From Desulfatiglandales bacterium (lineage in GTDB: Bacteria > Desulfobacterota > DSM-4660 > Desulfatiglandales > Desulfatiglandaceae): a DNA stretch of 64,000 nt. Position numbers and translations under genes: made by a program. Below, in pieces: positions 1 through 64,000 of the stretch. The notes under the pieces were generated by a model. It did no database searches. It was not told the DNA's origin and saw only the letters and a list, made by a program, of their open reading frames with translations. Location: assembly GCA_963662465.1 (NCBI GenBank), contig OY759599.1:6176001-6240000 (forward strand). The letters run 5' to 3'. Position 1 is the stretch's first letter; the number at the start of each line of letters is the position of its first letter.

Positions 1-159
1 TCCCCGGAAGAGATTTTAACCGCTCAAAAGGCCGGTTTTTCCCCCGTTTCCATGGGCGCCAGGATTTTAAGATCCGAAACCGCAGCCGTGACGCTGGTAG
101 CTGTTGTTCAGTATGAATGGGGGGATTTAAACGCAAACAAAGATTTCGATCCTTTTTGA
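1..159 (+). CDS. rsmE: 16S rRNA m3U1498 methyltransferase RsmE, 3' end (gene starts before the window)
   Basis: Frame +1 reads SPEEILTAQKAGFSPVSMGARILRSETAAVTLVAVVQYEWGDL...*, containing the RsmE C-terminal (L/M)GxRILRxETA motif; TGA at 157-159. Confidence 0.85.
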   Translation, partial: SPEEILTAQKAGFSPVSMGARILRSETAAVTLVAVVQYEWGDLNANKDFDPF

Positions 160-185
160 TCCGGCAGATGATTTGAGAAACTTCC

Positions 186-214
186 TTGACCTGTTTCAGC
201 CCATTCCTTATACT
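186..214 (+). promoter_or_regulatory. putative sigma70 promoter of the rhodanese gene
   Basis: TTGACC (186-191), 17 nt, TATACT (209-214). Confidence 0.5.
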
Positions 215-315
215 TACCTAAATATACAGACTCGAAAGAGGGAGGGGGGTGAAGATGGCGCTTTTCCGGGTCAAATGAAAAATACAACTATTTTTACAAA
301 CAGGAGGTTTTTAGG

Positions 316-867
316 ATGAAAAAGAAAATCATGTTCGCACTCGTTTTTATGCTGTTGCTGGGAACGGCAGCCCTGACATTTGCGGGAGACAACCCGCTGC
401 GGGCCGAAGAAAAAAGGGTGAATGCAAGCTTCGCGGCGTTGATTCCGGCCGATAAGATTATCGGTGTGGACCAATTCTATCAGGTTTATCAGGATGTCAT
501 GGCAGGCAAGAAAAAGGCCTACCTCATCGACGTGAGAACACATCCTGAGTTTTACGCCTTTCACATCGAGGGAACCGATCATATTCATTCCGGCCACATG
601 TATACCATTCCGAAAAAGATCACGGATCCCAACGCAGAGATCTATGTGTGGTGCCGCACCTCCGTTCGGGCCAAATATACCGCCGGGTTCCTTTATAAAT
701 ATGGCTACAAAAATGTCTACCTTGTCGACGGCGGGGTGGTGGCCTGGGCCAAGGCAGGACACCCCTTTGTGAACCAGTTCACGGGGAAATTCACCATCAA
801 CGAATATCGAAAAATTCCGTCAGATGTTGAAAAATCCTTCCGCGTAAGGGAATTTCATCCCTACTAG
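316..867 (+). CDS. exported rhodanese-like domain protein (sulfurtransferase family)
   Basis: Signal peptide MKKKIMFALVFMLLLGTAALTFA; LIDVRxxxEF, HIxG, active-site loop CRTSVRA and VYLVDGGVVAW motifs; RBS aggagg/agga upstream. Confidence 0.85.
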   Translation: MKKKIMFALVFMLLLGTAALTFAGDNPLRAEEKRVNASFAALIPADKIIGVDQFYQVYQDVMAGKKKAYLIDVRTHPEFYAFHIEGTDHIHSGHMYTIPKKITDPNAEIYVWCRTSVRAKYTAGFLYKYGYKNVYLVDGGVVAWAKAGHPFVNQFTGKFTINEYRKIPSDVEKSFRVREFHPY

Positions 868-895
868 CCAAGGTGTTTTATTAACGACTGCAAAA

Positions 896-937
896 AGGGG
901 GAAAGGGCACGACGTCCCTTCCCCCTGGGTCTTTTTT
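896..937 (+). terminator. intrinsic terminator-like hairpin
   Basis: agggggaaaggg...cccttccccct stem followed by tctttttt. Confidence 0.55.
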
Positions 938-955
938 GACGGGGATGGATAGCAA

Positions 956-1678
956 ATGAAAATTCTTGACGATCTGACATCGACGCTGCGCTTTGATGCT
1001 TCCGTAAAAGATATCCGTCAGGGGGTATTCCATACGGGCGTTTTGACCCGAAACTGCGGACTGGCCGCAACGCTGCCCCGGGATGCCCTCAGGCAAAAAC
1101 CGCCCATGGTGGCGGAACCGGGTCTGTTATTGAACAAGAGCCCCGAGGATCTGGTCGGGATGGCCTACTCGGAACGGCTGCTGGAAGCGGCCATCGGCAT
1201 GGCCGCCATCAATTCCCTGTTGGAATTTGACGCCGACAACTGTGTGGAGCGTAATGCCGCCGAATTGATTCTTGAAAAAGGCACGGGAAAAAAAATCGCC
1301 ATTGTGGGGCATTTCCCCTTTATCCCCAAAATTCGGAAACGTGCCGATGAACTCTGGGTTATTGAAAAGAACAAGGGAGAGGGGGACCATGACGAGGACG
1401 AGGCCGACGCGCTCATTCCCCGTGCCCATGTGGTGGCCATGACCGGGACGGCGTTGACCAACCATACCATGGATCACCTCCTTGGCCTATGTGACCCCAA
1501 GGCCTATGTGATTCTGCTGGGCGATACGGTTCCCCTGTCCCCGGTTCTCTTTGACTACGGTGTGGATGCCCTGTGCGGCACACAGGTGGTGGATGTTGAG
1601 ATGGCGCTTCGCTGCGTCAGCCAGGGGGCGAATTTCAGGCAGATCCGGGGCACCCGGAAGCTGACCCTGACAAAATAA
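956..1678 (+). CDS. DUF364 family (Rossmann-like, putative heavy-metal chelation) protein
   Basis: AAIGMAAINSLL, KIAIVGHFP, TGTALTNHT motifs typical of DUF364 proteins. Confidence 0.75.
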   Translation: MKILDDLTSTLRFDASVKDIRQGVFHTGVLTRNCGLAATLPRDALRQKPPMVAEPGLLLNKSPEDLVGMAYSERLLEAAIGMAAINSLLEFDADNCVERNAAELILEKGTGKKIAIVGHFPFIPKIRKRADELWVIEKNKGEGDHDEDEADALIPRAHVVAMTGTALTNHTMDHLLGLCDPKAYVILLGDTVPLSPVLFDYGVDALCGTQVVDVEMALRCVSQGANFRQIRGTRKLTLTK

Positions 1679-1710
1679 AGATCGAGGATACCCCGAGGGG
1701 AGGAAAAACC

Positions 1711-3051
1711 ATGAAATTTGTGGTGATTGGCGGAGATGCGGCAGGCATGAGCGCTGCCAGCCGCGCCAAAAGAAACCAGCCGGAAATGGCAGTAACGGTC
1801 CTGGAACAGACCGAAGATGTTTCTTACAGTGCCTGCGGCATGCCCTACAATATCGCGAACCCGGCTCGGGAAATGGATGACCTGGTGGTCAGAAGCGCCC
1901 CCGTTTTCAGGGAAAAGCAAGGAATTGACCTCAGATGCGGACACCGGGTGGAAACCATTGACACAGCCGCCAAAAGCGTCAGCGGTCGAACCTCACAGGG
2001 AAAGGATTTCCAAATTTCATACGATAAGCTGCTTATCGCCACCGGCGCTTCTCCCATCATGCCCGACTTGCCGGGGTTTGACCTTCCCGGCGTCGTGGGA
2101 CTCAAAAGCCTGGATGACGGCAAGCGAATCAAACAATTCATCGGCGATTGGAACATCGAAAAGGTCGTCATTATCGGTATGGGATACATTGCGCTGGAAA
2201 TGGCTGAAGCCCTTCGCGCCAGGGACATTGACGTCCATATGGTGAAACCCCGGACCGTGTTTCTGCCCAATTTTGACGAGCAACTTGCGGCAATGGTGAG
2301 AGAAGAGGCGGAACGTAACGGGGTCAACCTGCATTTGGGGCACACGGTCAGTGAAATCCAAAAAACCGATGGAAATCTGAAGGTCGTATGTCCGGACCTG
2401 GCCATTGAAGGACAAATGGTGTTGGTCAATATCGGGGTTCGGCCCAACAGCCGAATGGCTGAAATGGCCGGCATTGAATTAGGGGTTTCCAAAGCCATTG
2501 CCGTGGATCGGTCTCTGCTGACATCCAACCGGGACATTTATGCCGCCGGCGACTGTGCCGATGCCTACCATGTGGTCACCGGAAAGAAAACCTGGGTCCC
2601 TCTGGCCTTGTGGGCCAGTCGGGGCGGCTGGGCCGTAGCGGACCATGTTTCGGGCAAGGACGTAAACCTTCAGGGCGTTGCTGGAACAGCGGTCTTCAAG
2701 GTGTTTGACCTCCAGGTGGCCGGCACGGGTTTGAATGTGGCAGAGGCCTTCAAAGCGGGATTTGATCCGGCGGCAGTCACCATCAAAAGCAGTAGCCGGG
2801 CCCATGCCCATCCGGGGTCAAAAACCATTTCCGTGCATATGGTGGGAGACCGAAAATCCGGGCGTTTACTGGGGGTCCAAATGGTCGGGCAAGAGGGGGC
2901 GGCCCATCGGATAAACGCTCCCGCGGTGGCCCTTTCCGCCGGCTTGACCGTTGAAGCATTCAGCCAGTGTGATCTGGCCTATGCACCGCCGTTTAGCCCG
3001 GTATGGGATCCCATGCTGACCGCTGCCAATCAGTTGTTGAAAAAGATGTAA
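1711..3051 (+). CDS. FAD-dependent CoA-disulfide reductase / NADH oxidase family flavoprotein
   Basis: GGDAAGMSAA FAD motif, redox Cys in SYSACGMPY, GMGYIALE NAD motif, IYAAGDC, C-terminal DLAYAPPFSP. Confidence 0.88.
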   Translation: MKFVVIGGDAAGMSAASRAKRNQPEMAVTVLEQTEDVSYSACGMPYNIANPAREMDDLVVRSAPVFREKQGIDLRCGHRVETIDTAAKSVSGRTSQGKDFQISYDKLLIATGASPIMPDLPGFDLPGVVGLKSLDDGKRIKQFIGDWNIEKVVIIGMGYIALEMAEALRARDIDVHMVKPRTVFLPNFDEQLAAMVREEAERNGVNLHLGHTVSEIQKTDGNLKVVCPDLAIEGQMVLVNIGVRPNSRMAEMAGIELGVSKAIAVDRSLLTSNRDIYAAGDCADAYHVVTGKKTWVPLALWASRGGWAVADHVSGKDVNLQGVAGTAVFKVFDLQVAGTGLNVAEAFKAGFDPAAVTIKSSSRAHAHPGSKTISVHMVGDRKSGRLLGVQMVGQEGAAHRINAPAVALSAGLTVEAFSQCDLAYAPPFSPVWDPMLTAANQLLKKM

Positions 3052-3079
3052 AATGATCTAAAACATAAGGAGAAATTCC

Positions 3080-3418
3080 ATGATTCGCGCAAAACTCTGG
3101 TTTCGATGCGCCGCCATGCATGATCCGGTTACCCCCACCATTTTGAAACCCGCCATCATCAGTTGGGAGGCCAAACAAAGGCAGGTGGATTTGACCATTG
3201 AACGTGCCTTCAATGGCGATGAACTGATCATGCGCATGAAGGGCTGGGTCACGGTAGATGTAAAAAAAGCCATTGCGGCGGTCAAGAAAAGGGGACGACT
3301 CAAAATCCTGGATGACCGCGAACTGGTGGTGGAATTTGAATCGGAAGAAGACTTCAAGGCATTGAACGCTGAACTGGCCGAAACTTTCGGAGACCAGCTA
3401 AACATGGATCGGATATAA
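3080..3418 (+). CDS. conserved hypothetical protein
   Basis: 112-aa ORF with aaggag RBS, co-directional with neighbours. Confidence 0.7.
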   Translation: MIRAKLWFRCAAMHDPVTPTILKPAIISWEAKQRQVDLTIERAFNGDELIMRMKGWVTVDVKKAIAAVKKRGRLKILDDRELVVEFESEEDFKALNAELAETFGDQLNMDRI

Positions 3419-3423
3419 CTTCC

Positions 3424-3699
3424 ATGGATTCCGATCCCGTTGAAATACCTGTCGACGGCGTTCTGGACCTTCATGCCTTTGCGCCCAAAGATGCCGGCTC
3501 GGTGGTCGATGAGTATCTGTGGGCGTGCCTGCAAAAAGGGATTCTTGAGGTAAGGATCATTCACGGAAAGGGAAAAGGGGTGCTTCGCCGCACGGTGCAT
3601 GCCCGCCTTATGAAACACCCGGATGTTGTCCGGTATCAACTGGATGACGGCGCCTCGGGGTGGGGCGCCACCCTGGTGCGGCTCAAAAAGGATGCATAG
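3424..3699 (+). CDS. Smr/MutS2 C-terminal domain protein
   Basis: LDLHAF, VRIIHGKGKGVLR and GWGATLV motifs. Confidence 0.88.
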   Translation: MDSDPVEIPVDGVLDLHAFAPKDAGSVVDEYLWACLQKGILEVRIIHGKGKGVLRRTVHARLMKHPDVVRYQLDDGASGWGATLVRLKKDA

Positions 3700-4897
3700 G
3701 GCTCTCCCTGAGGGCTTTGAACATGCGGTTTTTGTCCAACGGCCGGACCTCCCGAACAATCCATTCCCGGAATGCGTCTCCCTGGGGGGTGGACTGCTTA
3801 TAGCTCATCAAATCCAATTGAACACCAAGCGCTTCGGAAACCCTGGTTGCCAAAATGGGCCAAATCTCACCGATATCGCCCACTATGGGGAGGCTGCCCG
3901 GGATCCTGGCAAACCCGGACATCTCCATTCGAAAGGGAATGTCCATGGACTTTGTTTTGGGCAGGCCCCGGTCCACGGCCCTGGATACGCTCCCTTCCTT
4001 TCGCTCATGCTGCCATGCCTTTTCCAGGGAGGGGTCCAGATCGATCCGTAAAATCTTCTTTTTCGCTAGGGAATACGTCCGATCCCCTTCCCAGTGGGAC
4101 CAGATCCCATGACCGGTGTAGCGTTCAAAGGGGCCGTCATGGATTTCCTGGCTCAGGGCCACGGCGGATTCAATGATCACGTCAGCGCCAGCCAGAAGAT
4201 CCGCGATCTCGCGGCAGCGTTGGGAAATGGAAATAGAGTCCCCAATTGACAGTCCCACTTCTCCCCCCCCCACCAGTTGGGGGACGGTTACCAGGACCGG
4301 GACTTTTTTTTGCGCCCCCGCGCCGATCATGGTGTAAGGATCCGCCCCGAAGCCCGCCACCTGTTCAAAAGGGAGGCCGTATCGCCGGGCCAGTGCCAGC
4401 ACATCCCGTGCCAGCCGCTCCGTGCGAAGCCCGGTGGGATAGGCCATATTTCCCGCTACCTTGGTAATCACGTCCCCTCTGGTCCCGATCATTCTGCGAT
4501 ACAGATCCATATCAAAGGGGATCTCATGTTCATAGGATATCAACTGATCCAGTGAAGCCAGGCTGACCTCAAGCCGACCATCGACGGGGAGCAGATCCCG
4601 GTCAATCCCCAAGTGTTGGCCATCCACCCGTTTGACCTTTTCCAGTGCCCCTGCCATCTCATGACTGACCACTGCGGAACTGGTGCTCACCCCATCGATG
4701 AGTCCTTTGTGAATCAACTCCGCGATCAGGGTGGTTACCCCCTCATGGATATTGGGACCGCTGCCTACTACCGCAACGATTTTGCCGTTATTTTTTTTAG
4801 TTTTCACCATGATGTCGATGGCCTGGTCTACCCGGCGTCTGGTTTCTTCAGGAAGGCCCTGGTATAAAGCATCGATAGCAGTATGATCAATGGTCAT
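3683..4897 (-). CDS. hypothetical protein, possibly deoxyhypusine-synthase-like fold
   Basis: 404-aa ORF; GKIVAVVGSGPNIHEG...GVSTSSAVVSHE resembles the N-terminal part of DHS-like proteins (weak, from memory). Confidence 0.6.
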   Translation of the reverse strand: MTIDHTAIDALYQGLPEETRRRVDQAIDIMVKTKKNNGKIVAVVGSGPNIHEGVTTLIAELIHKGLIDGVSTSSAVVSHEMAGALEKVKRVDGQHLGIDRDLLPVDGRLEVSLASLDQLISYEHEIPFDMDLYRRMIGTRGDVITKVAGNMAYPTGLRTERLARDVLALARRYGLPFEQVAGFGADPYTMIGAGAQKKVPVLVTVPQLVGGGEVGLSIGDSISISQRCREIADLLAGADVIIESAVALSQEIHDGPFERYTGHGIWSHWEGDRTYSLAKKKILRIDLDPSLEKAWQHERKEGSVSRAVDRGLPKTKSMDIPFRMEMSGFARIPGSLPIVGDIGEIWPILATRVSEALGVQLDLMSYKQSTPQGDAFREWIVREVRPLDKNRMFKALRESPMHPF

Positions 4898-4908
4898 GGA
4901 TAACCTCT

Positions 4909-6201
4909 TTAGCTTTTAAGTTTTTTGATAACCTCGGCATGCTGGTGTGCCGCAGCCCGTGTTTGAAGCACCGCGGCCCTGGCACGTCGGCCCATGGCGC
5001 TTGCTTTTTCCGGATGGGTCAGCAGCCACAAAACTTTTTCCGCCAGGTCTTCGGGGCTCAAAACCGGCAGGCTGCCTCCCGAGGCTTCCAGGATATCTTT
5101 GGCATCCTGGAAATCCTCCATATGGGGTCCATAAAGGACCGGTTTTTCCCATATGGCCGGTTCCAGGGGATTCTGTCCCCCCAGGGGAACCAGGCTTGCG
5201 CCGCAGAATACTAAGGTTGCCACGCTGTAGATATTGAATAGCTCACCAAAGGTATCCATCACCAGGATTTGCGCTGTTCTCAAGGCTTTCCCCCGACCGA
5301 TTTCCGTTCTCAACTGGTATTGAAATCCCCGATCACGGATCAAGGCGCAAATATCGGGGGTCCGGTTGATATGCCGGGGCGCCAGAATCAACAGTACATT
5401 CGGAAATTCCAGGAGAATCTTCCTATAAACATCCAGCAGCATCGCCTCTTCTCCCCCACGGGTGCTGCCAGCAACCATCACCGGTTCAGAGGATTCCAGG
5501 TTCAGTATCCGCCGCATTTTCAGCGCCACGGCAGGGTCCTGAGCAGTGTTCAAATGGTCGTACTTGGCATTTCCATTGACCTGGATTTTTTCCGGCAAGG
5601 CGCCCATGGCATGGATACGGCGGGCGTCTGTTTCGGAGATCATACTGAAGGCATCAAAATTTTTCAGTACCATTTTAAAAAAAGGTTTAAACCGCAAATA
5701 TCCTTTAAGGGATCGCGGGGAAATGCGACCATTGATCAGGACGGTTTTGATGCCCATTTTCCGCGCCGTAAAAATCCAGGCCGGCCATATTTCCGTTTCC
5801 AGAAAAACCATCACATCCGGTCGTACGGCGGATAAGGCCTTGAACACGCAAACCGGCAGGTCCAGGGGTGCATAGACCACCGGGATGTCCTCTTCAAAGG
5901 TCTCAAGGGCAAGATTTCGGCCATGTTCCGTCACCGTCGAAACGAGGACGGCGCAACCGGGCAGTTTCACCCGCAGCGCTTTGATAATGGCCGCGGCGAC
6001 CCGGATTTCCCCCAGGGACGCCCCATGAATCCAGATCCTGGGGCGGCCTGAAAGGGATTCAACGGTTCTTTTCGGTAAAACCCCCAGACGCTCCTGAAAA
6101 TGCTTTTGAAAAAGGTGCGTTATGGAAACGTACAGGTAAACAAACGGAAAAAGGAATAAAACCAGACCTGTGGTCAAGACTCCGTATATGGCGTAAAACA
6201 C
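4909..6201 (-). CDS. waaA: 3-deoxy-D-manno-octulosonic-acid (Kdo) transferase
   Basis: IWIHGASLGE, YAPLD, ETEIWP, NGRIS, GNAKYD, AGSTRGGEE, APRH, GGQNPLEPA motifs; GTG start. Confidence 0.93.
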   Translation of the reverse strand: MFYAIYGVLTTGLVLFLFPFVYLYVSITHLFQKHFQERLGVLPKRTVESLSGRPRIWIHGASLGEIRVAAAIIKALRVKLPGCAVLVSTVTEHGRNLALETFEEDIPVVYAPLDLPVCVFKALSAVRPDVMVFLETEIWPAWIFTARKMGIKTVLINGRISPRSLKGYLRFKPFFKMVLKNFDAFSMISETDARRIHAMGALPEKIQVNGNAKYDHLNTAQDPAVALKMRRILNLESSEPVMVAGSTRGGEEAMLLDVYRKILLEFPNVLLILAPRHINRTPDICALIRDRGFQYQLRTEIGRGKALRTAQILVMDTFGELFNIYSVATLVFCGASLVPLGGQNPLEPAIWEKPVLYGPHMEDFQDAKDILEASGGSLPVLSPEDLAEKVLWLLTHPEKASAMGRRARAAVLQTRAAAHQHAEVIKKLKS

Positions 6202-6222
6202 GTTTGGACTCCTTATGAGAAT

Positions 6223-7734
6223 CTACTCCACCCAATGAAATGTTCGCTCGACGGCTCTTTTCCAGTTCCTGTAGCCGGCTTCTCTCTCCTTTTCGGGGAG
6301 GGTCGGCTGCCAGGAACGATCTTCAGACCAGTTTTGCCCCAACTCTTCCCGGCTGGACCAGAAGCCCACTGCCAGTCCGGCAGCGTAGGCGGCGCCCAGT
6401 GCCGTGGTTTCACTGACCCGGGGCCGAATCACGGGAACATTAAGGATGTCTGACTGGATCTGCATCAATAAGTTGTTTGCCACCATGCCCCCATCCACCT
6501 TGAGGCTGGGCAGCGGGTGACCGGCATCCTTTTTCATGGCGTCCACAATATCCCGGGTTTGATAGGCGCAGGCTTCCAGTACGGCCCGCGCCATGTGCCC
6601 CTTGTGGATATATCGGGTCAACCCCACCATAACCCCACGGGCATCGTCCCGCCAGTAAGGGGCGAACAGGCCGGAAAAGGCGGGGACAATAAACATGCCG
6701 CCATTGTCCTCGACGGTGCCGGCCAGGGCTTCGATGTCAGGGGCCGTTTTGATCAAACCAAGGTTGTCTCGAAACCATTGCACCAGGGCCCCGGCCATTG
6801 CGATGGATCCCTCAAGGGCGTAGATCGGTTCATGGCCGCTCATCTGGTATGCCACCGTGGTGATGAGGCCATGCTTTGACGGAACGGGTTCCGAACCGGT
6901 GTTGAGCAACAGAAAACAACCGGTGCCATAGGTGTTCTTGGCGTCCCCTTTTTCGAAACAGGCTTGACCCACCAGGGCCGCCTGCTGATCCCCCAGTGCC
7001 CCGCAAACGGGCGCCTCGGCGCCCAAAGGACCATCATGGGCCGTGAGTCCCCAGAAGTTTTCGTCGGAGGATGGAACGATTTCGGGCAGCATTTGTCGGG
7101 GGATGTCGAGGACTTCCAGAATGTGGTTGTCCCAGGATAGGGTCTTGAGGTCCATGAGCAGGGTTCGGCCGGCATTGGTGACATCGGTTACGTGTGTCCC
7201 CCTGCCGGGTCCTCCGGTAAGCCACCAGATAAGCCAGGTTTCTATGGTGCCGAAGATGGCATCCCCATTCAAAGCAGCCTTTTTCGCTTCCGGAACATGA
7301 TCCAGTATCCATTTAATCTTGGGGCCGGAAAAATAGGCGGCAACGGGAAGTCCCGTCGTTTTCCGGAACCGATCCTGACCGCCGTCTTTAATGAGCGTCC
7401 GGCAGATGCCGTCCGTACGGGTACACTGCCAGACGATGGCGTTGCCGTAGGGTTTTCCCGTGTGTCGGTTCCAGACCACTGTGGTTTCCCGCTGATTGGT
7501 GATGCCGATGGCGGCGAGATCCCGACCTTTCAACCCGGCTTTGGCGAGAGCGCCCCTGATCACCTTCCGGGTATTATTCCAGATTTCCAGAGGGTCGTGT
7601 TCCACCCAGCCGGGTTGAGGAAATAGCTGTTGGTGTTCTTTTTGATCCAATGCCGCTACGCGTCCCCCATGGTCAAAAACAATAAACCGGGTGCTGGTGG
7701 TTCCCTGATCCAACGCGCCTATGAATTTGCCCAT
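6223..7734 (-). CDS. glpK: glycerol kinase
   Basis: [48 protein letters not shown] motifs. Confidence 0.96.
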
Positions 7735-7921
7735 CGCTCAAACTCCGTCATTTGTAACTGTTTGAATGACGCCATCACTACCACGAACCGTTAAAAACAT
7801 CCAGGATCATCTCCCAATTTCAGATTGCAAAGCATCTGATCTTCATGGCAAAAAATGGTATTTTTTTAATGACTCCCATACATTGATATGATACCTTTCG
7901 TTCAAAATTTAATATCGCGGC

Positions 7922-9325
7922 TTGCCGCCAAGGGAGATGGAATCGGAAATGCTGTTTAAAAGAAACATTCTGTGCATCGGGGCCGGTTATGTGGGCGGTC
8001 CCACCATGGCCATGATCGCCTTTAAGTGTCCGCAATACAAGGTTACCGTGGTGGATATCAACCCCGATCGGATTGCGCAATGGAATTCCGACAACCTGCC
8101 CATTTATGAGCCCGGTCTTGACGAGGTGGTCAGGGCGGCCAGGGGGAAAAACCTCTTTTTCAGCACTGACATCGAAAAGGGAATTCGGGCGTCCGACGTT
8201 ATTTTTGTCAGCGTCAACACCCCCACCAAAACCTTCGGGGCCGGCGCCGGCATGGCTGCCGACCTTCAATACTGGGACAAAACAGCGCGGCAGATTCGAA
8301 AGCATTCTCGAAACAGCAAAATCATCGTTGAAAAAAGCACCCTGCCGGTAAAAACCGCCCAGGCCATGGAACGCATTCTCACATGCGGGGACAACGGCGT
8401 CTGTTTTGATGTTTTGTCGAACCCCGAATTTCTGGCCGAAGGCACGGCCATCAAGGATCTGGAAAATCCGGATCGGGTGCTCATCGGTTCTTCTCAAACG
8501 CCCGGCGGTTTAATGGCCCGGGATGTGCTTGTGGAGATCTACGCCAACTGGGTGCCCAAAGATAAAATTATCACCTCCAATATCTGGAGCAGTGAACTCT
8601 CCAAACTGGTGGCCAATGCTTTTCTGGCCCAGCGGATTTCATCCGTGAATGCCATCAGCGCCCTCTGCGAAAAGGCCGATGCCGACATCCAGGAGGTGAC
8701 GCGCGCCGTGGGCATGGACAGCAGGGTAGGGAGTAAATTCCTGAATGCCAGCGTCGGATTCGGTGGGTCCTGTTTTAAGAAAGATATCCTGAATCTGGTC
8801 TATATCTGCCGGCATTATGATCTCAAGGAGGTGGCGGATTACTGGGAGGGCGTGGTCAAAATCAACGCTTATCAAAAAGAACGGTTCATTCTCAACATGC
8901 TTCACGTCATGTTCAATACCCTGGCCGGGAAAAAAATCTGTTTGTTCGGTTTTGCTTTCAAAGCCGACACCGGGGATACCCGGGAAAGTCCGGCCATCCG
9001 GATCGCCAAACGGCTCATGGAAGAGAGAGCGGATCTGGTGATTTCCGACCCGAAGGCCATTGACAATGCCAGGGATGATTTAAAAGGAACACCTGGAACT
9101 GTTTCCTATGTTGAAGATCCCTATGAGGCAGCGGTCGGTTGCTGCGCCATCGCTGTCATGACCGAATGGTCCCTTTACAAGGGGCTGGATTACGAAAAAA
9201 TTTACCGCTCCATGGTGAAACCCGCCTTTGTGTTTGACGGCCGGAACGTTCTCGATCACCAGAGGCTGTTTGACATCGGGTTCAATGTCTTCCCCATCGG
9301 AAAACCACCCCTCACCCATTTTTAA
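7922..9325 (+). CDS. ugd: UDP-glucose 6-dehydrogenase (true start probably ATG at 7937 or 7949)
   Basis: [37 protein letters not shown] catalytic Cys motif. Confidence 0.94.
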
Positions 9326-9342
9326 CCGGAGGTTTTAGGAAC

Positions 9343-10296
9343 ATGCTTCATCATCAAAAACGCATTCTGGTGACCGGCGGCGCGGGATTTTTAGGGTCCC
9401 ACCTCTGCGATCGCCTGATTCGAGAGGGCCATGACGTTTTATGCCTGGATAATTTCTTCACCGGAACAAAGCAGAACATTCTCCATCTGATGAAAAACCC
9501 CAATTTCGAACTGATCCGTCATGATCTGGCGTTCCCCATATTCCTGGAGGTGGATGAAATATTCAATCTGGCCTGCCCGGCATCCCCCATTCACTACCAG
9601 CATAATCCGGTGAAAACCGTCAAGACCAATGTGCTGGGATCCATCCATATGCTGGGGCTGGCCAAGCGGGTCCATGCCAAGATCCTGCAGGCCTCCACCA
9701 GCGAAGTCTATGGAGACCCTTCGGTTCACCCCCAAATGGAAAGCTACTGGGGAAATGTGAATACCATCGGGATAAGATCCTGTTATGATGAGGGGAAACG
9801 GTGTGCAGAAACCCTATTTTTTGATTACCACCGTCAGAACAATGTGAATATCCGGGTGGTTCGCATCTTCAATACCTACGGTCCCCGAATGCACCCCAAC
9901 GACGGCCGGGTGGTGAGCAATTTCATTGTTCAGGCGTTAAACAACCAGGATATCACGGTTTACGGAGATGGGACCCAGACCCGTTCCTTCTGTTATGTGG
10001 ATGATCTCATTGAAGGCATGGTCCGCATGATGAATGGTCCGGATGAATTCGTAGGCCCGGTGAACCTCGGAAACCCAACGGAATTCACCATCCTGGAATT
10101 GGCGGAAAAAATCATTCAAATGACCGGCAGCAGGTCCAAAATCGTTTTTCGGTCCCTTCCGCAGGATGATCCTTTGCAGCGTCAACCGGACATCTCACTG
10201 GCAAAGGAGAAGCTCCAGTGGGAACCGGGTATGCCGTTGGAACAGGGGCTCCAGAGTACCATCGCCTTTTTCAAGACTTTCCTGAAGGATGGATGA
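9343..10296 (+). CDS. uxs: UDP-glucuronic acid decarboxylase (UDP-xylose synthase), SDR family
   Basis: [46 protein letters not shown] motifs; adjacent to ugd. Confidence 0.9.
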
Positions 10297-10309
10297 GGGG
10301 CAATAATAC

Positions 10310-10551
10310 GTAACCGTTCACGGTTGCCGGTTTACAGTTGCCGGTTCACGGTTTTTCAATGAATTATGGGTTTCCTTCATACAGATTTACACTTTCTTGA
10401 TGAATCGTTTTTTCAATTTTAATGAAGAATGCGGAATTATGTTGGGATTGATAACCGCAATTTTTTAAATCTTCACAAGAGGACCCCATAATCTTCCGTT
10501 ATCTTCTGTTTTTCAACTGTAAACCGGCAACCGTAAACCGTGAACGGTTAC
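10310..10551. mobile_element. MITE (242 bp) with GTAACCGTTCACGGTT terminal inverted repeats and an 8-bp target-site duplication; IS66-like ends
   Basis: Left end gtaaccgttcacggtt at 10310; right end aaccgtgaacggttac ending at 10551; AATAATAC directly flanks both sides (10302-10309, 10552-10559); subterminal 7-nt repeats. Confidence 0.85.
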
Positions 10552-10569
10552 AATAATACATGGGAACGA

Positions 10570-11256
10570 TCATGTTCCCCATACGCCATATACCACAAGA
10601 AGCCCCAGGGCAACCCCCATCATTCCGTATTCCCCCAAAGAAATCCGATACTTCCTGCGAAGGGTTCGTCCTCCTCGCGCAAATCCCCTGGATTCCATCG
10701 CCATGGCCAACTGCTCCGCCAGGACGAATGATTGCACCAGAAGCGGCATGAGCAGGGCCACGAAGTGGGGCACATTTCGAATCCTGGGCCTGAGATCAAT
10801 GCCCCTGGAACGTTGGGCATCCACGATGCGTCGGATCCTTATCCCCATGAAGGGAACGTACCGAAGCGAGGTGGTGAGGATGAAACAGAATTCATAGGGA
10901 ACTCCCATCTGTCTCAGACTTCGGCCCAGATCCTCGGGATCCATGCCATGAAAAAAGAGAAATGAGACGGTAAGGAGATTGAGCAACCGCAGGGAAAGCA
11001 TGAGAGCGGTGTCCGCATCAAAGGAGATGATGGAGATAACAAAGACCAGTCCCACCAGGGGCAGCAGCATTTTGAGGGAACGAATCCACGGCCCCGCCAT
11101 CTTGAACAGAAGGAGCCCCGCGCACAGGAGGCCCAGGGCCACGGTCAGGGGCAGGGTCTTTCCGGTCATGAGAATGGCGGCAATCCCCATGGCCCCCAGG
11201 GCCAGTTGTGTCCTTGGATCCAGCTTTGTTCTGGAATTTGCCTTCTTAATGCCCAC
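10570..11256 (-). CDS. ecfT: ECF transporter transmembrane component T (EcfT/CbiQ family); start approximate
   Basis: LDPRT, LRYVP, AQRSRG and AMESRG motifs. Confidence 0.88.
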   Translation of the reverse strand: MGIKKANSRTKLDPRTQLALGAMGIAAILMTGKTLPLTVALGLLCAGLLLFKMAGPWIRSLKMLLPLVGLVFVISIISFDADTALMLSLRLLNLLTVSFLFFHGMDPEDLGRSLRQMGVPYEFCFILTTSLRYVPFMGIRIRRIVDAQRSRGIDLRPRIRNVPHFVALLMPLLVQSFVLAEQLAMAMESRGFARGGRTLRRKYRISLGEYGMMGVALGLLVVYGVWGT

Positions 11257-12781
11257 GATCTCTTGACCCTCCCGTACCCGACCACCCCTCCCCAAGAACA
11301 CCGCCCATGGGACGAAGTGCCCCCATATGGATGATATCATCCCGGGCCAGTTCCCGGGGAGCGCCTGTGCCCACCACCCGGCCTCCGTGTAAAACCACCC
11401 ATCGACTGGCCGTGGCAAGAGCGAATTCCAGGTCGTGGGTCACCACCACGATGGTCACCCCCTTTTCCCTGAGTGATAGAAGGCATCCGGCCAAGGCTTC
11501 CAAAAACCGACCGTCCTGCCCCACCGTGGGTTCATCCAGAACCAGCAACTTCGGTCCCATGGCCAGGATTGAGGCCACGGATACCCGTTTCTTTTGCCCC
11601 TCGCTGAGGCGGTAGGGGGACCGGTCCAAAAGTTCGTTGAGATGGAAAAGAGCGCACAACTCCCGGAACCGATCCTCGGCCCCCTCCGGGGAGAGTTTCA
11701 ACCCGATTTTAAGTTCATCCGCCACGCTGTTTTTAAAAAATTGATCGTTGGGGTTTTGAAAGGAGATCCCGATCTGACCGGCCATACGGGACGGCCCCGC
11801 CCTTCCGATCTTCTTTCCCATGTAGATCACTTTCCCTCCTTGAGGGGGCAGGAGGCCGTTGAAATGCCGGACCAGGGTAGTCTTGCCCGACCCATTGGAC
11901 CCCACCACCGCGAGGATTTCGCCTACCCCCACCTGAAGAGAGACATCATGAAGAATCGGTTTGTGATCTATTTCATAGCGGATGTTTTGCAGCTGAAGCA
12001 GGGGTTCCACCAGCGGCGCCGCCGCTTCGAAGACAGGTCCGGCGGGATAGCGGAGCAATAGATGCTGGTCCAGAAGCACCGGACCCGCCGCCTTGGGGAG
12101 GCTGTCAAAGAGGCATCTGCCCCGGTTCATAACCACGCAGCGGGTGGCATCTGAGAGTATGGCCTCTACCCGCTGCTCAATAACCACCACGGTGGTCCCC
12201 TGCCGGTGAAGGCGGCGAAGAATTTTCCGGACCCGCTCAGCCCCTTGCCGGTCCAGGTGAGCCAGGGGTTCATCCAGAACCAGAATGGGAGGCGCCGTAC
12301 AGAGGACCGATGCAATGGCCACCAACCGCTTTTCCCCCCCGGAAAGGGTCGTGGGGGAACGGTCCAGCAGATGCCCGATACCCACGGCCTCTGCGGTACT
12401 CCGGATCTCTTCCTGGATTTCCGGGGCGGGCCGGCCCAGGCTCTCCAGGCCGAAGGCGATCTCATTTTCCACGGTACTGTTGAAGAGCTGAGCGTCAGTG
12501 TTCTGAAACACCAGGCCCACTGTTTCAAACAGATCCGCCACTGTGAGATCCGCCGTGTCCCGGCCCATGATGGAGATCCGTCCTTCGAGGGTCCCACCGA
12601 AAAAATGGGGGATGAGACCGTTTAGAAGGTACCCCAGGGTGGATTTCCCCGATCCGCTCCCGCCGCAGAGCAGCAGGTAATCCCCTTTGTCCACGGTAAG
12701 ATTGATGCCTTTAAGTGCCCCGGTCCCATTTGAGTCCGGATATTGGTAGTGTATGTTGGAGAGACGGATCACGGTTTCCAA
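11246..12781 (-). CDS. ECF transporter duplicated ATPase (two ABC domains); start near 12781/12772, not the 13162 given in the ORF track
   Basis: Two Walker A motifs (GGSGSGKST, GSNGSGKTT), two signature motifs (LSGGEK, LSEGQK), two LDEP Walker B motifs. Confidence 0.88.
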   Translation of the reverse strand: METVIRLSNIHYQYPDSNGTGALKGINLTVDKGDYLLLCGGSGSGKSTLGYLLNGLIPHFFGGTLEGRISIMGRDTADLTVADLFETVGLVFQNTDAQLFNSTVENEIAFGLESLGRPAPEIQEEIRSTAEAVGIGHLLDRSPTTLSGGEKRLVAIASVLCTAPPILVLDEPLAHLDRQGAERVRKILRRLHRQGTTVVVIEQRVEAILSDATRCVVMNRGRCLFDSLPKAAGPVLLDQHLLLRYPAGPVFEAAAPLVEPLLQLQNIRYEIDHKPILHDVSLQVGVGEILAVVGSNGSGKTTLVRHFNGLLPPQGGKVIYMGKKIGRAGPSRMAGQIGISFQNPNDQFFKNSVADELKIGLKLSPEGAEDRFRELCALFHLNELLDRSPYRLSEGQKKRVSVASILAMGPKLLVLDEPTVGQDGRFLEALAGCLLSLREKGVTIVVVTHDLEFALATASRWVVLHGGRVVGTGAPRELARDDIIHMGALRPMGGVLGEGWSGTGGSRDRGH

Positions 12782-13251
12782 AGGCCGGCCTTTCTGAGCA
12801 GATGAAGGGCCATAATGCCGAAGACCGTACCACCCAGGGTGCTGACGCTGAAGGCGATGATCAGGGTCGCCATGGCCATGGACTTGCCCATGAACAGGGG
12901 CGCCACGATCCAGGCGCTTGCAAGAGCCCCCAAGAGCCCTGTTCCCACCACCTCTCCGGCCCCGGCCCAGTAGATGTTCCGAAAAGCCTTGTAAGCCAGG
13001 CCTGCCAGGAGTGCTCCGATCATCCCCCCGGGAAAAGCCAGGAGGGTGCCAAGCCCCAGGATATTGCGAAGGATGGCGGCTATCATGGCCATGATCACCG
13101 CGTAGAGGGGCCCTAGCATCACTGCGGCCAGGACGTTCACCATGTGCTGGGCCGGAAAGCACTTGGCGATGCCCACGGGGATAAAGATGGGGGAAAGCGC
13201 CACGGAAACGGCTACCAGGATCACGGCAAGGGCCACTTGTTTGGTCTTCAT
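12769..13251 (-). CDS. thiW: ECF transporter S component, ThiW family
   Basis: KCFPAQHMVNVLAAVMLGP, LRNILGLGTLLAFPGGMIGA, GEVVGTG motifs. Confidence 0.85.
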   Translation of the reverse strand: MKTKQVALAVILVAVSVALSPIFIPVGIAKCFPAQHMVNVLAAVMLGPLYAVIMAMIAAILRNILGLGTLLAFPGGMIGALLAGLAYKAFRNIYWAGAGEVVGTGLLGALASAWIVAPLFMGKSMAMATLIIAFSVSTLGGTVFGIMALHLLRKAGLWKP

Positions 13252-13361
13252 GATATCCATTCCTTTCTCCCTGGGATGAAAAAATCCAATCCGCACAGGT
13301 TTCGGTTTTGTAGCGCGATGGGTTCTGTGCCTTTGTTGTCGGTCACGGGAATCCTCTCCAC

Positions 13362-13395
13362 AAAAAAACCGCTTTCCTCCAAAGAAGAAAAGCGG
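13362..13395 (-). terminator. intrinsic terminator after the DsrE selenoprotein gene
   Basis: Minus strand ccgcttttcttc-ttt-ggaggaaagcgg followed by T7. Confidence 0.75.
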
Positions 13396-13413
13396 CTCAA
13401 TAGGTTAATTTAT

Positions 13414-13764
13414 TTAAAACGTAAAAACCTTGGCTTCTGCAGCCAAATCTATCAAATGGGGTCCGCCATCTAAAATCATGTTTGAGAAGAACTTTGACTC
13501 GTCAACCTGACGATTCTTAGCGCAGGGGATTCAGACGCCAAAGGGAACTTCTTTTTCCAGCAGGTAGGGAAAATAGTCATTTGGACAATCACCCGTTCCC
13601 GTTTTCTGTGTAAAGTCTCTTTGATTATTTGCCCACAATACACCGCCGTCTATCATGAAAACATTTACACCATGTCCTTTTGAATGAGCAATTTTGGCGA
13701 ATTGAAAACACCTGGTCGCCTTCTCGTTGTCATCCTGACTTAACACAAATAAAAAATTGGCCAT
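13414..13764 (-). CDS. DsrE-family (seleno)protein, 116 aa, Sec at TGA 13531-13533 (UxxC)
   Basis: The frame continues past TGA as U-IPCAKNRQVDESKFFSNMILDGGPHLIDLAAEAKVFTF*, completing the DsrE fold; paralog at 31551-31937 has CAPCAKTRQ at the same position; hairpin follows the UGA. Confidence 0.88.
13499..13513 (-). promoter_or_regulatory. putative bacterial SECIS hairpin (DsrE gene)
   Basis: UCGUC-AGGUU-GACGA starting 18 nt after the UGA. Confidence 0.7.
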
Positions 13765-13837
13765 AAGTTAACTCCTTTCTTTTTGTAAAAAATTCAAATT
13801 GACATAAAACAACCGTGGGCATTCCCTTACTTCCATT

Positions 13838-14677
13838 TCAGTGGAGTGTCCTTTCATCCCAGTCATCATCATCGTCGTCGTAATCTTCATCCGGAAGCAA
13901 ATCAGACATTGCCATGGCCTCGTAGGCTGTGTCGACAATGTCTTCGTCATCGGATTGGGTCAGGTCACTGAGAATCTCTGCTGCCTCTTGCGGGCGGATG
14001 TTCGCTATGGCTTCAATAGCTGCCAGTCGCAACGATTTGGCGGTCAATTCACTGGTGGCGAGACCCAGAATGTGAGACCATGCGGCATCCACCTCCCAGG
14101 TCCCCGCGGCGCAAACCGCCTCATAGTGAATATCCTCGTTTTTGGATTTTAACGCCTCCAGGATCTGGGTCTCAAACCCCTGAATATATCGCATGCAAAA
14201 TACTGCCGTGAGCCGCCATAACGCGTCACCGCTGGAATACGCATCACGGACTGCCTCTTGGTGCCATTCTTGGGGCGCCCGCACCGATCCCTCCAAAGTT
14301 CGACGCCGAACTTCCATGGGAATATCAATATCCATGTAGAGCTCGCGGAGGGATTTCTGGATTTCGTGAAATGTTTTTTCGGAAATGGGCACGTCTTCGG
14401 GGTCCTCGAACCCATCGAAATAGGCAGTTTCTAAAACCGGTCCCAGAGATATCACCGCTCTTGCGCGGAGCTCCTCCGGTTCGGCGCCATTGCGCACGAT
14501 AGAAAGCAATGCAGCAACGAGTTCATCATTGACAACCGTATAATCACCCGCCAGATCTGCTGCAAGCAGACGGTCTGATTTATCCTTTTGGTTATCACGA
14601 AGGATTCCCAAAAGTATTTTGTCCGTACCTTGAGGCCATTCCCAAGGGGGTATATCTTCCAAAACCTTCAGTTCCAT
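13838..14677 (-). CDS. HEAT-repeat protein with acidic tail
   Basis: Repeated LRxxAxxxLG helical motifs; Asp-rich C terminus; ggagga RBS. Confidence 0.75.
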   Translation of the reverse strand: MELKVLEDIPPWEWPQGTDKILLGILRDNQKDKSDRLLAADLAGDYTVVNDELVAALLSIVRNGAEPEELRARAVISLGPVLETAYFDGFEDPEDVPISEKTFHEIQKSLRELYMDIDIPMEVRRRTLEGSVRAPQEWHQEAVRDAYSSGDALWRLTAVFCMRYIQGFETQILEALKSKNEDIHYEAVCAAGTWEVDAAWSHILGLATSELTAKSLRLAAIEAIANIRPQEAAEILSDLTQSDDEDIVDTAYEAMAMSDLLPDEDYDDDDDDWDERTLH

Positions 14678-14799
14678 GATTTTCCTCCTACATTTTATAT
14701 TGCCTTCAGAACACCTCTCCCGCGAGCCGATTATAACGGATAACGAACAGCAAAGCCAGCCCTCAGATAACGAATTCGTCGCGGATTTCTTTAATCCTC

Positions 14800-15070
14800 A
14801 AGTGCTTCCCTATGCCAAACTCAGCAAATGAACCGGAGTATTCTCTCCGACGTTTTGAACCGTGTTTTCTCCGACACTTATCTGGTTTCTTTTCCAGCCT
14901 TTTCGTAGGTCGACCTTGGGGCAATTTCCCCCATTCAATGCGGCGCAAACACGCTTAATGCCGGTTCGATATCGTCGCATCGCATCGCAATGGCAATCCT
15001 GGCATAAGCGGGTTTCGGCAGACGCTACGCTTGTCGAATCCCTCGCCCGGGGAGCCCTTTTGGCAAGGCT
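14800..15070 (-). pseudogene. degenerate partial duplicate of the 3' part of the neighbouring Schlafen/ATPase gene
   Basis: gggtttcggcagacgctacgcttg, ccggagtattytctccgacgtttt and gtaggtcgrccttggg segments match 15230-15525, with indels and stops. Confidence 0.75.
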
Positions 15071-16462
15071 TTAGTCAGTAACGACCCAGTGTCCACCCTT
15101 ATCTGGCCCCGTACGCCTGAGTCGACCTTCCGCTTGAAGGTTTTTTATGTTTCGTTCAATGGAACGAGTTGTGACGCCTATCTCCTCAGCCAATTCAGCG
15201 ATCGTAATAAGTTTGCTCGATGCCATGAGCCGGAGTATTTTCTCCGACGTTTTCTCCGACGTTTTCTCCGACGTTTTCTCCGACGTTTTCCGGGTTTCGT
15301 CTTTGGCCTTTGGGTAGGTCGGCCTTGGGAATTCAAGGGTGAACATGGTGTTGAAACGGATGTTGACCATGGGGCAATTTTCAATTTGCAATGCTGCTCG
15401 AATGCGCTCAATGCCGGTTCCCATTTTTTCGATATAGTCGCATCGCAACAGCAAGCTTGCGATGAGTGGGTTTCGGCAGACGCTACGCTTGCCGAATTCC
15501 TCGGCTGAGAGCCCTTTGGGAAGCCCACCGGGGTTGTAAATTTCAACCCGATCATCGAAGATTTCCACCATTACCTGTGCGCCTTGCTCCAGGTAGTCCC
15601 GGTGGCAAACAGCGTTGACCATTGCTTCGCGTAGCGCGATTTCAGGCAGTTCCAAGATTTCTTTGCGGCGAGTACTTTGGCGGGTGATTTCCCAGCGCAA
15701 TTGAAGGTGTTTTTTCAAAAAGAGCAGGGCCTCTTCCACGTTTTCCAGCAGATTGCCGTCCAGTTCCTTCCGATCCAGAATATAGGCTTTTCCGGTGCCT
15801 TTGAACAGTGCACAGACTACACTCACATGGAACAGCCGTTGAGTAGGCTTTTTGGCGAAAAAGAGAACCCCAGTCTGGTTGAGATAAAACTGTCCGTCTT
15901 TTTCATCCCCGGCGCCGAGGTTAAGAAGCAGATTGGCGGTATCCGGTTTGGGAGAGATATTTGCCAGTTTCAGGAAATGGTTCAGGCGGTTTGCATCGAG
16001 GGCCTCTTCCCAATTCAGATCCAACCTGAGTTGTTGATCAAAGCGAACCTTCCCTTCCGCCTGAATAAAGCTGGTGATATCATGGGTACTCATTTTCTGG
16101 GAGCTGGCGCCATTGCGCAGATAAAAGCCCTTGTTGCAGCGATGAGGCCTGTTGGCGCCTTCCGGCACATGGATGACCAGAATTTTGTGTTGCGGGAGTT
16201 TTTCAATCCGGATGGCCACCGGCGGATCGCATGAGCTTGCCATATCTTCTATTTTTGACAGGGTTTTGTTGGAAAGATCGCAGCCGACAATTTGATTGTG
16301 ATCATTAACGCCAATCAAAATGCGTCCACCCGAAGCATTGGCAAAGGCCACCAATTCTTTGGGGAGATCCGAGTTGATGCTGCGCTTAAATTCCAGCGTA
16401 TAGCCCTCGCCCTCTTCAAGAATGAGGACCAATTCTTCATCTGTCGTTTTGCGATATCTCAT
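15071..16462 (-). CDS. Schlafen/AlbA_2 domain + HATPase_c_4 + wHTH protein (often annotated RecG-like or transcriptional regulator); ATG 16462 or TTG 16519
   Basis: GEGYTLEFK...ELVAFANASGG (AlbA_2); ALREAMVNAVCHRDY, NPGGL, RNPLIA, EKMGTG; C-terminal wHTH ending GPDKGGHW. Confidence 0.85.
   Translation of the reverse strand: MRYRKTTDEELVLILEEGEGYTLEFKRSINSDLPKELVAFANASGGRILIGVNDHNQIVGCDLSNKTLSKIEDMASSCDPPVAIRIEKLPQHKILVIHVPEGANRPHRCNKGFYLRNGASSQKMSTHDITSFIQAEGKVRFDQQLRLDLNWEEALDANRLNHFLKLANISPKPDTANLLLNLGAGDEKDGQFYLNQTGVLFFAKKPTQRLFHVSVVCALFKGTGKAYILDRKELDGNLLENVEEALLFLKKHLQLRWEITRQSTRRKEILELPEIALREAMVNAVCHRDYLEQGAQVMVEIFDDRVEIYNPGGLPKGLSAEEFGKRSVCRNPLIASLLLRCDYIEKMGTGIERIRAALQIENCPMVNIRFNTMFTLEFPRPTYPKAKDETRKTSEKTSEKTSEKTSEKILRLMASSKLITIAELAEEIGVTTRSIERNIKNLQAEGRLRRTGPDKGGHWVVTD
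15238..15290. repeat. 12-bp tandem repeat (ttttctccgacg) x4 plus partial, encoding KTSE linker repeats
   Basis: Four perfect copies at 15238-15285. Confidence 0.95.
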
Positions 16463-16515
16463 GCGGTCGTCTGCTCCGTGAGCCAAAGTATCCCGATTAT
16501 TGAATATGTTCTTTT

Positions 16516-17193
16516 TCAACCAGCTGTTTCTACGAAATAGGCCTCATCCCACAGCCCGGTTTTCATCTCTGACGTTGAAATAAGATCATGAAACCGCTCA
16601 AGAATGGCGGCTTCTGAATACCGCTTCAATTCTTGGGCCATATTGTCTGGAGATACCTCCCCATCCGACTCCACGTATAAATGTATATGGTCCGGGGCCA
16701 ACCAGAGGAGATTGGCAAAACCGCCCACTGCCTCGCTACAAATCGTGATAGCATTACTGATGTAGTCAACCATGGGTTCCGGCGCAGCAAAAACCGGCCT
16801 TCTGCCGATCACGTTCCAGGCAAAATGATACTTGATGTTAAGCATCATATCCCCGGGATTTCGTGCCAGTTTTTGCAGTGCCAACGCCCGTTGATACTTT
16901 ACCCTTTCGGAATTAAACAATTTTTCCGGGGTGATCCCAACAGGCTGGTCTTTGGGCGCCATCTGTGTTTTCTGCCCTGATGACGTAACCAGTTTCAGCA
17001 ACGGCTGAAAGGCATGGCATTCGAAAAAAACCGTTTCCTGTGTTGACCGGTTTAGATCACAAAGCACTTCTTCTTGAAAACTCAAATCCCGGCAAAAGCG
17101 GCAGCCGGCAGGAATGAATGGCTTGGATGATTTGGTACACGCCAGACATTTTTCAGGAAAATGATTTTGAGATGATGTTTTCTCCAATTCCAT
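16516..17193 (-). CDS. Cys-rich N-terminal domain fused to a truncated IS200-type Y1/HUH domain
   Basis: CLAC/CRFC N terminus; KYHFAWNVIGRRPVF, PDHIHLYV (HUH) and LWDEAYFVETAG; the protein stops before the usual catalytic-Tyr helix. Confidence 0.72.
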   Translation of the reverse strand: MELEKTSSQNHFPEKCLACTKSSKPFIPAGCRFCRDLSFQEEVLCDLNRSTQETVFFECHAFQPLLKLVTSSGQKTQMAPKDQPVGITPEKLFNSERVKYQRALALQKLARNPGDMMLNIKYHFAWNVIGRRPVFAAPEPMVDYISNAITICSEAVGGFANLLWLAPDHIHLYVESDGEVSPDNMAQELKRYSEAAILERFHDLISTSEMKTGLWDEAYFVETAG

Positions 17194-17199
17194 TTTATC

Positions 17200-18279
17200 T
17201 CAACTCCGAATTCCGAAACGGCTCAATTGGGCGCTTTGCTCTTTTCCCTTGGGCAATTCCACCGCCTTCAGCAACCGCTCGATCTGATTCGGATCTGGCA
17301 GCTTGCCTTCCAATTCCGCAGGCAGTTTACGGACAATGCGGTAGGCGGCCACACCGATGGGTTTGTTGCTCTCTTTGAGGGCATATTCCACGATGGTGCG
17401 ATTTTTATGGCGGCACAGGATCATGCCGATGGAGGGGGTTTCGTCGGGCATGCGGACACGGTCGTCCAAGACGGCGAGATAGAACTGCATCTTGCCCACA
17501 TGTTCGGGTTTAAAGTCACTGGTTTTCAATTCAACGGCCACCAAGCATTTGAGCAGGCGGTGGTAGAGGAGCAGGTCGATAAAATATTCCTGGCCTTCGA
17601 TCTCCAGGCGGTACTGGCTGCCCATGAAGGCGAACATGCCGCCCATTTCGCGGAGGAAATGCTCGATGCGGGCGATGATGGCGTGTTCAAGCTCTCTTTC
17701 GCTGTGTTCCTCGCCCAGTTCCAGAAAGTCGAAGGTGTATTCATCGCGGATCGCCAGCTTGGCCTGGGGGCTGATGGACTCGGACAGGGTTTCATTGAAA
17801 TTGTTTTGGCCCAGCAGGGTTTTTTCGTAGGTTTGGTCCTCAATGCGAATGGCCAGGACATTCTTGGTCCAACCGTATTTGCGGGTCATACGGAGATAAA
17901 ATTCTCTTTCCAGATCATCCTTGCACTTATCCAGAATGATCAGATTATGGGTCCATCCAATTTCTGCAACCATTGGCTGCAGTTTTTGGTTTTCCCGGTA
18001 ACAAAGATAAAATTGACGCATGTACCAGATGTTTCGTGCCGAAAAACCGCTGAGACCGGGAAATTCTTCACGCAAATCCGATCCCAGCCGTTCCACCACT
18101 GATTTTCCCCAGCTTTTTTCTTGCTGTCGCTCAGCGATGATGCGGCCGATGTCCCAGTATAGGGTGATGAGGTGCAGGTTGACCACTTTTAGGGCGTCGT
18201 ACTGTGCGGTTCGGACCCGTTTTTTGATGGCTTCAAGAGCCGATTTGTAATCGGAAGGGGTGGGTGTTTTTTTAGCCAT
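17200..18279 (-). CDS. YhcG/DUF1016 PD-(D/E)xK nuclease domain protein
   Basis: LYWDIG, GFSARNIWYMRQFY, YTFDFL, IDLLLYH, VELK, GKMQFY motifs. Confidence 0.88.
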   Translation of the reverse strand: MAKKTPTPSDYKSALEAIKKRVRTAQYDALKVVNLHLITLYWDIGRIIAERQQEKSWGKSVVERLGSDLREEFPGLSGFSARNIWYMRQFYLCYRENQKLQPMVAEIGWTHNLIILDKCKDDLEREFYLRMTRKYGWTKNVLAIRIEDQTYEKTLLGQNNFNETLSESISPQAKLAIRDEYTFDFLELGEEHSERELEHAIIARIEHFLREMGGMFAFMGSQYRLEIEGQEYFIDLLLYHRLLKCLVAVELKTSDFKPEHVGKMQFYLAVLDDRVRMPDETPSIGMILCRHKNRTIVEYALKESNKPIGVAAYRIVRKLPAELEGKLPDPNQIERLLKAVELPKGKEQSAQLSRFGIRS

Positions 18280-18331
18280 GATTCAATGGACCTCTTCAAG
18301 GAGTTGAGCTGTTTCGTCCATCTTTTCTCCG

Positions 18332-20107
18332 TTATGTCGCCGCCTGTTCCACGATGGCGTCGGCCAACTGGACTTGGGTGTTTTGGGCGGCGTTCAGCCG
18401 AGCTTTCAGAGTATCGTAGATGGCCATAAGTTTATCGACTTTGGCGACGATTCGATGTTGTTCGTCTATAGGAGGCAGAGGTAAAAGCCAATTATTTAAT
18501 GCAACCATACCTATATTTGCTTGATTTGCTGTGCCAGTAGACTGTGCATAAATCTCGTCAAGTAACCGATCTTCTTTAATAACCATGTTGAGAAAATCAG
18601 GTACAATCAGTAACCCTCTTATTATGCACAATCGCTGGTTCAAATATAATTTTCGCGGCTCAAAATGTTCTGGTCGAACTATCAGCGAATATAGATAGTC
18701 TCTTTTGCCTTTTGTACCAGTCATGGTTATCAAAATATTATTTAGTTCAATTTGGTATTCTGAAGTTTCCTCGGCTAAGTTAGCTGGTATGTATACAGGT
18801 TTCTCATCTAACCGAAGAAAATCAGGCCTGATATTACCCATCCGAATTACTTGGTGGTTACCAGAATCGGAAAACGCCGAACTTTTATAAGCGAAGCCCC
18901 CCTGTAAAATAGATAGCGCTCCAAGACGTACCCACTCCCATCCTTTCGGCAGTTCAAACAGCTTTTCATCCTCACCAATTTCCGGTAAAGGTTTTTGCTT
19001 TTTAAATTTACCTTCTTTGATGAGCTGAGCTTTTTCTTTGGCGATTTTTTCCAGCAGAATACTGGCAGGTTCGTCGTTGGGATCTTGGGGAACGAGTTTC
19101 CCCATGACGGCGAGTTGAAGGATGGTTTGTTTTAGATGGTCGATGGTCTGTTCGGTGGTGAACAGGGTGTCGAAGTGGTTGGCGATGCGTTCCCAGGCTT
19201 CGGCAAATTCTCTTTGATCGGCGGCATTGGCGAGGGTGGCGAGCAGGGTTTCCACCAGGGTTTGGTGGGTGGCGTTGCTGTCGGCTTGCTGCTGTTCCAG
19301 TTGGTCGCAGAGGACCATCAGTTCATCGACTTTGGCAACGATGCGACGTTGTTCTGCGAGAGGCGGAAGCGCGACTACGGTTGCTGTAATTTTTTCACGG
19401 GAAATATTTGGCTGCGCCCCACCAGATCCCATTCCAATGAACCTATTCTTATATGCTTTTAACAAAGTTAAAAGAAAGATGTTCGCAAGTCCACTAAATG
19501 GTGTACAAGCGCACACCGCCTGATTTGTTGTCGCAGGAACCTTTAAAATGGATGTCTTTCCAATTGTTGCACCGTACATTGCAACCAAAACATCGCCAGC
19601 TTTATTATTGCGAAGTGAAGTCTCTTTGAGTGCCAATTCCGTAACATATTCTTCTGAAGTGGAGATATAATCACCTACGAGTTCCCCTGACTTAAACCAA
19701 GGGATCTTACCACCAAAATAGTCATGGCGATTCCGTGTCGGAGTCGCTCCCGCTCCCCACTCGCCAAGATCATTCAATCTCACAAATTGCCATCCATTTG
19801 GGAGTTTGAACGGTTTTTCTTCGTCAGCAATTCCTGAAAGCGCTTTTGGCTTTTTGATTTTCTTTTCTTTGACAAGTTGAATTCTTTCCTTGGCGATTTT
19901 TTCCAGTAGGATGCTGGCGGGTTCATCATCGGGATCTTGTGGCAACAGTTTACCCCGTACGGCCAACTCCAGAATCAGCTCACGCAGCTTCTTGATCCCA
20001 TGTGGGCTTTGGCCATTTGAATTTTTCCCGCGACCTCTGCCGCCGTTGGTCTTTGGCGTCTCGGCGGTCGCCCAGATATCCATATGTTCGGTGATCACGC
20101 TTACCAT
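18332..20107 (-). CDS. hsdS: type I restriction-modification specificity subunit
   Basis: Two TRDs with repeated LAVxGKLxPQDPxDEPASILLEKI, LPxGWxxVRL and LPPxxEQxRIVAKVD blocks; AT-rich TRDs. Confidence 0.93.
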   Translation of the reverse strand: MVSVITEHMDIWATAETPKTNGGRGRGKNSNGQSPHGIKKLRELILELAVRGKLLPQDPDDEPASILLEKIAKERIQLVKEKKIKKPKALSGIADEEKPFKLPNGWQFVRLNDLGEWGAGATPTRNRHDYFGGKIPWFKSGELVGDYISTSEEYVTELALKETSLRNNKAGDVLVAMYGATIGKTSILKVPATTNQAVCACTPFSGLANIFLLTLLKAYKNRFIGMGSGGAQPNISREKITATVVALPPLAEQRRIVAKVDELMVLCDQLEQQQADSNATHQTLVETLLATLANAADQREFAEAWERIANHFDTLFTTEQTIDHLKQTILQLAVMGKLVPQDPNDEPASILLEKIAKEKAQLIKEGKFKKQKPLPEIGEDEKLFELPKGWEWVRLGALSILQGGFAYKSSAFSDSGNHQVIRMGNIRPDFLRLDEKPVYIPANLAEETSEYQIELNNILITMTGTKGKRDYLYSLIVRPEHFEPRKLYLNQRLCIIRGLLIVPDFLNMVIKEDRLLDEIYAQSTGTANQANIGMVALNNWLLPLPPIDEQHRIVAKVDKLMAIYDTLKARLNAAQNTQVQLADAIVEQAAT

Positions 20108-20109
20108 TT

Positions 20110-21591
20110 CTAAGCTGCTCCCCCGTTATTGAGAGCCTCGGCCAGAATGGTTTTGAGCTGATCTTGCAATTGACTAATTTCCCGTTGTTGCCGGGCATAT
20201 TTTTTCAGTAACTCATCCGGATCATGAGTGATCTGTTCCCCCACATGGGGATTTTTAATATCCAGGTTGTAGTTGCGGGCTTTGATATCATCAATGGAGA
20301 CTTTCCAGGCCTGGTCAGTCTCGACCCTTGCGGCAAAGCCGTCCTCCTCGCTGCCCCACCAATCGATTTCGGCCTGGAACTCCTCAAAGCGCATGGGTTT
20401 GGTCTTGTTGTAGCTTTTGACGCCTTTCGGATAGGGGTGCTCATAATACCAGATATGTTCGGTGGGTTGCCCCTTGGTGAAAAAGAGCAGGTTGGTTTTG
20501 ATGCCGGTGTAGGGGTTGAATACCCCGTTCGGCAATCGCACGATGGTGTGGAGGTTGCATTCCATCAGCAACTGTTCCTTGAGGCGGGTTTTCATGCCTT
20601 CGCCGAAGAAAAAGCCGTCGGGGAGCACCACGGCCGCCCGGCCTCGTTTTTTTAAGAGCTTAATGATTAATGCCACAAACAAATCGGCGGTTTCTCGAGT
20701 GCGCAAGGTGGCCGGAAAATTGTTTTCAATGCCGTCTTCTTCCATGCCCCCGAAGGGCGGATTGGTGACGATAACGTGAACCCGATCTTTTTCGCTGTAA
20801 TCCTTGTACGGGCGGCTTAATGTATTGTCATGCTTGATATTGATGGGGGTGTCGATGCCGTGCAGGATCATATTGGTGATACAGAGCATGTAGGGCAGGG
20901 ATTTTTTGTCGACCCCACGGATGGAGGCTTGCAGCGTTTCTTCATCCTCTGCCGTGTTGACATAGCTCTCTCTCTTATGTTCAATGGCGCAGGTCAAAAA
21001 ACCGCCGGTGCCGCAGGCCGGGTCGAGTACGGTTTCGTCCAACCTCGGAGCAACCCGGTTGACGATGAATTTTGTGACGGCCCGGGGGGTGTAAAACTCT
21101 CCGGCATTTCCGGCGCTTTGCAGGTCTTTGAGGATCTGCTCGTAGATGGCGCCGAAGGTGTGCCGGTCCTTTTGGGTGTTGAAGTCGATCTCGCAGATTT
21201 TATTGATCACCTGGCGCATCAAAGTGCCGGACTTCATGTAGTTGTAGGCGTCTTCAAATACGTCCCGCACCACCAACGCCCGCTTGCCTTCCGGGCCGTG
21301 GGCGCCGAGTTTGTTCTTTAAGGTCGGGAAGAGCTGCAGGTTGACAAAATCGGAGAGTTCGTCGCCGGTCATGCCTTCCGGGTCTTTGGCCCAGGATTGC
21401 CAGCGCAGATGACCCGGCAGCGGGGATTTATAGTCGTCTTCAAGAAGTTCCAATTCGTCTTCCCGGTCATCAAAGATTTTAAGGAAAAACATCCAGACCA
21501 ACTGGCTGATGCGCTGAGCGTCGCCATCGACGCCGACATCTTTACGCATGATATCTTGAATGGATTTGATGATGCCTGAAACATTGCTCAT
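20110..21591 (-). CDS. hsdM: type I restriction-modification N6-adenine methyltransferase
   Basis: [24 protein letters not shown] motifs. Confidence 0.95.
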
Positions 21592-23933
21592 GCAGATAGC
21601 TCCTGTTGAAATAATTCTTGTTCAAGTTCTTGAACGGCGTTTTCGTATTGGGTTTTGCCGCCGAACACCTGATTGATAATCTCCATGGGGGTGCCCATAT
21701 GGCTGAAGGGTTTGAGCTTGAGTACTTTTGCGTTTTCGATGGTGAGAATGCCCTCATCGGCATATTTATCGAGGAGCGCATTTAGCACCGCTCTTGCCTG
21801 TTCGCCGTATTTTGTGAAGTAGTTTCGCTTTTTGACGTTGTTGACCCGCTCTTTTCGAGTGAGCGGGGGCTGATCATAGGCGATATGGCATATCAAGTCA
21901 AAGTCGCCATACTCTTTGCCAATGGTTTCCTTCAAGTTGTCCAGAATGATGCCGTGATCTTCAAGCAATTCGATGATGGCCTGTTTTTTCCCGGCAGTGT
22001 TCCAGGTTCGAAGGAATGCATCCAGGGAAACGAACTCGGATTTGATCTGTTTACGGGTGAAATCTCGGTAAGACTCGGTAATCAGATTGCCGTCCGGGCC
22101 GTAGTATTCAACACGTTCCGCAATAATTTTGACCGGGATGCCGTTAAACACATATTTTTTCGTGCCGTAGCGATTATCGTCGTCATTGTCCTCATCATCC
22201 GGGTCATTCGGATCGGGCGGAACGGGATCATCGTCATCACCCGGTTCATAAATTACCACGGGCTCACCATCGAAATCCGGATCTCTGAAGAGTTCGGTCG
22301 CTTTTTTGAAATCCATGATGGTGAAAAAGTATTTGTTGAATTCTTCCTCTATGCGGGTGCCCCGGCCGATAATCTGCTTAAACATGGTCATGGAGCGGAT
22401 GGTTTTATCCAGCACAATGACCTTACAGGTTTTTGCATCGACACCGGTTGTCAACAGTTCCGATGTGGTGACGATGACGGGGAATTTGCTTTCGGGGTCG
22501 ATAAAATTATCCAGCTCCGCCTTACCTTCGATACTGTCGCCGGTGATGCGCATAACGTATTTGGGGTTGTCGAGGGCGAGCTGCCCCGCGGCATTGATGA
22601 TGGCTGCGCGCATACGTTCCGCATGGTCAATGTTTTCACAGAAGACAATGGTTTTTGCGAATGGATCGGTTGCGTTAAGGAGCTTCATCACCCGGTTTGC
22701 AACGCGCTTTGTTCGTTGGTTCAGGACGAGGATGCGATCCATGTCTTTCTGATTGTAGGTACGCTCTTCGATTTCACGACCAAGATCATCCGTCATGCCG
22801 GGAGGGGGTGTCCAGCCGTAGAGATCCTTGTCCATATCAATGCGCACCACCTTATAGGGTGCGAGAAAACCGTCTGCAATCCCCTGCTTCAGGCTGTAGG
22901 TGTAAACCGGTTCGCCAAAATAGGATATATTTGAAACGTATTTGGTTTCCTTGGGTGTGGCGGTCATACCGATCTGTATGGCGCCGGAAAAATATTCAAG
23001 GATTTCGCGCCAGGCGGAATCATCGGCGGCGCTCCCCCGGTGGCATTCATCGATAACGATCATGTCGAAGAAATCAGGGGAAACATTTTTGAATATCTTA
23101 TCTTCTTCGTCCGGCCCCGTTATGGCCTGATAGAGGCCCAGGTGGATTTCATAGGCCGGATCAATCTTCCGGTTTTTGATCTTGGTCATCACCGACCCGA
23201 ATGGCTTGAAATCATTCACCAGGGTTTGATCGGCCAGAATATTCCGGTCCACCAGAAACAGGGCTCTCTTGACGAGTTTTGCCTTCCAGAGCCGCCAGAT
23301 GATTTGAAATGTCGTATAGGTTTTCCCTGTGCCCGTGGCCATCACAATTAAGATGCGCTTTCGGCCACCCGCGACCGCTTCAACAACCCGATTGATGGCT
23401 TCCACCTGGTAGTAACGGGGCTCTTTCCCTGAACTGTCTGTGTGATAAGGTTGCAAAAGCAGTTCTTCCGATGTGTCTTCGATGCCGCGATAGGTCTTGT
23501 AGCGCTGCCACAGTGTTTGCGGCGGCGGAAATCGGTCAAGGGGGAATTGGGTTTCGATATCCTCATCGGCGGCAGGCGCCTTGTTATGTGAGGAGAAGGT
23601 ATCGCCATTAGAACTGAAGGCACTCGGCACTTCCAGTATTTCCGCGTATCCCAAAGCCTGCTGTATCCCCTGGCTTACGGTGTGCTTATTGTCCTTGGCT
23701 TCTACTACGGCAATGGGGACGCCGGGCTCCTGATAAAGCACGTAGTCCGCGAATTTCTTCTTTTTCTTATTGCGGGATGACATATTACCCCTGACAATGA
23801 TGGGGCCCGGTGTGAGCGTCACCTCGCGGCGGATTTGGTTTCTTGAATCCCACCCGGCATCTTTAATGGCAGGGGTGATGAACAAATCACAGATATCGAT
23901 TTCGCTTAAGTTTTTCTTATTGATTTTGTCCAA
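21588..23933 (-). CDS. hsdR: type I restriction endonuclease subunit R (EcoAI/EcoEI-like); probable TTG start at 23933
   Basis: ADYVL/VVEAK nuclease motif, [26 protein letters not shown]; EcoEI-type C terminus ([18 protein letters not shown]). Confidence 0.93.
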
Positions 23934-24188
23934 AACGCACCTCTTTTCCAAAGACTCAGGCGTACGCTTACCGATTTGGTTTATGGTTGTGAGCATATGC
24001 CCAACATCGGGAGTTGTCAATAATTGTATGGGGGTGGTAGTGGGAAATTGTCCATTAAATGTGAAGGGTTTAAGCCTTGATTGTGCCCGTTCCCCACCGT
24101 GGTTGTTCAGTAGCGGGGCAGGCACGGGGGGTGGTCGGTAAGGCGGGGTTGGGACTCGCAACATAACGTCCCGCGGTCCCGTTGCGGT

Positions 24189-24485
24189 TTACCTGATGGA
24201 ATGGATTTCATCCATGACGTGGATGTCGGGTTTTCCCGCAAGGAGTCCACCGATTTTGCCAAAGAAGGCCTTGAAATGCGGTGTGGCGGAGTGATAATCA
24301 AGGGCCGCCTTGTCGCTGTAACGTTCCAGAATGACAATCGTGTTGGGATTGGCCTCATCCCGATTCATGGTATAGGAGAGGGTTCCCTCTTCCCCGGCTA
24401 CACCCGTCATGAGTTCTTTGATGAGGTCGATGGCATTATCAACCTTTCCCTCTTGAATGGACAGCTTCGCAATAACTCCGATCAT
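24189..24485 (-). CDS. antibiotic biosynthesis monooxygenase (ABM) / putative quinol monooxygenase family protein
   Basis: EEGTLSY, ERYSDKAALDYHSATPHF motifs. Confidence 0.82.
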   Translation of the reverse strand: MIGVIAKLSIQEGKVDNAIDLIKELMTGVAGEEGTLSYTMNRDEANPNTIVILERYSDKAALDYHSATPHFKAFFGKIGGLLAGKPDIHVMDEIHSIR

Positions 24486-24525
24486 TTTACACACTCCTTT
24501 GTTTAGGTTTCTTTGTTCCTCTTAT

Positions 24526-25944
24526 TTATTTTTTCGTCTTTTCAAAGCGTCCCCCGGAGACGGCCGGGTCATTGGGGTAACCGAGGCCCTCAAAATCCAT
24601 GACCCCGTCAGGTCCGTGACAATGGGTACAGGAAAGGGCTTTCTTTTTGGGAACCACCCCGTGGTTGATGGGCCAGTGCATGAGGGTATTGACGAATTTG
24701 ATTTTGCCGCTGTATTTGAGCCCGGCTTCCTTCATGCCGTCCGCCGCGGCCCGGTTCCAGTCAAAATGCGTCCAGAAACCCTCCCACAATTTGGGCACAA
24801 TGAGGTAGCCGTATTCGGCATCGGCCGGCTGTATGCCGGAAAACAGTTTGTAAGGTGTAATCCTGGCGGTTGGATCGCTGATGTCGCCAACCGGCGGATT
24901 CAGCTGCGTTACGCCATTGGCATTGATGGCATCCCCGTTCAAATACCGCCGATGCTTGCCGTTGTTCCAGGCATAGACCGGCTGAACGTTCTGTCGTTTG
25001 ATGAGAACACCCTTCTTTTTGCTGTGGGTGGCGATAACGTCGGGATCCTTCGGCAACAGCTCAACGGCCTTTCCCGCCTTGGACCAGTCCCAGAACATGA
25101 GGGTGGGCTTGTCCCTGGCAAATGTGGGAATATGACAGGTCTGACACGCGACGGTGTCGCAATGGGCATTCAGGGTCTTGAGCAGGGGGTGATCATCATC
25201 ATGGGGCTTTTCGTCGTGACAGTCCGTGCAGGAGACGCGCCCCTCGCTGACGGATGAGGTAACGCTGGCCCCCGAAATTTTATGTTTAAGGGTCACATGG
25301 CATTCCTGGCAGGTAAAATCCTGGCCGCCCATGTGAATATCCTGTAAGGCAGTGGGATGCTTCAGGGTGCTGTCCAGATCCCCGTGCTTGATGGCATCCC
25401 CGCCGCCGCCGAACCAGTGGCATGATCCGCAATTGGCGCGGGTGGGAAGCCCCACCTGTCGCGCGATTTTGACCAGGTCGAGACCTTGTTTTTCATGCCC
25501 GCAGTCCGTGGATGTTTTGGCGTATGTGCCCGTGGTATCGTGACAGACCAGGCAGTCAATGCGCGTGGGATCCGTGAAATCAAATTTTTTGTCCTTCCAT
25601 CCGTAGCCTGCGTGGCAGCTGGTACACCTGCACCAGTTGGAGATGGGGCTCATTCAGAAATTGTTGATCAGTACCCGTTTGCCCAGATCCGTGCGGTGTT
25701 CGTGACCCTGCACATGGGGACTGGGTCCCTGCCACAACCAGTGGGCCGATTGAAGTATTTCATCCGCCTGTTTCCGGTGACATTTGAGGCAGTCTTTCGT
25801 CACCGCCATGCCATTGGCATAGGGGCCCTTTAAACGATTTTGGTGATTGGAAAGACCGGAGTCGGTTTTTTGGGCCATGGAGAGACCCGTATGGATGCAG
25901 AAGGTCAGGATTAAAAGCAATATCGCAAACAAGGTTTTTTTCAT
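24526..25944 (-). CDS. octaheme tetrathionate-reductase-family cytochrome c with Sec at TGA 25654-25656 (472 aa)
   Basis: ORFs 25654-25944 and 24526-25653 are in one frame separated only by TGA; joined they give signal peptide + 8 CxxCH motifs and GKxxxINNF-U-xxxxSNxxRCTSCHAGYGW; SECIS-like hairpin follows. Confidence 0.88.
25619..25636 (-). promoter_or_regulatory. putative bacterial SECIS hairpin (octaheme cytochrome gene)
   Basis: CUGGUGC-AGGU-GUACCAG starting 18 nt after the UGA. Confidence 0.72.
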
Positions 25945-27638
25945 TTTTGATTTTCTCCCAACGATTTGATCGGTTTCAGGTGAACAAAAGACCAGAGATT
26001 GCCGATACCCCCGGGCATCTTTACCCAGCCTTGGAAACGATCGTTTCGGGCTGCCTCTACCCTGGGTCCCGTGTACAGGGGAATGCAGGGAGTTTCCCGT
26101 GCAATAAGTGTCTGCATATCAAAAACCATAGCTTTTCTTCGGTCCGGGTTCCTTTCCCGAGACGCTTTTTCCGCCAGTTCATCAAAGGCGGCGTTTCGAA
26201 AACGGGCATGGTTTTTTCCGCCCGGTAAAGCCTCCGAGCTGTGGAAAAAAGTTTTGAGATAATCCGGATCATCGGAAAGGTTGGTCCATCCTATGATGCA
26301 GGTATCAAAGTCCCCTTTTCTGAGGTGTGCAATGGTCTGGTGCAGGGACTGCATTCGTGTAGATACCGGGATGCCGATTTTTGAGAGGGTCTTCTTGATT
26401 TGCAGGGCCACTTTTAGTCGAAAGGGCCTGTGCCAGCCCCGGGTGGTCAGGATTTCCATGGGCTTCATCTTTTGGCCGTCGGGCAGGATAAGACGTGCTT
26501 TGCCCCAGGAATATCCCGCTTTTTGAAGGATCATTTTGGCCTGGTTGACCCGTTCCTCCGAAGTCAATCCAGCCCCGGGATCCGTCACATGGGGGTTGGA
26601 CCAGAAGGTGTTTTGGGGTGGAATGACACTATATACCGGTGTGCCTTGCCCCTTTAAAATCCGTCTGATAATCTGGCCCCTGTCCACCAAAAGGGCCACG
26701 GCCCGGCGAAACGCGGGATCACTGTAGGGGGCTCGTTCCAGGTTAAAGGTAAGATAGTCATAGCCGGTTCGGTTTGTGCGATAGATCGTTACATGGGGCA
26801 TTTTGGAAATTTGGGATATAAAATCAAGGGGCAGATCCCACCAGATAAAGTCTATTTTGCCTGATACCAGTTCGTTCAAGGATTTTTGAACATCCTGGTT
26901 GAAATCCAGAATGATGGTGGTCAGGTAAGGGCCCACGGAAATGCCTTCTATCTTATGCCCCCGACCAAAAAAATGAGGGTTTTGCTTGAGTACCATAAAG
27001 AACGGTTCGGTGTAGGTTTGCAGAAAAAAAGGACCATTGCTGGAGACGGTTTGCGGTGTAAAGGCGGTAAGGGTTTTAAGGGGATTATGGGTGGTCCGGG
27101 CCGAAAGTACCATTTGCGACCATCTCTTTTTCTGTACAAAGGGCGCGAAAAGTGCCCGCTTAAAAAAGCCGGGACTGGGTCCTTTCAGGGTAAAGCGCAG
27201 GGTCCGTTCATCCAGTGCCTCCATTTTTGCCACATCCTGCCATTTTTCCATATGGCCGGGGACCTGGAATTCCTGAATGGTCTTTACCGTAAACATCAAA
27301 TCCTCCACCGTCACTGGTGAACCGTCATCCCATTTTGCCTCTCGAAGTCGAATGGTGACGCTGTTGGGCAGATCCCCCGGCGTTGGCGGGGATTCCGCCA
27401 GCCAGGGGATCATCCTTCCATCCGCCGGTCCCTTAACATAAAGGGACATGAGGAAAAGCCGAAGAACCTTTTGAGACCAGGCATCGGTCGCGTCGAAATA
27501 GTTCAGGGATTTCGGACGATTCGGCATGGCAATATGAATGCTGTCTTCAACGGCATTTGTCAAACCGGACTGAAATGTCAGGAAAACGATGATGAAACAA
27601 AAAACGGCTCTTCTCAAAATATTCCCTTTGTGCTGCAT
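25941..27638 (-). CDS. ABC transporter substrate-binding protein, family 5 (peptide/nickel type), without adjacent permeases
   Basis: PWLAES, KWDDGSPVTVEDL, NGPFFL, FRRAVALLVDR, GKNHARF motifs; N-terminal hydrophobic signal. Confidence 0.85.
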   Translation of the reverse strand: MQHKGNILRRAVFCFIIVFLTFQSGLTNAVEDSIHIAMPNRPKSLNYFDATDAWSQKVLRLFLMSLYVKGPADGRMIPWLAESPPTPGDLPNSVTIRLREAKWDDGSPVTVEDLMFTVKTIQEFQVPGHMEKWQDVAKMEALDERTLRFTLKGPSPGFFKRALFAPFVQKKRWSQMVLSARTTHNPLKTLTAFTPQTVSSNGPFFLQTYTEPFFMVLKQNPHFFGRGHKIEGISVGPYLTTIILDFNQDVQKSLNELVSGKIDFIWWDLPLDFISQISKMPHVTIYRTNRTGYDYLTFNLERAPYSDPAFRRAVALLVDRGQIIRRILKGQGTPVYSVIPPQNTFWSNPHVTDPGAGLTSEERVNQAKMILQKAGYSWGKARLILPDGQKMKPMEILTTRGWHRPFRLKVALQIKKTLSKIGIPVSTRMQSLHQTIAHLRKGDFDTCIIGWTNLSDDPDYLKTFFHSSEALPGGKNHARFRNAAFDELAEKASRERNPDRRKAMVFDMQTLIARETPCIPLYTGPRVEAARNDRFQGWVKMPGGIGNLWSFVHLKPIKSLGENQK

Positions 27639-27642
27639 GACA

Positions 27643-28323
27643 TCACCCCTTGCCCGGCATCCGGTCCGGTTGCATAACGTCTGTGAATATTGAACTTTCC
27701 TTCTTCCATAAAGAAATATCATTTTCGAGCCTTTGGAAGGCACTAAGTTGCCGCAGTGGCGAGAAATCGGAAATCAATTCTGTGATGCGAATGCGGCATT
27801 CCGCCGTGTTAAACCCTTTTAACCGCCTGCCTCTAAGTCCACTGGCTTTACGTAAGATTTCAAAGAGGATATTTTTCGGGTCCGGGATTTGTTCAACTAC
27901 GGATAGATCAGGTATTTTTAATGGATTTTTTCCGTTGGGATTACCAGCCGCAAGCCTGATTGCGGGTTCGTCGAAAAGCAACCACGCTTCCGTCATTCTT
28001 ATCGGCACCACGCAGACAGTCGGTAATTGAAATCCCCGTTTGGCTGCTTCCTGGAGTGCATCGCGGATTTCCCCGTAGCGCGTTTCCGGTTCTTCTCTTT
28101 CGGCATCTCTATGTACAAAAAGCAAATCGGATGGAAAAAGATCTATAGCGGATAAAATACGTTCATGCAGGCTTTTCGGAGGTTGAGGCAAACGACGCAA
28201 ATCAGCCCATTCAGGTTGCACCCGTTTTACGTCGCCTTTTTGCCTCAGGACCCAGGTGAGGATGGGGAGCAATGCGCGATCCGAAGGTCCGTCGGCAATC
28301 AATGTATACCGAAGCTCATCCAT
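27643..28323 (-). CDS. DUF4276-like (TOPRIM-like) hypothetical protein coupled to the upstream ATPase
   Basis: LIADGPSD, FVHRDAE, VVPIRMTEAWLL, DPK motifs; overlaps the ATPase stop. Confidence 0.68.
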   Translation of the reverse strand: MDELRYTLIADGPSDRALLPILTWVLRQKGDVKRVQPEWADLRRLPQPPKSLHERILSAIDLFPSDLLFVHRDAEREEPETRYGEIRDALQEAAKRGFQLPTVCVVPIRMTEAWLLFDEPAIRLAAGNPNGKNPLKIPDLSVVEQIPDPKNILFEILRKASGLRGRRLKGFNTAECRIRITELISDFSPLRQLSAFQRLENDISLWKKESSIFTDVMQPDRMPGKG

Positions 28324-29815
28324 TATTGAGACCCCACCCCGGAAAATACATCTGGAGGTCATCGCGGTCCACAACCCGATTCGTAGGCTGTTTCGAATTG
28401 GGTTGTGGGGGCGAGGCCGGATTGAGATAAGTCAGAAGCTTGCCTTTCGAGACAATAGCCGGGTTGCCAGGTGCTTTGGCGCGCCATGTATCTGAAAGAT
28501 AGTTGAAGCAGACCTTGTTGAATCTTAGATTGTCACGGATATCTTCCTTCAATTCAGCCACCAGAAGGCAGTTGTCGGGAACTTCGCTAACTACCGCGGG
28601 AGAATGCGTATTGATAATCACCTGGCGCAGAGGATTCGTTTCATCGACCCGTTCATTGGGATCTATTGCAATATCCTGCAGCAATTGCAGCATCGCGGGA
28701 ATTTTTTCCGGGTGTATTCCGTTTTCCGGTTCCTCCAAACAAAGCACCCCTTTGGTGATGGTGTCCAGTTCAAGTACCGTGAGTGCAAGAAAACGAAGTG
28801 TGCCATCGGATAATGAACGAGCAGGATGTTCCGTTCCATCCTTTCCAATAACCTGCAATGTTAAAATTTCGCGTCTGTCGTCCCGATCAACCCACACGCG
28901 GCTCACATCCCCAATCAATGTACTCAGCCGATTGGCGACTTTGGCGAAAATAAAATCCGGGTCTTTTTTTCTTTCTCCGTTTTCAGAAGTCTCGGTTGGT
29001 GTGTGGGCCAGCCGATAAAGGGTTGCGGGGAGATGTTCCCCCCTAAGGGTTAAATGAGAAGGCGCATTAATTTCGTCGGGCTTACGGAGGGCAGAGGGTT
29101 CTAATTGCAAAATGCGCCAAAATTCCATTTCCCGACGGGCGCAGAGAACCGTCGGGCTTTCAGCGGCATTGGCGGCGGATAATACAGTACGGGGAAGATT
29201 TGATGCCGAATGCGGCAGAGGTTTGCCTCGACTCCCGCCACCATCCTGATGGAGTTTAATAATCCGGGAAACCCCGTCCTCTTCCGTGGAGATGAAATAA
29301 GGAACCCTGCGACCCGCTTTAACCACAGTGTCACGCCACTCCTTTGCACTATGCTTGAAAAGCAGGTGTTTTCCAGCCTCACCCTTTTTGATATGGGAAA
29401 GCTCTTCCTTCAGAATCTCCAAAGACCCGTTTGACAGGGTGTTATGTTTGTCGCTTCGATATCCGAGGTCCAGAGCGTATCTCAGCATTGTATTGGTTGC
29501 TTTGCCTGTTTGTCCCAAATCATCCACAGCTTCCCGGGGAACGATCATTTCCACTTCAAAGGACATTCGATCCGTATAATTATTGCCTACACGATGAAAC
29601 AGATTTCGCAGATCGGATGCGCTCCCTCCTTCGGCTCTTATTGACAAAGCGGCTTCGATGAGGGGTCGACTGGCCAAGGCGCTGAGGAAATGGATCGCAT
29701 CAAAAAGATTTGACTTTCCGACGCCATTAACGCCTGCGATACATGTAAATGGTCCAAAACGGACATCTACATCCACCAGGTTCTTAAAACCGTTGACCTT
29801 TAAGCGGATGATCAT
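28316..29815 (-). CDS. AAA_21/AAA_15-type ABC-like ATPase
   Basis: NGFKNL, GVNGVGKSN Walker A, LSDGT signature, LEEPENGIHP Walker B, NTHSP. Confidence 0.88.
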   Translation of the reverse strand: MIIRLKVNGFKNLVDVDVRFGPFTCIAGVNGVGKSNLFDAIHFLSALASRPLIEAALSIRAEGGSASDLRNLFHRVGNNYTDRMSFEVEMIVPREAVDDLGQTGKATNTMLRYALDLGYRSDKHNTLSNGSLEILKEELSHIKKGEAGKHLLFKHSAKEWRDTVVKAGRRVPYFISTEEDGVSRIIKLHQDGGGSRGKPLPHSASNLPRTVLSAANAAESPTVLCARREMEFWRILQLEPSALRKPDEINAPSHLTLRGEHLPATLYRLAHTPTETSENGERKKDPDFIFAKVANRLSTLIGDVSRVWVDRDDRREILTLQVIGKDGTEHPARSLSDGTLRFLALTVLELDTITKGVLCLEEPENGIHPEKIPAMLQLLQDIAIDPNERVDETNPLRQVIINTHSPAVVSEVPDNCLLVAELKEDIRDNLRFNKVCFNYLSDTWRAKAPGNPAIVSKGKLLTYLNPASPPQPNSKQPTNRVVDRDDLQMYFPGWGLNNG

Positions 29816-29944
29816 TGCAGCTTGACCTCATATTTGGGTAATGTCTACGTTAAGGCGATCCCCCGGAATCAGCGCACATCCTGCCGGCCAGGGGGACAGT
29901 CTTTTCTTTTCCGTGGATAGAAAATGTTCTTATTGCCAACAGGT

Positions 29945-30196
29945 CTAAATCCCTTTCAGGTATTCCGCCAATTTTTCAGCGGAAAGCGCCGTCTCCAGGG
30001 GAAGTTGCTCCCCGTTCACGAAAACGCTGGTGGCGCTCCTGATCTTGTATTTCATTGCTTCCATGGAGTCATTGGTAAAGATGCTCAGGTTTATGGCATC
30101 CCCCATGGTTTCCTTGGTTTTTTCGGCCACGCCTATGGCCGCCTGGCAACTCCTTCAGCCGGGGTTGCCGCTGTGAAACACGATCACTTCAATCAT
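29945..30196 (-). CDS. small thioredoxin-fold (seleno)protein, 83 aa, Sec at TGA 30155-30157 (UxxC)
   Basis: ATG 30196 with aaggag RBS gives MIEVIVFHSGNPG-U-RSCQAAIG, in frame with the 29945-30130 ORF (SVFVNGE); hairpin follows the UGA. Confidence 0.85.
30124..30141 (-). promoter_or_regulatory. putative bacterial SECIS hairpin (thioredoxin-fold gene)
   Basis: CGGCCAU-AGGC-GUGGCCG starting 14 nt after the UGA. Confidence 0.72.
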
Positions 30197-31448
30197 CTCT
30201 TTTTTCTCCTTTCAATTCATGGTTTGGCAGGGACGATTCATCCATGGCCCCTACCTTTTCAGTGTCGGTTTTCCTCTGAATATCTCGCTGAATCGCCGAC
30301 AGGTTCTTGTCTCCGGTCAACATCACATCCACACCCGCATCGGAAAAAACATAACCGGGGCCCTTTCCTTCAAAGCCTTTTGGGCTATAGACCGTGTCCA
30401 CACCTTTTGCAAGAAGCCACTCGCTGACCTTGATCCCTTTTCCCTTCTCCTCGCCGGCAAAGGGATTGATTTTATAGGCCTCCGAGAGCAGGACCCCGTC
30501 CTTTTCCCGGACCCGGGCTACATAGAAGCAGGGGGCGGTGCCGAAATGTTCGGAGATGTTTTGCCGATCATTTCGGAGCGGAACGGCTACGATGCGGGTT
30601 TCCCGTTTTTGCGGTGCGTAATGAATGAGGATTTGGTCCACATGGGCAACAGCCGTTCTGATATGCTTCTCAATCCGCTGACTCACCACATGGGCTTTTT
30701 CAAGATTTTTGGCCTTAATGATGATATCCGCTTCGATAAACTTGTACTGGCCCGAGTTTCTTCCCCATAGGCCATTGATGGAAACGACCCCGGGATCTTT
30801 TAAGATAATCGTTTTGACCTGATCCAGGGTGTTAAAATCAAGGGAGGCGTCCAGCAGTACCCGAAAGGCGTCGGCAAAAATGCCGGCGCCGGCCTTGAAC
30901 ACCAGCAGGACCACCACGATGGCCGCGATTCGGTCCAAATCCAGATCAAACAGCCCGCCCACGAGCCCCGCGAGAATTACGCAGGAACTCATCATGTCCG
31001 TTCGAATATGTTTGGCGTCCGCAATCAGGCTGGGCGAGCCGATGGCTTTTCCCTGACGCAGCTCATATCGGGAAAATGCAAAGGTAATTCCCGTGGCCGC
31101 CACCAGACCTCCTATGGCATAGGGAAGGTATTGTGTTTTGAGAGTGAATGACTCAAAAAACACCGTTTTGACAATTTCGTACCCCGCCAAAAAGATGAAA
31201 AGGGATGTGAGCAGAGAAACAAAGTTCTCCACTTTATAGAGTCCGTAGGGAAAATTTTTAGATTTTCGTTTGCTGATTTTGATGCCGGCCAGGACCGTGA
31301 TGGAGGAAATCACATCGGTGGCGGAATGAATGGCATCCGCCACCAGTGCAACAGAACCGGAAAGATATGCGAGCCCCCCCTTGAGGACCACCAGCAGAAT
31401 ATTGACGCCAATGGAGTAAAACCCTATTTTTTCCTTTTGGGTCATCAT
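30189..31448 (-). CDS. cation diffusion facilitator (CDF) transporter with C-terminal NifB/NifX-like domain
   Basis: ALVADAIHSATD, FPYGLYKVEN, ADAKHIRTD; C-terminal SEHFGTAP. Confidence 0.88.
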   Translation of the reverse strand: MMTQKEKIGFYSIGVNILLVVLKGGLAYLSGSVALVADAIHSATDVISSITVLAGIKISKRKSKNFPYGLYKVENFVSLLTSLFIFLAGYEIVKTVFFESFTLKTQYLPYAIGGLVAATGITFAFSRYELRQGKAIGSPSLIADAKHIRTDMMSSCVILAGLVGGLFDLDLDRIAAIVVVLLVFKAGAGIFADAFRVLLDASLDFNTLDQVKTIILKDPGVVSINGLWGRNSGQYKFIEADIIIKAKNLEKAHVVSQRIEKHIRTAVAHVDQILIHYAPQKRETRIVAVPLRNDRQNISEHFGTAPCFYVARVREKDGVLLSEAYKINPFAGEEKGKGIKVSEWLLAKGVDTVYSPKGFEGKGPGYVFSDAGVDVMLTGDKNLSAIQRDIQRKTDTEKVGAMDESSLPNHELKGEKRDD

Positions 31449-31550
31449 GAATCGTCTGATCCTTTCCGGGGTGAACTCAGGCTTTCCAGCAGGGCGAAGG
31501 CGCCCAAATTCGGGTACAACTTTTTGTAACAGCCAAAAAAACTTGACGGA

Positions 31551-31937
31551 TTATAAACTGATGGTGGTGCTTTTGCACGCCAATTCCCACATTTTGGTGG
31601 CCGGCGCCATCTGAAAACCCTCCATCAGGTCTTCTTCCTTGATCTGTCGGGTTTTGGCGCAGGGGGCGCATACGTAAATGGGTACCTCGAATTCCTGCAG
31701 ATACATCAGCAGATCATCGGCAACATCGCCGGTGGGCGCCCGAAGGTTTTCTGCGATGCCTTTCCTGGCGATATAGACCGCTTCATCAAGAAGAAAAACC
31801 GCTACGTTTTTTCCCATGCCGTGGGCCACCTGGGCCAGGTGAATGGCCCTGACGGAACGGTTGGGGTTATTGGTGCCGCAGCTGACGGTAATCAACACAT
31901 TGTTTTCTCTGGAATCCATTTCGGTTTTTTGGGTCAT
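31551..31937 (-). CDS. DsrE-family protein (Cys form, CxxC)
   Basis: VAVFLLDEAVY, PIYVCAPCAKTR. Confidence 0.82.
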   Translation of the reverse strand: MTQKTEMDSRENNVLITVSCGTNNPNRSVRAIHLAQVAHGMGKNVAVFLLDEAVYIARKGIAENLRAPTGDVADDLLMYLQEFEVPIYVCAPCAKTRQIKEEDLMEGFQMAPATKMWELACKSTTISL

Positions 31938-31963
31938 GGTTGCATCTCCTTATGCTTTTGGTT

Positions 31964-32815
31964 TTATAGGGGCGCGTTTGCGGCCCTTAATATAATACTT
32001 CCCACCGGCAGGCCCATATGTCTTGCAATAACCGGGCACTTGGCTTTTAAAAGAAAAAAAATGTTTTGGCGCTGGTTGGAAAGGGCTTCATAGTTGCCCT
32101 GCCCTTTGCTGATAATCAATTCTGCTTCGTGGTATCGACGTATAAACCGGTCGCTGCAGGTTTCAAGAAGGGTTCCCGGCGCATCGGTTCCCGAACTCAT
32201 GAGCTCGACCGCTGAATCGATCCCGGCCTGTTGGGCGTCCTCAAGGGTGGCGTCGTTGATGACGGGTTTTTCCCGCACCACATAGGTTGCCGGCTTGTTC
32301 ATGGTTTCCAGGAGGACTCTGTCAAACACGCATTCTCCGGCATTATCGCCGAGGTAAAGGATCCTGTCGGACTGGGCCAAAGCCGTTTTGAATTGCTCAT
32401 AATCGCATACGGCAAAAGCTTTGGACCGGGCCGTCTCAATTTCTTTCTTCATATCAAAGGCTTGGTTCGGTCCAAAGTCAATGACATTTCCGGCGATGGC
32501 CATTCGAATGGCCATCAGCAGCCTGTCATCTGATTTTTCCACCAGACGCTTCATATGGGGGTAAAGGGAAAGGGCTTCACGGGTGCTGCGATTTTTAATT
32601 TCCCGGTATGGGTCCTGGTTTTTTGTTATTTTGTGAACCTTCCGATAGATCAGCCGACCAATTTCAGGGGGGGGACTCTCAAGGGAAATGGTCGGGAGCA
32701 TCATGCTGACGGCATCGAGGACCGCTTTGATTTTGATTTGATCATCGGTTGCCATTCGGGCGGCTCGAAGCGCCTGGTTCAAAAAGCAGGGAAAACAGTC
32801 CAGATAGGTTTTCAT
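31964..32815 (-). CDS. ARMT1/DUF89 family damage-control phosphatase
   Basis: LDCFPC, DPY, AGNVIDFG, LGDNAGE, INDAT, SKGQGNYE, KAKCPV motifs. Confidence 0.88.
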   Translation of the reverse strand: MKTYLDCFPCFLNQALRAARMATDDQIKIKAVLDAVSMMLPTISLESPPPEIGRLIYRKVHKITKNQDPYREIKNRSTREALSLYPHMKRLVEKSDDRLLMAIRMAIAGNVIDFGPNQAFDMKKEIETARSKAFAVCDYEQFKTALAQSDRILYLGDNAGECVFDRVLLETMNKPATYVVREKPVINDATLEDAQQAGIDSAVELMSSGTDAPGTLLETCSDRFIRRYHEAELIISKGQGNYEALSNQRQNIFFLLKAKCPVIARHMGLPVGSIILRAANAPL

Positions 32816-33681
32816 GAGCGCATTTCCTTTGCCGCGTTGGAGCGGTTTGCATTTGCCTTTGATTGTAGATAAGTCATGGCGCGTTCATAGACTTCCGTAA
32901 TGCGGATGGAATTTTCCGGAAGGGCCTGCCGGATTTGTTCAAGATAACCCCTTTCCTGTACCATCTGAAAAGTGCGGCGAAAATTCACGTCATAGATCCA
33001 TCCGATTTGAAGCAGCTTGAAATCATTCAGGGTTTTGAGGTCCGTCATTTTAACGATATTCCCTTTCATCAGGGATCGGCAGACGGCATCCGAAATTTCG
33101 GGTGTATCCGGAAGGTTCAATTCAATGGTCTGGTTTCGTTCTTTATGGGCATTGCGATAGTAGTCGGTCACCACCCGCCAGATGTCCACTTTGTCCGCAT
33201 CTCGCAGAAGCTTCATGAAGAACAGGCCGCGACCATTCTCGTTGGCGGGTAGGGCGGCTTTGTTATGGTATTCCACCGCACGAATGATCACACGTTTATT
33301 TTCCGGGTCAATGTTTTCCAGGATGCCGTTGTCCCGAATGACTTTTACGCCGAGAAGGGCATGATTTTCCGATTTTGCATCGGAGAAGGTTTTGTACTGT
33401 TGGTATTGCTCAAACCGACCGATATCGTGCAGCAGGGCCGCCGCTTCCGCCAGATGCAGGTCCTCGCCGGAAAGCCCCTCGTGCCGTCCGATATCCAGGA
33501 TGGCTTCACAGACCCGGGTGGTATGGTCCTGTTTTAAATCCAGGGCCGCTTGAATGTTTGGATCCCTTGAAGCAAACCGTGCAATGTAGTTTTTTAACCA
33601 ATGTTTGAGTTTCGGCAGAAGGTTCTCTAAATCCATTCTTGACCTCATATGTTTTTTATCTTGTAACCTGAGCATAACCAA
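32812..33681 (-). CDS. HD-domain phosphohydrolase
   Basis: HTTRV, LLHDIGRF, NHALLG, YHN, RDADK motifs. Confidence 0.85.
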   Translation of the reverse strand: MVMLRLQDKKHMRSRMDLENLLPKLKHWLKNYIARFASRDPNIQAALDLKQDHTTRVCEAILDIGRHEGLSGEDLHLAEAAALLHDIGRFEQYQQYKTFSDAKSENHALLGVKVIRDNGILENIDPENKRVIIRAVEYHNKAALPANENGRGLFFMKLLRDADKVDIWRVVTDYYRNAHKERNQTIELNLPDTPEISDAVCRSLMKGNIVKMTDLKTLNDFKLLQIGWIYDVNFRRTFQMVQERGYLEQIRQALPENSIRITEVYERAMTYLQSKANANRSNAAKEMRS

Positions 33682-33708
33682 CTTAGGTAGGGGTTTAAGT
33701 TTATGGCC

Positions 33709-34086
33709 TCAAGAAGGCGATGCCGACAACAGCATCTCCACTTCTTTTTTGATAAGTTGATAAACTTCTTCCTCCAGATCTTCCGAAGGAAGTTTCTTCG
33801 CCTTTTTGATGCCGAGGGTCGATGTTAGTTCGAGGTAGTGGTCCATGGTCATCCCCTCCCGCTCAAAAAGTACTCTGCCGCATTTTACGGGACAGGCATC
33901 AATCAAAATTCGTTTCTCGGAATTTTTGACGATCTCCTTGAATTTCCAAGGTATTGTTATCGCTGGAAGACAACCGATCTTGACATCATCCGGGTGCTGT
34001 TCCCATACCTTGATGCATGCCTTCGATGCCGACACGCCTGTTGCGCATCCGCCATAACATGTGAACATTAGAAGTTTGTATTTCAT
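33709..34086 (-). CDS. DGC-domain putative zinc-binding protein
   Basis: FTCYGG...IGCL...IDACPVKC Cys pattern. Confidence 0.72.
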   Translation of the reverse strand: MKYKLLMFTCYGGCATGVSASKACIKVWEQHPDDVKIGCLPAITIPWKFKEIVKNSEKRILIDACPVKCGRVLFEREGMTMDHYLELTSTLGIKKAKKLPSEDLEEEVYQLIKKEVEMLLSASPS

Positions 34087-35357
34087 GAGTCCCTCCTCTC
34101 AGGGATTGCAATCATATCATGGTCTATTTGCGATTTCCAGACGGTGTCTCCCGTTTCCATTGCACGACCTTGTCCGTTACGCATACTTACCAGCGCCGTC
34201 AAATTGATGACCATGTCTTTTATCTGCATGGTTTGAGCGTTGATTTCCTTTGAAGCGTCGGCAGTTTCCTCCGCATTGGCCGCATTCTGCTGGACCGCCT
34301 TGTCCATTTCGGATACCGCCGTGTTAATTTGTTCGATTCCTTGGGCCTGTTCACCGGAGGCGCCGGCGATTTCATCAATCAGCTGCGCTACTCTTTTATT
34401 GTGCGTTAGCGTCACATCAAAGGCTTCATGCGTCTTTTCCACCAACCTCGACCCCGTATGGATCTCATCCACGGTTTTTTCGATGAGTGCCTGGGTATTT
34501 TTGGCTGCCTCGGCCGCCCGCATGGCCAGGTTGCGCACCTCATCGGCGACAACGGCGAAACCGGCCCCCGCTTCGCCGGCCCTTGCCGCTTCAACCGCCG
34601 CATTGAGGGCTAGAAGGTTGGTCTGAAAAGCGATTTCGTCGATGGTTTTGATAATCTTGCCGATTTCTTCCCCCCTCGATTTGATTCTGCTCATGGCCTC
34701 TATGGTCTGTTTCATGGCCTCATTGGCGGAAGCCAGGGAAGCATATGCCTCATTTCGAGAAGCCTTGGCCTGATTGGCGTTATCCGCATTTTGCCGGGTC
34801 ATGGACGATATCTCTTCCAGGGAAGATGAGGTTTCCTCGATGGAAGCCGCTTGCTCGGAAGCACTTTCAGCCAGAAACCGGCTGGATGCGGAGACTTGCT
34901 CGGACGTGGATGATACCTGGTCGGATTTCTCGTTCAAGCCTTCGATGATGTGGCCAAGGGATTTGGTGATGCCCCTGGCAATCAATATGCCCATGAAGAG
35001 ACCAAAGACAAGGCCGGAAAGGGAAAGGATGGTCATTACCCTGACGCCTGATTTTTCGTCATGTTTCGCTTTGATGGATGTCTCTTTGGTTAATTTTTCA
35101 ACCTTCTCCATGAACCCTTTGAGTTCATCGTTCAGATTTTCCGCTTCTGTTCCCACCTTTTCAGCAGGTTCTTTGGCTTCCTGCAGCATTTTCTTGCGCA
35201 TCGCCGCGAATGCCCGGTTTACCTGTTCCTCATAGGCTGCACGGTGTTTTCCAATGGAACCGAGTTTGATGATTCCGAAACCGTTGGCGGCAACCAGTAG
35301 GACCAGAATGATCGATATCACACCGATTATTTTTGTCTCCAATTTAAAGCTTTTCAT
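34083..35357 (-). CDS. methyl-accepting chemotaxis protein
   Basis: Two TM segments; IAFQTNLLALNAAVEAARAGEAGAGFAVVADEVR signalling hairpin. Confidence 0.93.
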   Translation of the reverse strand: MKSFKLETKIIGVISIILVLLVAANGFGIIKLGSIGKHRAAYEEQVNRAFAAMRKKMLQEAKEPAEKVGTEAENLNDELKGFMEKVEKLTKETSIKAKHDEKSGVRVMTILSLSGLVFGLFMGILIARGITKSLGHIIEGLNEKSDQVSSTSEQVSASSRFLAESASEQAASIEETSSSLEEISSMTRQNADNANQAKASRNEAYASLASANEAMKQTIEAMSRIKSRGEEIGKIIKTIDEIAFQTNLLALNAAVEAARAGEAGAGFAVVADEVRNLAMRAAEAAKNTQALIEKTVDEIHTGSRLVEKTHEAFDVTLTHNKRVAQLIDEIAGASGEQAQGIEQINTAVSEMDKAVQQNAANAEETADASKEINAQTMQIKDMVINLTALVSMRNGQGRAMETGDTVWKSQIDHDMIAIPERRDS

Positions 35358-35418
35358 ATCCTTTCCTCCAGAAGATTCTCAAAGCAGACCAAACTTAAGC
35401 CACAATCGATGCGACCCT

Positions 35419-36999
35419 TTAATGTTTGTCATCCAGCACGCGCCGGACGGTCTCCGCCATAACGCCCTTGAGTATGGGTTTTAAGAGAAACGCCCTGATC
35501 CCCATTTCTTTGGCTTTTTCCGCTTTGATCTTATGACTGAAGCCGGTACATAGAATAATGGGAATATCCGGTTGGATTTCCACGATTTTCAAGGCTAATT
35601 CATCGCCTGTCAAATTGGGCATCGTCATGTCGGAAATCACAAGATCGAATTTGTCCGGTCGGGCTTTGAACAGTTCCAGGGCTTCCATGCTGTTTGTTCT
35701 CGTGGTGACATCATAGCCTAAGGATTCGAGTATCTGTTTCCCAAGACTCACCAGCAGAATTTCGTCATCGATAAACAGTATCCTTTCGGTTCCGGTGGGA
35801 AAGGGTTTTTCCACAGGAGTTTCCCGCGCAAGGGTTTTTTCGATGACCGGTAAAAAGACATTGAAGGTGGCGCCTTTCCCGAGTTCGCTTTGAACGGTTA
35901 TGGCCCCGCCATGGGCCTTGACAATGCCGTGGACAACGGACAACCCCATGCCGGTCCCCTCACCCTTGTCTTTGGTTGTGAAAAATGGATCAAAAATACG
36001 GCTCAGAAGATGGGGCGGTATCCCGCATCCCGCGTCTCTTACCTTTAATTGCAGGTGTGTTCCCGGGTTCATATCCGGGTGCTGGGCCGTGAACGGGGCA
36101 TCCAGCAGCACGTCCACAAGGGTCACCTCCAATACCCCTCCTTTTTCCCGCATGGCATGGTCGGCATTGACACAGAGATTCAACAACACCTGGTGAATCT
36201 GGGTCGGGTCGCCCAATATCAGAGAATTGCTTTGAATGTTCTGACGTATTTCCAGGGTTGTGGGCAAGGTCGCTCTCAGCAGCTTCAGGGCTTCCTTGAT
36301 AATGAATTTCACCTGGATCGGACTGAAAGTTTTCGCACTCTGGCGGCTGAACGTAAGGATCTGCTTCACCAAATCTCTGGCCCTCTCCGCGGATGAAAGC
36401 ACGGATTTCAGGTTTTTCCTCAGTCGAGTTCCCGGTTCAGTCTCTTCCAAGGCCAATTCCGTATAGCTAAAGACCGATGCAAGGATGTTGTTGAAGTCGT
36501 GAGCAATGCCGCCTGCCAGAGTTCCGATGGCCTCCATTTTCTGGGCTTGCTGGAGCTGAATTTCCAATGATTTCAGCTCAGTGGTGTCTCTTAAAATCGT
36601 CATTTTTGAAACAGAACCATCCCCGTGAAAGATGGGGGTTTGGGAAATATGGTAAGAATGTTGGTCTTTCGGACTGACGATGTCATATTCAAGATGCGCT
36701 TTTGCTTGACCCTTACCCTGCATGCACCATGGGCATTTGTGGTCTAAATCGTGCAGAACTTTGAAACAATGCTCTCCCCTGGCGTCACGTCCAATTCTTT
36801 TGATCATCACCGGGTTCATGTATTCAACCCGGTATTCCGATGAGAGGATATAGATGGGGTCTTTCATGGCTTCCATCATGGACCGATAGCGCTCCTCACT
36901 TTCCTGAAGCGCTTCCTCGGTTTGCTTACGTTCAAAGGTTTTATGTTCCAGTTCTTTGATCCGTTGTTCCAATTCGTTATAGGTTAACCTTTTGGCCAT
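35419..36999 (-). CDS. PAS hybrid sensor histidine kinase / response regulator
   Basis: GGIAHDFNN H-box, NLCVNA, FFTTK, GTGMGL; C-terminal receiver (FIDDE, SDMTMP, LLKP). Confidence 0.92.
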   Translation of the reverse strand: MAKRLTYNELEQRIKELEHKTFERKQTEEALQESEERYRSMMEAMKDPIYILSSEYRVEYMNPVMIKRIGRDARGEHCFKVLHDLDHKCPWCMQGKGQAKAHLEYDIVSPKDQHSYHISQTPIFHGDGSVSKMTILRDTTELKSLEIQLQQAQKMEAIGTLAGGIAHDFNNILASVFSYTELALEETEPGTRLRKNLKSVLSSAERARDLVKQILTFSRQSAKTFSPIQVKFIIKEALKLLRATLPTTLEIRQNIQSNSLILGDPTQIHQVLLNLCVNADHAMREKGGVLEVTLVDVLLDAPFTAQHPDMNPGTHLQLKVRDAGCGIPPHLLSRIFDPFFTTKDKGEGTGMGLSVVHGIVKAHGGAITVQSELGKGATFNVFLPVIEKTLARETPVEKPFPTGTERILFIDDEILLVSLGKQILESLGYDVTTRTNSMEALELFKARPDKFDLVISDMTMPNLTGDELALKIVEIQPDIPIILCTGFSHKIKAEKAKEMGIRAFLLKPILKGVMAETVRRVLDDKH

Positions 37000-37009
37000 C
37001 AGAAGATCC

Positions 37010-38002
37010 TCAAATTTTAACCGGGCACAGGCACCTGGCCTTCAGATACCATTCAGGCAATCCATTTCGTCCGTCGTCATCCAATCGGGTTTTTTCCCCG
37101 TAGGCGCCCATCCGGGTCAGCAGCAGAATATCGCCACTTTCCACGGGGTATGGGTTTTTCAGGTATATGATGCCGTTTTTTGCACGTTTGGGTTGCCGTG
37201 TTATTCGGGTCAGAATGACCTTTTCTTCCTCGGGTCTTGAAAGATTCACCACCTGATGGGTGGTTCCATGGATTTCATAGAAAAGGGCATCCTCCATGGG
37301 AAGATACACCCGAATGTAGGGTATGCCTTCGGCCGTGCCGCTCTCCAGGACTTTCATGAGCAGTGCACCCGCGTAAGCGATCAGATGCGCCGGCAATTCA
37401 AGTTGCAATTTAAATCGGGGGCAGGCACTCTGGATGGCTTCCAGATAATTTTCGATTTCCGGGAGTTCCATGCCTTCCACAAGGGTGTCTGGTTCGCCGC
37501 TTTCGTCATTGCCGAGAATCAGATTGGCGATGTCCGGAAATTCCAGGGAAAGGCTTTGATACAATGAGATTTTTTCAGCCTGATGGCACAGGAATAGAAA
37601 TCGGTTGTCCGGGCGGATAACCGTCCCATGGGTATCCGTCCGGACCGCCACACGGAGTCTCTGACGCAGGGCCGCCTCACCATCTCTTTCGTGCCGCTGG
37701 TCGGACAAAAAGAAGATCCGTTCAGGGGGCAGTTTCGGAACGCGCGCTCTCAAACGGTTTACTGCCAAAAGAGAATTGCAACGGAAACAGGCATCCAGCT
37801 CAAAGGCTTTTTGCAGTATGGGTTGGTGAAAATTCACGTGATACGGGTAGAAAAGCCCTGAAAGAGCGTCCATGGCCGAGAGGTCAAAGAAAATCTCGTT
37901 CAGGGTTTCCTCGTTGTACACGTAGAGGGGCGCCTTATTCTGCGCGAGCGCCATCAATTCCTCATTTCGAAAATGCCACCAGTGTTTTTGGGTTGGGTTC
38001 AT
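37010..38002 (-). CDS. degenerate diaminopimelate-decarboxylase (LysA)-like protein
   Basis: PLYVY and GDILLLxxMGAYG motifs retained, but FYPYHVN replaces the PLP-lysine motif YAxKAN. Confidence 0.6.
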   Translation of the reverse strand: MNPTQKHWWHFRNEELMALAQNKAPLYVYNEETLNEIFFDLSAMDALSGLFYPYHVNFHQPILQKAFELDACFRCNSLLAVNRLRARVPKLPPERIFFLSDQRHERDGEAALRQRLRVAVRTDTHGTVIRPDNRFLFLCHQAEKISLYQSLSLEFPDIANLILGNDESGEPDTLVEGMELPEIENYLEAIQSACPRFKLQLELPAHLIAYAGALLMKVLESGTAEGIPYIRVYLPMEDALFYEIHGTTHQVVNLSRPEEEKVILTRITRQPKRAKNGIIYLKNPYPVESGDILLLTRMGAYGEKTRLDDDGRNGLPEWYLKARCLCPVKI

Positions 38003-38008
38003 TGACGA

Positions 38009-38971
38009 TTATCCCTCCGGGACGCATAACTGTCCACGACTAACCGCCTGAATGGTTTTGATGAGTACAACCCCAATGATCAGGATGGTAAAAGCCATGA
38101 AGATGCCTGCCAGCACCTTGAAAAAGGTAAAATGGTTCAGTTCATACATGAGCGCCGTGGCCAGGGTGATGGCATCCAGGGGAAAGGTGTAGGCCCACCA
38201 TGAGATAAAAAACGGCACTTTGGTAAATTTATCCACCATGGTGAACAGCATCAGCACGGTAAAAATACCGAAATAAAAAAGAATTCTTGAAAAGGGATCC
38301 AGTGAATGGGTCAGTTTGATATAGGCAATAAACCCTACTGCCGCCGGTGCAATGAGAATAAAGAGCGTCGGTACCAGCTTGGAGGGAAGGGGATCGTGAA
38401 AAATGACCCGGTACAGGAGAATCGACAGCAAGCCGATCCAGTAAATAATCCCCACGCTGAAGAAGAACCAGGAAATTTCGGGGTTCGCCACCTGAACGCC
38501 GGCCACCGGCACGAGAATGGGACCCACCACCGGAATAAACCAGGCCGGGTTGAAGGATTGCAGTTTATAATTTTTGTGAAACCAGGAATAAAGGGTGCGC
38601 AGCAGGAGCAACAGATGGATGACGACGCCGATCCACCAGGTGATTTTTGAAACCACCGGATTGACGCTAAGAAACGCAATGGAAAAGAGCAGAAAACAGA
38701 TGGAATAGGCTGGAAAAAAATGCATGCGCACGGGGTGGTTGTATTCCACCTTGACCTCTTCGGGATACTTGATCCACTTTACTCCGTAGATGATATTCAG
38801 CAATACAAACCATGCGCTGACCAGGTACAACAGGGTTACGCCCCAGTTGACGCTGAAATGGAGTACATGGGCCATTTTCAGTAAAACAATGGAAAGTCCC
38901 GCAAGCCCCATCACCGATGCAAACAGGGTAATGGGAAAGTACTGCAAACGATTAGATTGCGTTTGTTCCAT
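38009..38971 (-). CDS. SLAC1/TehA (TDT) family anion channel
   Basis: FASVMGLAGL, HPVR, NPAWFIPVVG, PTLFILIAP, SWWAYTFP motifs. Confidence 0.9.
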   Translation of the reverse strand: MEQTQSNRLQYFPITLFASVMGLAGLSIVLLKMAHVLHFSVNWGVTLLYLVSAWFVLLNIIYGVKWIKYPEEVKVEYNHPVRMHFFPAYSICFLLFSIAFLSVNPVVSKITWWIGVVIHLLLLLRTLYSWFHKNYKLQSFNPAWFIPVVGPILVPVAGVQVANPEISWFFFSVGIIYWIGLLSILLYRVIFHDPLPSKLVPTLFILIAPAAVGFIAYIKLTHSLDPFSRILFYFGIFTVLMLFTMVDKFTKVPFFISWWAYTFPLDAITLATALMYELNHFTFFKVLAGIFMAFTILIIGVVLIKTIQAVSRGQLCVPEG

Positions 38972-38976
38972 ATTGA

Positions 38977-39636
38977 TTAATAACCCTCTTTCAGAAGTTT
39001 TGCCTGGTCCAGGAGCAGCGATTTGAACCGGTCCAGAGAGACGGGATAGCCCTGCATGGGAATGCCCATCCAGTCGCAATACTCCAGAAATTCTTCCGGT
39101 TTTTCCGCCATGAATTTATCCACATAACCGATGCCGTCCAGGACGATGGCGCCGCCTGAATGTTTGGGGAAGTTTTCGTTGGCAATGCCCTGATCCCACC
39201 CTTCGAATACCTGGTAGCGGTATTCCAGCCAGCCCGGCGTCATCCACCAGACTTTTTCGCCGCCGGCCAGTTCCTGCGCGATTTTGTCTCGGGTCGCTTC
39301 GTCGGCAAGCATATCCATGCAGTGGGTGGCTTGAACCCGTCCGATTCCCGGTCCCTGCTCCTCGAGGAGTTTCTGCATGGTGCGGGTGGGCGCATCGACA
39401 TTTACATAACAGAATTTTCCGCCGTAAACCACGATTACTTTATCCACTTTTTCCCGGGCCATTTTGATGCGTGAAATCAGCTGATTTTCCAGTTCATGAC
39501 AGTTTTGATGCAGCCCCGGTTTGGTGAAAAAGATTTTTTTAGCATCCAGGAAGCCTTCCTGCTTGAGATGATTCAACTCAAGGTTCAATGTGCCGCAGGA
39601 AACAATAGCGATATCTGAAAATGAAATTTTTTCCAT
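38977..39636 (-). CDS. DUF1638-like protein
   Basis: IVSCG, PGLH, VYGGKFC, HCMDML, WMTPGW pattern. Confidence 0.65.
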   Translation of the reverse strand: MEKISFSDIAIVSCGTLNLELNHLKQEGFLDAKKIFFTKPGLHQNCHELENQLISRIKMAREKVDKVIVVYGGKFCYVNVDAPTRTMQKLLEEQGPGIGRVQATHCMDMLADEATRDKIAQELAGGEKVWWMTPGWLEYRYQVFEGWDQGIANENFPKHSGGAIVLDGIGYVDKFMAEKPEEFLEYCDWMGIPMQGYPVSLDRFKSLLLDQAKLLKEGY

Positions 39637-39688
39637 TATAAATCTCCTTCTTTGTTGAATTGGGTTTCAATTTCCCTGATCGGGACCT

Positions 39689-40009
39689 TTAGCACAGGAG
39701 TTTTTCCAATGCATCTGAGAGAACCCCTTCGGATTGGACTCCGACAAATCTTTGAATTTCCTTGTTGTTTTTGAAAATGATCAGGGTCGGAATGCTCTGT
39801 ATCCCCAATGTTGCGGCAATGTCCTGATGCTCATCAACATTCATCGCCGAAATGATTGCTTTTCCTTCATATTGGTTTGAAAGCTGTTCCAGAATTGGCT
39901 CCTGGGTGCGGCAGGGAGCGCACCAGGGGGCGTTGAAATCCATGAGTGTAAGGCCGTTTTCAATTATTTTTTCATATTCTTCTTTTGATTGCAGCGTTTT
40001 TAATGCCAT
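39689..40009 (-). CDS. trxA: thioredoxin
   Basis: DFNAPWCAPC, NVDE, IQSIPTL. Confidence 0.9.
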   Translation of the reverse strand: MALKTLQSKEEYEKIIENGLTLMDFNAPWCAPCRTQEPILEQLSNQYEGKAIISAMNVDEHQDIAATLGIQSIPTLIIFKNNKEIQRFVGVQSEGVLSDALEKLLC

Positions 40010-40105
40010 GCCATATCCCTCCTTTTTTTGGACCTTGTTCATCGTTTTGGTTGGAAACCCTCGTTTTCTGAAGATATCTTTTATATTGTCATAACTCGTA
40101 CGCTT

Positions 40106-41488
40106 CTATATAGCCTTGTCAGGATTCGTAATTTTATTCAATATCTCTTCTGCTGCCTTAACAATCAAATTATGAGCAGGATAGAAAGATTGGTATGGTT
40201 GCGCTGCATAAGATAAATTTACCAATTGATCAAGCGTAATTCCATATTGAATAGCCATTGTGATTTGATCTACTTTATCTACAACCGGCTCTCCACTAAT
40301 AAACTGGCCTCCCACTATTTTATGAGTTTTTTTATCAGCAATTAATTTTAATTTTATTTTTTTTGCATTTGGCATAATCGGGAAAGTCGTCGTAAACTCA
40401 GCATGGCCTATTTCTACATCGAAGAATCTTCTTGCTGCTTTTTCAGAAAAGCCGGCGCCCCCAATAAAATAATTGTTTATTTTGGTAGCAGCCCCATTAA
40501 AAAATCCTGAATAAACTTGATCTTTGCCCAGAAGATTATTTGCCAAAATCCTTCCCATGGGAACAGCGTTTGTTGCAAGTTTACCAGAAAGCACTTCGCC
40601 TGTAATTCCACTTACAAATTGACAGCAATCACCAATAGCGTAAACATCATTCACATTGGTTTCCATCTTATTGTTGACAACAATACCATCTTTATCAATC
40701 TTCAAACCAGTATCTTTAAATAATTCAACATCAGGTTTCATCCCGACAGCAAATATGACAAGGCCTGAAAGGTTGTTATTATTAGTTTCATTACGGTGAT
40801 CTAATGGGTCAAAATGAATAGCGCGTGCGTTTTCAAGTAAAACTTTTTCAACCGCTTCCGTTCCTTTCAAGGCGGTCACTTTACTTTTTAAATGCAAACT
40901 AATTCCGGATTTAACAAGTGATTTCTGAGCTTCCTCCACAATTTCATAGTCAACCATATTTGGCAGTACATAATCCGCCATGTCTATAAGATGCGTCTTT
41001 ACTTTTCGTTCGTTTAATGCTTGGGCAAGTTCGATTCCGATAGCGCCGGCTCCGACAACAACAGCCTTTTTCAAACCATTATGAACTAATTTCATTATTG
41101 CTTTGAGGTCTTCTTCTGTTTTGAAGGTCATAACGCCTTTTAGATTATGTCCTTCAATGCGAGGCAATACCGGCGTAGCGCCTGTCGCAATAATAAGTTT
41201 TCCGTAAGAAATATCACCGCTTTTTTCAGTTGCTACAGTCTTAGCAGCAAAATTGACTGCCACTACTTTATCCCTGATTAATTCGGCTTTTGCATCTGTA
41301 ACGATGGCATCATTTTTGAGGGTTTTTTCAAATGGAAGCAATCCTTCAATGGCATAAGGCATGGCGCAATATATCATTGAATGATCTTCAGGTCGGATAA
41401 TTCCAACCTTCATTTTGTCCTGGATGTTTTTTGCAATTGTAATTGCAGCAGGCCCACCGCCGATAACTAATATATCGAATTTATTCAA
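40106..41488 (-). CDS. FAD-dependent pyridine nucleotide-disulfide oxidoreductase (NADH oxidase/CoADR-like); AT-rich
   Basis: GGGPAA, YCAMPY redox Cys, GAGAIGIE, YAIGDC. Confidence 0.87.
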   Translation of the reverse strand: MNKFDILVIGGGPAAITIAKNIQDKMKVGIIRPEDHSMIYCAMPYAIEGLLPFEKTLKNDAIVTDAKAELIRDKVVAVNFAAKTVATEKSGDISYGKLIIATGATPVLPRIEGHNLKGVMTFKTEEDLKAIMKLVHNGLKKAVVVGAGAIGIELAQALNERKVKTHLIDMADYVLPNMVDYEIVEEAQKSLVKSGISLHLKSKVTALKGTEAVEKVLLENARAIHFDPLDHRNETNNNNLSGLVIFAVGMKPDVELFKDTGLKIDKDGIVVNNKMETNVNDVYAIGDCCQFVSGITGEVLSGKLATNAVPMGRILANNLLGKDQVYSGFFNGAATKINNYFIGGAGFSEKAARRFFDVEIGHAEFTTTFPIMPNAKKIKLKLIADKKTHKIVGGQFISGEPVVDKVDQITMAIQYGITLDQLVNLSYAAQPYQSFYPAHNLIVKAAEEILNKITNPDKAI

Positions 41489-41562
41489 ATTCCTATTCTC
41501 CTTTCTTGCTCTAAGGTTCCTTTAAAATACATAGCTTTTGAACAAAATCGCTTCCGGACGCG

Positions 41563-43551
41563 TTATAACCCGGAAGGTTCTTGATCTCCGGGCTTTTTTG
41601 TTCCCTGGATGAGCGACAGCACAACATCCGGATCCAATAGGGTCGATGTATCGCCTATATCAGATATATCTCCGGTGGAAATTTTCCTCAGGAGGCGGCG
41701 CATGATTTTGCCGCTGACCGTCTTGGGCAGGGCATCAGCCCATTGTATCCGTTCAGGCGTGGCGAAGGGCCCGATGAGACGGCGTACCTGTTGAATGAGT
41801 TCGGTCCGGAGAAGATCGTCCGGAATCCGATCAGGTTTCAGGGTGACGAAGGCATAAAGCGCCTCGCCCTTGATATCATGGGGGAATCCCACCACGGCGG
41901 CTTCCGCCACGGCCGGATGGGCCTCCAGGGCGCTTTCAACCTCGGCTGTGCCCAAACGGTGTCCGCTTACATTGATTACGTCATCCACCCGACCGGTTAT
42001 CCAGTAGTAACCGTCCTCGTCGCGTCGGGCGCCATCGCCGGTGAAATAGTAACCAGGGTAATCAGAGAAGTAAGTCTTTTGAAAGCGCACCGGATCATTA
42101 TAGATTGTGCGCGCCATACCCGGCCAGGGACTCTTTATACAGAGATACCCTTCTCCTGGTCCGTCTATTTCCTCTCCTTGCTCGTTCAGGAGACATGGCT
42201 GTATCCCGAAGTAAGGGACGGAAGCCGCACCGGGTTTAAGGTCAATGGCTCCGGGAAGCGGGCTGAGCAGGATGCCGCCCGTTTCGGTCTGCCACCAGGT
42301 ATCCACGATGGGACATTGTCCCTGGCCTACCATCTCGTAGTACCAGTGCCATGCCTCGGGATCGATCGGTTCTCCGACAGAGCCTAAAAGACGAAGACTG
42401 CTCACATCACGCCTATGGACTAACGTATTTCCTTCTTTACGGAGCGCCCGGATGGCAGTCGGCGCCGTGTAAAAAATGCTGATGCGATGTTTTTCTACCA
42501 CGTCCCAAAAGCGGTCATAGGCGGGATAGCTTGGCGATCCCTCATACATAACGCTGCTCGCACCCGCACAAAGTGGTCCGTAGACCAGATAGCTGTGCCC
42601 GGTGATCCAGCCGATATCAGCGGTACACCAATAGGTGTCTTCATCTTTATAATCGAATACGTCCAAAAAAGTACTTTCAGCAAAAAGGAGATACCCCCCC
42701 GTTGTATGGACCAAACCTTTAGGCTTACCCGTACTCCCCGAGGTATAGAGGATGAAAAGCGGGTCTTCGGCATCCATCCATTCCGGAGCGCAATACGGCT
42801 TGAGATCCGCCGCCCGCATTTCCCGATGGTACCAGAGATCGCGGCCCGGCTTCATGGGCACATCCCAGCGGATACGGCGTACCACGAGGACCGTCTCCAC
42901 TGAAGGGCAATACGCCAGCGCCTCATCTGCGTTGTGTTTCAGGGTCAGCACCCGTCCCGAACGGAATCCGCCATCACTGGTGATCAGAAGCCGAGACCGG
43001 CAGTCCTGAATGCGGTTGGCCAGAGACGCAGCGCTGAATCCGCCAAAGACCACACTGTGGATCGCCCCGATGCGTGCGCATGCCAACATCGCGATGACCA
43101 GATGCGGAATCATGGGGAGATAGAGCGTTACCCTGTCCCCTTTCTTCACGCCCAGCTTCTTTAGCACCTGGGCCAGCTTGTTGACTTCGTAAAAGAGATC
43201 CTGATAAGTGAAAGTGCGGCTGTCGCCAATTCGTTCTCCCTCAAAAATAATGGCGGCCTTATTGCGCCGCCAGGTTTGAATATGCCGGTCCAGGCAATTG
43301 TAGGCGGCGTTTAATTTCCCGCCCTGAAACCACGCAACACGGCCCTGGTTGAAGTCACCCTCCAAGGTCTTCTCCCATGGGGCATGCCAGGACAAAAGTT
43401 CACTGGCTTTTTCCGACCAGAACCCTTCCGGATCCTGGATAGACCTTGCATACAGACGGTCAAAGCCCTCACTTCCAGAAACCCGGGCGTGGCGCTGAAA
43501 GGTCTCCGGCACGGAATATCGCTCCTTTATCTGATTTATCTCTTGGCGCAT
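41563..43551 (-). CDS. acs: acetyl-CoA synthetase (AMP-forming)
   Basis: [42 protein letters not shown], LPKTxSGKIMRR. Confidence 0.95.
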
Positions 43552-43565
43552 CGTCGCCTCCTTTC

Positions 43566-43811
43566 CTAAAGACGCGAATCAATATGGCCGGGGCCTCCGC
43601 ACTCCGGTGTGTAGCAGGTAATATTGATAAAATCACATTTCTCACCGCACTCCGGACAGATATCCGGCGGGTTTGCAGCGGTTATGGTAAAACCACACTT
43701 ACTGCATTTCCAGTAAGTCAGGCCACACTGGGGACATATGTCCCCTACGAACCTGCCCTTGGCCTCATAACCACAGTGCGCACAAACCAATTTTTTCTCT
43801 TTGTTTTCCAT
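43566..43811 (-). CDS. small rubredoxin-like / Cys-rich metal-binding protein
   Basis: Four CxxCG motifs plus CYTPECG; strong purine-rich RBS. Confidence 0.78.
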
Positions 43812-43884
43812 TTTGGCTTCCCTCCCTCCCCCTCTTTTTTCGTTTAATGAGCAAAATCGTTTTCCATTTGTCATTTTTTCTACA

Positions 43885-43900
43885 TCCAATATCTATGCCA
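43885..43900 (-). promoter_or_regulatory. putative sigma54 (-24/-12) promoter for the minus-strand operon
   Basis: Minus strand TGGCATAGATATTGGA: GG-N10-GG variant of GG-N10-GC. Confidence 0.55.
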
Positions 43901-44004
43901 CAATCGCGATAGTTTCCTGCTCAAATAAATGTTTAAAAAGTCATAGCAGTAAAAATATGGAAATACTCGTAAAAAATCGAGCATGGATTGACAAACGGAG
44001 GCCC

Positions 44005-44027
44005 CGTTACTTATATTGTAGGTAACG
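44005..44027. promoter_or_regulatory. palindromic putative enhancer (UAS) overlapping a sigma70-like promoter of the activator gene
   Basis: CGTTAC-N11-GTAACG; TTGACA (43988-43993), 18 nt, TATATT (44012-44017); more GTAAC/GTTAC half-sites at 44042-44057. Confidence 0.55.
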
Positions 44028-44072
44028 TCTAAATGACTCCAGTAACGTTACCGTAACGGTCCCGACATAAAC

Positions 44073-45530
44073 ATGGCACGGGAAAAATCAAAAATTCAAA
44101 GAATACAAATGGCTGAAAGTAAAAACAGCATCCAAAATATTCTGGACCCCAACTTTGCACGATTGCTCCTGGAATCCATGGCGGATGGTGTATTTACGCT
44201 GGATGACAAGGGAAAAATAACCTCCTGGAATCCATCCATGGAACGGATTACCGGTTACACCGCCGCGGAAGCCATTGGAAAACCCTGTATGTTTCTCAGT
44301 TTCAGCCGTTGTTTTTCCAACACTTGTCCCACGGGGATCAACCAATGCGGGATTTTTGAGCAATCCGTCGTTGATGCCAAGGAATGCTTTTTGCGCCACA
44401 AGGACGGCCACGATGTCCCCGTTGTGAAAAGCGCCCGGACGGTCAGGGAGCAGGGGTTTATCAAAGGCGTGGTGGAGACCGTCACGGATATGACCGAACT
44501 GCAATTGGCGCGGCGAAAGGCGGAAGAGGCCAGTCTCCGTCTGGGGGAACACCACAGATTCGAAAATATCATCGGCAAAAGCCATCCCATGCAGGAGGTT
44601 TTTGCAGCCCTCAAAGCGGTGGCTGCCAGTGAAGCCACCGTCCTGATCCAGGGGGAAAGCGGTACGGGCAAGGAGCTGGCGGCCGGCGCCATTCATTACA
44701 ACAGCGAACGGCAAAATAATCCTTTTGTGAGCGTAAACTGCAGCGCCTTGTCGGAATCCCTGCTGGAAAGCGAGCTGTTCGGCCATGTCAAGGGCGCGTT
44801 TACGGGTGCTGTGCGTGATCGTTCCGGACGCTTCGAAGATGCCCATGGCGGTACCCTTTTTCTGGATGAAATTGGTGAAATCAGTCCGTTTATTCAGCTC
44901 AAGCTGCTTCGGGTGCTGCAGGAGAGGGAAATTGAACGGGTTGGAGAATCCCGAAAGCGAAAGATCGATATTCGGATCATTGCGGCCACCAACAAGGACC
45001 TGTACGGTCTCGTGCAAAACGGCGTCTTTCGTGAAGATCTTTACTATCGTTTGAAGGTTTTCCCCATCCTGCTTCCCCCTTTAAGGAAGCGGAAGGAAGA
45101 CATCCCGCTTCTCATCAGTGATTTTATCCGTTTTCAGAATCAAAAAACCGGGAAACAGGTGGCGGGTATTTCACAGTCGGCCATGCGGATTCTCATGGAT
45201 TACGCGTGGCCCGGCAATGTCCGTGAATTGGAAAATGCCATTGAACATGCCTTTGTTCTATGTGATAGCGGCAACATGGATGTCTTTGATCTGCCCGTTG
45301 AGATTCGACAGTTTGCCCTAACGAATAACTTAAGGCAACCGGCGGCCTTGAAGGCGCCGCCGGCAATATTGCGGGCGCCTTTGGGAAAGAACCTGACCCG
45401 GGAAACGCTCCTTGAAATTCTTGTTGAGAGTGGGTGGAACAAAGCGGAAGCGGCCCGGCGGGTGGGTCTTAGCCGCACGGCCATATGGAAATATATGAAA
45501 AAATGGGATATTCCACTGAAGCGATCGTAA
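44073..45530 (+). CDS. PAS-domain sigma54-dependent enhancer-binding protein (Fis-type HTH)
   Basis: Cys-rich [32 protein letters not shown]-terminal HTH. Confidence 0.93.
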
Positions 45531-45552
45531 TTTACAAAAATTCCGGGTCCCC

Positions 45553-46932
45553 ATGAAAAAAGAAAAGCCTTACCAAATTCCTTCCCATGTGACCGAAACG
45601 ATCCTGAACAGCATCTCCGACGGGGTGTTTACCGTGGATCATGCCTGGCGCATTACCTCTTTCAACCGGGCCGCGGAACGGATCACCCGGATTCCCCGGG
45701 AAGAAGCGCTGGGAAAACATTGCTGGGAGGTGTTCCGGTCCAACATGTGTGAAACCGACTGCGCCCTCCGCCGCACCATGAAACAGGGGAAGGCCTTTGT
45801 GGATACCGCCACCTACATCGTGGACAGCGAAAAACGCCGCATTCCCGTGGTGGTTTCCACCAGCCTGCTGAAAGATGAGAAAAATACGGTGCTGGGTGGT
45901 GTGGAAACCTTTCGCGATATGAGTGTGGTGGAGGAGTTGCGCCGGGAACTAAATGCCCGCTATCAGGTGGGGGATATGGTCAGCCGGAGCCCTGCTATGC
46001 ACCGGGTTTTCAAGATCCTGCCCCAGGTGGCGGAAAGCGACAGCACCGTGCTGATCCAGGGGGAAACCGGCACCGGCAAGGAACTCTTGGCCCGGGCCCT
46101 TCACGGATTGAGTCCCCGTCGAGACAACCCCTTTGTGGCCATCAACTGCGGCGCTCTGCCGGACACCCTGTTGGAATCGGAGCTTTTCGGCTACAAGGCC
46201 GGTGCCTTTACCCATGCCGTCAAGGACAAACCGGGGCATTTCGCCCTGGCCGAAGGGGGCGTCATCATGCTGGACGAGATCGGCGATCTCAGTCCGGCCT
46301 TTCAGGTGAGGCTTTTGCGCGTGCTTCAGGAAAAGGCTTTTCGGCCCCTGGGGGGCGCTGGGGAGGTCAAGGCCGATGTGCGCATTATCGCGGCCACCAA
46401 CAAAGATCTGGACGACCTGGTGAAGACCGGTGTTTTTCGTCAGGATCTCTTTTACCGGGTGAACGTGGTTCGGTTGGACCTCCCTCCTTTGCGGGAGCGC
46501 AGAGAGGACGTTCCCACCCTGGCCAGGCATTTTATTGAGCGGTTCAACCGGTTGCAGGGGAGAATGGTGACCGGCATCAGCCAGGCGGCCCTTTCGCTGC
46601 TCATGTTCCATGACTATCCCGGCAATATTCGGGAACTTGAGAATATTATCGAGCATGCGCTGGTATTGTGTCCTGAAGGAGAAATCGGCATCCACTGTTT
46701 GCCGGAGAACCTGCAAAGGTTGTCTCCCGGACCGCTTCGGGCGGGGATGGATGCAGCGTTGAAATCGACGGAATCCCAGGTGATACAGGATGCCTTGAAA
46801 CGGCATCATTTTAACCGGTTGGCCGCCGCACGCGAACTTGGCATGCACAAGAGCACCCTGTTTCGAAAAATCAAACAACTGGGGATTCAACTGCCCAAAA
46901 CAGACGGCCGGAGCAAGCATAAAAATGAATAG
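45553..46932 (+). CDS. PAS-domain sigma54-dependent enhancer-binding protein, OrpR-like
   Basis: PAS with CWEVFRSNMCETDC, GETGTGKE, GAFTHA variant loop, YPGNIREL, HTH. Confidence 0.92.
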   Translation: MKKEKPYQIPSHVTETILNSISDGVFTVDHAWRITSFNRAAERITRIPREEALGKHCWEVFRSNMCETDCALRRTMKQGKAFVDTATYIVDSEKRRIPVVVSTSLLKDEKNTVLGGVETFRDMSVVEELRRELNARYQVGDMVSRSPAMHRVFKILPQVAESDSTVLIQGETGTGKELLARALHGLSPRRDNPFVAINCGALPDTLLESELFGYKAGAFTHAVKDKPGHFALAEGGVIMLDEIGDLSPAFQVRLLRVLQEKAFRPLGGAGEVKADVRIIAATNKDLDDLVKTGVFRQDLFYRVNVVRLDLPPLRERREDVPTLARHFIERFNRLQGRMVTGISQAALSLLMFHDYPGNIRELENIIEHALVLCPEGEIGIHCLPENLQRLSPGPLRAGMDAALKSTESQVIQDALKRHHFNRLAAARELGMHKSTLFRKIKQLGIQLPKTDGRSKHKNE

Positions 46933-47083
46933 TTGAGTCTCTCATTAGCGACTGTGCGTCCCTGTATCGTCTTAAAAGTGCTACTCTATTGCGGTTTCCC
47001 ATGACGCCGACTGTCAAGCGAAACATGAATAACCTATTGACAATATAGATTTTATCGTTATATTTGAAAATCTGTTTAAATTC

Positions 47084-47099
47084 CGGCATGTAAATTGCT
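47084..47099 (+). promoter_or_regulatory. sigma54 (-24/-12) promoter of the orp-like operon
   Basis: cGGCATGTAAATTGCt, exact GG-N10-GC spacing (GG 47085-86, GC 47097-98), AT-rich upstream tract. Confidence 0.78.
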
Positions 47100-47131
47100 G
47101 TATCTTTCTCCCAATGGGAGGATGATGACAA

Positions 47132-47503
47132 ATGAAGGTGGCTGTAACCGTATGGGAAAATCGTATTTCGCCCCTTTTCGATGCCACGCGAACATTGCTG
47201 ATCGCGGATGTTCATAATCATGTGGTTACCGAAAAACACCTGGTGTCCTTTGATTGCATTTCTCCTTTTTCCCGGGCCGCAACCCTGGAAGAGCTGGGGG
47301 TCGACACCTTGATTTGCGGCGGCGTATCCGATTTCTTCGCCAATCTGATCGAGGCGCGCAACATTCGTATTATTCCCTTTGTTGCGGGGCGTGTTGATGA
47401 GGTGATTGATGCTTATTTGAGGGATGTCCTTTGTCATAAAAGATTCCGAATGCCGGGATGTTGCGGTAGACGATATGAAAAAAATCAGGAGGAGCAAACA
47501 TGA
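47132..47503 (+). CDS. NifB/NifX family (dinitrogenase FeMo-cofactor-biosynthesis-like) protein
   Basis: RISPLFD, VDTLICGG, C-terminal MPGCCG. Confidence 0.8.
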   Translation: MKVAVTVWENRISPLFDATRTLLIADVHNHVVTEKHLVSFDCISPFSRAATLEELGVDTLICGGVSDFFANLIEARNIRIIPFVAGRVDEVIDAYLRDVLCHKRFRMPGCCGRRYEKNQEEQT

Positions 47504-48141
47504 AAATTGCAGTGAGCAGTAGTGGCAATAATTTGGATTCACAGATTGATCCGCGCTTTGGCCGATGTGCCTATTTTGTCGTTGTGGATACGGAGAGTAT
47601 GAGTTTTGAAACCTTTGACAATGAAAGTATTGCGTTAGGCGGCGGGGCCGGCATTCAAGCGGCCCAGTTTGTGGCTTCCAAAGGCGCCAAAGCGATCCTT
47701 ACGGGGAATGTGGGTCCCAATGCGGTGAAAACGCTTGCCGCGGCCGGGGTAGAGGTTTTTGTGGGCCAAAATGGAACTGTGAGGGAAGCCCTTGAGCGGT
47801 ACAAAAGGGGAGATTTACAGTCCACCAGTGCGCCCAATGTGGTTGATCATTACGGTATGGGGGGTGGCGGCGCCGGAAGCGTGAGCTCTGGTAGTGGCGG
47901 CATGGGCGGCGGCGGTGGTCGCGGTATGGGCGGCGGCGGTGGTCGCGGTATGGGCGGCGGTGGTGGTCGCGGCATGGGCGGCGGCGGTGGTTGTGGTATG
48001 GGTGGCGGTGGTGGTCGCGGCATGGGTGGCGCGCTTCAAGGGACGGGGTCTCAATCCGCCCCTCTATCCAGGGATGAAGAATTGAAACGGCTGAAAGACC
48101 AGGTTAATCAACTGCAAGAGCAGATAAAGGCCATTGAATAG
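47500..48141 (+). CDS. NifB/NifX family orange-protein-like protein with Gly-rich repeat tail
   Basis: DPRFGRC, GGAGIQAAQ, TGNVGPNA; MGGGGGRG repeats; coiled-coil end. Confidence 0.85.
   Translation: MKIAVSSSGNNLDSQIDPRFGRCAYFVVVDTESMSFETFDNESIALGGGAGIQAAQFVASKGAKAILTGNVGPNAVKTLAAAGVEVFVGQNGTVREALERYKRGDLQSTSAPNVVDHYGMGGGGAGSVSSGSGGMGGGGGRGMGGGGGRGMGGGGGRGMGGGGGCGMGGGGGRGMGGALQGTGSQSAPLSRDEELKRLKDQVNQLQEQIKAIE
47902..48030 (+). repeat. 24-bp coding tandem repeat x5 (MGGGGG[R/C]G)
   Basis: atgggcggcggcggtggtcgcggt-like units. Confidence 0.9.
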
Positions 48142-48184
48142 AAACGCTTTAGGGCCATGTGAAAGAACTGGAGGTTAGCAATTT

Positions 48185-49414
48185 ATGGCAAATGAAAATA
48201 TAAGCCAGCAGGATCAGCATAAAATGCAGGATATTGAGATCAAGGAAAGCCTGCTCCGAATCAAACATAAAATTCTTGTAATGAGCGGCAAGGGAGGCGT
48301 TGGAAAAAGCAGTGTGGCCGCCTACTTGTCCGTGGCGCTGGCCAAAAAGGGGTACAAGGTGGGACTCATGGATGTGGACCTCCACGGACCCAGTATTCCC
48401 CGCATGCTGGGACTTCAAGGAAATATTGGGCAGGGCAGTTCCGGAAAGGCCCGGCCCGTCAGCTATCTTCCCAATATGGAAGTCATTTCCATTGAAAGTC
48501 TCCTTGGGGAAAACAAGGATGCCGCCACTATTTGGCGGGGCCCTCTCAAGATTGGGGTGATAAGGCAGTTTATATCCGATATGCAGTGGAATGATTTGGA
48601 CTACATGATTATTGATTCGCCGCCGGGTACTGGAGATGAGCCTCTGACCGTGGCCCAGACCATTCCCGATGCCTTGGCCCTGATTGTCACCACTCCCCAG
48701 GAAGTGTCTTTGGCGGATGTGCGAAAGTCTATCAATTTCTGCCGCCAGGTCAATATGGAAATCCTGGGCCTGGTTGAAAACATGAGTGGACTCACCTGCC
48801 CTCACTGTGGCAAAACCATTGAATTATTCAAAACCAAGGGCGGCATGCAAACCGCAAAAAATGAAGGATTGCGGCTGCTGGGGACACTCCCCCTGGAGCC
48901 CCAGGTGGTCATGAACGGCGATGCCGGGAATATGGGACTCCTGGATGACAGCACTCGCCCCATTACTCAGGAATTCAATAAAATAGTGGATGAGATTGTG
49001 CAGTTGACCCAGCATCGGACAAAGACCGTTCCGAAAACCCAGTCGGAGTTTCCCGTCATTGAGAAATCCTCTAAAGATTCGAAAGTGCTTGTGGTTCCAG
49101 TGAGCGGGGGAAAGTTGAGCGCCCATTTTGGTCACTGCGAACAATTCGCGTTTGTTGAAACCCTGAATGGGAAAATCGTCAAAACGGATATGCGCAATCC
49201 GCCGGCTCACGAACCGGGGGTGTTGCCCCGGTGGCTTGCCGAGCAGGGCGCTGATGTGGCGATTGTGGGCGGAATGGGTGAAAGCGCTCAGCAGCTTTTG
49301 CGCGACAATGGCATTGAAGTGATTATGGGTGCGCCCATGGATTCTCCAGAGTCGCTGGCAAACCAGTATCTCTCCAACACCCTGGTTTCGGGTGAGAATA
49401 GCTGTGATCATTAG
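48185..49414 (+). CDS. Mrp/NBP35 Fe-S cluster carrier ATPase fused to a NifB/NifX domain (MrpORP-like)
   Basis: GKGGVGKS, DSPPGTGDE, ENMSxxxCPHC; C-terminal SAHFGHC...NSCDH. Confidence 0.9.
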   Translation: MANENISQQDQHKMQDIEIKESLLRIKHKILVMSGKGGVGKSSVAAYLSVALAKKGYKVGLMDVDLHGPSIPRMLGLQGNIGQGSSGKARPVSYLPNMEVISIESLLGENKDAATIWRGPLKIGVIRQFISDMQWNDLDYMIIDSPPGTGDEPLTVAQTIPDALALIVTTPQEVSLADVRKSINFCRQVNMEILGLVENMSGLTCPHCGKTIELFKTKGGMQTAKNEGLRLLGTLPLEPQVVMNGDAGNMGLLDDSTRPITQEFNKIVDEIVQLTQHRTKTVPKTQSEFPVIEKSSKDSKVLVVPVSGGKLSAHFGHCEQFAFVETLNGKIVKTDMRNPPAHEPGVLPRWLAEQGADVAIVGGMGESAQQLLRDNGIEVIMGAPMDSPESLANQYLSNTLVSGENSCDH

Positions 49415-49466
49415 TAGGGGCGAATAACGATTCGCCCTTTACCTGTGCGGATGAATCCGCACCTAC
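49414..49466. repeat. inverted pair of GTAG-type REP palindromes
   Basis: + strand GTAG-GGGCGAAT-aacg-ATTCGCCC; - strand GTAG-GTGCGGAT-tc-ATCCGCAC. Confidence 0.75.
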
Positions 49467-49483
49467 ACGGGAGAAGGAATGGC

Positions 49484-49924
49484 ATGAGCGACAATCTGGA
49501 TGATTTCATAGACGGGTTGCAGGATCAGATTTATCAGGAAACCCGGGCCGCTTATGGAGATCTTGCCTTTGAACGATGGCAAAATCTCCTCTATCTGGGC
49601 CCCATGGAGGATCCGGATGGATTCGCACGGATTACCGGTTCATGCGGGGATACCATGGAAATTTTTTTGAAATTTCAAAATGGTCGTGTTCTGGCAGCGT
49701 CATTTCAAACGGACGGGTGCGGGACCAGCGCCGTATGCGGGTCCTTTGCCTCGGAAATGGCACTGAATAAGACCCCGGATGAAGTGCTGGAAGTTACCGG
49801 CGAAAAAATCCTGGAAATTTTGGGAGGGTTTCCAAAGGAAGATGAACACTGTGCCTTTTTGGCCGCTGAAACCCTCCAGGAAGCTCTGAACAATTATATG
49901 ATTAAGCAGAAAAAGAGCAATTAG
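49484..49924 (+). CDS. NifU/IscU N-terminal-domain Fe-S scaffold protein
   Basis: GSCGDTM, TDGCG, EHCA three-Cys pattern. Confidence 0.88.
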   Translation: MSDNLDDFIDGLQDQIYQETRAAYGDLAFERWQNLLYLGPMEDPDGFARITGSCGDTMEIFLKFQNGRVLAASFQTDGCGTSAVCGSFASEMALNKTPDEVLEVTGEKILEILGGFPKEDEHCAFLAAETLQEALNNYMIKQKKSN

Positions 49925-50065
49925 CTGTTAGCGATTAGCCATTAGCTGCTGTAGGCGCTGATTTACTTGTATACGTCCCATATTGCATATTGCACGGGAA
50001 GCTTCTTGTTTTCTTTGACACGGTTCTAAGGAATAGCGCACTATCCGCTAACAGCTAACAGCTAA
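49921..50065. repeat. heptamer arrays in inverted orientation (MITE-like remnant)
   Basis: ttagctg ttagcga ttagcca ttagctg on the left; gctaaca gctaaca gctaa on the right. Confidence 0.6.
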
Positions 50066-50076
50066 AGGAGACCATA

Positions 50077-50931
50077 ATGATTATCAGTATAGCAAGCGGC
50101 AAGGGAGGAACGGGAAAGACCACGGTCGCCACCAATCTGGCGGTTTCCCTTGATTTCGAAGCGCAGATTCTGGATTGCGACGTGGAAGAACCCAATGTAC
50201 ACCTCTTTATCCAACCTCATATGGAAGAGACCCGGATTATTACCACCCCGGTACCCGAGGTGGACATGGAGAAATGCAGCCTTTGCGGGAAATGTGGGGA
50301 AATCTGTCAGTTCAGGGCCATTATTGTGCTCGGAGAGACCGTGCTGCCCTTTGTTGAAATGTGCCATAGCTGTGGCGGCTGCATGGCGGTCTGTCCCGAA
50401 AAGGCCATCACCGAGACGACCCGGGAGTTGGGCCGCATCGAAAGGGGACATCGCAATGGTCTGGAATTTGTCCATGGAAAACTGAGAGTAGGCGAAGCCA
50501 TGTCTCCGCCGCTGATCAAGAGCGTGCGGCAATACACTCGCCCCGACGTCCTGACCATTATCGATGCCCCACCGGGAACCTCATGCCCCGTGATTGCCTC
50601 CATGAAAGGGGCGGATTTTGTGTTGCTGGTGACCGAACCCACGCCCTTCGGCCTCCACGATTTGAAATTGGCGGTGGGCGCCGTCCGAATTCTCGACATT
50701 CCTTGCGGGCTGGTCATCAACCGATCGGATATGGGTGATGATAAGGTCTTAAGTTATGCCAAAAAGGAAAATATTCCAATCTTAATGGAAATTCCCTTTG
50801 ATCGAAAGATTGCTGAGGCGTATTCAAGGGGCGACATGATTGTAGAAGTTATGCCTGAATGGAAAGAAAACTTTATCAAACTGTACCGGGATATTGCTGA
50901 AATAGCAGGGCATAAAAGGAGCGTTTCATGA
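50077..50931 (+). CDS. MinD/CobQ-type P-loop ATPase with 2x[4Fe-4S] insertion
   Basis: GKGGTGKT, DCDVEEPN, CSLCGKC and CHSCGGC...CP, DAPPGTSCP. Confidence 0.9.
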   Translation: MIISIASGKGGTGKTTVATNLAVSLDFEAQILDCDVEEPNVHLFIQPHMEETRIITTPVPEVDMEKCSLCGKCGEICQFRAIIVLGETVLPFVEMCHSCGGCMAVCPEKAITETTRELGRIERGHRNGLEFVHGKLRVGEAMSPPLIKSVRQYTRPDVLTIIDAPPGTSCPVIASMKGADFVLLVTEPTPFGLHDLKLAVGAVRILDIPCGLVINRSDMGDDKVLSYAKKENIPILMEIPFDRKIAEAYSRGDMIVEVMPEWKENFIKLYRDIAEIAGHKRSVS

Positions 50932-51788
50932 AAGAGATAGTCGTCATAAGCGGCAAGGGAGGAACGGGAAAGACCAGTATCATTTCGGCGTTTGCTTCCC
51001 TTGCCAAAAGCAAAGTGCTTTGCGATGCGGATGTGGATGCGGCGGATCTTCACCTGATAATGGCCCCTACGATAAAGGAACGCCATGATTTTGATTCCGG
51101 ACACACTGCGAAAATTGATCTGGATAAATGTACCCAGTGTGGCCAGTGCCGGGACCTGTGCCGATGGGATGCCATCAGCGAGGATTTTGTGGTGGACGAA
51201 ATCGAATGCGAGGGTTGCGGGGTCTGTTATTATTTTTGTCCTGAAAAAGCCATTGAATTTCCCCTCAACACCTGCGGCGAGTGGTTTATTTCCGATACAC
51301 GATTTGGTCCCATGGCCCATGCCAGCCTGGGCATTGCCGAAGAGAACTCCGGAAAACTAGTGGCGCTCATTCGAAAGGAAGGACGGGAACTGGCTGAAAA
51401 AAATAATCTGGATTTACTGCTCACGGATGGTCCTCCCGGTGTGGGATGCCCGGTCATCGCGTCCCTGGGCGGGGCCTCGGCCGTTTTGATCGTGGCTGAG
51501 CCTACGGTTTCGGGCAAACATGACATGGAAAGGGTGTCGGAGCTGGCGGCATTTTTCAAGGTGCCGGCAATGCTTTGCGTCAACAAATTTGATCTCAATC
51601 CCGGGATGGGAGAGGCCATCGAGGCCTTTGCGCAAGAAAAGAACATAAAGGTTATGGGTCGCGTTCCCTTTGATCCCGCCTTTACCCACGCCATGGTTCA
51701 GGGAAAGACCATTGTTGAGTTTGATGAACAGGGGGAGGGCGCCCGGGCGGTTAAAGCTATTTGGGAGAAGGTGAAAGGCGAAAGCTGA
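50928..51788 (+). CDS. MinD/CobQ-type P-loop ATPase with 2x[4Fe-4S] insertion (paralog)
   Basis: GKGGTGKT, DADVDAADL, CTQCGQC and CEGCGVC...CP, DGPPGVGCP. Confidence 0.9.
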   Translation: MKEIVVISGKGGTGKTSIISAFASLAKSKVLCDADVDAADLHLIMAPTIKERHDFDSGHTAKIDLDKCTQCGQCRDLCRWDAISEDFVVDEIECEGCGVCYYFCPEKAIEFPLNTCGEWFISDTRFGPMAHASLGIAEENSGKLVALIRKEGRELAEKNNLDLLLTDGPPGVGCPVIASLGGASAVLIVAEPTVSGKHDMERVSELAAFFKVPAMLCVNKFDLNPGMGEAIEAFAQEKNIKVMGRVPFDPAFTHAMVQGKTIVEFDEQGEGARAVKAIWEKVKGES

Positions 51789-51807
51789 AAAAAAGGAGGG
51801 ACAATCA

Positions 51808-52035
51808 ATGCCGAGAGGAGACGGAACAGGACCGGGAGGCCAGGGCGCTGGAACAGGTCGTGGAATGGGCAGAGGCCAAGGCGGGCAGGGCAGAGGCCGC
51901 GGGGGTGGTGTCGGAGCGGGGCCGGGAGGCAATTGCGTTTGTCCCAGCTGCGGTGAAAAGGCGCCCCACCAGCTGGGAACGCCCTGCTATGACCAGCAGT
52001 GTCCCAAATGCGGGGCATCCATGACGCGGGAATAG
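51808..52035 (+). CDS. small Gly-rich DUF5320-like protein with C-terminal Cys motifs
   Basis: MPRGDGTGP start; CVCPSCG...PC...CPKCG; aaggaggg RBS. Confidence 0.78.
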   Translation: MPRGDGTGPGGQGAGTGRGMGRGQGGQGRGRGGGVGAGPGGNCVCPSCGEKAPHQLGTPCYDQQCPKCGASMTRE

Positions 52036-52051
52036 GGACCGATTATACGCC

Positions 52052-52076
52052 CGTTCCCACGCTCTGCGTGGGAACG
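52052..52076. repeat. REP-like perfect palindrome
   Basis: cgttcccacgc-tct-gcgtgggaacg directly after the operon. Confidence 0.7.
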
Positions 52077-52375
52077 TAAGGCGGGATGCTTCGTGTCCAT
52101 GCCCGTCAATTTCAAAATTCTCCCGCCAAGGGGGTTGTTACGCCGGCGGATGAAAAATCTTTAGACGTTATTTTTCTCTGTTTGTTATCCTTGGGCAGGA
52201 TGCTCTGATCCATTTTTCCTTCAGCACGGAAATCAGATATGCCCGAAACGCGAGATCCGGGCACTGAATTCACGATCGTTCAATACATTGACATTGAGCT
52301 TTCCTGCTATGTACCGTCAAAAATCCGTATTTTTTCATGCTGGGTGTTGAGAATGCTCAAATCTCAAACTTCCAG

Positions 52376-52482
52376 CTATAGCATTTTTCATATGACTTGA
52401 TGAGCTTTTTTGGAAACAAAGTAAATAATATCAATGATTAAAGGCTAAGAATCGATATCAAGTCATCTGGAATGCCCTATAG
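52376..52482. mobile_element. short MITE-like element (~107 bp) with imperfect ~26-bp terminal inverted repeats
   Basis: ctatagcatttttcatatgacttgat ... atcaagtcatctggaatgccctatag. Confidence 0.6.
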
Positions 52483-52853
52483 TTGATGTACGTTGGAGTT
52501 ATCACAGGTCTTATGTCCTCCAAAAAACTGTCAGTTCCATGCACCTCTTAGCACTCATTCCGCACCCATGCCAACGATAATATCACAGGCATTCGTCTGC
52601 GAGAAATCGGTTGAGATATCATTCCGACCGAAATAGTGGAGTTGACCTCATGGGGCTCACAAAGCATTTCAAACCACAATTTGGAGATGGCTCGTATCAC
52701 AACTCGGTCGCCACTTGATGTCTCTGAAATATTAACAGGTTTCGGTTCATCCATAAAATTGTGAAGGCCGTGTCCCTCTTGACCAGAGGTCAGTCATCCT
52801 AATGAAAAGCCAATAAGTCACGAGCGTTCCTGTTCCCCAGAGGTTTGCAACAG

Positions 52854-54631
52854 CTAAAAACCATATTTGGTGGTGTGCCCCTTGGGTGCCCCTTCATCTC
52901 TAACTGATGGCAAGGTTTGAGTTTCCTTTGCACCATTGCTTTTCTGACCTAAACTTTGCCATTCCCTCTCGTCAGAGCGGTTTCTAGGCATATTCGTTTT
53001 TCCCGGTTCCACCGAATTACGTTCAGAAGGCTTTGACAGGTTGGGTGGTGCAGTCTTTTTCGCCTCTCTCTCTTTTGCAAACATATTCAAATCGGAGTCG
53101 GATAGTTTAAAGAAAGACATGCCTTCCTTATTAGCTGTAACACCTTGTCTTGGATTAAGAATCATCTTTTCTGAGGTAGCTTTCGAAGTCACCTCCACAG
53201 TCCCTTCATAGACCTCTATCACCGAAACATTTCCTTTTTCAATACATCTGAACTTGGTCCCTTTGGCCCAGGCCTCAAGCCTGTCCAAGAGAATAAACAG
53301 ATCAGTATTCATTTTATCAAAGCTTTCATCAAATTTTTTGTTAGTTTTTTTAATGGTGATCCAAATATTACCCAAAATGAGTTTTATATCTATTAATTTA
53401 CGTTTTTTTCGTGGGGGGAGAAACACCAGTGTTGAGTTGGGACCCATAATAACATCTGACCCATTTTTGTTAACTATAACCACTTCGCTATCATCAAAAG
53501 TCTTTATCGTATCACCGTAATGGATCTTATTTCCGGAAATAGTTTTCCCATCGTTGCTTACGATCTCCATTTTACCGTCCGTGAAGGAAATCCACGCCCC
53601 GGAAGGTTTGCCAAAACTACTTTTTAACTCTTGTACCCTCTTGTCTATCTCTTTTTCTTCCTCAAGATATTTTGGGTCAAGTAAGCGGGCTTTGCGGCTC
53701 CACTCATCAAAATGGGCCTTGGCTGCAGCATAATTATCTAGACCATCTTCTTCCATGCACTTTTTGATGCATGAATCCTTGGGATATCCCCGAGAGCAAA
53801 CCGCAGTCCCTCCTATGCATGGGCCATTGTAAAGCTTGGCGCAGGGAGCATTAGCGTTAAAGGTTCTAACCTTCTTGAGGGACAAGATGCCGCCATCTTC
53901 CGGAGCCATCCCAAGGGAACAACGGCACACACAGGATTCAAATTGGCGGAGTTTTTGATCAGACAAGTCATTAAAATCGATTCTTTTTGTGGGAGATATC
54001 GTCCCCGGTTCGCTAAGGTCTGAAACGCCGGCACCGGAATCAATATTCCATTCGTAAATATATCAAAATCCCTGCTGCACCGTATTCATTGATCCATCGG
54101 GACAAAACCTGATCGCAAAGGATTCACCCTTTGATCCTGCCGGAACTTTGAATTTGACCGTCTTTGTCGCTGTATCAGACTTAGCTCGTGAATTTGCCTC
54201 CACTCTACCCAGCTCATGTCGTCCACCACAAACGGTGCCGCAGCCGCAACTTGGAAGATCGATGGATATACTCAAACCAAGACTTAAAATAGCCCCGGTA
54301 TATTAGATCCTCTTTTTGCAGAAATTGTAAACTGCTGAGTCTCACCAGCATTAAGTCGTTTCGGGGGTGGGGTCCATGAGGCGCTGGCAGAGAATACTTC
54401 CTCTTTACGACAGTTACATACACCTGCAAAATAAACTGTACGCAAAGAGAAGGTTCCTTCACTGATCGTGATACGTTGTTCTCCACACTGGTTTTTAGAA
54501 TTTTTTCCCTCACCACTCTTGACATCTACCTGTTCCCAGTAGCCTTGAGCTCCAGCACAATTGGAAAAACCCAGAGAAAACAATACCAAAGATGAAAATA
54601 AGAACAGACATATAGAGACACGTTTAGACAA
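52854..54631 (-). pseudogene. interrupted secreted protein with C-terminal FecR-like domain
   Basis: Signal-peptide ORF 54284-54631, 1-nt frameshift in a T run near 54287, in-frame TGA at 54063-54065, then continuous frame to 52854; GDTIKT...GPNS...KGTKF...VYEGTVEV FecR-like motifs. Confidence 0.65.
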
Positions 54632-54901
54632 GTTCGCTCCTCCATTCTGTTTATAGGTAATAGTAGGAAATTAATTATTGCGTTGGTTTCTATAGCTCTA
54701 ATCTCTTCTTTCAGTACTGTCAAGGATTAGGTGGGAAAGGTGATTTAGATACCTTTATCTTGACAGGCTGCGGCTAATATGAGACAGCTCCTCAGGGTAG
54801 AAATCCTTTATCCGAAAATATTAAAAACCTCTTTCTTCTTTATCTATCAATGCTTATTTGAGACGTACGGAAGTCTCTTCAGCAAATGAGATGGTGGAAA
54901 A

Positions 54902-56203
54902 ATGGACAAACTTAACAGAATTGGCAGGGTTGCGATAAGATTCTTCCTTTGTGGGTTAATGGTAGTCTGTTGGTTATTTATTGTTCCAAAAGTTTCAGCC
55001 CAAACCTATGACTTCGACGAAGGGCTTGAAGCGGTTACCGAGGGTCTTGTATCAGAAAACAGTGGGATTTTGAAAAACAAGAAAGTAGCCGTTTTTGGAA
55101 TAATTGAAAGCAAGTCAGAAGAAAAGTGGTTAATCTCTTCGCATATTGAAGATGGAATTGTTGACGCCCTCGTCAATAATGGGTGCAGGGTTATTGAGAG
55201 GCGAAGGATTCAGGATGTAATAAAAAAGGAGATTAAAGAAACTACCGATCTGTGGTTTGACCAGGACCAAGCGGCTCAATTCGGAAAACTTGTCGGAGCG
55301 GACTTTGTTGTGACGGGCAATTACGTCCTGTGGGGACAGGGAATGCTTAAGATCAGCATAAGAGCCATTAATGTTGCCGACGGAGAGATTGTGGCCGCAG
55401 ACAAAGTGAAAATCCTTACGGACAGGATAGCGAACTTATTAAAATCAGAAGAGGACGGGAAACACCTGAAAGAGACTGATGTGGGCTCTGGGAAATCGGT
55501 TGCTGAACCGACAAGAGAAGAGAGTAAAACAACACTCGCGGTTAACGCAAACGTAACAAACGCCAAAGTCCTGGTGGACGGAAAAGAAATGGGGCTTACA
55601 CCCATGTCGGATGTGACAGTATCACCGGGCGAACGCAAAATAACGGTTAAGAAACAGGGCTATGAACTCTACCAAAAAACGATTCATCTTGGTAAAGGCA
55701 GAGCCGTATCTCTCTACGTGGATTTGCATTTGAAAAGAACGAAAAAAGGGAGATCTTATGTCGAGGTGAAGCCCGATGATGCAACCGTGAAAACGACAAC
55801 AAAGCATCAGCCTGAGCATCCCAAAACCGAGAATCGTTCGATTAGATGCTCGAAAGAGTCTATTCTTGTAAAACACGAATTTCTGGGCGCTTGCGGGTTT
55901 GTTAATAAATCTCAGTTTATTCTAGCCGAAGGGCGTAATGTCAGCCGTATACGAATCTGGTATTATACGCCAAAAGGCGGTGGCAGCCTAAATGTGAACA
56001 TCGTCGGGCCAAATGGCTATTCATGGTCAGGTCTAACCCGTATGGGCAATTGTCAAGGGCAATGGTGCGAAGGCATAGTGAATCTCAATCAGTACCTTAG
56101 CAGGGGGACCTACTCTCTAGCAATTGACAGTGTCTCGATGTGCAAGAATCCAAATGGCCTCACAACCCTCATTGTTTACGGTTGTACAGAGAGTTCTAAT
56201 TAA
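54902..56203 (+). CDS. secreted FlgO/CsgG-like domain + PEGA domain protein
   Basis: Signal peptide; VIERRRI...GKLVGADFVVTG (CsgG/FlgO-like); AKVLVDGKEMGLTP...KQGY (PEGA). Confidence 0.72.
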   Translation: MDKLNRIGRVAIRFFLCGLMVVCWLFIVPKVSAQTYDFDEGLEAVTEGLVSENSGILKNKKVAVFGIIESKSEEKWLISSHIEDGIVDALVNNGCRVIERRRIQDVIKKEIKETTDLWFDQDQAAQFGKLVGADFVVTGNYVLWGQGMLKISIRAINVADGEIVAADKVKILTDRIANLLKSEEDGKHLKETDVGSGKSVAEPTREESKTTLAVNANVTNAKVLVDGKEMGLTPMSDVTVSPGERKITVKKQGYELYQKTIHLGKGRAVSLYVDLHLKRTKKGRSYVEVKPDDATVKTTTKHQPEHPKTENRSIRCSKESILVKHEFLGACGFVNKSQFILAEGRNVSRIRIWYYTPKGGGSLNVNIVGPNGYSWSGLTRMGNCQGQWCEGIVNLNQYLSRGTYSLAIDSVSMCKNPNGLTTLIVYGCTESSN

Positions 56204-56226
56204 GATTTATTCCGAGAGCATTGAAC

Positions 56227-58329
56227 ATGAAATTCAACCCATTTTACGGACGTTTTAAAACTCCCTCCTGGACTGTGTTGTTCAGGTATGTGGTACTGAG
56301 TGCCGTATGTCTGCTAACCATGGCGGGCAATGCCTGGGGTGTTCCCAATGTGATTCAGATCCTGGTTGATCCTGTTGGTGGGCTGGTTGCTTTAACCGAA
56401 GACAAGGGCGGGCTCTTTTATTCCAACGATGGGGGCAAACAATGGGCACAAGGAAAAGGTTTGCCCAAAACCTATCTTTACAGGGCTTCAGCAGGCCCAA
56501 AAAAGAATCTTTTTATGACAACCTCAGACGGAGTTTATTGTTCTGTTAATGGGGGGGCTGATTGGTTTCAGAGCGGAAGGGTAAACAGTGCCTTTATTGC
56601 TTTTGCTCCATCAGGGGACTTATGCTTGGTAAAAGTTTGGGGAGAGGGTCTTTTCAAGACGTCAAGCCAATATTTTATGGATAGGGGCGCAACCCACGGT
56701 GCAAAAGCCACGGATGCAATTGACCAAATTGAGAATGAGATTACCCAGAAATCGCTCGCACTCGCAAAATTGATTAAAGACCTTAAACAGAAAATGGGGC
56801 TTCAATCACCGGATACAACAGATTTTCAGCGCATGGATACCAATAAGACGCAGCAGTTCCTAGCGAAAATAAAGCCTGCAAGTGATGAACTGAAAGCCCT
56901 GAAAAAGCAAGCAGCCCAATTGAAAGAGGTAGGCGGCGCTGGTTTGCAGCCTATCCAAGGATTGCCGGATAGATTCATACAGTGCATATCATTCAGTCAG
57001 GATGAAGAGGCGTTCGTCGGATTTTTCGGTAAGGGCGTATACGTTTCCCGGAATGGCGGCCTGAACTGGGTCGAGGCCAGTCAAGGCCTCGAAAACCGTG
57101 ACATTCTGGCAATGGAATCAAACCCCAGTGGTATCGTTTTTGCCGGCACCTACGGTGGAGGGCTTTTCCGGTGTTCCTCAAAAGAGACAATCTGGTCCCG
57201 ACTCAATTTAGGCTTAAAAAAACGAATTGTGACCTGCCTGGCTTTCGGGTCCCGCAGCCTAGTTCTTGTGGGGACCCGGGGAGAAGGCATGCGGCTTTCC
57301 CATGATGGCGGAAACACCTGGAACCCAATCGAAGGGCCTCTCGCCGAAGCCAATGTTCAGGCGGTGGCTGTCGATCTGGAAGGGACGCTCTGGGCCGGCG
57401 TTTACGGTAGTGGGCTCTTTTTTTCACGGGATGAGGGTAAAAGCTGGTTTCCAAAGCCTTTTGCGTATGTTTCGCGGGTGGTTGGATTGGCAACGAATGG
57501 AAACGGGGATTGGTACGCGGCGGTTACGGGTTTGGGGCTTTTGCGCAGCAGCGATAAAGGGGGAAACTGGACGCTGATATCATTGCCTTTTCCTTTGGAA
57601 CAGGGGATATCCATTGCCTTTCAGAAAGACCGTTTATGGGTGGCATCCCGCCAATGCGGACCCTTTTTCAAAACGGATGGTGGCAAAACATGGAAAAAAT
57701 CAATCACGGGTTTGCCTGAAGAAGGGGTTCACGCGTTGAGGGCTGATCCCAAGGGATCAATCTTTGTCACATCGGTCGATGGAAAAGGCCTCTACCAACT
57801 GAATTCTCAGGATGCCTGGGAAAAAATCAGTGCGGATGACGGCCATGACTATTCCGCCTGGGACCTGCTTTTTCTTCCCAATGGTGAAGCAGTGGTGTGG
57901 GGCTATAATGATGTCCTTTTTTCAAGGGATGGTTTGAAAAAATGGCACCGCGAGCGAATCGGACAGGCATTTAAAGATCTGTGGGTGGATCAAAATAGAA
58001 CCATATGGACCCGACGTCAGATAAGCACCTTTGCATTTACAGAGAATGGGCTGGAATTTCCAGATAAAAGCGAGAACATTCCGGAAGATCGATACACCTT
58101 TTTTGTTCCTTTCAATTCTTCCCAGTTCGCAGCCATTCGATCTGATAGCGGAATTGATACGCTTCAATTAGTGGATAAGAAATTGAAGCCCCTTTTTCGG
58201 GGGATTGAGAACAAGAAAGTACTGTCCATCACTGTGGACGGAACATCTTTGCTTGCGGGTACAGAACACGGGATATGGGTTTCGGAGAACCAAGGGCAAT
58301 CGTGGCGGAAAGTGGATCTGCAGCCTTGA
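56227..58329 (+). CDS. secreted BNR/Asp-box beta-propeller repeat protein with coiled-coil insert
   Basis: Many SxDGGxxW Asp-boxes (SNDGGKQW, SRNGGLNW, SHDGGNTW, SSDKGGNW, SENQGQSW). Confidence 0.82.
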   Translation: MKFNPFYGRFKTPSWTVLFRYVVLSAVCLLTMAGNAWGVPNVIQILVDPVGGLVALTEDKGGLFYSNDGGKQWAQGKGLPKTYLYRASAGPKKNLFMTTSDGVYCSVNGGADWFQSGRVNSAFIAFAPSGDLCLVKVWGEGLFKTSSQYFMDRGATHGAKATDAIDQIENEITQKSLALAKLIKDLKQKMGLQSPDTTDFQRMDTNKTQQFLAKIKPASDELKALKKQAAQLKEVGGAGLQPIQGLPDRFIQCISFSQDEEAFVGFFGKGVYVSRNGGLNWVEASQGLENRDILAMESNPSGIVFAGTYGGGLFRCSSKETIWSRLNLGLKKRIVTCLAFGSRSLVLVGTRGEGMRLSHDGGNTWNPIEGPLAEANVQAVAVDLEGTLWAGVYGSGLFFSRDEGKSWFPKPFAYVSRVVGLATNGNGDWYAAVTGLGLLRSSDKGGNWTLISLPFPLEQGISIAFQKDRLWVASRQCGPFFKTDGGKTWKKSITGLPEEGVHALRADPKGSIFVTSVDGKGLYQLNSQDAWEKISADDGHDYSAWDLLFLPNGEAVVWGYNDVLFSRDGLKKWHRERIGQAFKDLWVDQNRTIWTRRQISTFAFTENGLEFPDKSENIPEDRYTFFVPFNSSQFAAIRSDSGIDTLQLVDKKLKPLFRGIENKKVLSITVDGTSLLAGTEHGIWVSENQGQSWRKVDLQP

Positions 58330-58379
58330 AAAGGTGCAGGCCTTTTAAACCAGCATGTTCGAAATCAAGAGAATAAACC

Positions 58380-59681
58380 ATGCGTTTTTTGTTGAATCCT
58401 TTTCTAATCTTTTGCGGCATATTTGCAGCTCTGCTGTTTTGGTGGCGACCCGCCCCGGAACTGATTTGCATGAAATCTGTGGACTGGGCGCATGAGTACG
58501 AAAAACAGCACACTCCCTCAAAACATCTTTTGGGCGCCATGGAAATGGCGCGTGAATTAATCCGCTCCGGTTCACCCCATGAGCCTTTCACTGAATTTAT
58601 CGCCCGGAAAACACGAGACCAGTTGATTGTTGTGGCCACAAAGGACTGGCAGTCATGGGATGAAAAGTATTTTTCAAAAGGAGCATTTTCCCCTAAACGC
58701 AATCTCTATTTTTCACCTGATGATTCGCCGATAGATGTCCTCAAGGATCCCCAGGGTTATGTTGAACTAAGAGGGAAGAACACGATCCATTTTGTGTACT
58801 ACGACCGTCTTGAAGCGAGGGAATTGGACTGGGATGACATCCCGAATTCTTTGCGATATCCATACCGCAACTTTGCCATAATAATGTTCTGTGCTGCCCT
58901 GCTCTTCTGGGGCGTCAGCAGGGTTCGGAAAAGGGTGCTCGATTTGGCTGCGGCAAGTTCAGCGGGCACAGGATGCCGGGTTTTTTTGGTCGGTATGTGC
59001 ATGGGTATGGCCCTGACGCTACTGCCGTTTCTGTATTACAATGGCGAAGCCGGCATCCCCGCTTTTTTTCTGGGTGTTGTGAGTATGTTGGCGGGGGCAA
59101 TCGGACTGGTTTTTTTCGGCCTACAGGTCTCGATGGTTCGAAAAATGATCGGTGGAAAAGATCAATTGGCCCACTGGACCTATGATCCTTCAAAGTGGAA
59201 ACGATTTATAGATTGGCATTTGAATGAGGAAAAAGAGGCAAAGTGGGGACTTTTTGTATTTATTACTATCATCATTGCGGTTGTGGGAGTGGGGTTCTGG
59301 CTGGCCATGAGGGATACCGCATCCTTGTGGGTACTCCTTTTTCTCCTGGGGCTGATTGTTTTGCTATGGCTGGTGGCAATTGTGGCGCCAAGATTGACCT
59401 ACCGCAGGCTGAAGAAGGGTTCAGGGCAGGTTTACCTTGGAAAATCCGGTATATATTTAAACGGGGTTGTACACACCTGGAGCCTGATCGGTTCGCGTTT
59501 GGAGTCCGTGGAGTTAATCCAGAAACCTTTTCCAATGTTGGTGTTTGTTTATTCATACCTCATGATGGCAGGCCAGTCGCTGTTTTTTTTCAGACGGTAC
59601 GCTTCCGTACATGTTCCTGTGCCAGACGGGAAAGAGGCTGAGGCAACCAAGGTTGTCAATCGTTATAGAAAGAAGGTATAA
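58380..59681 (+). CDS. hypothetical multi-pass membrane protein
   Basis: About six hydrophobic segments; conserved-looking LAHWTYDxxxW. Confidence 0.72.
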   Translation: MRFLLNPFLIFCGIFAALLFWWRPAPELICMKSVDWAHEYEKQHTPSKHLLGAMEMARELIRSGSPHEPFTEFIARKTRDQLIVVATKDWQSWDEKYFSKGAFSPKRNLYFSPDDSPIDVLKDPQGYVELRGKNTIHFVYYDRLEARELDWDDIPNSLRYPYRNFAIIMFCAALLFWGVSRVRKRVLDLAAASSAGTGCRVFLVGMCMGMALTLLPFLYYNGEAGIPAFFLGVVSMLAGAIGLVFFGLQVSMVRKMIGGKDQLAHWTYDPSKWKRFIDWHLNEEKEAKWGLFVFITIIIAVVGVGFWLAMRDTASLWVLLFLLGLIVLLWLVAIVAPRLTYRRLKKGSGQVYLGKSGIYLNGVVHTWSLIGSRLESVELIQKPFPMLVFVYSYLMMAGQSLFFFRRYASVHVPVPDGKEAEATKVVNRYRKKV

Positions 59682-59901
59682 AACCGGTTCAGACCTTGGG
59701 CTGTTTATTAGAAATCAAAACTCAGTCTTGCACAAATATTATTGCCGGAGCCTCTATTTATGCGGCAAAGGGTTGGCGTATCTGACAAAAATCCAATATT
59801 TTAGCAGGCCAAAACACAAAATTACGTTGACGCACAAGAGGGATTTCGCCATTCTTTTTCACCGAAAAGGCGAGTTCTTACCAAATTGAAGGAATGTATT
59901 T

Positions 59902-60747
59902 ATGAGGCTCAAAGCGTTGATTATAGCCATCATTCTTCTTGGTGTGCTGTGCACAGCGGGAGGATTCATGGCCTCTTGGCAGGGAGAAAAGAAGTTTACG
60001 GCTGAAACAGAGCAGGCCTTTTTAGGTCTGACCGATCAAAGCCAACCCTTTCTTCCAATCGTTAACCCAAAACAATCCATGGACGAGCTGCCCGAGCCGG
60101 TCCGTCTGTATTTGAGCAAAGCCCTTTCCGACAGCAGCAAATCAATCAGTTCAATCCGAATTAAGCAGACGGGTAAGATCAAGACCACAGAAGATTCCCG
60201 ATGGGACAACCTCGCTGCCACCCAAGTAATATCTCTTAACCCTCCGGGTTTGGTTTGGAGCGGAAAGGTGGATTATGCGCCGTTGACCCCATTGACGATA
60301 ATGACGTCGCTTCTTGGTGGAAAAGGGGCGACTCAGTCCAAGCTGTGGGGGCTGATTTCACTTTTTGAAAACAAATCATATTCAATGGGCAAGTATCTTC
60401 TCCTTCGTTGGCTGGCTGAAGCGGTTTGGTATCCAGAGGTCTTGTTAAAGGGGAAGGGCGTCAAATGGGACCGAGCGGAATCCAAGGTCCATGATGCGAG
60501 TACAGCGAAAATCATTATGGAAGTAGACGATCTTAAGGTTGAAGGCGAATTTCACTTTTTCCGCAGCTCTGGTGCTCCAATATTTTTCATCGGCCAATCG
60601 ATTGATGGTTACAAATGGTACTGTGAGTATTCGGGCTGGAAACAGATTCAAGGGCGGCAAATCCCGACGAAGTTAGTTCAGGGCGTGTACCATGGAGCCA
60701 ATAAGCAAGAAAGACTAATGATATTCGTGGATGAAATTGAATATTAG
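59902..60747 (+). CDS. DUF6544-like membrane-anchored protein
   Basis: LPEPVRLYL, QTGKI, WxxxxAxQ, LRWLAEAVWYP motifs. Confidence 0.65.
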   Translation: MRLKALIIAIILLGVLCTAGGFMASWQGEKKFTAETEQAFLGLTDQSQPFLPIVNPKQSMDELPEPVRLYLSKALSDSSKSISSIRIKQTGKIKTTEDSRWDNLAATQVISLNPPGLVWSGKVDYAPLTPLTIMTSLLGGKGATQSKLWGLISLFENKSYSMGKYLLLRWLAEAVWYPEVLLKGKGVKWDRAESKVHDASTAKIIMEVDDLKVEGEFHFFRSSGAPIFFIGQSIDGYKWYCEYSGWKQIQGRQIPTKLVQGVYHGANKQERLMIFVDEIEY

Positions 60748-61017
60748 CAATCTTTTTAGACTATTAACGGTCTGGATTAGATGCGGCACACGCTCGTAAG
60801 GCAAAGTGGACACTGTTTGAAAAGGGAGGGCAATCTATAAACCATACGGTTCTTTCGTGTGCGAACATGCAAAAGAGAATAGTAGGAATGGTTTTAATTT
60901 TGACCTGTTGTCAGCTTTTTCCGTCTATGACTCCGTACCCTTCCCAATCCTGCCTCAGATATCGCCATATGGCTATAAATAATCACTGCTTCTTTCACCA
61001 GGGGTAAGCATCCAAAA

Positions 61018-62979
61018 TCAAAACCCATATTTTGTTGAATGACCTTTGGGAATATTTCGCTGTCCCTCTGAAGTCCCCCTCTGCTGTCCGGATGAAAAGG
61101 TATCACCCCCGCCAATACTCTCAAACGTGTCCCGGTTGACCGGTTTTGATCCGACCTCCTTTTGCCAACCGCCGTCGGCCGGTGCCGGCTGGGACGTCAT
61201 CGCAGGTGGGGCAGGCGCGGGCGAGGGTTTCAGCAGGGCGTTGTTGCCAGCCCAGATCTTGTAGTCCGCCTTGGCGATCTTATACATTGTCTGGATGCTT
61301 TGGGTCAGACCGGCCTTGGTGTCGGCGGAAAGGTCGGGCACCTCGCCGATCGCCTTGGTCAGTTTGCTGAGGATCATCTTTTCGGCGGCAACCTCTCCGA
61401 TCTTTTTCATGATGGTCAGGAAGGACTTGTCGTAATTGCCCTTGGAATAGGCGCAGAGCGACGAGAATGCGGTGAAGCCCCAGCTTATGCCGCTGCCGTA
61501 GACGGGTATCAGTTTCAGGGTCTCGCGCAGGACGACTTGTTGGGTCGTGTCCGCCTCGAACATGCAGGCATAGAGCTGCTGCCACGAGGGATCGGACTCG
61601 AAGGTGGCGGTGTAGAACAGGTCTTGGGTCAGGTCGCCGAAATCCCAGGCCTTTCTGCTGCCAACGTGAGGTCGAAGCGCGGTCATGAACGAGTATTCGC
61701 CGGTGACCGCCAGTGCCACGCCGGGATACCGGTGCTTGCCGAATTTGTGCTGCGGCCCGCCGCCGCCCTGTCCGACCTTCTCGGGCATTATGCCGTCGAC
61801 GACCAGCACCGCCTCCTTGTCGTTCAGGCGTTTGAAGGCCAAGGGGCCGCGATAGACCTGCAGCTTGACCGGGTCGCCGAACACCTCGTTGGGGTCAATC
61901 AGCACCTCGGGCCGCATATTGACCTTGATGTCGGGCTGCAAGTTCGCCAGCTCGTGGCCTTGACGGCAGGTGTCGTAGCCCTCGAACCAGGCGCCGACAT
62001 CCAGGCCGGGCCGAAGGTTCGAGGCTACCGACAGAACCAGGGCATGCGTCGTCAGCCGCGAAGGCTCAGTGTCGACCAGCATCAGCTTGGCGTGGGTATA
62101 GGCGAGGCCCAGGCCGACACGATAGGGCAGCGTCTTGGAATCCAGGACTTTGCCCTCGTCGTCCAGGACCTCGACAGTGATGGTCTTGTCGACCTTGCGG
62201 GTGGGCTGCTTGTCATCGGCGCCGTTGTCATAGGCCATGATTTCGATCCACGGCACGTCGAGGGCCATCTCATGCGCCTCATCCTCGTCGCTTTGCTTCC
62301 AGCGCAACCGCTTCCAGCCGTCGCCCTCAACTTTGATGTCGAAGCGCGCCGGGAAGCCCGGCCAGTTAGGGATCAGTGCGCCCTGACCTGAGGGGTCGGC
62401 TGGGCAGGCGGTCACCTTCAAAGTTGCGTTTTTTGTGACCGAAGAATCCTTTATTAAGTCTTTCTTCTCCTCTCCCTGTAAGGAGCCGCTGACCACCAAC
62501 CCTCTGCCCCCGGCATTATATTCTCCGGTCATGTCCACGCGGAAACCACCCGATCCGGCGCCCTTAGGCACTTGAAGCGTCAGATTGAAGGACCGAGACT
62601 CGCCCTTTTTGAATTTCGCATTAAACTTTCGTTTTTCCTTTCCGGCCCAGAGATCCACCCTGACCGATGCCCCATAGCCCCAGTCCTGCTTGACGCTGCC
62701 CGACAGGGTCATGGTTCCAGCACCCAGAACACCCTCGTAATGCCTGGCCGTTGTAAAGCCCGGCTTATCCACAGGTTTCCCGCAGGCTCCCCCATTGAAA
62801 CTGTAGGTGATCTGCATACCATTAAATGGAGACCCCGGATAGGTACCGCTAACTGTTCCTCCTGAAGCTTGCTTGGGCTTGGCCGGGCAGAGGGGCAAGT
62901 GATTGACCTCGATGTCCTTAGCCACACAAACGCCTGTTAAAAGCAGGAATATCGCTGTCCCCAACAGAATCAGTTTCAT
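61018..62979 (-). CDS. secreted hypothetical protein (mosaic GC content)
   Basis: Signal peptide MKLILLGTAIFLLLTGVCVA; ggaggg RBS; Pro/Ala linker and PKGHSTKYGF tail. Confidence 0.75.
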   Translation of the reverse strand: MKLILLGTAIFLLLTGVCVAKDIEVNHLPLCPAKPKQASGGTVSGTYPGSPFNGMQITYSFNGGACGKPVDKPGFTTARHYEGVLGAGTMTLSGSVKQDWGYGASVRVDLWAGKEKRKFNAKFKKGESRSFNLTLQVPKGAGSGGFRVDMTGEYNAGGRGLVVSGSLQGEEKKDLIKDSSVTKNATLKVTACPADPSGQGALIPNWPGFPARFDIKVEGDGWKRLRWKQSDEDEAHEMALDVPWIEIMAYDNGADDKQPTRKVDKTITVEVLDDEGKVLDSKTLPYRVGLGLAYTHAKLMLVDTEPSRLTTHALVLSVASNLRPGLDVGAWFEGYDTCRQGHELANLQPDIKVNMRPEVLIDPNEVFGDPVKLQVYRGPLAFKRLNDKEAVLVVDGIMPEKVGQGGGGPQHKFGKHRYPGVALAVTGEYSFMTALRPHVGSRKAWDFGDLTQDLFYTATFESDPSWQQLYACMFEADTTQQVVLRETLKLIPVYGSGISWGFTAFSSLCAYSKGNYDKSFLTIMKKIGEVAAEKMILSKLTKAIGEVPDLSADTKAGLTQSIQTMYKIAKADYKIWAGNNALLKPSPAPAPPAMTSQPAPADGGWQKEVGSKPVNRDTFESIGGGDTFSSGQQRGTSEGQRNIPKGHSTKYGF

Positions 62980-63761
62980 AATAGCACCCTCCCAAATTGG
63001 TTTTTTAAAACGGCTTTCGGCTAAATGGTTGAATTAATCTTGTTTTGCGGTATGCCTCTGTTTTTCAATATTTCCCGCTTCATTATCAGCTTATTAAATA
63101 ACGTAATAACGTTCAGAACCCCAATCCAGCATGATATCATGTATATTGCAGTTCCTCTACTCCGTGACGCACAAGGGGAATTTCGCTATGTCCCCCACTC
63201 ATAAAAAAGGCCTTACCAAAGTGCGGAGGAGATTGGCTGGTCGTGAATTGACGGTCCGTATCTGGCCTTCAAATATGTTGGGTTTCCAATAGAAAACACA
63301 AAGTATTGGCACCATCAAAAACCTTCAATATGCCTTACTTCTTTGATGAGAATATCGCCTCGAATTTGAAAAAATTCCAGCCTCACCTTAACTCAATCTC
63401 TATACCAAAACACAAAATATCGTAAAGCTCAAATAAACTGTGATATCATCAAGTCAGAGGGTTTGAGCGACCGTTGTTATCGATGCCATCTTTAAGGGCC
63501 GGTCGCTCTGGGTATATATTGAGAATATTGCCGCGGATTCAATTCTTCAAATCAGTTGGAATTATTGCTGGTTTCCCGGAGAGGAGGCGTCAAACGTTAC
63601 TGGGTCTACGTCCTCATACAATTGGCGAATACGCGGTATTAATCTTCGCGAGGCGTGAGGCTTCCCGGTCTATGACCGAGGGCCATCACTTGCCTCTTTC
63701 GCAAGCCTGCTCAATCAATGGGGATGGGTGCAGGAAATACGCGCTTTTGCTTTATTATGTC

Positions 63762-64000
63762 TTACATAATTTCTGGAGTATCAGCCTCATCACCCACCAC
63801 CCAACCCAACGTACACCACCCAACATCCCATATGTCCTTCACCCAACTCCCGCCGACAACCCCGTCCAACTCCGCTTCAGAAAGTTCTTCTTTCAGAGTT
63901 GCAATGTCATCTTTCGTAAAATCAAATCATGCCTCTTTGACGTATTCCATACGTTTTTCCGATGTAGCAATTTTCCCCACGCTCTTCCTGAAATCCTCGT
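63762..64000 (-). pseudogene. Nif11-like leader peptide RiPP precursor, interrupted by TGA at 63927-63929 (5' end beyond the window)
   Basis: EDFRKSVGKIATSEKRMEYVKEA*FDFTKDDIATLKEELSEAELDGVVGG|SWVKDIWDVGWCTLGWVVGDEADTPEIM*; missed by the ORF track. Confidence 0.78.

Follow-up and report, generated by a model that had tools for sequence, protein, structure and literature searches.

A cytochrome gene interrupted by a single TGA

The window analysed here is a stretch of 64,000 nucleotides from the genome of a Desulfatiglandales bacterium (contig OY759599.1, positions 6,176,001 to 6,240,000 of the forward strand). On its reverse strand, two open reading frames in the same frame are separated by nothing but the TGA codon at 25654-25656, and reading through this codon joins them into a single product of 472 residues (Table 1). 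The first-pass annotation, made from the letters of the sequence, had claimed this arrangement together with a signal peptide and eight heme attachment sites, and these claims hold, the signal peptide as a probable one. The read-through product contains exactly eight CxxCH motifs, starting at residues 52, 107, 131, 172, 212, 239, 267 and 439, with the very sequences that had been announced (CLKCH, CTSCH, CLVCH, CGSCH, CQECH, CTDCH, CQTCH and CTHCH). A hydropathy scan finds its sole strongly hydrophobic stretch at the N-terminus (19-residue mean of 2.2 over residues 5-23, against values of 0.45 at most after residue 30), consistent with a cleavable signal peptide, and N-termini resembling this region are seen in 11 relatives; the scan detected no membrane anchor. 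Besides the position of the TGA, the non-heme cysteines of the product are residues 16 (in the signal peptide), 105, 148 and 262.

An assembly error had also to be considered, and there is no sign of one: in public run X1, which may be the source sample, a contig spanning 25078-26664 shows zero differences, TGA included. The RNA runs X21 and X22 yielded contigs of relatives and no others, in small share and with thin cover over the TGA. A promoter and terminator scan gave nothing usable, with 5 promoter sites (3.4 expected) and 4 terminator sites (7.5 expected). Where a pseudogene call had been anticipated from automated annotation, public collections carry two separate proteins of 96 and 375 residues; the joined product is absent from them, and many of the top homologs are likewise C-terminal pieces. 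What looks like two broken pieces is confirmed as one gene, coding for one exported polypeptide.

Table 1. Coordinates of the cytochrome gene, its component features and its immediate neighbours (window positions)
Feature	Position	Strand	Basis or remark
Single coding sequence, 472 aa with predicted Sec97, OTR-family octaheme cytochrome c	24526..25944	-	profile, alignment and fold
Upstream ORF, 96 aa	25654-25944	-	ORF list
Downstream ORF, 375 aa	24526-25653	-	ORF list
In-frame TGA, predicted Sec97, column of OTR Cys64	25654..25656	-	alignment, homologs
Likely ribosome-binding site GGGAG, 10 nt 5' of ATG	25955..25959	-	sequence; function inferred
Probable Sec-pathway signal peptide, residues 1-24	25873..25944	-	hydropathy; cleavage site inferred
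Heme 1 motif CLKCH, residues 52-56, 5' of the TGA	25777..25791	-	sequence
Lys89, equivalent of OTR Lys56, predicted heme 2 axial ligand	25678..25680	-	1SP3 alignment, PMC3769277
Type-A SECIS hairpin, 7 bp, loop AGGU, encoding W104-C105-R106-C107-T108	25619..25636	-	sequence, conservation
Cys105, within the SECIS stem (OTR has Pro72), found together with Cys148	25630..25632	-	alignment, counts
Heme 2 motif CTSCH, residues 107-111; catalytic heme in OTR	25612..25626	-	sequence, alignment
Heme motifs 3-8, residues 131, 172, 212, 239, 267, 439	24616..25554	-	sequence
Cys148, beyond the SECIS (OTR has Ala115), found together with Cys105	25501..25503	-	alignment, counts
Cys262, in 11/13 members of the clade, not across Sec forms	25159..25161	-	alignment
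Family-5 solute-binding protein gene (PF00496)	25941..27743	-	true start probably 27635
ABM-domain gene (PF03992), next gene downstream, adjacency not conserved	24189..24494	-	Pfam

A member of the octaheme tetrathionate reductase family

The TIGR04315 profile recognizes the product with 520.1 bits, against a curated cut-off of 375, and a sequence search of the PDB returns 1SP3, the octaheme tetrathionate reductase (OTR) of Shewanella, as its sole match (E 4e-129). This alignment pairs residue 97 with Cys64 and Lys89 with Lys56 (numbering counted from the alignment), the latter being the ligand of heme II in OTR (PMC3769277), and the eight CxxCH motifs are in register. An AlphaFold2 model built with cysteine at position 97 (pLDDT 94.5) retrieves 1sp3 with Foldseek (E 1.5e-49, TM 0.88), the only match at E<=0.001. 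Lysine occupies the position of Lys89 in 190 of 191 family genes. An OTR fold with a Lys-ligated heme 2 is almost certainly what these comparisons point to.

The TGA as a predicted selenocysteine codon

The genome holds selA, selB and selD, all above profile cut-offs, and a tRNA-Sec with a G discriminator, supplying the machinery that the selenocysteine proposal had called for; it also has two cytochrome c assembly genes. Further TGA-bearing genes code for Fdh, MvhD and SelD. Among the MvhD/FlpD matches in G000:C1, 9 of 16 carry an in-frame TGA, at two positions, with one gene having both: the host genome is Sec-rich.

The family itself is more telling. In a phylum sample of 401 genomes, 68 listed matches pass the TIGR04315 cut-off, of which 29 contain one TGA; no other stop is found in any. 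The TGA form occurs in 27 of the 61 genomes with a full family match, host included. All 28 non-self TGAs lie at column 97, where the remaining 39 matches have cysteine. In the host's own family (105 genomes), the TGA is present in 14 of 22 matches above the cut-off. Cultured carriers include Desulfocicer niacini and delta proteobacterium NaphS2. To be sure, selB is present in all 60 other OTR-bearing genomes of the phylum, Cys and TGA forms alike, and this co-occurrence is uninformative as to which form is used. A wider set of 191 distinct genes, chosen by a motif requiring cysteine or a stop at column 97, comprises 64 TGA and 127 Cys genes, which substantiates the Cys/TGA pairing looked for at this column; a column-based check of 96 new loci finds a single leucine there. 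In an alignment of 146 proteins, no non-heme cysteine other than that of column 97 is invariant. The claim that selenocysteine stands where the OTR family has a cysteine is upheld in that the TGA column is that of OTR Cys64, near-invariant in the family.

Two other ways of understanding the codon have to be weighed. UGA might be read as cysteine by a tRNA-Cys(UCA) of the selC* type, known from some Desulfobacterales (PMC5389517), or as tryptophan under an altered code. Here the genome has one UCA tRNA (ARAGORN, default threshold), with a G discriminator where selC* has U73, and one selB above cut-off; ordinary genes, such as the one upstream of the cytochrome, end in TGA, and tryptophan is never aligned at column 97, all of which renders such decoding very improbable. 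Just as improbable is a genuine stop, whether the gene is a pseudogene, the assembly is in error or the enzyme is split, with a second chain that restarts at the next ATG. It is true that the codon following the TGA is here an ATG and that databases call two proteins, but the same TGA is found in 64 distinct genes (one of them a decayed copy), the next codon is for isoleucine in 19 of 31 type-A genes (those sharing the hairpin described below), the second piece has no signal peptide by hydropathy, and a split enzyme would put Lys89 and heme 2 on separate chains; the X1 contig and the assembly agree over the TGA. Conservation and the Sec machinery leave hardly any doubt that the TGA would be recoded as selenocysteine.

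Two unrelated SECIS hairpins

The 7-bp hairpin with an AGGU loop that had been noticed after the UGA is indeed there; it begins at the 18th base after that codon. The published bacterial consensus has a loop of 3-9 nt with a G in its first two positions, a stem of 4-16 bp, a spacing of 16-37 nt and a minimum free energy of -7.5 or lower (PMC13188914). With a loop of 4 nt located 24 nt after the UGA, a stem of 7 bp and an energy of -10.6 to -11.1 kcal/mol, the hairpin, henceforth type A, falls within these bounds. Folding energy was tried as evidence in itself and discarded: it does not exceed what chance gives (z -0.40), with 71 of 200 shuffles folding as well. Rfam returned no match at E<=1 over window positions 24000-28500. 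Because folding energy does not stand out from shuffles, the case for the hairpin rests on its conservation. The stem retains its seven base pairs in 44 of 46 type-A genes, providing the homologs with TGA plus hairpin that the proposal demanded, against 1 of 127 Cys genes; the Arg106 codon is AGG in 37/37 type-A genes vs 3/89 Cys genes, and locus L195 displays a two-sided change in the stem. Such freezing of synonymous sites in TGA genes only is an expected consequence of recoding, related sequences not being independent of one another. The GCAGGT core of type A recurs in the two best Fdh Sec genes of the genome.

A different hairpin occupies the same place in a second set of TGA genes (type B, N-E-A-R): all 17 of them have it unchanged, and one of the 127 Cys genes has it complete. 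In run X1, a contig of another organism, with a loose end at window position 25614, carries the type-B hairpin. The TGA gene L231 (G480:C378:8027-9286), which belongs to a member of about 1094 residues with Ser105 and Ala148, fits neither type and is possibly a recent or weak gain of selenocysteine.

Evolutionary history

Trees of 98-100 cores (MAFFT/FastTree/IQ-TREE; unrooted, no outgroup) split the Sec forms into at least four groups interspersed with Cys forms, and at least six Sec/Cys changes are required. Monophyly is rejected for type A (p-AU 4e-8), type B (8e-7) and all Sec forms together (2e-10), in tests with residues 97-112 and 148 masked, 2000 replicates and FastTree constrained trees, which make p-AU approximate. 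This history is compatible with repeated gain of selenocysteine and also with an ancient Sec state that was lost repeatedly. Transfer of a Sec-SECIS-Cys tract between clades was considered and is not supported, windows 112-171 following each clade's own relatives; the two type-A clades resemble each other more closely over residues 98-104 only.

Several loci are worth recording beside this picture. L065 (G141:C3:9958-11310), a Cys form lying within a Sec clade, has a remnant stem without the AGG loop, both extra cysteines discussed below and seven heme motifs only; it is likely a reversion from Sec to Cys. At L005, further TGA-type OTR copies (L005:571 and L005:9224) flank the main one, one intact and one decayed. 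In the latter a TGA at column 148 was examined as a second selenocysteine and dismissed: the N-terminus is lost and a further TGA interrupts a heme motif, as expected of a pseudogene. Finally, in L119 (G197:C7:137843-139042), a distant OTR-like protein that scores below the cut-off (E 1e-55), column 97 is again a TGA, with different sequence around it, which suggests Sec use in a further subfamily.

Two cysteines that come together

Cys105 and Cys148 are both present in 45 Sec genes and in L065, and both absent from 18 Sec and 126 Cys genes; neither is ever found alone in 190 intact genes, the 191st, left out of this count, being the decayed L005 copy with a stop at column 148. The pair came to light in 98 cores, and 96 further non-duplicate loci then gave 10 with both and 86 with neither. 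The first-pass annotation had singled out the cysteines of SNWCRC and STDCGH as possible redox partners, and this perfect co-occurrence lends support to the view that they matter. On the tree, their covariation reflects about two evolutionary events. The codon for residue 105 is forced to be a cysteine codon because the SECIS stem pairs it with those of Cys107 and Thr108. The idea that Cys105 is a mere by-product of the SECIS is weakened by its covariation with Cys148, although it may still account for its origin. From the pattern of co-occurrence a Cys105-Cys148 disulfide is reasonably likely. It could either tie off a stray thiol located two residues from a heme-attachment cysteine or recycle the selenocysteine. 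The extra cysteines are not needed for the Sec form as such, since 18 Sec genes, type B included, lack both.

Genomic neighbourhood

The stop of the family-5 binding-protein gene overlaps the start of the cytochrome gene (ATGA), and no permease gene lies beside it. Among the 13 host-family genomes having a close form of this binding protein (>=45% identity), it adjoins the Sec cytochrome in 11 and is apart from it in 2; several Sec genes of the host clade have no neighbouring binding protein. Two of the three closer paralogs in the host genome are also without family-5 permeases. The link between the two genes is real within kin. The window locus has no cytochrome b, NrfD or sulfur-carrier gene beside the cytochrome. 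In other clades NrfD and cytochrome b genes are often found next to family members, five NrfD-family genes exist elsewhere in the host genome, and YeeE/YedE-rhodanese genes accompany six Cys-form loci.

An ATPase and a small partner (27643-29815, reverse strand) match PADLOC HEC-01A and HEC-01B (E 5e-97 and 3e-26) and sit between the genes for a CDF transporter and the binding protein, which are near neighbours in several relatives; the arrangement resembles the insertion of a defence pair. Type I restriction-modification genes (R, M and S) and a PDC-S02-like gene follow immediately after the cytochrome operon, at 15071-24164 on the same strand. A large adenylate/guanylate cyclase-AAA-TPR gene lies next to the binding protein-cytochrome pair at L004, L006, L007 and L010 and is absent from the window.

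A proposed periplasmic heme-selenoenzyme

The scheme that we favour is built from sequence and analogy. SelB bound to the hairpin would insert selenocysteine at codon 97; the product would be exported, loaded with eight c-type hemes and folded like OTR with Lys89 ligating heme 2, to act as a soluble periplasmic enzyme that reduces sulfur-sulfur bonds, those of tetrathionate or polysulfide being the likeliest. The selenolate of Sec97 would attack the S-S bond of the substrate with release of one half, and the Se-S adduct would be cleared by two electrons travelling down the heme chain via heme 2. Cys148 would pair with the SECIS-forced Cys105, for tying-off only or as a relay for Sec97. Sec97 is proposed as the nucleophile because it replaces the only invariant non-heme cysteine and is near the heme ligand, column 97 being eight residues past the lysine and ten before the heme 2 motif. 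With closeness to the heme deduced from this spacing, it is quite likely that Sec97 acts at the heme 2 site. Changes from cysteine to selenocysteine mostly hit redox cysteines (PMC1794560), and precedents exist: in MccSep a selenocysteine beside a heme attacks polysulfide (PMC13510729), and TsdA cleaves tetrathionate via a covalent cysteine adduct (PMC5146829). In sediment microcosms, otr transcripts rose 36-fold with tetrathionate (PMC8528874). By analogy with such systems a sulfur-sulfur substrate is marginally favoured. Counting against the scheme, the locus has no membrane anchor, cytochrome b or sulfur-carrier gene that would point to a donor or a substrate, and one homolog has leucine at column 97. 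As a whole, a Sec97 periplasmic S-S reductase with heme 2 chemistry seems the best explanation and a fairly probable one.

Selenocysteine might instead be inserted into an enzyme that is mainly a nitrite or hydroxylamine reductase, or a detoxifier of oxidants or selenite, with Sec97 accessory or protective. OTR is promiscuous, described as using nitrogen and sulfur substrates, nitrite included, and MccSep reduces selenite too (PMC13510729); OTR has also been grouped with nitrite reducers (10.1101/2022.02.24.481543). The window locus, moreover, offers no sulfur-carrier gene that would point elsewhere. Against this, repeated exchange of Cys and Sec at one invariant cysteine points to thiol-type chemistry, and sulfur-transport and rhodanese genes neighbour Cys-form loci, leaving nitrite reduction or detoxification as an unlikely main role. 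Heme-bound nitrite reduction is not known to depend on such thiol-type chemistry. A different elaboration would have Sec97, Cys105 and Cys148 form a thiol-selenol relay, Sec97 attacking, Cys105 resolving and Cys148 recycling, so that the type-A cycle differs from that of type-B and Cys enzymes. The two cysteines, never found singly, are shared by 45 Sec genes plus L065, the Cys gene lying inside a Sec clade, and are spread over two clades whose union is rejected and which show no sign of a transferred tract. Yet stem pairing alone explains Cys105, type-B Sec enzymes manage without the pair, independent gains number only about two and a purely structural disulfide fits equally well; such a relay appears doubtful.

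Returning to the S-S reductase, its boldest version would be a Lys-ligated, open-site octaheme cytochrome turned selenoenzyme on several independent occasions, by way of two unrelated SECIS hairpins placed in the heme 2 motif, the present subtype having recruited the SECIS-forced cysteine with Cys148 as a relay at the catalytic heme and being fed by a dedicated orphan binding protein, a combination that we hold as speculative and improbable in full. If true, this would be a second heme-selenium sulfur reductase, unrelated to MccSep, the Cys64 of OTR would be an overlooked but real catalytic nucleophile, and a sizeable fraction of the otr genes of sulfur-cycling bacteria would be truncated in databases.

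Significance and comparison with known systems

Studies of sediment genomes take otr as an indicator of tetrathionate respiration, yet its TGA forms lie in databases as two pieces. Repeated substitution by selenocysteine marks OTR Cys64 as a likely catalytic residue, open to a direct mutational test, and with Cys105/Cys148 one can test whether an mRNA recoding signal shapes the active-site region of a protein. The papers searched for details of the OTR active site gave the statement on Lys56, and nothing on Cys64 or on such a mechanism. A literature search, in which subscription journals were thinly covered, found no study of a Sec-containing OTR. The main texts of BSepDB and deep-Sep, in the parts available, use neither 'octaheme' nor 'tetrathionate' (PMC13326102, PMC12013277); one BSepDB supplement, which possibly does not hold the family list, has neither these words nor 'cytochrome'.

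The view that Sec-containing multiheme cytochromes are rarely described was overstated. TIGR04315 is listed in a 2026 review as a selenoprotein family annotated in GenBank (PMC13188914, Table 1, e.g. WP_331457571.1), and MccSep is a characterized multiheme selenoenzyme. The GenBank/RefSeq members belong to the same family and have one selenocysteine, at what we assume to be the same position; the table entry gives neither a Sec motif nor a primary reference, and the accessible text of the review describes no SECIS types, Cys pair or clades for TIGR04315. In sum, this is a sound, if mis-annotated, selenoprotein gene of a family already listed as Sec-containing, apparently with no bench study. 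What is added here is, apparently, the two unrelated SECIS hairpins, the several separate Sec clades, the Cys pair and the link with an orphan family-5 binding protein.

The closest known relative is OTR of Shewanella oneidensis (SO4144, PDB 1SP3), with 45% identity, a shared fold (TM 0.88), eight CxxCH motifs, a heme 2 lysine (K56 = K89) and a soluble, exported nature. It differs in having Cys64 in place of Sec97, Pro72 in place of Cys105 and Ala115 in place of Cys148, and the Sec cytochrome gene further sits behind that of a family-5 binding protein. TsdA, the diheme thiosulfate dehydrogenase/tetrathionate reductase, forms an adduct on an active-site cysteine next to a heme (PMC5146829) and is a model for the chemistry only, having two hemes, a cysteine that is itself a heme ligand, an unrelated fold and no selenocysteine. 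The MccSep/ExtKL polysulfide reductase of Geobacter sulfurreducens (NF040886; PMC13510729) is likewise a periplasmic multiheme c-type cytochrome with a catalytic selenocysteine beside a heme, hidden as two open reading frames and common in Desulfobacterota. Unlike the OTR type, it has five hemes, a His/Cys-ligated active heme and its selenocysteine near the C-terminus. The NF040886 profile does not match our product, and no copy of MccSep was found in the genome. The Sec octaheme cytochrome is not an MccSep, which is its mechanistic analogue and not its relative.
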